From positions 1 through 31,468 of the forward strand of contig JACQID010000003.1 in NCBI GenBank assembly GCA_016198685.1: a stretch of DNA of 31,468 nucleotides. Reading direction: 5' to 3'. The notes under the pieces were generated by a model that did no database searches, was not told where the DNA came from, and saw nothing but the letters and a program-made list of their open reading frames with translations. This document shows positions 1-31,468 of the stretch, one piece after another (positions within the stretch are counted from its first letter, which is position 1; every line of letters starts with the position of its first letter). The translations under genes and the position numbers were made by a program. This DNA is from Candidatus Aenigmatarchaeota archaeon. Its GTDB lineage: Archaea > Aenigmatarchaeota > Aenigmatarchaeia > GW2011-AR5.

Positions 1-77
1 CTTCTTAGTAGTATTTATTGTTTTATGTAGATTTGATATTTATATAATTATCTATTCACTACTGGAGCGGAAATGCT

Positions 78-116
78 CTAAAATCCCACATGTGGGAAAA
101 ATTTGGGGGATTTTAG
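78..116. promoter_or_regulatory. Inverted repeat with internal perfect palindrome (possible operator)
   Basis: CTAAAATCCC (78-87) and GGGATTTTAG (107-116) are exact reverse complements; TCCCACATGTGGGA (84-97) is a perfect 14-bp palindrome; non-coding context. Confidence 0.45.
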
Positions 117-274
117 ACTATATTCTAAAAATATCCAAGATAACGACAGATCATGGAACACATGACCAGAGACGGGCAAAGCACGATATTTGTCTGCTTT
201 CATGAACGGGCTATTGCGGGGTTAGTGGAAATTATTTATAGCACTGCTATGATATGTATAGAGAGGTGCTAAAA

Positions 275-346
275 ATGGCGGAAAAGAAGAAAGCGGCAAA
301 GAAGCAAAGCGAAGAATCCAAGAAGAACGTCTGCGAATTTTGTTAA
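275..346 (+). CDS. 23-aa Lys-rich microprotein with C-terminal CxxC (MAEKKKAAKKQSEESKKNVCEFC)
   Basis: Translated by hand. TTTATA box at 235-240, SD GAGGTG at 263-268, ATG 275, TAA 344-346, 11 nt before the next gene. Confidence 0.75.
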   Translation: MAEKKKAAKKQSEESKKNVCEFC

Positions 347-357
347 GGTTTTAATGG

Positions 358-1161
358 ATGAAAAGCGCTATTTTCTTGTTTTTGGCAATAATTCTCCTAG
401 CTCCAGCTTCATTCTCGCATGAAGAAGCGAAAAGCAACTTCGTTCGGTTTGATTTTGCCTTAGCCGGCATCGCAGGGCTTGCAGCATTGTTAATCCTTAC
501 TGCTATAAGCATGCTTTACGGAAAGAAAGCGAAGGATGGGACAAAAAAAACGCTAATGGCGTTCTTTATCTTGGCGGCAATCGGAACAACTCTTTATCTT
601 GCAGGCGGCACGGTTTATACTAACATGATTTCCGAGACCGGGGGGCCGGTTCATTGGCATGCTGATTTCGAAATATGGAATTGCGGCACAAAGCTTGACC
701 TGATAGACCCTACCGGATTGTCAAACAGGGTTGGAAGCTCAGAGATACACGAGCATGGCGATGACAGGATACACGTTGAAGGCGTGCTGATACGCAAGAA
801 CGAAGCAAGTTTGCATCATTTCTTTGAACTTACAGGGAGCGAATTTACCAATGATCATCTCATGCTCCAGACTAACGGCGGATACTCTGAAATGACCAAT
901 GGCCAGACATGCAACGGCAAGGTAGGCAAGCTTCAGGCATTCCTTTACAGGATAACAAACCCGAATACTGTAACTAAGACAGGATTCATATACGAGCAGG
1001 TCAAGCTCGATAATGCAGGGGATTACGTTCTCTCGCCCTACATAAACGTTCCTCCAGGAGACTGCATAATCATAGAATTTGGCGAGGAGAAGAATTCAAC
1101 TGACAAAATATGCGAAACCTATAGAATAGCCATTGAAAGAGGTGACGTACGTGGCGGTTGA
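358..1161 (+). CDS. Membrane protein with His-rich extracellular domain (HWHADFEIxxCG, HEHGDDRIHVEG); putative metal-binding
   Basis: ORF track; signal/TM segments in the first about 90 aa, clustered His and four Cys in the soluble domain. Confidence 0.75.
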   Translation: MKSAIFLFLAIILLAPASFSHEEAKSNFVRFDFALAGIAGLAALLILTAISMLYGKKAKDGTKKTLMAFFILAAIGTTLYLAGGTVYTNMISETGGPVHWHADFEIWNCGTKLDLIDPTGLSNRVGSSEIHEHGDDRIHVEGVLIRKNEASLHHFFELTGSEFTNDHLMLQTNGGYSEMTNGQTCNGKVGKLQAFLYRITNPNTVTKTGFIYEQVKLDNAGDYVLSPYINVPPGDCIIIEFGEEKNSTDKICETYRIAIERGDVRGG

Positions 1162-1861
1162 AGCATATCTTCCTACACTGGGCGTTGTAATAACGACAGC
1201 ACTCATTGATTCGATCAATCCCTGCGCCATCGGCGTTTTGATACTCATGCTTTCCGTGCTTGTCTCGGCAAAGCAGGACGTGCGGAAGCTCCTGCTACTC
1301 GGGGGCGTATACATATCCTCGGTGCTTGTGGTTTATTTCCTTGCAGGTTTGGGGCTCATGTACTTCTTTGCGTCAATTCCGCTAGCCTTAACCGAGTACA
1401 TATCGATTGCAGTCGGGCTATTCATCATTCTGGCCGGTCTTCTGGAAATAAAGGATTACTTCTGGTACGGGAAATGGCTCTCGCTCACCATACCGCCGTT
1501 CCTTGCAAAGAAACTGCATAACTACTCAAGCAACGCGACAATTCCAGGCGTTATATTCCTGGGTGCATTCGTCTCTGCAGTGGAGTTGCCATGCACCGGC
1601 GCTCCGTATCTCGCCATCATTACTATGCTGTCCCAGTATTTTGACTTCACTGCGCTGATGATGCTTCTGCTCTACAATATAATATTCGTCTCGCCGTTGA
1701 TTGTGATATTGCTGCTCGTGGCATCGGGCAAGAAGCTCTATGACGTCAAGAAGTGGAAGGAAGATAACAGGGGTGCGATGCGCCTCTTCATAGGCGTGAT
1801 GCTTATTGCCATGGGCTGGCTGCTTATACTGATATCCAACGGAACGATCAACTTCGGATGA
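1151..1861 (+). CDS. CcdA/DsbD-like (cytochrome c biogenesis/GAP family) thiol-disulfide transporter membrane protein
   Basis: About 6 TM helices, DSINPC and ELPCTGAPY Pro-Cys motifs; GTG start at 1151 preceded by SD GAGGTGA (1139-1145). Confidence 0.8.
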   Translation: MAVEAYLPTLGVVITTALIDSINPCAIGVLILMLSVLVSAKQDVRKLLLLGGVYISSVLVVYFLAGLGLMYFFASIPLALTEYISIAVGLFIILAGLLEIKDYFWYGKWLSLTIPPFLAKKLHNYSSNATIPGVIFLGAFVSAVELPCTGAPYLAIITMLSQYFDFTALMMLLLYNIIFVSPLIVILLLVASGKKLYDVKKWKEDNRGAMRLFIGVMLIAMGWLLILISNGTINFG

Positions 1862-2139
1862 CAATTATGGCAAGTACTGTTGTAAAGAGAAAAGGCCACG
1901 AGGAAAAGTTCAGCGAAGCTAAGCTGCGGGGCGCCGTTTTAGGTGCCTGCGGCGCGGCTCACATGGAAAGGAAGGTGTCGATGGAAATATCAAAGAAGGT
2001 AGTCGCCGAAATCAAAGCATGGGCGGACAAGAAAAAGGCTGTGAGCTCGGATGACATATTCAGGCAGACCATAAAAGCCCTGAAGAAACACGACAAGAAT
2101 GCATCCTACATGTACGAAACGCACAGGGATATTTCCTGA
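1858..2139 (+). CDS. Stand-alone ATP-cone domain protein
   Basis: VVKRKGHEEKFSEAKL N-terminal ATP-cone motif; ATGA overlap with the upstream stop. Confidence 0.8.
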   Translation: MTIMASTVVKRKGHEEKFSEAKLRGAVLGACGAAHMERKVSMEISKKVVAEIKAWADKKKAVSSDDIFRQTIKALKKHDKNASYMYETHRDIS

Positions 2140-2172
2140 AGGCAGATAAAGGTTCGTTTGGAATATATCTTT

Positions 2173-2658
2173 ATGGATCTCTTACACTGGAAAAAACGTA
2201 TCATTGAATGCCTGAATTCCACGGAATTTCTTGCGCTTTCCACCTGCCGCAATGGCAGAACGTGGACGTGCCCCGTATTCTTTGCGTATGACGAGAAATT
2301 TAACTTCTATTTCATTTCGCAGCCCGGATCAAAACATATGCAGAATATTCTGGTAAACGGGGAAATTTCAGTGGCTATATACAGCACGAACCAGTCTGCT
2401 GCAGGCGATGTTTTCGGCGTCCAATTTTCAGGCAAAGCCGTTATGCTTCCAGATAGCGAAGTGGAAAAAGCATTTCAAATATATTACACCAGAAGTCCCA
2501 ATGTGGCGGTCATGAAGGACAATACGGCTGAAAAATACAAGGGCCCCAAAGCGCTATGGAAATTCGTAAAGATACTTCCTTCGGAAATTCATATTTTTGA
2601 TACAAAGTCTTTCGGTGAAGAAAGAAAGCAAGTCCCTGTGGAAGCGTGGAAAAGCTAA
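2173..2658 (+). CDS. Pyridoxamine 5'-phosphate oxidase family (split-barrel flavin-binding) protein
   Basis: LALST...P...PVFFAYD...FYFIS...SKHMQNI..N..IS pattern; start could alternatively be TTG 2158. Confidence 0.8.
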   Translation: MDLLHWKKRIIECLNSTEFLALSTCRNGRTWTCPVFFAYDEKFNFYFISQPGSKHMQNILVNGEISVAIYSTNQSAAGDVFGVQFSGKAVMLPDSEVEKAFQIYYTRSPNVAVMKDNTAEKYKGPKALWKFVKILPSEIHIFDTKSFGEERKQVPVEAWKS

Positions 2659-3173
2659 AGCTTTCCGACTTCATATAGGTAAAGTTCTAGTTTTTTGTCT
2701 ACTTTCACGGGCTTCCAGTCCGGGAATTTCCAGTAATAGGTGACTATCCTGGTTCCTTTTTTTAGGCCGGCGAGCTTCTTTTTCAGGAGCTTGTGGGCAA
2801 AGGAGGAAAGAAATATGGTTACTATGGTTGCCCTTGAGAAATCCGCACCGTAGGCGCTTCCTAATTTCAAATCCGGCTCCAGTCCTTTCCATTTCGCGTA
2901 TATCTTTGCGGCGATGAACTTTATGGGTTCTATCTCCACGCCGCCGGCCTTGGCGTGGAATTCTTCGATAGCCATGAATATTATTCTGCCGTCACCGAAA
3001 CCAAGGTCATAGACATAATCATCTTTGTTTGCATTCGCCATTTTCAGCATACTTCTCACGCGATTCATGGATGTTGGCTGCCAGTTTGCCCCGGCAAAGA
3101 CCGGCCAGAAGCTTATGAACAAGAATGCCAGAGCAAGAAAGAGGACAAATGCGACTGGGTAATTGATAGCCAT
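2655..3173 (-). CDS. Class I SAM-dependent methyltransferase with N-terminal TM anchor
   Basis: GA.WQPT, VYDLGFGDGR motif I, GVEIEP, ATIVTIFL. Confidence 0.85.
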   Translation of the reverse strand: MAINYPVAFVLFLALAFLFISFWPVFAGANWQPTSMNRVRSMLKMANANKDDYVYDLGFGDGRIIFMAIEEFHAKAGGVEIEPIKFIAAKIYAKWKGLEPDLKLGSAYGADFSRATIVTIFLSSFAHKLLKKKLAGLKKGTRIVTYYWKFPDWKPVKVDKKLELYLYEVGKL

Positions 3174-3207
3174 GAGATTACTGATGCTACGGTTTATTTA
3201 TGGCTAA

Positions 3208-3744
3208 TCAGAGTTTGACAACAAATATCAAAAGCTCGAAAATAATTATATTGAACATGACATTTATGACGATAGTAGGCCTTGGAGGAATGCCGTAAAC
3301 CAGAGAATCTTTAATCGGTGCTATTATGCCTTTCATGATAATGCATATAATTCCTGCCCATTCCACCGGAATCAGTAGCACAAGAATGCCGGCCGCGGCG
3401 CCTACAATCGCATCTACGGCAACATCAGGCGACGGTATGAGAGGCGGCCAGCCGCCAGAAAGTGCAGGCGTTTTTATCATCCATCTTATTGCTTCCAGAA
3501 ACGGTAGCCCAAAAAAACCGAAAAGGAATGCCGTCATCGGGCCGTAAACTATGCCGGCAAGTATCATCGGCACCGTTATGAATTCTATGCCTAATTCATT
3601 GTTTATGCCGTCAAAAAATCCAGCGAGGACCTTTTCCAGAAATATCAATGTGAAAATCACGGCTGCTGCAGCGCCAATAAAGACCCATGAAACGAAAATG
3701 CCTATTATAAAAGCCACAACAACCGCTATTGCGGTTACATGCAT
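3208..3744 (-). CDS. Integral membrane protein, ECF S-component-like
   Basis: Hydrophobic throughout; GIEF...ILAGIVYGP...G motif. Confidence 0.55.
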   Translation of the reverse strand: MHVTAIAVVVAFIIGIFVSWVFIGAAAAVIFTLIFLEKVLAGFFDGINNELGIEFITVPMILAGIVYGPMTAFLFGFFGLPFLEAIRWMIKTPALSGGWPPLIPSPDVAVDAIVGAAAGILVLLIPVEWAGIICIIMKGIIAPIKDSLVYGIPPRPTIVINVMFNIIIFELLIFVVKL

Positions 3745-3792
3745 GAAATTATCCTTATTAGTATCAGATTCAAACCTTAAAAATGTTTTGCC

Positions 3793-4686
3793 TTAGAGGA
3801 ACCATCTGGCGAGCAGTTTCGGGGCGTGTCTTGCAGATGCAAGAACCATTATGCCGACGAATATGAGGCCGCTGCCTATCAATTGGATGCCGTGCAATAC
3901 TTCTCCAAATACAACAAATGAATAAACCAATATTACAAGCGGCTCAAGTGACGTTATTATTGCAACCTTCGAGAGTTCCATGCTTTGCATTGCCTTGTAG
4001 CGAAGATAGAAGCTCAAAAACGGTCCGGCGAATGCCGCGAGCATGATGAATGGCATGGTTTCTAGCGGGGGCATTATTATTTTTCCCGTCGCGGCGGCAA
4101 ACAAGGCTATGACGAAAAGCATGATGAAATTCCGTATAGTATTCATTTCAACGGGCGGTATCTTTTCTATATATTTTTTGGATATGAATTGCGCGAGAGA
4201 AAAGGCGGCGGCGGAAAAGAGCGCGATAAGAATCCCGGTCTGCAATGTGATTCCGTTGCTATAGCTTATCAATATAGCTCCTACCACGGTTATTGCGCCG
4301 CCGAGAGCCTCGAGCTTATTGAAGCTCTCCTTTAGGAAGACCACGCTCAGAAATACCATTATTATAGTGGAAAATCTCAGGATGAATCCAAGCAGGGACG
4401 GACCTAATAGTTCCAAGCTGTAAAACCAAGTTATAGCGGCCACGGCGTTTATGATGCCCATGATGAGCATAGGATTTGAGTGCTTGACAAATGTTTTCTT
4501 AAGATATGAAGCTTTTTTCTTAAATAGTATAGTGGTCATAGAGAAGACGGATGCAAAAAGAAACGTGAAGAAGGCGCCGGTTTCAGGCGCGACTCCTCCG
4601 CGCTGCGCTATGGTATTGGCTATGAACGAGATTCCTATCACTAAGGAAACGGCTATTGCGAGCAAGTATCCTTTTGCGGCATTCAT
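3793..4686 (-). CDS. DMT/EamA family transporter
   Basis: About 10 TM helices in two EamA-like halves; FLKE and VFGE motifs. Confidence 0.9.
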   Translation of the reverse strand: MNAAKGYLLAIAVSLVIGISFIANTIAQRGGVAPETGAFFTFLFASVFSMTTILFKKKASYLKKTFVKHSNPMLIMGIINAVAAITWFYSLELLGPSLLGFILRFSTIIMVFLSVVFLKESFNKLEALGGAITVVGAILISYSNGITLQTGILIALFSAAAFSLAQFISKKYIEKIPPVEMNTIRNFIMLFVIALFAAATGKIIMPPLETMPFIMLAAFAGPFLSFYLRYKAMQSMELSKVAIITSLEPLVILVYSFVVFGEVLHGIQLIGSGLIFVGIMVLASARHAPKLLARWFL

Positions 4687-4746
4687 GAAACCAACATTCC
4701 TTAAGAAAGCAAGTATTTAAGCGGTCTTAAAAGCCCGCTAATTTGT

Positions 4747-5700
4747 CTAATACCCTCTTTCTAAATCCACTTCATTGGGCATTTTCATGCCTTTCAGGAA
4801 CGCGCGCAGGTTCTGTATGAACACATCAGTCATTCTGTCCATGTATTTTTCAGACCATGACGAGTTGTGAGGCGTGATTATTACGTTTTCCATTTCCCAT
4901 AATGGGCTTTCTTTTCTCAAAGGTTCTTCTTCAAAAACATCAAGCGCCGCCCCGGCTATCCTGCCTGTACTCAAGGCGCTGGCGAGTGCGGCTTCATCGA
5001 CTACCGTGCCGCGGCCCATGCTGATCAGTCTTGCAGTCTTTTTCATTTTTGAAAAGGCATCTTCATTTAATATGTGATACGTTTCTTTTGTGGCCGGCAA
5101 AACAGAGATAACGTAATCAGCATCTGTGAGAACCTCTCCAACGCTGTCTTTGAGGGCATCAACAAACTCTAATTTATTGCCGTTTTCACGGGTGACGCCA
5201 ATGACGTTCATTCCCAGTGCCCTGCACATCTTTGCTATTTCCATGCCAATCCTTCCAAGGCCAAGAATCCCGGCAGTCTTGCCTCGCAGTTCTGACGTGG
5301 GCTGCTCGCGTTTCCATTGGTGCTGCTTCTGGCTTCTTGAGAGCGGGATAAGCGCCTTCTCAAACGCAAGCATGACGGCTGCCGCATACTCGGCCATAGG
5401 CAGTGCATGAATGCCGGATGAATTTGTGAGTATTATACCTTTGAAATCATTAGCGGGAAATCGTTCCACGCCTGCAGAAGTTGCATGTACCCATTTTAGT
5501 TTTTTGCCTTCCTTTGTGCCCGGATAAATAGAGGGATTAGTAAGCAGGATGTCTGCATCATGAAGCTCTTTTTTGGCGGCATCCGCGGTCTCTGCTATCA
5601 CTATGTTTAGGTCAGGCGCTTCGTTCTTTATTTTCTCTATGTGCGAATCCTTTATGGCAAGGACATTATGTTTTCGGTCGCATGCTATGACAAGTTTCAT
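4747..5700 (-). CDS. D-2-hydroxyacid dehydrogenase (NAD-binding)
   Basis: SAGVE, GILGLGRIG, SMGRG, GAALDVFEEEP, ITPH; start set at ATG 5700 (MKLVIA). Confidence 0.92.
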   Translation of the reverse strand: MKLVIACDRKHNVLAIKDSHIEKIKNEAPDLNIVIAETADAAKKELHDADILLTNPSIYPGTKEGKKLKWVHATSAGVERFPANDFKGIILTNSSGIHALPMAEYAAAVMLAFEKALIPLSRSQKQHQWKREQPTSELRGKTAGILGLGRIGMEIAKMCRALGMNVIGVTRENGNKLEFVDALKDSVGEVLTDADYVISVLPATKETYHILNEDAFSKMKKTARLISMGRGTVVDEAALASALSTGRIAGAALDVFEEEPLRKESPLWEMENVIITPHNSSWSEKYMDRMTDVFIQNLRAFLKGMKMPNEVDLERGY

Positions 5701-5728
5701 TAGTATATTTGAAAATCTCGATTTAAAC

Positions 5729-6145
5729 TCATATATCCAGAATAACAAACGTTTTCCATTTATCGTTTTCGTGCCTGACTTGGAACATATGATAAGTCAC
5801 GGCTTTTACATCAACGCCATGCGTCTGTTTTGTATAGTCAAGTTTATCGCCTTTTGCCGTGCAATGAAGCGTTGTACCGTCCCTTTTCAGGCTAAAGGTC
5901 TTGAAGACCAAAAGTTCGGCATCTTTCAGATATATTATCTCGTTGAGCAAATTGAAGAGAAGCTTTTCAGGAGTCGCGCCCTTCACAAAAAACTCTCTTT
6001 GCGTTTTTTCTTTCAATGTCTCCGGTTTTATCATGACGCTTGTCAAAGCTTCAGCCGCAGATGCGCACATATCCTCGAATGTCGCGCCTTCCGCTTCAAA
6101 GGCGACATCAGCTGTTGCTATGTCCTCGCGGATTTTATAGGGCAT
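5729..6145 (-). CDS. Archease (RtcB activator)
   Basis: TADVAFEAEG, LFNLLNEIIYL, DVKAVTYH, C-terminal LDI. Confidence 0.95.
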   Translation of the reverse strand: MPYKIREDIATADVAFEAEGATFEDMCASAAEALTSVMIKPETLKEKTQREFFVKGATPEKLLFNLLNEIIYLKDAELLVFKTFSLKRDGTTLHCTAKGDKLDYTKQTHGVDVKAVTYHMFQVRHENDKWKTFVILDI

Positions 6146-6179
6146 AAATTAATATGCAGCCGAAAGATTAAAGATAATC

Positions 6180-7340
6180 TTACCATTCGGGTCTAAGGCC
6201 GAGAATACTAAAAGCTCTCGTCATGAAAGCCTTTGCCGAGGAAATATACTTTCCTGGAGTCATGGCTTCCGAGAGCCTGACAAGCGTTTCAAGCGCCGGG
6301 CCGGTTTGCATATCATCATTAAGAAACGCAAAAAAATCTTCTTCATACGATGAGATATCAAACGGGGCCGTTCCAGACTGCATATCCCATACAGAGTTTA
6401 GCTTTTTATCAAGCCTTGTTGCTTTATGCATTTCAGACTCAGAAAACTGCCATTCTTCCCGGTAATGGTGCATAAGTATTGCGATCCGCACGGCATTTGC
6501 AGTGTGAGACTTAAGCAGATTTTCAGCCATTACAAGATTTCCTAAAGATTTGGACATTTTCTTGCCCTGATAATATACCATGGCCTTATGTACCCATATG
6601 GTCCCTCTGTACACGGACGGATCCTGCGCAATCTCGCATTCATGATGAGGAAATATGAGATCAGAGCCTCCTCCATGTATATCCGCCTTTTTCATATATT
6701 TTCTGGCCATTGCCGTGCATTCTATATGCCAGCCTGGCCTGCCTTTCGACCACGGGGAGTCCCATGAAGCTTCATCTTCGCCTGAACGCTGCCAAAGAAC
6801 AAAATCGAGAGGATCTTTTTTGTTTTCGTCATCGGGATTGTTCCCCCTTTCGTTGGCTATCGGAAGCATTTCATTTTTCTTGAGCTTGCTTAGAGTCCCG
6901 AATTTTTTGAATTTGGAAACGGAGAAATAGACATTGCCGTTGCTTTCATATGCCTTGCCCTTTTTAACAAGGGATCTTATTATCTCAATCATTTCAGGTA
7001 TGTGATCTGTGGCCCTGCAATATATGTCAGGCCTTTCGTTTCCTATGCGATCCATCTGCGTCAGAAAATAGCGGGTATTCTCATCGCCAAGCCGCCTCCA
7101 GTTCTTTCCTGATATCTTCGCTTTCTTGAGTATGTCGTCATCTATGTCTGTGACATTTTGCACATATAGTGTGCGTCTTCCCATGTAACGCAGGTATCTT
7201 ATCAGGACATCATAAAAGACGTAAAGCGACGCGTGACCGAGATGCGCCACGTCATAAGGCGTTATGCCGCAGACGTAAATTCCTGTTTTCTTGGGCACAA
7301 GCTCTTTCTTTTGTGTCATTATGTTGTAAAGTCGGAACAT
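6180..7340 (-). CDS. CysRS-superfamily ligase, MshC-like (short, no anticodon-binding domain)
   Basis: YVCGITPYD, HLGH, QNVTDIDD, GRPGWHIEC, DIHGGGSDLIFPHHE, KMSKSLGN; only 386 aa. Confidence 0.85.
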   Translation of the reverse strand: MFRLYNIMTQKKELVPKKTGIYVCGITPYDVAHLGHASLYVFYDVLIRYLRYMGRRTLYVQNVTDIDDDILKKAKISGKNWRRLGDENTRYFLTQMDRIGNERPDIYCRATDHIPEMIEIIRSLVKKGKAYESNGNVYFSVSKFKKFGTLSKLKKNEMLPIANERGNNPDDENKKDPLDFVLWQRSGEDEASWDSPWSKGRPGWHIECTAMARKYMKKADIHGGGSDLIFPHHECEIAQDPSVYRGTIWVHKAMVYYQGKKMSKSLGNLVMAENLLKSHTANAVRIAILMHHYREEWQFSESEMHKATRLDKKLNSVWDMQSGTAPFDISSYEEDFFAFLNDDMQTGPALETLVRLSEAMTPGKYISSAKAFMTRAFSILGLRPEW

Positions 7341-7380
7341 GAATTATTATTTGATGGCAATTATTTAGTGTTTTAGGCTA

Positions 7381-7397
7381 AAGAAAAATATTTATAG
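7381..7397 (+). promoter_or_regulatory. BRE + TATA box for the leaderless gene at 7419
   Basis: AAGAAAAA followed by TATTTATAG, about 25 nt upstream of ATG 7419. Confidence 0.6.
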
Positions 7398-7418
7398 CAG
7401 ACTCGACATTATTACCAA

Positions 7419-8798
7419 ATGAAGATTGCTTTGCTTTTTCCTGTTCTTCTTCCGGTTATTTTAGTGGCATGCATGGCATATCCTGCAATGGCCGAGGACG
7501 CTGGAGATACGCCTGGAAAAATGCATATGGAAAGGCTGAAGAACCTAAATAATGACAGGATCAACGCCTTGGACGAGAGTTCCAAGAAGAATCTAAACCG
7601 TTTGAATGACAGGGCGCTCGATAAGATAGAGAGGCTCGGACAAGAAAAGATTGAAAAGCTCGCTTCTCTTGAAAAAAGCGGCATGCGGAGGGTCGCTTCC
7701 CTCAATCAGGAGCGTCTGAATTCGCTGACAGACCTTGACAGGGAGAGGCTAGAAAAGCTGGCAAGATTAGGAAATGCAAAGATAGAAGAGTTTTCACGCA
7801 TGGACAGCGACGTATTGCGCGAAAAAATCGATTCGATAACCGTTCATGCTGTTTCCAAAGAGAGACTCATCCGGGCCCGTCCTATCGATCGCGCGTCTTT
7901 AGCGGATGCGAAGGAAAGGGTTGAAACGTCGAAGAATCTTCTTTTATCCGCTCGCGATCAGGTGGCCGACAGAATTGCAGAGTTGCGGGCAGCCAAGTCA
8001 GAGATAGCTGCGTGCCGTGAATCCAACGTCACAGGATGCGAAGCGACAAGGCAAAAATCTATTGAGAACGCAAAGATTATTGTGGCAGGCTCTGCGGACA
8101 AGGCCATAGAAGCCTTGAAGAAGACAAAGGCCCGCATAGAAAGCAGCGAGTTTATCGACGCATCCGCGGCTGAAGATGCGATTGCAGACATAGACCTCTC
8201 TATCGGGTATCTTGAATCTGCAAAAGAGCGAGCCCAGAGCGCAGAAACGTCGGAACAGCTCAAGGAGGCGGCTTTGGAAATAAAAGCAGTATGGAACATG
8301 GGGGAAAATAGCATGAAACTTCATGCTTCATTGACCGCACGTTCGCATGCAGATTATAGCGCGAAAAGGCTGCTGCACGCTGAAAAAAGGCTGGATCAGA
8401 TACTCTCTTATGCAGACCAGAATGGAATAGATACTTCATTGCTTGAGCCGCGGGCAGCTGAATTTTCATCTGCGGTTGAGAAGGCGCGCGCAAAAGCGGA
8501 GGATGCAAGAAAGACGTTCGACGAGGCCCGTACCGCAAGGCAGGATGCATTGGCCGATGGCAATATCAGTGCCGATGAGAAGGCTTCTGTCAAGAGCCTC
8601 ATTGAGCGGGGAGTTGCGCTACTGAAAGAATCCAATACGGCAGCAAAAGATGCCCACATCATGCTACTTGATATCGCAAAGACGATAAGGGAGTCCTACA
8701 AGGAAATAAAAGTGACGGAGTCGCAGATAGTCAATGCTGAAGACGAGCTTCCGGAAGAGATAGGCGAGCCCGAAGCCGTGGAAATAATCGAGGAATGA
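7419..8798 (+). CDS. Secreted helical/coiled-coil protein with about 11-residue Leu repeats
   Basis: N-terminal signal peptide; repeats such as ERLGQEKIEKL/ASLNQERLNSL/TDLDRERLEKL; Ala/Glu/Lys-rich; acidic tail. Confidence 0.8.
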   Translation: MKIALLFPVLLPVILVACMAYPAMAEDAGDTPGKMHMERLKNLNNDRINALDESSKKNLNRLNDRALDKIERLGQEKIEKLASLEKSGMRRVASLNQERLNSLTDLDRERLEKLARLGNAKIEEFSRMDSDVLREKIDSITVHAVSKERLIRARPIDRASLADAKERVETSKNLLLSARDQVADRIAELRAAKSEIAACRESNVTGCEATRQKSIENAKIIVAGSADKAIEALKKTKARIESSEFIDASAAEDAIADIDLSIGYLESAKERAQSAETSEQLKEAALEIKAVWNMGENSMKLHASLTARSHADYSAKRLLHAEKRLDQILSYADQNGIDTSLLEPRAAEFSSAVEKARAKAEDARKTFDEARTARQDALADGNISADEKASVKSLIERGVALLKESNTAAKDAHIMLLDIAKTIRESYKEIKVTESQIVNAEDELPEEIGEPEAVEIIEE

Positions 8799-8804
8799 TG
8801 AAGA

Positions 8805-9020
8805 ATGAAGATGCTGTTCGTTTTGCTCGCAGGAATCCTCCTGGTATCGGGATGCACTGCAACAATTCCAGAGCAGGCGGCGCCTGGCGATGTTCAGGAG
8901 GGCGCTTCGGATACGACCGCGCAAATCATAAGCGACGCGGATGCTGCACAGGAAGACATTGACACGTCAGAAACCGAAGATATAATCTCTGATCTCGATG
9001 AAGTCATCGGGACAATATGA
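8805..9020 (+). CDS. Small acidic lipoprotein-like secreted protein
   Basis: MKMLFVLLAGILLVSGC lipobox-like signal; 6 nt after the upstream stop. Confidence 0.75.
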   Translation: MKMLFVLLAGILLVSGCTATIPEQAAPGDVQEGASDTTAQIISDADAAQEDIDTSETEDIISDLDEVIGTI

Positions 9021-9041
9021 ATTTGAAGCTCTAATGCCTTG

Positions 9042-9926
9042 TTATTTTACAAGGGCCGCAAAATAGGCATCATTATAAGTTTCAACATATTGCTTATGCA
9101 TTTCCAATGCGTTGTCTACTGGCACAACTTGGAACGGGACTCGCAGCTTTGTTAATTCCTCCTTCATCCGGTCTGCATATTGACGATGAAGTTCTAAACC
9201 ATTCTCAATCACAGAGTCAACTGCCCGCATAGTTTCCCGATTCGTAAACAATAGTTTGCCTTCTTGTCCATAATACTCGGGTTGATAATCGGAATTCGTA
9301 ATGACTTGGGACAATTCAAGTACATAAAAGTGATTGTTTATGGATCTGCCGCCGTAATCTATTGAGCCTGTAGGCACATCGAGAATCACGGCTTCTGTAG
9401 GGTGTATGCGGGGAGCAAAAATTCCAAATCCTATGCCTTCTCCGCATAATGCTCTTTCCGGATACAAGAAATGCGGCAAATGTTGTATTTCTTCCTTAGG
9501 AACGGCCAAATTTATCATGCCGTAATAGGAATCTGGCGCAGGCGCTAAATATATTGGATGAATCTGAGCGTCATTTTGTGCGTGGATATAGTGGTTTTCG
9601 CTATTATTATTTCCCGGGACGATGCCTTGATCAAACATTTTTGCGATTTTTTGGGCATGCCGAGCAGGAGGATCCGCCATTACGGCAACAGTGTTTTGAG
9701 GTGCCTGCCCATTTCTATTACCGACCCCATGATAGAGATTTTGAGGAAGGGGATAATCAAAAGGAGGATCAAACCTCATAGTACCAAAGTTCATTTCAAG
9801 TGCCTTATCATGACGGGTAGCGTAGACCAAGTCTGCAAATGCGCGCGCATTTCGTTGTCTATAAGCTTTTTGTATCCCTTGAAACTGTTCATGCGATATA
9901 CATATACCGCTACTCTGTAATACCAT
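9042..9926 (-). CDS. Hypothetical protein, candidate ADP-ribosyltransferase/Tpt1-like fold
   Basis: 294-aa ORF with its own TTTAAA box (9952-9957); motifs LVYATRH, PLPQNLYHG, QGIVP, IYLA, IHPTEAV. Confidence 0.6.
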   Translation of the reverse strand: MVLQSSGICISHEQFQGIQKAYRQRNARAFADLVYATRHDKALEMNFGTMRFDPPFDYPLPQNLYHGVGNRNGQAPQNTVAVMADPPARHAQKIAKMFDQGIVPGNNNSENHYIHAQNDAQIHPIYLAPAPDSYYGMINLAVPKEEIQHLPHFLYPERALCGEGIGFGIFAPRIHPTEAVILDVPTGSIDYGGRSINNHFYVLELSQVITNSDYQPEYYGQEGKLLFTNRETMRAVDSVIENGLELHRQYADRMKEELTKLRVPFQVVPVDNALEMHKQYVETYNDAYFAALVK

Positions 9927-9974
9927 AGTAACTACTCAGAAATAACAAATATTTAAAGCATTAATTCCACAAGT

Positions 9975-10190
9975 CTCGGATCGGGAGCGGGGGGATCCCG
10001 TGTTCTAATGCGTTGAAGAGGAAAAAAGTAGGGAGCGAATCTGTCTTATCGCAGGGGTAACATTCACTTTGTTATCAATGTTTCAGGCAAAGCGATCTTT
10101 GTTTGCACACTGCCCAGAAAAGATGACTGAGCTTCCATCAGCTTCCCGAAGCCCGCCATCTTTTCATGATCGATGGCGGGATGATTTACA
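9975..10190 (+). ncRNA. Structured non-coding element resembling an IS200/IS605 TnpB right end (reRNA/omega-RNA-like), orphan
   Basis: No credible ORF; several stems; terminal GAAGC-CCGCCATC/GATGGCGG-GATGATTTAC hairpin (9-bp stem 10152-10160/10172-10180) resembles the GAAGCCCC...GGGGTAGTTCAC-type ends of TnpB elements. Confidence 0.45.
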
Positions 10191-10219
10191 AGGTTATATG
10201 CGGTAAATTCGGGTAATCT

Positions 10220-11650
10220 TCAGCCCTTCACATTGCCCATGGGCACGAGCTTCACGCCTTTAGTTGAGATGCCCGCCTTGTCCACGCTTTCAATGACTTC
10301 GTCTATGTCCTTGTAAGCGCCTCCTGCTTCTTCGGCAACGCCGGGCATGCTCGTTGAGCGGACATATATGCCGCGCTTCTCCATGTCCTTGAGAAGTTGC
10401 TCGCCTCTCCATAGGTGCTTGGCTCTTGCGCGGGACATCGTGCGGCCGGAACCATGGCACGTAGTTCCAAATGTTTCCTGCATCGCCCTGTCGGTTCCTT
10501 TGAGAAGATAAGACCCCGTTTCCATGGAGCCGCCAATTATTACAGGCTGGCCGAGTTTTCGGTATTTTTCAGGAACTTCGTCTCTGTTTGTGCCGAAGGC
10601 TCTTGTCGAGCCTTTCCTGTGAACCAATACCTTCCTCTTTTTTCCGTCAATGGTATGATCTTCTATCTTGGCTGTATTGTGAGCTACATCATAGACCTGA
10701 TGCATGCCAAGCTCTTCAGGGCTCTTCTTGAAAACTCCGGAAAATGCCTCTCTTATTCTGTGTAAAATAACCTGCCGGTTAGCAAATGACATATTTATGC
10801 CGCATTTCATTGCTGAAAAATAATCCTGGCCTTCCTTGCTCTGGAAGGGCGCGCAGGCAAGTTCCTGGTCAAGAACCTCAATGCCGTATTTCGGCATTAC
10901 TTCAAGGAATTTTTCAAGATAATCTGTCCCTATTTGATGCCCAAAACCGCGGCTTCCGCAGTGAAACATAATGACTATCTGATCTTTCTGTACTATCCCG
11001 CATGCTTTCGCAAATTCTTCATCGTGTATTTCTGAAGCGCGCTGGATTTCAAGATAATGATTTCCGCTTCCTAATGTACCAATTTGCGACAGCCCGCGTT
11101 TCATTGCTCTGTCGGAAACTTTGGAAGAATCGGATTCCATACGGCCGTCTTCTTCAGTCATCTTCAAATCTTCTTCCCAACCATATCCCTCTTTAACTGC
11201 CCAGCGTGCGCCTTCTTCAGTAACCTCCCGGAACTTTCCTTTATCAAGCTTGACAAACCCAGAAGAGCCTACGCCTGCGGGTACAAGCTTGAAGAGCGCT
11301 TCTACAAGCTCGCGTATCTTGGGCTTGACGTCTTTGACAGTAAGATTTGTAGTAACAAGTCTCATGCCGCAGTTTATGTCAAATCCTATGCCGCCCGGAG
11401 AAATTATGCCCTCCTTTAAATCAAAGGCGGCAACGCCGCCTATAGGAAAGCCATACCCGAAGTGACCGTCTGGCATGCACATTGCATGATTAATAATTCC
11501 CGGAAGCGTGGCCACGTTTGCTATTTGATTATAAACTCCTTCATCCATGGCATCAACAATTGTTTTGCTTCCATAGATTCTGGCAGGAACGCGCATTTTG
11601 CCCTGCTTTGGATATTCCCAGACAAAGTCCGAGATTTTATTGAGTTGCAT
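10220..11650 (-). CDS. rtcB: RtcB RNA-splicing/repair ligase
   Basis: PDGHFGYGFPIGG, GFDINCG, GTLGSGNHY, HCGSRG, HNTAK, HRKG, GGSM, HGSGR, EEAGGAYK. Confidence 0.97.
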   Translation of the reverse strand: MQLNKISDFVWEYPKQGKMRVPARIYGSKTIVDAMDEGVYNQIANVATLPGIINHAMCMPDGHFGYGFPIGGVAAFDLKEGIISPGGIGFDINCGMRLVTTNLTVKDVKPKIRELVEALFKLVPAGVGSSGFVKLDKGKFREVTEEGARWAVKEGYGWEEDLKMTEEDGRMESDSSKVSDRAMKRGLSQIGTLGSGNHYLEIQRASEIHDEEFAKACGIVQKDQIVIMFHCGSRGFGHQIGTDYLEKFLEVMPKYGIEVLDQELACAPFQSKEGQDYFSAMKCGINMSFANRQVILHRIREAFSGVFKKSPEELGMHQVYDVAHNTAKIEDHTIDGKKRKVLVHRKGSTRAFGTNRDEVPEKYRKLGQPVIIGGSMETGSYLLKGTDRAMQETFGTTCHGSGRTMSRARAKHLWRGEQLLKDMEKRGIYVRSTSMPGVAEEAGGAYKDIDEVIESVDKAGISTKGVKLVPMGNVKG

Positions 11651-11703
11651 CGTTACAATTTCAAATCAAACTTTAAAAGCAGAGGACATGGCGCCTTTTT
11701 CCA

Positions 11704-11886
11704 AATGAAGGCTCTTACTTCATTCATGGAAGGTGCATATCCTATCTTATTAGTGTCAGGGGAATATTTATAGTTCTCCAAGGAGACAAGCGAGTATTAC
11801 TTCCTTGGGAACTATATGTGAACCCAGTAAATCATATCCGGAATCTTTACGGGGTTAACTATAAGTGTTTGTTCCGATTTTCGGAA
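11704..11886. other. Cluster of four hairpins upstream of rtcB (possible structured RNA or regulatory leader)
   Basis: Stems at 11704-10/11718-24, 11769-84/11802-16, 11821-31/11846-56 and 11872-77/11881-86. Confidence 0.45.
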
Positions 11887-11890
11887 GCGC

Positions 11891-12325
11891 TTAATAGACT
11901 GGATAAAGAGAGTGTGTTTGAGCGTAGTTGGCCATGTCATCCGCCAAAGCGTGCGCGACGTTTTTCGGCATGCCTGCCGTTGGCAATGTTTCAATAATGG
12001 ACAGAAGTGACTGCGTGCATTGATAATATTGGGGGCTTATTTCACAAAGACGCTTGTAATAACCAACGCGCAAGATATGGCGCTCGTCTTGCATTCCGGG
12101 ATATCCGTATATTTCCAAGGTAATGCAGCTGGGTTTGGCGGAAGCGTCTGCAAGAGGTACATATATATCAGTACGAATGCCCCCTTCGGGAATTGGTTGG
12201 CTCTTGTAGCTTCCTCCCATATTTGTTATATTGTCTAAATATGCTTTCAGTTCAGAAGGGGTGATAACACCATCTGGAACTGCATGAGTACTAAGCTTTA
12301 GGAGTTTTTGGTGCCATTTGGGCAT
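11891..12325 (-). CDS. Hypothetical protein (144 aa)
   Basis: ORF track; fills the gap between the phosphoesterase gene and rtcB; no recognised motif. Confidence 0.65.
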   Translation of the reverse strand: MPKWHQKLLKLSTHAVPDGVITPSELKAYLDNITNMGGSYKSQPIPEGGIRTDIYVPLADASAKPSCITLEIYGYPGMQDERHILRVGYYKRLCEISPQYYQCTQSLLSIIETLPTAGMPKNVAHALADDMANYAQTHSLYPVY

Positions 12326-12357
12326 ATAGAATTATATATACAATTCTTTATATGATC

Positions 12358-12735
12358 TCAATCATTCTTTTTCCTGAAAAAAAGCCAGTTGCCGATTTCA
12401 AAGGCCTTTGGGCGGATGAGAACGTAGACGCCCTTCAGCTTCCTGCCGTCTATTTTCACAACTATTTTGCCGGGCTTCCATTCCTTTTCCTCGAACGTGC
12501 CGGAGTCCCATATCTTGACGGATCCCTTTCCGTAGCCTTCATTTATCTCGCCCTCAAAGCCAGCATATGCAAGCGCATGGTCCGTGGTCTCCACTGCCAG
12601 CCTCTTTACGGAAATATCATCGGACGGCTCCTTCGTCACGGCCCAACTCTTTAACACGCCGTTCTTCTCGAGGCGCAGGTCCCAGTGCAGCTTCGTTGCG
12701 GCATGTTCCTGGACGGCGTAAATTCTTGGCGCCAT
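12358..12735 (-). CDS. Stand-alone LigD 3'-phosphoesterase (PE) domain protein
   Basis: YAVQEHAATKLHWDLRLE..GVLKSWAV, KRLAV.T.DH...Y..FEG.I, GYGKG.V.IWD.G. Confidence 0.92.
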   Translation of the reverse strand: MAPRIYAVQEHAATKLHWDLRLEKNGVLKSWAVTKEPSDDISVKRLAVETTDHALAYAGFEGEINEGYGKGSVKIWDSGTFEEKEWKPGKIVVKIDGRKLKGVYVLIRPKAFEIGNWLFFRKKND

Positions 12736-12739
12736 GCAA

Positions 12740-12955
12740 TCAGCACTCTTCATACGGGCTTAGTTTCGGGGCGGCATCCCTGTAATACCTGTTCCATGCG
12801 GCCTCAAAATCGTCGAGCGCTCCGGTCTTGATTTTTATTATCTTTTTGCCGGATTTCTCCCTGACGCTTTCTATCGCATGCTCGTTTTCAGAAATTAGCT
12901 TATCGGCTGCCTCGCCTTCCGCTTCAAGAATTGTGAAATTGCCCTCCCTGTACAT
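12740..12955 (-). CDS. Small hypothetical protein (about 71 aa)
   Basis: Part of ORF 12740-13000; ATG 12955 lies about 27 nt downstream of a TTATATAT box; ATG 12982 is an alternative start. Confidence 0.6.
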   Translation of the reverse strand: MYREGNFTILEAEGEAADKLISENEHAIESVREKSGKKIIKIKTGALDDFEAAWNRYYRDAAPKLSPYEEC

Positions 12956-13012
12956 GATTTTCAGCGAGTCTTTTGTCGGCATATATAATATCCATCGCAA
13001 AGACAGAAATAG

Positions 13013-13099
13013 CTATGCTTTCCGGCGTTTCCTGTATACAGCGCGGTATTTCTTGCGTTTTTTTGATTCGAAATAATCCTGCCGTTCTTCTTGACCCAT
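13013..13099 (-). CDS. Possible 28-aa basic microprotein (MGQEERQDYFESKKRKKYRAVYRKRRKA)
   Basis: Translated by hand; fits the gap after rnhC; 11 of the last 16 residues are K/R; no clear SD. Confidence 0.35.
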   Translation of the reverse strand: MGQEERQDYFESKKRKKYRAVYRKRRKA

Positions 13100-13124
13100 T
13101 ATGACTATTGGCACATCTTCGCAT

Positions 13125-13760
13125 TTATTGCTTCAGGATATCTTTGGTTATCTTGAAATGCATTTTCGCAACGAGATGCAGAATATCCTCGCCGTGTTTT
13201 TTTATCAGTTCTCGTCCAGCTTCTTTTACGTGAGTTGAACCCTTCGGCAAGACAATGCCTACTTCCCTGCCTAAAAGCCTAAGCGTACGAAGGAATTCAT
13301 ATCTGGCCAATACCGATGCGGCGGCGACGGCCATATCGGCCTCGCCATTTATTTTTTGCACAACTGTCGCGGCGCGACCTTTTTCCATCAAGTATTCTTC
13401 AAGAATGCTTTCCTCAGCGAACTTATCTGTAATGACATGGCTACATTCTGTTTTTTCCAATACGTTCTCTATTGAACGTGCATGGCCCCATGCAAGAAGC
13501 CTGTTCAAGGATCCAAACTTTGGGTATATTTTGTTGTATTTCTCGGGCGAAATCATTACGGTTTCTGAGGGCAATTTTTTTATCTTAGGGCCCATTTCTT
13601 TGACCGCATAGTCGGAAAGTTTTTTTGAATCCTTTACTCCTATATCGCGAAGAACCTTCTCGCTTGCATCATCTACGCAAACTGCAGCAATAACCAGATA
13701 ACCGAAATAATCTCCTTTGCCGGCTTCGTCAACGCCTATCCTTTTCAAGGTCTCACGCAA
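13125..13760 (-). CDS. rnhC: Ribonuclease HIII, catalytic domain only
   Basis: IGVDEAGKGDYFG, KDSKKLSD, LNRLLAWGHAR.IEN, DKFA, VAAASVLAR, LPKG; starts directly at the catalytic domain. Confidence 0.85.
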   Translation of the reverse strand: MRETLKRIGVDEAGKGDYFGYLVIAAVCVDDASEKVLRDIGVKDSKKLSDYAVKEMGPKIKKLPSETVMISPEKYNKIYPKFGSLNRLLAWGHARSIENVLEKTECSHVITDKFAEESILEEYLMEKGRAATVVQKINGEADMAVAAASVLARYEFLRTLRLLGREVGIVLPKGSTHVKEAGRELIKKHGEDILHLVAKMHFKITKDILKQ

Positions 13761-13790
13761 TTATTTATACCGAGGGGCATAAATGTTAGT

Positions 13791-14078
13791 ATGCTTGAGA
13801 TGATTACCTTCTTCTTCAGTGGAAGAAGGGATATATATCATCTCAGGAAGGAATATGATAGGATCCGCGAACATGTAGACAAGGGCGAGGATGAGCAGAA
13901 AAGAGTTGCGCTTCTCCGAATGTTAGATCAGCTGGAGCCCAATATGGTGATGCTTGAGGAGCAGAATCTGAGCGGCGGAGATACAAGAAAGCTCAAGTTA
14001 TACGTTCGTTCATCCCTTCTGAGGATAAAGGGAGAAATGAAACACAGCGGGGCCCAGAGCGCCAAGACGGTCAGGTAA
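13791..14078 (+). CDS. Small helical hypothetical protein
   Basis: ORF track; TTTATAC box about 25 nt upstream. Confidence 0.7.
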   Translation: MLEMITFFFSGRRDIYHLRKEYDRIREHVDKGEDEQKRVALLRMLDQLEPNMVMLEEQNLSGGDTRKLKLYVRSSLLRIKGEMKHSGAQSAKTVR

Positions 14079-14080
14079 AT

Positions 14081-14197
14081 ATGATGAATCTTTCAATATC
14101 TAAGTGCCTGTCCTGCGGCAAGATAAGGCTCGTTGACAAGACACCTCAGGGCTTTGTGTGCTTTGCGTGCAAGCAGAAACAGAGCAAGACTCATTAA
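14081..14197 (+). CDS. 38-aa C4 zinc-finger microprotein (CLSCG...CFAC)
   Basis: Translated by hand: MMNLSISKCLSCGKIRLVDKTPQGFVCFACKQKQSKTH; starts 2 nt after the upstream stop; its stop overlaps the rad50 stop. Confidence 0.75.
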   Translation: MMNLSISKCLSCGKIRLVDKTPQGFVCFACKQKQSKTH

Positions 14198-16212
14198 GAC
14201 GTTTCTATGCGGGAAACATGGTTTTCCTTGTAAACCTTGACTGTGTTGTCTACAAATGTGTCTATTTTCTGCTCATGCGAAACCATGACTATCTGTTCCA
14301 AGTCAAGCTGGTTTATGACTTCCCGGACGCGATCCAGCTGCTCAGAGCTAAATCCTTCAGTAGGCTCGTCAAGCACAAGAAGTCCTTTGGTTCTGATGCT
14401 TTCTATCATCATGTTTATCACCTTGTTCAGGCTTAGCCTATATGCAAGAGCTATTGCGGTTCTTTCCCCGCCTGAAAGGTCTTCATACGGTGTCTCATGA
14501 CCGTTCTGCATTATAACAGGCGAGAAAGACTGGTCAATCCTGACAGTTAAAACTTCCTCGGGCATGAGAAGGGAGAACCAGTACCGGAATATGCTGCTGA
14601 ATTCTTTTTGAAGAGCATTCATGACCTTACGTTCTATCGCTTCGGTCATCCGGATGAGTACCGTATCCAGCCACGAGGATATTTCTTTCATTCTTGCAGA
14701 TTTGGATCTCATAAGCGTCATGGCTTCGCATTCTTTCTTGAGCGCATCAAGCTTCTCTGCCAGCATCAGAGCCTGCTGTTCTGCCTTTGAAAGCTCTGAG
14801 GAGAGTGAAAGCCGCAATGCATGAAGCTCCTTTATCCTTGCGCTGTGAGTTTTATAGTCCTCTTCATAATTGTGGCCGCTTTCTATCTTGGCGCGGGAAA
14901 ACGCTATGCTCCTTCCAAGTTCACTTATCTTTTCGTCCAACGCCGCAGCTTCGGCCAATCTTGATTGGGAGGTGTTACGGCGTTCTGATGCGCTCTCTTC
15001 GATAGAGGAGATTTTTTGGGCGAGCATTTCTTTCTTTCTGCATTTCTGTTTCTCTTCAGAAAGTTGCTTCTGCCCGGAATCAATGGGCACAATCTCATTG
15101 GCTATCTCCTCAAGACGTTTTTCTTTCTCTTTTATCTGGGAAATGAAATGTTCGGGATCGGCTTTTCTCAAGCAAAAAGGGCATGCCCCGCTTTTACTAA
15201 CGCCTGAAAGCTTCCTTATCTCTTCTTCTATTATGGCTTTTTTCGAGAGCAATATCATCCTTTTTTCTGCTATTTCCCCTTCTTGTTGCTCTATTTCCTC
15301 GGCTGCCAAGGACTGTGGGAGGGATTGCTTGAGTTTTTCCGCTTCCGCAAACGCCGCATCGGCTTTCTGCGCCGAAGCTTCAGCGTCTTTAATCATCGCC
15401 GCTTTCATCATTCCAAGTCTTGACGCCTCGGCTTCCATGGACACGGCTTTCTGCTTAAGGCTTATGATCTCGTTAGCCCACGACCTCATCTCTTCAAGCG
15501 CTTTCTCTTCTGCTTCGAGCTCTGTGGTCGCGGACTTCAGTTCCTGACGTTTCTTCTCTGCTCTTGTTGCCGCGTTTTCCATTTCTTCGGCGTTTCTTTC
15601 TGCTTCAAGAATCTTGTCTTCCAGGCTGCGGGAGGATTCTTCAAGAAGGCGGGATTCCGAATTCAAGTATCTCGTAAAGATGGAGGAATTATTCCTGATA
15701 TTTCCGTATTTTTCTATGCCGAATATTTTACGCAGAGTTGCCAGCCTTGCCTCAGGATCGGCCATTATGCCTTTCATCTGTTCTTGAGGAGTATAAACGG
15801 TATAACGGAATATAGGTATGTTCCTGCTTGCAGCTTCTTTGGGATAGCCGAAAAGATCTATGATCTTTGCTTTCAGTTGCGTTGCAGTATACTTGTATTC
15901 CTTTCCGTCGATGAATATAGAACATTCCTCTTGTCTTATTGCGCTTCCTTTTCGCATTGTCCGTACAACTGTAATTGAGGATCCGTCCAGCTCAAAAGCT
16001 AGCTCTACGCTCCCGCTGCTTTCACCATGCCGCAGAAGGCTCTGGGCGCTGCCTGCTTTCTGGACGCCGAATAAGGCATATTCCATCGCAAGAAGTATTG
16101 TTGATTTGCCCGCTCCAATATCTCCTGAGAGCAGTAAGGAGCCTTTGGGGAATGCTATCGTGCCGTCCTTATAGGAACGTATGTTCCTGAGCTTAAGACT
16201 CAAAAGCTTCAT
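14194..16212 (-). CDS. rad50: Rad50/SbcC SMC-like ATPase
   Basis: Walker A GDIGAGKST, Q-loop TPQEQM, zinc hook CPFC, signature LSGGE, Walker B LVLDEPT, H-loop VSHE. Confidence 0.93.
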   Translation of the reverse strand: MKLLSLKLRNIRSYKDGTIAFPKGSLLLSGDIGAGKSTILLAMEYALFGVQKAGSAQSLLRHGESSGSVELAFELDGSSITVVRTMRKGSAIRQEECSIFIDGKEYKYTATQLKAKIIDLFGYPKEAASRNIPIFRYTVYTPQEQMKGIMADPEARLATLRKIFGIEKYGNIRNNSSIFTRYLNSESRLLEESSRSLEDKILEAERNAEEMENAATRAEKKRQELKSATTELEAEEKALEEMRSWANEIISLKQKAVSMEAEASRLGMMKAAMIKDAEASAQKADAAFAEAEKLKQSLPQSLAAEEIEQQEGEIAEKRMILLSKKAIIEEEIRKLSGVSKSGACPFCLRKADPEHFISQIKEKEKRLEEIANEIVPIDSGQKQLSEEKQKCRKKEMLAQKISSIEESASERRNTSQSRLAEAAALDEKISELGRSIAFSRAKIESGHNYEEDYKTHSARIKELHALRLSLSSELSKAEQQALMLAEKLDALKKECEAMTLMRSKSARMKEISSWLDTVLIRMTEAIERKVMNALQKEFSSIFRYWFSLLMPEEVLTVRIDQSFSPVIMQNGHETPYEDLSGGERTAIALAYRLSLNKVINMMIESIRTKGLLVLDEPTEGFSSEQLDRVREVINQLDLEQIVMVSHEQKIDTFVDNTVKVYKENHVSRIETS

Positions 16213-17390
16213 AACCCAAGCACCCTTTTCATGTTTTCCCTCACTCTTTCTTCAAACGCATGGACCGTTTCACCTTCCTGTTTTTCGTCATTAAGTGAAT
16301 ACATTACGTTTCTTGCCATCTCTTTCTCTTTCGGGAACGTTTTGGTAACGCAAAATTCTTCAGCGACTTTATCCTCTATCGCTTCAATAGAAAGCGAAGA
16401 TGATTCTTTGTTTTGTTCGTATTCACGCGAAGAAATGCCCATAAAATTCTTTTTGACGGAAAATGCGCCTTTGCGTATTCCCGCTTCTTTTATTGCCGCA
16501 AAACTGATATCTGAGGGATTGCCGGCATTTAATATGCCTGATGCCTTGACTATCAAAAGCTTGCCGTTGAGTTCAAGCTGCTGGACTCCTGCGATCAGTT
16601 CCTTTTCCACATCCGACGGATTCTTTGCATCCGCATTAGTGGAAATCGTTTCAACTTCGAATAGCTTGACAGAAACGCGTCTGATTTTTCCATCTTCCAC
16701 TATCCGGATAGCCGAGTCGTATGATTCCATCTCGGGCACTTCAGTAGGAAATAACACGCCCGGAAATATTATTCCTCCTTCTTCGGACGGGACATGCACA
16801 TGACCTGCCGCATAGTAATCAAAGTTTTTCGGAAGCATGCCTAACGGCACTGCTGCCATATCTTTCAGATGCTTTGGCCTGAATTCTTCTATCGCCGAAT
16901 GAAAAACAAATATTTTGAAGCCTTGTTGTTTTTCAAGCTCTTCCCTTTCGAGCCGCCGGAAGTAATCACGTTCCAGCGCTCCTGCTTTGCCCATGATGCC
17001 TGTTATCTTTGCGCCGCTCGCGTCTTCCGTGAAATGCAGCTTTATTGACGTTTCGGTTTCCTCAGGCTTTGCAACATTTGTCAAAAGGCCTGCATTTTCC
17101 ATAACCGTTATGAACGTCTTATCGCTCGGGGAATAATCATGGGATCCCGGGACTACATAAACTCTCACACCGGCATCATGGCATTTTTTAAGGATCCGTG
17201 CAGAGGCAGCCAAGATATCATATGCAGGCATAGGCGTATCGAAGAGATCGCCGCTGATAACTATGAAATCCGCCTTCTCGGACAGCGAAATATCAACCGC
17301 CTTCTCAAAGGCAAGAACGGCCATGCTTCTCAACTCCGGCGATGAGCTCCATGAGCCGAGATGCACGTCCGAGAAATGAGCAAATTTCAT
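16209..17390 (-). CDS. mre11: Mre11/SbcD nuclease
   Basis: HFSDVHLG, SGDLFD, PGSHD, FHSAI, AGHVH; ATGA overlap with rad50. Confidence 0.93.
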   Translation of the reverse strand: MKFAHFSDVHLGSWSSSPELRSMAVLAFEKAVDISLSEKADFIVISGDLFDTPMPAYDILAASARILKKCHDAGVRVYVVPGSHDYSPSDKTFITVMENAGLLTNVAKPEETETSIKLHFTEDASGAKITGIMGKAGALERDYFRRLEREELEKQQGFKIFVFHSAIEEFRPKHLKDMAAVPLGMLPKNFDYYAAGHVHVPSEEGGIIFPGVLFPTEVPEMESYDSAIRIVEDGKIRRVSVKLFEVETISTNADAKNPSDVEKELIAGVQQLELNGKLLIVKASGILNAGNPSDISFAAIKEAGIRKGAFSVKKNFMGISSREYEQNKESSSLSIEAIEDKVAEEFCVTKTFPKEKEMARNVMYSLNDEKQEGETVHAFEERVRENMKRVLGL

Positions 17391-17430
17391 GATTAGAAAT
17401 CGTGCGAAACGTTATATTGTTTTTATCGGG

Positions 17431-18477
17431 CTACCAGCTGTATTTGTTGCAGTAGCTTACGGCTTTCATCAATGTCGTCATCTTCTGCCTGTTGAGGAGG
17501 GCGTAAGCAAGAAGCTTGGTCTTCAGGCCTGCGGACATGTGCGTCAAGTCTTCGCCATCTACCATGTCGCCGAGCCTGTCGAGCACTGTATTGTCCATAT
17601 GCATGAAATATTCCAGCGCAGTTTGGTACTCCCTGGCAAGAACAGGATGCGCCTTGAGTCGCGTGTCGTATTCTTTTATTTTCCCGTCTTTCACGCAGTT
17701 GACAAGCACTTCAGCAGCAAAGATACAGCATGCCATCCCGCCTTTTGTCAACGGATTAGTTATGCCCGCAGCGTCACCCATAAGAAGAACATTCCCTTCC
17801 TGCATCTTCGTCCCGAAGAAAGGAATATTATAAGCTTCTTTCTTGATTATCGTGCCCTTGAGCTTCTTGTCCGCAATGAATGCATCAAGCTGCTTGAGGG
17901 TTCCGAGAAGGCCGACATTTGCGGTCTCGCCTTTCATGAATATCCAGCTGTATTCATCGCTATAGCGCTTGTCAAGGAAGAATTCCATGCCGTCATAATC
18001 ATAATCAATCTTCATCCTGTATTGGACGCCAGGCTTTATCTTCATTGTATTTCCGACAATCTTCCGCGATATCCATGAAAGCGGTCCTGTTGCATCGATA
18101 AGAATATCATATTTCAGATTTTTGAATTTGTTTTCATCTATGTTTTCCCCAAGTATCAGTTTTCCGCCAAGCTCCTGGAATTTCTTTGCCATGGCCCTGA
18201 ACCAGGAAGTCCTGTCCATGGTATAGCAGGGCTTCTGGACATAGGCTTTTTGTCCGGATGGAAATATGAATGTAGCGTGCTTGAATGAATGGGCGGCATA
18301 GGAATCCCACGGACCGAAAGGCACGCGGGAAAGCGTTTCCTTGCTAAGTCCTTCAGCGCACAAAGTGCTGACTATTTCTTTCTGTTTTTCTATTATTGTA
18401 GGCTGGAATCCTGCTTCCAGCAGCTTCAGCCCGGTAATGAGACCCCCGGGACCTGCGCCTATTATTGTTATGTCCAT
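17431..18477 (-). CDS. FAD-dependent oxidoreductase, geranylgeranyl reductase family
   Basis: GAGPGG, LCAEGLS, DATG, YSWIF, GDAAG..NPLT.GG. Confidence 0.85.
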   Translation of the reverse strand: MDITIIGAGPGGLITGLKLLEAGFQPTIIEKQKEIVSTLCAEGLSKETLSRVPFGPWDSYAAHSFKHATFIFPSGQKAYVQKPCYTMDRTSWFRAMAKKFQELGGKLILGENIDENKFKNLKYDILIDATGPLSWISRKIVGNTMKIKPGVQYRMKIDYDYDGMEFFLDKRYSDEYSWIFMKGETANVGLLGTLKQLDAFIADKKLKGTIIKKEAYNIPFFGTKMQEGNVLLMGDAAGITNPLTKGGMACCIFAAEVLVNCVKDGKIKEYDTRLKAHPVLAREYQTALEYFMHMDNTVLDRLGDMVDGEDLTHMSAGLKTKLLAYALLNRQKMTTLMKAVSYCNKYSW

Positions 18478-18482
18478 AGTAT

Positions 18483-19100
18483 CTATTCTTTCAAGGCAGT
18501 TATTATGCTTTCCGGCGTGTGAATTATCACGTCGGCGTTCTTAAGCCTTTCTTCTCCATGGAAGCCGTAAGACACGGCTATCACTTTCTTGATTCCTGCG
18601 GCCCGTGCAGCGATTATATCGGTGTCCGTGTCGCCTATATAACACGACTCCTCGGCCTTCGAGCCCAGAAGCGAAAGGCATTTTATTATCTGATACGGGT
18701 CAGGCTTCACCCTGATTTCGCTGCCGTCTACGATGGCTTTTATGTAGTTTGTCATTCCGTGAAAGTCGAGATGCATGTTTATGAAGTCTTTGAATCCGTT
18801 GGAGACTATGCCGATAGAGTAACTTTGCTGCAAATCTGCCAGCACTGCTTGCATGCCATTAAAGATTTTGACCTCCCGGAATCGTTTAAGGCTTTCTGAT
18901 TTCAGGAATGGCATGAATTCATGCACGCGATTTTCAAGCCCTGCGTTCCTGAAGGTTTCTTTTGCGCTTCCTGTTAGAAACTTTGATTTCTCAAGCTGCA
19001 CGCCATGTAATCGCAGAAAGCCGCTTCCTATCTCGTAGATCATGTCTTTTGAGTCGGCTATGACACCGTCATAATCAAAAATTACCGTGTTGATTGCCAT
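18483..19100 (-). CDS. HAD-family hydrolase (phosphoglycolate phosphatase-like)
   Basis: FDYDGVIADS, IVSN, KPDP, YIGDTDTD; start set at ATG 19100. Confidence 0.9.
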   Translation of the reverse strand: MAINTVIFDYDGVIADSKDMIYEIGSGFLRLHGVQLEKSKFLTGSAKETFRNAGLENRVHEFMPFLKSESLKRFREVKIFNGMQAVLADLQQSYSIGIVSNGFKDFINMHLDFHGMTNYIKAIVDGSEIRVKPDPYQIIKCLSLLGSKAEESCYIGDTDTDIIAARAAGIKKVIAVSYGFHGEERLKNADVIIHTPESIITALKE

Positions 19101-19211
19101 AACAATAAATATCCGGCAGTATTTTAATGCGAACGTGGCAATAGCCGCAAAAACGCCCAGTTTCTTTAAATACTGGGGGAAACATATAACGATAAAGTTC
19201 TTTCTCGATGG

Positions 19212-19361
19212 ATGCGTGATACGGTGCAAAAGACGAAAAAATCCAAATATAAGAAAGTGCATCTCGAAGCCTGGAAATGCGGTGGTTGCGATTTCGAGTG
19301 CGCATACAAAACACTGAAATGCCCCCTTTGCAGCTGCCTTGGCATGATAAAGATAATTTAA
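19212..19361 (+). CDS. 49-aa zinc-ribbon microprotein (CGGC...CPLC)
   Basis: Translated by hand: MRDTVQKTKKSKYKKVHLEAWKCGGCDFECAYKTLKCPLCSCLGMIKII; CATATAAC about 25 nt upstream. Confidence 0.72.
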   Translation: MRDTVQKTKKSKYKKVHLEAWKCGGCDFECAYKTLKCPLCSCLGMIKII

Positions 19362-19417
19362 TTTTTAAGCGGCGGATGCCGCACTCCTTTTTAATTAAAC
19401 AAATACGTATTATTGTC

Positions 19418-20386
19418 ATGAAAGGCATTACCGCGGTCATTGCAGTTATTTTATTGTTACTTATTACTGTTGCGATAACGGGATTCTCGTTTACATTTTT
19501 GGGAAGAACGCAAAATGTCCTTGAAAACGAAACGCGAGAAGCTGCAGAAGTTGAAATCACCAAGACCCAAGAGAGTTTTAGGGTAGTTTCTACACAAGGA
19601 AACAAAATCTACATAAGGAACACAGGACCGCATGATTTGCAAAATCTTGAATTTTTTGTTGACGGATCGCCCGCAGAGGTCACAAGTAATTGTCCGGAGG
19701 GCATAAAGCCGCAAACAGTCTGTATTTTTGAAATCGCCGCAGAAGAAGGTGAACATGAAATTATTATATTAGGCAATGCGCAAGAGCAAGATATTACAAT
19801 GAATGTGGTTTCTGAATCAACTACCACTATAACGACGAGTACAACCATGACAACATCAACTACAACAATGCCATTGCCTGAAAAATTCGTATTTGTTACA
19901 TCGGCAACCGGTACAGGAAAATTAAGCACATGGTCAGATTCGGGCGGAGAAACCGGGATAAGTGCTGCAGATAAAATATGCGACAATCTGGCTGAAGCGG
20001 TTTCTGGGCTTACAGGAAAAAACTGGGTTGCATGGCTCTCGTCATCATCAGCGCATGCGAAAGACCGGATAAGAGATGCAGTTTATAAAATGCCGGATAA
20101 CGCGGTAATTGCAAACACGAAGGCAGATCTACTAGATGGCGTCATTTTGAATCCGATACTTGTGGATGAAAACGGGGCAGTTATTTCATCGGTATATAAT
20201 GCATGGACTGGAAGTGATTGGAATGGGAATAGCGTAAGTTCATATACATGCAATGAATGGGCAGATGATGGTTCCTCTTCAGGGATGTTTGGATTTGCGG
20301 AAGAAACAGGCACTGCATGGACATATGGAAGTTCAAGTGGAATTGCGTGTACCAATGTTTACAGATTGTATTGCTTTGAGGTCTAA
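19418..20386 (+). CDS. Class III signal-peptide (pilin-like) surface protein with Thr-rich linker and DUF1554-like C-terminal domain
   Basis: MKG|ITAVIAVILLLLITVAI; TTTITTSTTMTTSTTT linker; FVFVTS...AADKIC..LA...WVAWLS...WTG...LYCFE. Confidence 0.85.
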   Translation: MKGITAVIAVILLLLITVAITGFSFTFLGRTQNVLENETREAAEVEITKTQESFRVVSTQGNKIYIRNTGPHDLQNLEFFVDGSPAEVTSNCPEGIKPQTVCIFEIAAEEGEHEIIILGNAQEQDITMNVVSESTTTITTSTTMTTSTTTMPLPEKFVFVTSATGTGKLSTWSDSGGETGISAADKICDNLAEAVSGLTGKNWVAWLSSSSAHAKDRIRDAVYKMPDNAVIANTKADLLDGVILNPILVDENGAVISSVYNAWTGSDWNGNSVSSYTCNEWADDGSSSGMFGFAEETGTAWTYGSSSGIACTNVYRLYCFEV

Positions 20387-20428
20387 ATGATTTTTTATAC
20401 TTTCGCTTTCAAGGGAATAGTGTCGCAG

Positions 20429-22123
20429 ATGAAGCTTATTGTTGTGACGGGCGGGGTCATTTCCGGAGTCGGAAAAGGCATCGCAACCGCTTCTATCGCA
20501 AAAATTCTCAAGGAATACGGCTTCTCGGTAACGTGCGTGAAGATAGATCCCTATATTAATTACGATGCCGGCACGCTCCGGCCGACAGAGCACGGCGAAG
20601 TCTGGGTCACCGAGGACGGCGGGGAGATAGACCAGGACCTTGGCAATTACGAGCGTTTTCTGAACCAGGATATACCAAAGAAGAATAATCTTACCACAGG
20701 CCAGGTTTACAAAGCCATAATAGATCGCGAAAGGAACGGGGAATACCTCGGCGAAACCGTGCAGTTCATTCCGCATGTTCCTGAAGAAATAAAAAAAAGA
20801 ATACTTGATGCCGGAAAGGGCTTTGATTTTACAATAGTTGAAATAGGCGGAACTGTAGGCGACTATGAAAATATACCGTTTCTGTTTGCAGCCAAAAGCC
20901 TGCAGATACAGCTTGGACGGGAAAACGTTGCAAACGTCTTAGTCAGTTACATTCCCGTGCCGCCGAACATCGGGGAAATGAAATCCAAGCCAACGCAGCA
21001 TTCTATACGCCTCCTTAATGAAAACGGCATAGACGTGGATTTTGTGCTTTGCCGGGCCATTGCTCCTATAGACGATGTAAGGAAAAAAAAGATAGGACTT
21101 TATGCCAATATAGCGGCTGATAATATAATTTCAGCCCCTGATGTCAAGAGCATCTATGAGGTGCCTCTGAACTTCGAGAAGGAAAAACTTGGAGAAAAAC
21201 TCATGAAGCGGCTTGGCATAAAAAAGAAAAAGGAGCCTGACTGGACTGCATGGCAAAAACTGACAAATAAAATATTGAACCCTTTAAAGAGAATCGATAT
21301 AGCGATTGTAGGCAAGTATGTTGACATTGGCAATTACGAACTCGCGGATTCGTATATCTCAGTGAATCAATCGCTCGATCATGCGGGCGCACATGCCGGA
21401 GTAGGCATCAATATTCATTGGGTGGACTCAAAGAAGCTGGAAAACGCCGCCAATACGGGTATGCTGAAAAATTACAGCGGAATAATAGTGCCTGGAGGTT
21501 TCGGCTCTTCCGGCATAGAAGGCAAGATAAATGCAATACGTTTTGCAAGAGAAAACAATATCCCTTATCTTGGCTTGTGCTATGGCCTGCAGCTGGCTGT
21601 CGTGGAATTCGCAAGGAACGTTTGCGGAATGAAAGCGCATACAACAGAAGTCGACAAAGAGACTAAAGATCCTGTTATAGCAATTTTGGAATCGCAAAAG
21701 AAGATATTGCAGGAACGCCAGTATGGAGGCACGATGCGGCTTGGAAGCTATGCTGCAATGCTGAAGCCTTCAATGATACTTGAGTTATACAGAAAAACCG
21801 GCAGGCTCGAGAGGGACATGAAGAAACTACTGTCAATTAAGGAAGACTTCCGGCTGGGCAAGATCAAAGGAGATACTGCAGTATTGGAAAGGCACAGGCA
21901 CAGGTATGAAGTCAATCCTTCGTACATAGCAAGGCTGGAAGCAAAAGGGCTGTCCTTCCCGGGTTTCCATGAAACCAAAGATGGAACAAAACTGATGGAA
22001 TTCATAGAAATTCCAAAGCACAAGTTCTTTGCAGCAACCCAGGCGCATCCTGAGTTCAAATCGCGCCTGGAAGACCCGTCGCCCTTATTCCTTGGATTTA
22101 TAGAAGCCTGCATTAAGCGTTAA
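20429..22123 (+). CDS. pyrG: CTP synthase
   Basis: VTGGVISGVGKG, KIDPYIN, GEVWVTEDGGEIDQDLGNYERF, GLCYGLQ, ERHRHRYEVN, QAHPEF. Confidence 0.97.
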   Translation: MKLIVVTGGVISGVGKGIATASIAKILKEYGFSVTCVKIDPYINYDAGTLRPTEHGEVWVTEDGGEIDQDLGNYERFLNQDIPKKNNLTTGQVYKAIIDRERNGEYLGETVQFIPHVPEEIKKRILDAGKGFDFTIVEIGGTVGDYENIPFLFAAKSLQIQLGRENVANVLVSYIPVPPNIGEMKSKPTQHSIRLLNENGIDVDFVLCRAIAPIDDVRKKKIGLYANIAADNIISAPDVKSIYEVPLNFEKEKLGEKLMKRLGIKKKKEPDWTAWQKLTNKILNPLKRIDIAIVGKYVDIGNYELADSYISVNQSLDHAGAHAGVGINIHWVDSKKLENAANTGMLKNYSGIIVPGGFGSSGIEGKINAIRFARENNIPYLGLCYGLQLAVVEFARNVCGMKAHTTEVDKETKDPVIAILESQKKILQERQYGGTMRLGSYAAMLKPSMILELYRKTGRLERDMKKLLSIKEDFRLGKIKGDTAVLERHRHRYEVNPSYIARLEAKGLSFPGFHETKDGTKLMEFIEIPKHKFFAATQAHPEFKSRLEDPSPLFLGFIEACIKR

Positions 22124-22488
22124 ATCCTGATTTCCCTGAAATCAATTTTGCCGTTCTTCACGAGCCATCTGATTTCCTTCTGCCTTTCAGAGAGCTGCGA
22201 ACCGGCAGTCTTGAATTCAATGAACACTATAGCGTCTTTTTCGAATTGGACGCCGTCTATAGGCGCGCCGAGAAAGCGGAAATTCTGCCTGTCATAAGGG
22301 TATGAATCAAGAAAAGGGAAAAACTGCTCGCTCATTTTTCCGTATTTAACCGAAAGGCTCCTGCCCCGGAACTTCTCGCCATCCAGCATGCCCCTAAGCT
22401 CACTGGAATTCTTTCTTTCAATATAATATAGAACCGCGAAAAGTGCCGCAGCAAGCGCGAGTGCCATAATTATTTCTTCGTATGCCAT
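22120..22488 (-). CDS. Holliday-junction-resolvase-like PD-(D/E)XK endonuclease with N-terminal TM
   Basis: GK..EQF.PF, RFLGAPIDGV.F, FIEFKT, LS.RQ..IR..V..G. Confidence 0.85.
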   Translation of the reverse strand: MAYEEIIMALALAAALFAVLYYIERKNSSELRGMLDGEKFRGRSLSVKYGKMSEQFFPFLDSYPYDRQNFRFLGAPIDGVQFEKDAIVFIEFKTAGSQLSERQKEIRWLVKNGKIDFREIRI

Positions 22489-22751
22489 GATATCACAGAC
22501 GGGCGGTCATATATCCAGATGCATTATTTTTGTGCATATAATATCTTTGTACAGGTGAAGGGCATTGTCAGATGTCTCATTATTATCTGCTTCACCTGCT
22601 TTAGAAGATGATATTTTTCATCTCAAAGATTATTTTGCAGGCCGAAGAGGCAAGATATCCCACTGCCTGCCAATCGTTGCCAAAAGTGCCAAATAAATCT
22701 TAAATACTTGTTGTATCACTTAACTAAATAATCGTAAAATGAGGTGAGAAA

Positions 22752-22829
22752 ATGATAAGCGAAGAAGAGGATGATTTTGACGAAGATGATGAGGACGAAG
22801 AAGACTTTGAAGATGACGACGAGGAATAA
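22752..22829 (+). CDS. 25-aa hyperacidic microprotein (MISEEEDDFDEDDEDEEDFEDDDEE)
   Basis: Translated by hand; TTAAATA box at 22700-22706, SD GAGGTGA 22741-22747, ATG 22752, TAA 22827-22829, T-rich tract downstream. Confidence 0.7.
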   Translation: MISEEEDDFDEDDEDEEDFEDDDEE

Positions 22830-22906
22830 AACGGTCTTCGATTTCAATTTTTTCAGTTATCTTAAAAATCCGATACACATAAAAATTTTTAATTACGATT
22901 TGTTAG

Positions 22907-23131
22907 ATGCTCATAGAAATTTTTGAGGCACGGGCGTCTGAGGAAACAGACGCGTATATCATCCAAACTAAAACGAATAATCCGGAAGCCGTCATCAGGA
23001 AAATAAGCATATTCAATGGCGATGCCATGAAAAGGCATCCTGACGTGCTCGCCGCTCTGCGCGAAAAGGGTGCCGAAGGCCTGCCTATAGTGAAAATAGA
23101 CGGCGTGATAGCGCCCTTCAAGGGACGGTGA
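22907..23131 (+). CDS. ArsD-like thioredoxin-fold small protein lacking cysteines
   Basis: N-terminal IEIFE and C-terminal HPDVLAALREKGAEGLPIVKIDG resemble ArsD metallochaperones. Confidence 0.55.
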   Translation: MLIEIFEARASEETDAYIIQTKTNNPEAVIRKISIFNGDAMKRHPDVLAALREKGAEGLPIVKIDGVIAPFKGR

Positions 23132-23241
23132 AATCAGGCTATATAATTATTTATCAGCAGCGCCCGGATGAACTCGCAACGTCCGCGCTTCGCGCAGAAT
23201 TGCGGTTATTCCTTTATATATTTTCACAGCGTTTTTTACGT

Positions 23242-23553
23242 ATGGAGCCTTTCCAGTTCAAAAGAGCGGCCGCTGTTTCTAGAAATATCGCAGAGATAAA
23301 TCCCGAAAAGGATATACGAGTGAGAATACTCGGCAGGGTCATAGACAGGGGAGAAGGCGTCATAGTCGTTGATGACGGATTCGGCAAAGCAGAAATAGTC
23401 ACGGATAGCGAGAAAGGCAATGCAGGAGATGCAGTAAGAATCATTGCACGAGTGCTTCCGCTTGAATCAGGCTATGAACTCAGGGCTGAAATAATACAGG
23501 ACATGTCCAAGCTTGACATGGAGCTTTACAGAAAGGCTGCAGAAAGCCAATAA
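23242..23553 (+). CDS. Replication protein A small subunit (RPA14-like OB fold)
   Basis: KRAAAV.R.I.EI...DIRV.ILGRVI, VVDDG.G.A, VR.IARV, AEIIQDMS.LD; TTTATATA box at 23213-23220. Confidence 0.85.
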   Translation: MEPFQFKRAAAVSRNIAEINPEKDIRVRILGRVIDRGEGVIVVDDGFGKAEIVTDSEKGNAGDAVRIIARVLPLESGYELRAEIIQDMSKLDMELYRKAAESQ

Positions 23554-23563
23554 GTGATCAATC

Positions 23564-24313
23564 ATGTTCAAAGCCGAGATAACCGATGCAAAGCTTTTAA
23601 GGGACAGCCTTGATGCGGTTTCCGAGCTTATAGATGAGGCAGAGCTCTCAGTCAGTCCCGAGGGAATGCGCATAGTAGCTTCTGACAGGGCAGTTGTCGC
23701 AGTCGTCAATTTTTTCATAAGCAAGAATGCTTTTGACAGCTATGAATGCGACAAGGAGGCAAGCCTTGGCATTAATCTTACAAGCATGATGCAGATACTC
23801 AGAAGATGGAAAGACGAAAAAATGACTATAAGCGCTGAAGAAAACAAGATAACCCTTAGTTTTGCCGGGAAATCGAGAAGGAATTTTACTCTTCCTGTCA
23901 TAGATGTTTCTAAGGAGGAATCGCCTGATCTCGCTAAGCTTGAATCAGGGTTTACCGCTACAATTGCAGTAAATTCCGATGCCTTCTCCAGCGGCATTGA
24001 GGATGCAGAACTTGTGGGGGACTCTGTTGTCTTTACGGTTCGCAAAGACATCTTTATACTGAACTCCGAAAACGATTCGTCTTCCACAAGGCTGGAAATG
24101 CTGCCGGGTGAATCATTGAACATAATGGGCGTTGCCGAGCCGGTCCGGGCAAGATATTCGATAGATTACATGAAGAAAATGCTTAAAGCACGCAAGCTTT
24201 CCGAGACAGCGAAGCTTTCGCTTTCTTCGGAATACCCCCTCAGGCTTTCGTTCAGCGTTCCGGAGAAACTCGAGCTTTCCTTTATATTGGCTCCGCGAGT
24301 AGAAGAAAGCTAA
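23564..24313 (+). CDS. pcn: PCNA sliding clamp
   Basis: MFKAEITDAK, ASDRAVVAVV, YSIDY..KM.K, PL.LSF, FILAPRVE. Confidence 0.95.
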   Translation: MFKAEITDAKLLRDSLDAVSELIDEAELSVSPEGMRIVASDRAVVAVVNFFISKNAFDSYECDKEASLGINLTSMMQILRRWKDEKMTISAEENKITLSFAGKSRRNFTLPVIDVSKEESPDLAKLESGFTATIAVNSDAFSSGIEDAELVGDSVVFTVRKDIFILNSENDSSSTRLEMLPGESLNIMGVAEPVRARYSIDYMKKMLKARKLSETAKLSLSSEYPLRLSFSVPEKLELSFILAPRVEES

Positions 24314-24342
24314 GATTTAAACGAGCAAAATCATTATTTTTC

Positions 24343-25026
24343 ATGCAATATTCTGCGAAAGTCCTTGATGCATGGGATGAAGCTGAAGGCATACGGACGG
24401 TGAAATTTTCCCGTGGATTCGATTTTCTGCCCGGCCAATTTGCGGTCGTAAGGCTGCCGTGCGACGACACGAGGGCAGGAATACGGACCTTATCGATAGC
24501 CTCATCGCCCACGGAAGATTTCCTCTTATTCACCACAAAACTATCCGATAGCGGATTCAAGCATGCGTTTGCTGCGCTGAAGAAGGGGGATTTGATGACG
24601 GTCAAGGGACCTTCCGGCAATTTTGTTCTTGACGAGAAGAGAGAAGCTATCATGATTTCAGGCGGGGTCGGCATAACGCCTCTGAGAAGCATGATAAAAT
24701 ATGCTACAGACAAGAGTTTGAGTACAAAAATAACGCTGCTTTATTCCAACCGCACGCCTGGCGGCATTGCTTATCGCAAGGATCTTGAGGACATGTCAAA
24801 GGAGAACAATAATTTCCGTCTTGTAAATACGATTACCGGCGACACTGCGGATTGGAAAGGCGAACGCGGAAGGATTGATGAAAATATGATAAGCAAATAC
24901 GCTTCTTCAGGAGCCCGTTATTACATATGCGGCCCGCCTGCAATGGTTGAAGCGGTGCGTAACGCAGTCGTGAACGCAAAAATAGACCAAGGTTCTGTAA
25001 TGGTTGAAGATTTCGAAGGATATTGA
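24343..25026 (+). CDS. Ferredoxin-NADP reductase-like FAD-binding oxidoreductase
   Basis: FLPGQF, RTLSIASSP, GPSGNF, ISGGVGITP, YICGPPAM, EDF.GY. Confidence 0.92.
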   Translation: MQYSAKVLDAWDEAEGIRTVKFSRGFDFLPGQFAVVRLPCDDTRAGIRTLSIASSPTEDFLLFTTKLSDSGFKHAFAALKKGDLMTVKGPSGNFVLDEKREAIMISGGVGITPLRSMIKYATDKSLSTKITLLYSNRTPGGIAYRKDLEDMSKENNNFRLVNTITGDTADWKGERGRIDENMISKYASSGARYYICGPPAMVEAVRNAVVNAKIDQGSVMVEDFEGY

Positions 25027-25067
25027 GCTTTTGAAAGTTATATATATTGGCTCTGGTATCTAAAAAC

Positions 25068-25526
25068 ATGAAAGGCATTTCGCCGCTGCTTGCATCAATA
25101 ATGCTCATAGCTATCGTTGTAGTTGTAGGCTCAATGACATCCGGCTGGATGACTTCAACCATAAGAGGCGCACAGGCATCAACGACAAACAAGACAGAGA
25201 CAGGCTTGCAATGTTCAGGCGCTTCAATAAGCATAGAGAGGGTTTATGTGACCGGCACCTCGGCCGCTACAGTCACTGCATCCGTGCGAAACAGCGGCTT
25301 GACTGACGGACTTGTGATACAGTCGGCTCAAATATTCAACAGCACAGGAAGCAATTTCACATCATCGTCGACGCCAGTGACGGCTTTTGACAGAGGCGAA
25401 GTGGAAACATTGACCTTCCCCAACGTTAACTTTGCGTCATGCCCCGGCGCGTTCTCGGAATTAAGGATAACTACCGGATGCGGCGGAATAGCAGACGTCT
25501 TTACAGACAGGCCATCCTGCTCATAA
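25068..25526 (+). CDS. Archaeal type IV pilin-like protein
   Basis: MKG|ISPLLASIMLIAIVVVVG class III signal; paired Cys in the globular domain. Confidence 0.88.
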   Translation: MKGISPLLASIMLIAIVVVVGSMTSGWMTSTIRGAQASTTNKTETGLQCSGASISIERVYVTGTSAATVTASVRNSGLTDGLVIQSAQIFNSTGSNFTSSSTPVTAFDRGEVETLTFPNVNFASCPGAFSELRITTGCGGIADVFTDRPSCS

Positions 25527-25528
25527 AT

Positions 25529-26242
25529 TCATAGAGAGAAAGTCCATTCGCGGCTCGCATATTTCTCGGATAATTCTTCTGCTTTCTGGACTTCATCACG
25601 GGTAAGAGTGCCGTTTCTTGTGTCTTTCTCGCCCACGAAACTATCCTGCAATGCAGATTCTATATCGTTCATGCTTGCAGAAGAAAGATCCTTAGTGCAT
25701 GTTAACGCTTCCTTGATCTTAGCCGGCGTGCTTCCTGTAGCTGTTGCTATCGATTCATAATCAAGGGCATGAAATATCGAGCCCTGAAATATAATTGCAC
25801 CGCCCCTGTAAGTCACTGCGTTCCATCCTACCCTTTTCTCTCCACACAATATCTGGTCAATATGCCTGTATTCGGCGTTTATTTTTACGGCGGCAAGGGC
25901 ACTAACCGTCTGCTTGCACAACAGCATGAATGCGTCTTCTGCATATTTCGGAAACATATAGCCCGGCGCCACTATGCTATAAGCTACTTCAGTTCCGTGA
26001 AAAACGTCGCTGCCTCCGGACATCCGTCTTACATAATCTATTCCCATTTTATTGCATTTCTCGGCTTTGAGGCAGTCTCGGAGTTTCTGAAAATAGCCTA
26101 ACGAAATGCCTGGCGGATTCCATGTGTAAAAACGGAGCGTGGGCGGGCTTTTTTCCGCAGCAACCATGGCCGCAAGAGCTTCATCGATTCCCAGGTTCAT
26201 CGACCCTGTATGAAGCTCCCGCGATATTATTCTCCATTTCAT
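25529..26242 (-). CDS. lplA: Lipoate-protein ligase A, catalytic domain
   Basis: NLGIDEAL, PTLRFYTW, SLGYFQ, VRRMSGGS.VFH, GEKRVG. Confidence 0.88.
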   Translation of the reverse strand: MKWRIISRELHTGSMNLGIDEALAAMVAAEKSPPTLRFYTWNPPGISLGYFQKLRDCLKAEKCNKMGIDYVRRMSGGSDVFHGTEVAYSIVAPGYMFPKYAEDAFMLLCKQTVSALAAVKINAEYRHIDQILCGEKRVGWNAVTYRGGAIIFQGSIFHALDYESIATATGSTPAKIKEALTCTKDLSSASMNDIESALQDSFVGEKDTRNGTLTRDEVQKAEELSEKYASREWTFSL

Positions 26243-26541
26243 CAGAATCCGCCTTCAGCATCATCAATGGCTTTCTTAACTACCTTGGCCATTTCATGGC
26301 ATGTGACGCCAGCCATGTCAGTTTCCGCCTTTCTTATTGCAATCATCAACCGCGTTGCTATTTGGTATTCAGTTTCGCTTGTTGTTATGCCCTCAAGAGA
26401 TTTTTCCAGCTCACGTATGCTTTCTTCCGGGTAAAGATAAAAGTCGCCTGAAAATGAAACGCTTTTTATTCTGTCTCGCGCAAGAGACAAGGCTACTTGA
26501 AGGGTCTTTCCATCTTTTGTAATCATTTTTCTTGCGGCCAT
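26242..26541 (-). CDS. lplB: Lipoate-protein ligase accessory subunit (LplB / LplA C-terminal domain)
   Basis: GK.L.V......I....FSGDFYLYPEE.I..LE..L.G. Confidence 0.82.
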   Translation of the reverse strand: MAARKMITKDGKTLQVALSLARDRIKSVSFSGDFYLYPEESIRELEKSLEGITTSETEYQIATRLMIAIRKAETDMAGVTCHEMAKVVKKAIDDAEGGF

Positions 26542-26544
26542 ATG

Positions 26545-27447
26545 TCAATCTTCTCCCGTCATTATCTTAAAATCATGGTCCTGCACCTGAAGATACATGC
26601 AGTACCCGAGGCCTTTCTTCAGGGGTCCATTGATTTCCTCCCCTGGTATCTCTTGTATTTCATCTTCACTAAAGACCGGCGTCCTTTCATTTGTCCAAGG
26701 CTGTGCGCCATATCTTTTCTCCAATAGCGGATAGGCCGCAGCAATAATGCGTTCGTCTACAGACTTATTTTCATGCTTCCCTTCACTGACTTCTTCCAGT
26801 ATCGCGTTACCAATAATTATTTTCAGGGCTTCTGTTCTTCTGGGTGCGGCCTTTGCCAGTTCAGGCAGAAGCAAGGATATGGTTGGCATATTGCGTATAG
26901 CATCATATTCTGAATAAACTTTTCCGTGTATAATGCGGGTATTGAGTCTTATGCTTTGCGCCAGTTTTTGCATGTCATAGGGATCTACAGCTATGAGCCC
27001 GTGAATAAGGCCGCTGTCAACCCCCCATATGGTCGCATGAGCTGCAGCCAGCCTGCCATCAATATTGACGGATGACGCCTTGTTATCAGCCTCCGCGTTT
27101 TTTATTCCTAAATTAACGAATGCTCTTTCTATGCAGCCGGCATAGTAGCTCCTCAGGTCTTCAATGCCTGAAAAGCCGTGCCGCGGGGCGGCAAATGAAT
27201 ATGCAAGTATATTCGGACCTGTCTGGACATGGGAGCCGCCGGTAGCCCTTCTTACGACATTTATTGCCCTCGTTTTGAGGGCGTCATGTGCTTGGGCATA
27301 ACCAAGAACTACAGTATCCCTTGGGAAGCTGTAAAATCTTGCCATGGCTTTTCCTGTTTCCGCAGCGCGCTTGAGCATGAATTCCTCCAGTGCCATGTTC
27401 ACCGTAGCGGGAAACGCACTATTTCCCCAGTATTCATAGTCAAACAT
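26545..27447 (-). CDS. Second, divergent biotin/lipoate ligase family protein
   Basis: NMALEE, RFY......VLGY.Q, VVRRATGGS; start at ATG 27447 (a TATA-like box lies about 25 nt upstream). Confidence 0.78.
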   Translation of the reverse strand: MFDYEYWGNSAFPATVNMALEEFMLKRAAETGKAMARFYSFPRDTVVLGYAQAHDALKTRAINVVRRATGGSHVQTGPNILAYSFAAPRHGFSGIEDLRSYYAGCIERAFVNLGIKNAEADNKASSVNIDGRLAAAHATIWGVDSGLIHGLIAVDPYDMQKLAQSIRLNTRIIHGKVYSEYDAIRNMPTISLLLPELAKAAPRRTEALKIIIGNAILEEVSEGKHENKSVDERIIAAAYPLLEKRYGAQPWTNERTPVFSEDEIQEIPGEEINGPLKKGLGYCMYLQVQDHDFKIMTGED

Positions 27448-27477
27448 AACAGTATTTCGGCACGGCAATATATATTC

Positions 27478-28623
27478 TTACAGCGAAAAATCATTTTTCA
27501 GGAATTCTTCCAGCCGGTCCATGGCTTTTTCTATTTTCTGGTAAGCGGTAGCGTAAGAACAGCGTATGTAGCCTTCCCCTCCCGGCCCGAATTCGATCCC
27601 CGGAACGACCGCAAGCTTTTTTTTCTTGAGAAGGTCGAGCGAGAACTGCCTGCTGCTAGCAGAGAAGGAAGTTATGTCAGAGAAAGTGTAAAATGCGCCC
27701 TTAGGCATTTTTGTCGGAAGACCCATTGAATTGAGCCTGTGGACTATCATCTTTCTGCGCCTGTCGTATTCTTTTACCATCTTATTTGCGTATGCCGTTT
27801 CTGTCAATGCCTTGACGCCAAGAATCTGGGATATTGTAGGCGCCGAGATAGTTGAATAAATGTGCAGTTTCTTCATGGCTTGTGTCATTTCAGGCGGGGC
27901 TATGACATAGCCGAGCCTGTAGCCGCACATGGCAAAGCTTTTCGAGAAGGTCTGGAACGTTGCGACATGCTCCTGCATGCCGTTCAAGGAGCCTATTGAA
28001 ACGTGCTTTCCCTCATATACTATTTTTTCGTATGCCTCGTCGCTGAAGACGTAAAGGTCATGCTGTATTGCAATTTCGGCTATTTCTTCCAGTGTCTTGC
28101 GTGAATAAACTCCGCCTGTGGGATTTGATGGCGTGTTTATCAATATAGCCTCTGTTTTAGAGGTTATCTTCTTTGCCATGGCATCTGGGTCAAGCTCGAA
28201 GTCTTCGTTTGATTGGGAATAAACCGGAAAAATATTTAGCATCTCCAGCATTGGGACGTAGCCAAGAAAGGAAGGGTCGGGTATAATCACCTGTTCCGAC
28301 ACATCAAGGACTGCCGCTGACGCAAGAAGCAGGGCTTCCTGGCTTCCACTTGTGACTATTACATCATCAGGCGAACATAATATTCGGTTTTCTTTTCTTG
28401 CTTTCCTCGTGATAGCTTCTCTGAGTTCCATGCGCCCTTCCGGAGGAGAATAGTGGCTGCAGTCGCCTGCTATCTTCTTCGTGTACGCGACGATTTTTGG
28501 AGGCGCGGGAAAATCCGGTTCGCCTGCCCCAAGGGATATTACAGACTTATCCTCTGCTGCGATTTTTATCAGCTGCCCCATGATCGTATCAGGCAACCCA
28601 GTTTCCCTCTCAGATATGTGCAT
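27478..28623 (-). CDS. PLP-dependent class I/II aminotransferase (aspartate aminotransferase-like)
   Basis: LGAGEPDF, INTPSNPTG, SDEAY, TFSKSFAMCGYRLG, GAFY, YIRCSYA. Confidence 0.95.
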   Translation of the reverse strand: MHISERETGLPDTIMGQLIKIAAEDKSVISLGAGEPDFPAPPKIVAYTKKIAGDCSHYSPPEGRMELREAITRKARKENRILCSPDDVIVTSGSQEALLLASAAVLDVSEQVIIPDPSFLGYVPMLEMLNIFPVYSQSNEDFELDPDAMAKKITSKTEAILINTPSNPTGGVYSRKTLEEIAEIAIQHDLYVFSDEAYEKIVYEGKHVSIGSLNGMQEHVATFQTFSKSFAMCGYRLGYVIAPPEMTQAMKKLHIYSTISAPTISQILGVKALTETAYANKMVKEYDRRRKMIVHRLNSMGLPTKMPKGAFYTFSDITSFSASSRQFSLDLLKKKKLAVVPGIEFGPGGEGYIRCSYATAYQKIEKAMDRLEEFLKNDFSL

Positions 28624-28710
28624 GCTAATGCTTGTTGCCGGCAGTTTTTATAATTTCTACATAAAGGCGGGTTCCAAGTAAATAAATAGAGGGAGGGGTA
28701 ATGGATATAG

Positions 28711-30540
28711 ATGAAGGGCGTTTCTCCTGTAGTCGCTATTCTGCTTCTTACACTCATCACGCTTGCCATCGCAGGAATGACTTACATTAGCTATACAGGC
28801 ATAACTGATCTGGCGACTAAAAGCGATGATAAGCTTCCTGAAAGCTTCAAGGTCGTGAGCACGAGCGAGAACATGGTTTACCTGAAGAATACCGGTACTG
28901 AGGCCATTGATGTACCGTTATTCTTTACGGAAGACGGGCCGGTTGATGTAACAAGGGGATGTGAACTGTTGGAGCCCGATGAGATTTGCGGTTACGGGCT
29001 TGACATCGATTATGGCGTTCATGAAGTAACGATAGGCGGGGAATCAAGCGAGAAGACAATATTATATGTCGGCGTTGAGAAGCCTCGCCTTGACGTGCCG
29101 ACGACCACTATAATACCGCTTGTCACGGTTACTACACGCCCACCACTTACGACAACAACACTGATAGAGTCGGCCACAACGACAACGTTGCCGGCAACCG
29201 CCGCGATAACCACTACAACCACGCCAGCAGAAGGACTCTTTGTAAGATTATCACTGACTGAGAGTGTAGATCCTGTGTATGTAGGAGCCACACATTTTGA
29301 CAGGTACTATGGGGGGTATTCTTACACGGCGCGCATCAGCAACCGCGGTGAAAGAGAAATAAGCGGGATAAAAATAATACACAAATTAGGGTATGGGACA
29401 GCATTTAATTATGGTGCCCGCAGATGCATTGAATTTGGAGGTTCAGAAAGTGATATTTGTAGGCGGTATGAAGAATTCTGTAGGCTTATAGAAGCCGGTG
29501 TAGAATGCGACTTGAAGGATAATGAAGGCAACTTCATAGTTTTGAATACGGGCGAGTTTGCCACAAGTAGTATATATGTACAGGCCGTGCCTGCAGCTTT
29601 GAGCACAAGCGACACGATATACGCAATATCCGGCAGTCATGTTTCGAACGAAGTTACAGAATCTACGGGGATTAGCGACCGAGGGCATAGCGAGAGAAGC
29701 GGATTCGACATCATAATAGATCGGCGTTATCTTGCGGCTGACGCTATTTCTTCTGCTATAATAAAAGCTTCTTCCATGTGTGAAGGAGCTTACGGACAAC
29801 CCTGCCCGATATACTTTTCAGCTGAGGGCGGAAAAGTGTCGTCCGCCAAATGTGATATGCCTTATGGTTATGGCAGATTATCCAGTTGTTCCATAGTGAT
29901 TTCCTCTTCCGAGACAGGAACTATAAGAATAGCTTCGTATCACTCGTATGCCTTTACAAAGCCGAAAATTTCGTATATAACTTTCGTTGAGCCGTGCAAT
30001 CCAGACAAAAAAAGGACTATATCCATTCCTGCATCATATGACGCTGAAATAGTCAATGGCATGACAACAATTACCGCCAATCCAAGCGGCATCAATATGA
30101 GGGGCGCGGACAGCAATGGTTACAGACATGAAGGAATATATAGATTTTCCGGCATAGGAGTGCCAAGCGGCTCACGCATAGTGTCTGCGTCACTATCGCT
30201 CTATCAGTCAGGCGGTTGCGTCGTTTCCTCATTTTCTGGAGATTCTCCGGATAAATTTGGTTTCTCGGAATTCGTGCCGCAAGGCCAAAACGCCCCCCTC
30301 TGCGAGCCAATTACCGCCTCCGGCATTCTTTATACGGATCTTACACAAGCTCTCTCCTCAAAAGCGCTCTCTCAAGGCATTGATGAATTGACATTCGGAC
30401 TTGGTGCCCAAGCATGGACTGAATTAGTAGGTTCCGGTTCATCTGCCGAAATTAGAGTGAGAGGATCTTCTGATTTTGATACCGGCAGCATCGAAAATGG
30501 CAATCCTGCCAAAGTCGATATTGAGTACTGCGAACCGTAA
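28711..30540 (+). CDS. Large class III signal-peptide surface protein/adhesin (Thr-rich linker, DUF11/Ig-like and beta-sandwich domains)
   Basis: MKG|VSPVVAILLLTLITLAIAG; TTT-rich stalk; LSLTES.DPV..G....Y...ISN.G (DUF11-like); Cys-rich extracellular domains; IPSGSRIVSASLSLY. Confidence 0.82.
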   Translation: MKGVSPVVAILLLTLITLAIAGMTYISYTGITDLATKSDDKLPESFKVVSTSENMVYLKNTGTEAIDVPLFFTEDGPVDVTRGCELLEPDEICGYGLDIDYGVHEVTIGGESSEKTILYVGVEKPRLDVPTTTIIPLVTVTTRPPLTTTTLIESATTTTLPATAAITTTTTPAEGLFVRLSLTESVDPVYVGATHFDRYYGGYSYTARISNRGEREISGIKIIHKLGYGTAFNYGARRCIEFGGSESDICRRYEEFCRLIEAGVECDLKDNEGNFIVLNTGEFATSSIYVQAVPAALSTSDTIYAISGSHVSNEVTESTGISDRGHSERSGFDIIIDRRYLAADAISSAIIKASSMCEGAYGQPCPIYFSAEGGKVSSAKCDMPYGYGRLSSCSIVISSSETGTIRIASYHSYAFTKPKISYITFVEPCNPDKKRTISIPASYDAEIVNGMTTITANPSGINMRGADSNGYRHEGIYRFSGIGVPSGSRIVSASLSLYQSGGCVVSSFSGDSPDKFGFSEFVPQGQNAPLCEPITASGILYTDLTQALSSKALSQGIDELTFGLGAQAWTELVGSGSSAEIRVRGSSDFDTGSIENGNPAKVDIEYCEP

Positions 30541-30559
30541 TACGATGATTATTATGGGC

Positions 30560-30961
30560 ATGAAAATTTCCGAAATCCTGAAGCTCAGAACGATAGCCAT
30601 AGTCGGCTTGTCGCGCAGCCCTGAAAAGGACAGTTATTCCGTGGCGGAATACCTGAAGTCGCGGGGCTATGTCATCGTGCCTGTCAATCCGATGGCAACG
30701 GAAATATTGGGCGAAAAATGCCATGTTTCGTTAAAAGACATACCCTTTCCCGTAGACATAGTTGATGTGTTCCGGCCTTCTGCGGATGTATTGTATATAG
30801 CAAAGGAAGCTGCGGAACTAAAAGGAAAAACAGGAAAGCCGCTTGTTTTTTGGATGCAACTGGGGATAGAGAACCCGGAAGCAAGGAAAATCGCAGAAGA
30901 CGCAGGCATGACAGTAATAGAAAACAAATGCATCAAGGTTGAGCACGAGCTCCTTACATGA
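30560..30961 (+). CDS. CoA-binding protein
   Basis: IAIVGLS..P.K.SY.VA.YL...GY...PVNP, VDIVDVFRPS, WMQLGI, KCIKVEH; ATG 30554 or 30545 are alternative starts. Confidence 0.92.
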   Translation: MKISEILKLRTIAIVGLSRSPEKDSYSVAEYLKSRGYVIVPVNPMATEILGEKCHVSLKDIPFPVDIVDVFRPSADVLYIAKEAAELKGKTGKPLVFWMQLGIENPEARKIAEDAGMTVIENKCIKVEHELLT

Positions 30962-31259
30962 AGTCCATCTGGGCTTTGCCTTCTTCTGACATCTTTTCAG
31001 GCCCCCATGGCGGGTCCCACACAAGGACTATTTCAATGCCATTTACACCTTCAACTGTTTTAGCAAAATGCTTGGTATTTTCCAGTATGATATCAGCCGC
31101 CGGACACATCGGAGAAGTCATGGTCATTTCTATCTTTACTTTCCCATCGTCTGCAATTTCAATATAATATATGAGACCTAAGTCTACGATATTCAATCCT
31201 ATCTCAGGATCAACTACGTTTTTCAGGGCTTCCTTTATCTTGTCTTTATCGGGTATCAT
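30954..31259 (-). CDS. DUF59 / MIP18-SufT family Fe-S cluster assembly protein
   Basis: LKNVVDPEIGLNIVDLGLIY, MT.TSPMCP, LVWDPPW.PE.MSEE. Confidence 0.93.
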   Translation of the reverse strand: MIPDKDKIKEALKNVVDPEIGLNIVDLGLIYYIEIADDGKVKIEMTMTSPMCPAADIILENTKHFAKTVEGVNGIEIVLVWDPPWGPEKMSEEGKAQMDFM

Positions 31260-31329
31260 GAAACAAATGTAGGGGCAAAGGATAAAAATCCGGTCAAACC
31301 TTTATATCTCAACAACGCGAAGTCCTTAT

Positions 31330-31468
31330 ATGAAAGGCATAACGCCGGTAGTTTCAATAATTTTGTTGTTGTTTATCACGATTTCAGTGCTTGGATTCTC
31401 TTTCCTATTCTTCCAGAATATTACAACAACCTCAGGGAGCCAAGCGGAACAGGCCGCGATAGGCCAGA
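31330..31468 (+). CDS. Class III signal-peptide (pilin-like) protein, truncated by the window end
   Basis: Translated by hand: MKG|ITPVVSIILLLFITISVLGFSFLFFQNITTTSGSQAEQAAIGQ...; TTTATA at 31301-31306. Confidence 0.85.
   Translation, partial: MKGITPVVSIILLLFITISVLGFSFLFFQNITTTSGSQAEQAAIGQ

Follow-up and report, generated by a model that had tools for sequence, protein, structure and literature searches.

A probable gene-less relic of an IS200-group insertion sequence downstream of rtcB in an Aenigmatarchaeota archaeon

Introduction

The spacer downstream of rtcB in the Aenigmatarchaeota archaeon studied here probably holds a single decayed, gene-less internal-deletion derivative of a TnpA-only element of the IS200 group. 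The window, by which we mean the whole 31,468-nucleotide stretch analysed, is contig 7 of a 0.93 Mb DPANN (Aenigmatarchaeota-type) assembly of 8 contigs that is 93.7% complete. Judged from its sequence and that of its relatives, the derivative would occupy positions 9952-10189 on the + strand (~238 bp), and we put the probability that it is a stranded, immobile relic of this kind at roughly 0.85. Insertion sequences (IS) of the IS200/IS605 family move by single-strand 'peel-and-paste' transposition, and their Y1 HUH transposase recognises subterminal DNA hairpins. In the history proposed here, an internal deletion of about 410 nt would have taken out nearly all of tnpA and kept part of the left end (LE), ~21 codons from the end of tnpA and the whole right end (RE), leaving a terminal-only element like a palindrome-associated transposable element (PATE). 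With no transposase in the genome and a broken left-end hairpin, the copy is most likely immobile and without a function of its own. Its effect on the neighbouring genes would be passive at most: the motif at its left boundary shares bases with what is probably the TATA box of a 294-aa gene, and the sequence downstream of rtcB, with its T-tracts on the - strand, would be that of the element.

An earlier note on this DNA had read the same spacer as an orphan TnpB-type guide RNA. Here, we describe the parts of the element, its intact parent and its gene-less relatives, and weigh the guide-RNA reading against three others.

The locus and its folding

The spacer (9927-10219, 293 nt) is intergenic, bounded by the start of a 294-aa ORF (9926..9042, - strand; ATG at 9926), which has no Pfam match, and the stop codon (10220-10222) of rtcB (11650..10220, - strand; PF01139, E 2e-170). 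The only ORF listed inside it is a spurious 45-aa TTG frame, in agreement with the earlier note, which had seen no credible ORF. Inspection of the sequence also confirmed the position of every motif that had been pointed out: the palindromic TTTAAA (9952-9957); the stems CGGGA/TCCCG (9982-9986 and 9996-10000), AACATT/AATGTT (10059-10064 and 10077-10082), CAAAG-CGAT-CTTTG (10088-10101) and CTGA/TCAG (about 10126-10143); GAAAAGATG (10117-10125), which is complementary to CATCTTTTC at 10157-10165; GAAG (10148-10151), directly before a perfect 9-bp stem of CCCGCCATC and GATGGCGGG (10152-10160 / 10172-10180) with an 11-nt loop; and the terminal ATGATTTAC (10181-10189, + strand), which follows this stem and ends the element at 10189.

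The spacer had been called rich in stems. This holds for the terminal hairpin but not for the spacer as a whole, whose fold is no better than those of dinucleotide shuffles (MFE z -0.84 on the + strand and -0.30 on the - strand); among the stems listed above, only the terminal 9-bp hairpin exceeds chance. Across eight related right ends, 98.6% of the cells of this stem pair and 6/9 pairs are compensatory, a level of covariation that 0/500 shuffles reach and that no slid register comes close to. The AACATT/AATGTT stem is not kept in the alignment with the intact relative introduced below, and the CTGA/TCAG and CAAAG/CTTTG stems fall within former tnpA coding sequence. As for the mutually exclusive pairing that had been proposed between GAAAAGATG and CATCTTTTC, the complementarity is there, yet we do not claim the structure, as relatives show no clear covariation; A-rich Lys codons opposite the T-rich loop recur in them.

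Structure of the element

Read along the + strand, the element would open at TTTAA (9952-9956), a motif that, as TTTAA or TTTAG, stands just before or at the start of every related left end; it marks this boundary in IS copies of the genomes G001, G049 and G048 and in PATEs of 184 bp. The distal left end that follows (9958..10001, +) is degenerate. Within it, the LE inner hairpin, which in relatives is AGCGGGGAGAT / AGCGGGTGGAT, can be recognised from its 3' arm, matched by AGCGGGGGGAT (9986-9996); the 5' arm and the loop have been replaced in the window, and the CGGGA/TCCCG palindrome occupies their site. Taken alone, this distal alignment is weak, with 11-16 of 500 shuffles reaching its score, and it is supported by colinearity. 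Owing to this weak homology over 9958-10001, the left boundary at 9952-9957 is tentative.

The homology is far more distinct in the LE internal box (GTTCTAATGC...GTAGGGAGCGAATCTG..., 10002..10054, +), which aligns with the intact IS on contig 25 of G001 (G001:C25) over 55 columns, with a local score of 49 against a shuffle mean of 17.3 and sd of 2.5 (z about 12.5), and gives 84.6% identity over 39 nt by BLAST. The hairpin GGTAGGG/CCCTACC of the intact IS has decayed here via three C-to-T changes. Positions 10055..10087 (+) align weakly with the region upstream of tnpA and may be a remnant of the IS promoter and SD sequence (GTAACATTCAC ~ GTAGCATTCGC), from which the TATA-like CTTAAAAA box of the intact IS is absent. 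The deletion junction would lie immediately after this remnant, at about 10087/10088.

From there, a tnpA pseudogene fragment of the last ~21 codons (10088..10149, +) can be aligned with G001 and with gene-less relatives. It begins with CAAAGCGATCTTT (10088-10100), a 13-nt exact match to the 3' coding end of G001 tnpA, and reads QSDL...QK(K)MTELPSAS, compared with QSDLSVCQTKLIEFSSP in G001 and QKKLIEFSSTS in the gene-less relatives; the window sequence carries a 1-nt frameshift, and its stop codon has changed from TAA to CGA.

The right end (10148..10189, +) comprises GAAG, the 9-bp hairpin and ATGATTTAC, and three lines of evidence bear on it. The first is the covariation given above. The second is the match to G001: the 3' arm and terminal 17-mer (10174-10190) are 94% identical over 17 nt to the end of the IS, with a score of 29 against 15.6 (sd 2.0) for shuffles (z about 6.6). 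The third is a covariance model, R1, which was built from four bona fide IS200 right ends with the window and its nearest look-alikes left out, and whose best match in the window is exactly 10148-10189 (18.4 bits, E 0.0088). R1 used a four-sequence, short-loop alignment; multi-family RE alignments were unusable because MAFFT split the stem or shifted its register. The earlier note had recognised in the hairpin, preceded by GAAG and followed by ...TTTAC, a right end of the IS200/IS605 family, and both the covariation and R1 bear this out. It was also right in seeing a non-autonomous element in + orientation, with no nuclease or transposase gene alongside.

Between the element and the rtcB stop codon stands a 30-nt flank (10190..10219) that has no homology to the flanks of other copies. 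On inspection of 9940-10200, the element runs from TTTAAAGC... to ...GATTTAC between flanks, AACAAATA and AAGGTTAT, that bear no relation to each other, there are no terminal inverted repeats and no target-site duplication, and the element is too short for a transposase. The empty site before insertion would read ...AATATTTAA|AAGGTTAT.... Of the subterminal left-end hairpin, only the 3' arm is recognisable, its 5' arm, loop and outer stem being lost; this marks a decayed member and is no argument against an IS200 origin.

The intact parent

An intact IS200-type element of 699 bp is found in the same genus, on contig 25 of G001 (locus L026). Its 156-aa ORF is a Y1_Tnp protein (PF01797, E 1.9e-26), CGCCCGCCAC-TTCA-GTGGCGGGATTATTTAC comes straight after the tnpA stop codon, and the left end before tnpA contains GTTCTAAAGC...GGTAGGGAGCGAATCTGCCCTACC. 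The left boundary, ...|TTTAGAACCCGC, is fixed by two G001 copies whose left ends are identical but whose flanks differ. The match between the window and this element was first reached by searching relatives with the spacer and its flanks, in which rtcB also matched; the two sequences are colinear and in one orientation (+) over the LE box, the tnpA tail and the RE.

The order of parts in G001:C25 is not peculiar to it. In at least ten related IS copies, found in the same order and in further DPANN MAGs, the right end stands directly after the tnpA stop, without tnpB. The RE in related intact elements opens with GA(C/A)GC, has a stem of 8-9 bp around a loop of 4-15 nt, and closes with TAGTT(C/T)AC or ATxATTTAC; GAAG-CCCGCCATC-(11 nt)-GATGGCGGG-ATGATTTAC of the window conforms to this.

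Gene-less relatives

A scan of metagenomes with the window-type RE pattern gave 18 contigs, 0/18 of which carry tnpA nearby, and these fall into two groups. The first is a 180-184-bp element with near-identical copies at different loci (groundwater metagenome contigs L091:5504-5687, L094:753-936, L104:1022-1205 and L105:378-557, all on the - strand); it is laid out as TTTAAAAACCGC..., an LE hairpin TCTCCCTGC-TTCA-GCGGGGAGA, GTTCTAAAGC, the tnpA tail and the RE. The second, of 250-380 bp, has a different interior and, in some copies, nested extra palindromes (group B examples on groundwater metagenome contigs L097, L093, L099 and L101). The right end common to both is GCCCGCCAC...GTGGCGGGATGxTTTAC. 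In a 107-bp version in the same-genus genome G003, the initial 22 nt of the LE are joined to the tail and the RE. None of these gene-less relatives has kept as much of the parent IS as the window copy, which would therefore be a separate deletion derivative.

Right-end matches of the R1 type number 6-20 in each sister genome. The host genome has a single copy of the element, whereas family members are multi-copy in sister genomes and stand at different loci in metagenomes.

Recurrence beside rtcB

An IS200-type right end is found downstream of rtcB in 4/5 genomes of the genus, at a distance of 30 nt in the window (10190-10222), about 205 nt in G004, where the contig ends (L012, G004:C72, 1-229), about 310 nt in G001 (L009, G001:C68, 312-694) and about 1.05 kb in G003 (L025, 470-1612). 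With 6-20 copies per 0.8 Mb, this recurrence is unlikely to be chance, and it counts against the reading as a stranded relic. The right ends concerned are of differing subfamilies, and the ORFs between or beyond them are non-homologous (294 aa; 67 aa; 322 aa plus 271 aa). Simple vertical inheritance is not supported for these copies: those of the window and G003 belong to group A and that of G001:C68 to group B, and the G004 copy has a different tail. A landing-pad effect is possible, as is an old insertion renewed by later copies; mobile elements that target mobile elements have been described (PMC3119063). A stronger form of this idea, in which the retained hairpin or the TTTAC/TTTAA motifs would make the region downstream of rtcB a recurrent site of recombination or insertion that shuffles cargo genes beside rtcB, the RNA-repair ligase gene, and perhaps donates TATA boxes to them, seems very unlikely to us.

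The genes at these loci gave further observations. The 271-aa ORF that follows the element in G003 (L025:1630-2445, +) matches AvrPphF-ORF-2 (PF09143; E 2.3e-6, 28.1 bits with a cut-off of 25), an ADP-ribosyltransferase-type effector family. The 322-aa ORF of G003 (L025:551-1519, +) and the 294-aa ORF of the window have no Pfam match and are mutually dissimilar. At three further rtcB loci of the family (L019, L021 and L022), tblastn splits RtcB into two segments, residues 2-64/67 and about 46-65 to 476, with adjacent or overlapping coordinates, so that the gene may be frameshifted or interrupted by an insertion near residue 64, unless the assembly is at fault there.

Possible retention by the host

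The right-end hairpin of the window is still a perfect 9 bp despite the decay of the LE hairpins, which counts against an inert relic and could hint at retention. The host might keep the hairpin as a 3'-end stabiliser or terminator of rtcB, or as part of the promoter context of the 294-aa gene, with the left end supplying or abutting a TATA box. The hairpin stands 30 nt past the rtcB stop and is followed by T-tracts on the - strand. On the other side, TTTAAATA (9950..9957, - strand) precedes the start codon (ATG) of the 294-aa ORF by 26-31 nt, a spacing typical of a leaderless archaeal promoter, and is likely its archaeal TATA box. TTTAAA had been taken for a promoter of a + strand transcript, and is better read as this TATA box on the - strand. 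In G003, the LE terminus likewise stands 30 nt upstream of the ATG of a different ORFan, and the geometry of the two loci suggests insertion next to TTTAA in TATA boxes. Furthermore, the RE segments of the window and G003 are 84.5% identical, while the 4-fold sites of rtcB are saturated between the window and its congeners (39-42% identity).

On the other hand, 85-98% identity in this RE is also seen between numerous unlinked copies from further genomes and from metagenomes, so that its conservation belongs to a recently active mobile family and not to a host function; given these copies, we dropped purifying selection on the 71-nt island of tail and RE shared by the window and G003 as the main explanation. 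The differences between the window and G003, read off the alignments and not computed, are all transitions, as would fit recent divergence. In G001 and G003, moreover, the hairpin stands after other ORFs and not beside rtcB, and in the window the other hairpins have decayed. We regard domestication as a cis element as quite improbable.

Search for a transposase and further copies

The copy could also be competent for transposition and merely await TnpA in trans, from unassembled DNA, a co-resident relative or a virus. Its RE is intact and scores with R1 as a right end of the family, the TTTAA boundary motif is present, and among the sister genomes and the metagenomes its gene-less relatives are clearly mobile. 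Against this, the LE has lost its outer stem as well as the 5' arm of its inner hairpin, and the genome has a single copy and no tnpA that we could find, although one may lie on missing DNA. In the 93.7% complete genome, no protein matched TnpB (PF07282, PF01385), Y1 (PF01797) or IscB (PF14239, RRXRR) over threshold, and tblastn with the TnpA and TnpB of relatives gave no match, the best being TnpB of G003 at E 0.42. A genome-wide search for tnpB, tnpA and iscB, which the earlier note had proposed as a check, was therefore negative at these thresholds, as was that for further copies of the terminal hairpin: BLAST of the spacer returned no significant second copy in the genome, and R1 at genome scale gave no match at E <=0.1, a limit at which the element's own copy is likewise unlisted. 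The DNA of the window occurs in groundwater metagenomes; contigs of four DNA runs, which come from one study and of which some may be non-independent or the assembly's own source, contain no variant, joint or empty site. A still-mobilisable copy is very unlikely.

Two other sites in the host genome were noted. G000:C3:7570-7656 (L087 about 1445-1532) may be a second tiny IS200 relic, AACGCC...TAGTTTAC, which is not significant overall; its part at G000:C3:7625-7656 scores 15.5 bits with R1 (E 1.8) with a broken stem, and it is preceded by AAAAACTTAAAAAGT, 15 nt that recur exactly in the left end of an IS200 from Woesearchaeota (L080). At G000:C6 about 122,700-122,810, between divergent genes, the palindromes CCACCGCT-TTCA-AGCGGTGG and then ATTTTCAC are followed by CACATCGAATTCC...GGAATTCGATGT; the palindrome pair is flanked by TTTAAA boxes and has a likeness to IS200-type hairpins in a different architecture. 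As a further IS200 relic it was rejected as not significant.

The guide-RNA reading

In the earlier note, the spacer was an orphan TnpB reRNA or omega-RNA, transcribed on the + strand from about 9980, with a scaffold ending at the RE and the 3' flank AAGGTTATATGCGG... serving as guide for a TnpB acting in trans. In its favour, the architecture GAAGCC-hairpin-GG-xxxTT(T/C)AC is common to this RE and TnpB elements of the same archaeal family, and PATEs with omega-RNAs exist elsewhere (PMC10055086). TnpB genes occur in 10/44 genomes of the family, including same-genus G003 (G003:C28, L060:634-1827, +), with seven matches in G047 and 19 further loci within L058-L077. Their right ends have the form GGAAGCC-hairpin-GG(G/T)(C/T)AGTTCAC, their 3' scaffold is conserved and covarying, and they close with TAGTTCAC, as do the TnpA-only IS200 elements. 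The consensus GAAGCC(hairpin)GGxTAGTTCAC, which the earlier note had given, is seen in both kinds of element, whose end architecture is thus shared.

The interior of the window element tells the two apart. The 100 nt upstream of its RE are the tnpA tail and the IS200 left end, not a tnpB 3' end, and BLAST against 20 tnpB loci gave no match. A second covariance model, R2, was built from the 150 nt ending at the RE of 10 TnpB elements of the family; its stems covary and comprise 31 base pairs. As a sanity check and no more, it recovered the G003 sequence, one of those it had been trained on, at 163 bits. R2 has no match at the element (10040-10189), its best in the window being 7.9 bits (E 2.6) elsewhere, and it finds nothing elsewhere in the genome. 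The IS promoter box is lost, the tRNA/tmRNA scan of the window found none, and Rfam gave no match over the whole window at the gathering threshold and chance matches only at E up to 10 on 9850-10300, both strands. The Rfam library presumably includes HEARO, the IscB omega-RNA, although the tool itself did not name it. An IscB omega-RNA thus has no match on either strand in these Rfam searches, nor has PF14239 in the genome, and the putative guide is the 30-nt flank that precedes the rtcB stop codon. With no tnpB, iscB or tnpA in the 93.7% complete genome to provide an effector, no scaffold and an interior derived from tnpA, the guide-RNA reading fails and can practically be set aside.

Relation to known systems

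What looks like a hairpin-rich orphan RNA in a reduced DPANN genome would on this analysis be transposon debris and not a guide RNA. For Aenigmatarchaeota-type archaea, the analysis establishes the ends shared by one IS200 lineage and the gene-less elements derived from it (TTTAA/G ... GACGC-hairpin-TAGTTCAC); this family appears to have been purged from the host genome and still thrives in sister species. Beyond correct annotation the significance is small, as gene-less IS200 relics are already known in archaea.

Three known systems can be compared with the element. One is IS200 itself (TnpA-only, ~700 bp, Y1 HUH), represented by G001:C25, with which the window shares, by homology and in colinear order, the internal box of the LE, the 3' tail of tnpA, and the hairpin and terminal motif of the RE. 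The window differs from it in lacking ~410 nt, including almost all of tnpA, in its decayed promoter box and LE hairpins, and in an RE loop of 11 nt instead of 4. The reRNA cassettes of TnpB elements (IS605/IS1341) share the same RE family, GAAGCC-hairpin-GG-...TT(C/T)AC, but the window has no homology to a tnpB 3'-end scaffold and the genome has no TnpB. The third comparison is with PATEs, which are known from Haloquadratum walsbyi, including terminal-only IS605-type derivatives that arose by core deletion (PMC3119063), and have also been noted in Geobacillus stearothermophilus (PMC10055086). Like these, the window element is too short for a transposase, has no terminal inverted repeats or target duplication, carries near-terminal palindromes related to a full IS, ends in a conserved terminal oligonucleotide (...TTTAC) and would have originated by core deletion with a C-terminal coding remnant kept. 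Unlike the PATEs described, it would derive from the TnpA-only IS200 group rather than from a TnpB (IS1341-type) element, and so lacks an omega-RNA module; it is a single copy with an eroded left-end hairpin, and its host is a groundwater DPANN archaeon.
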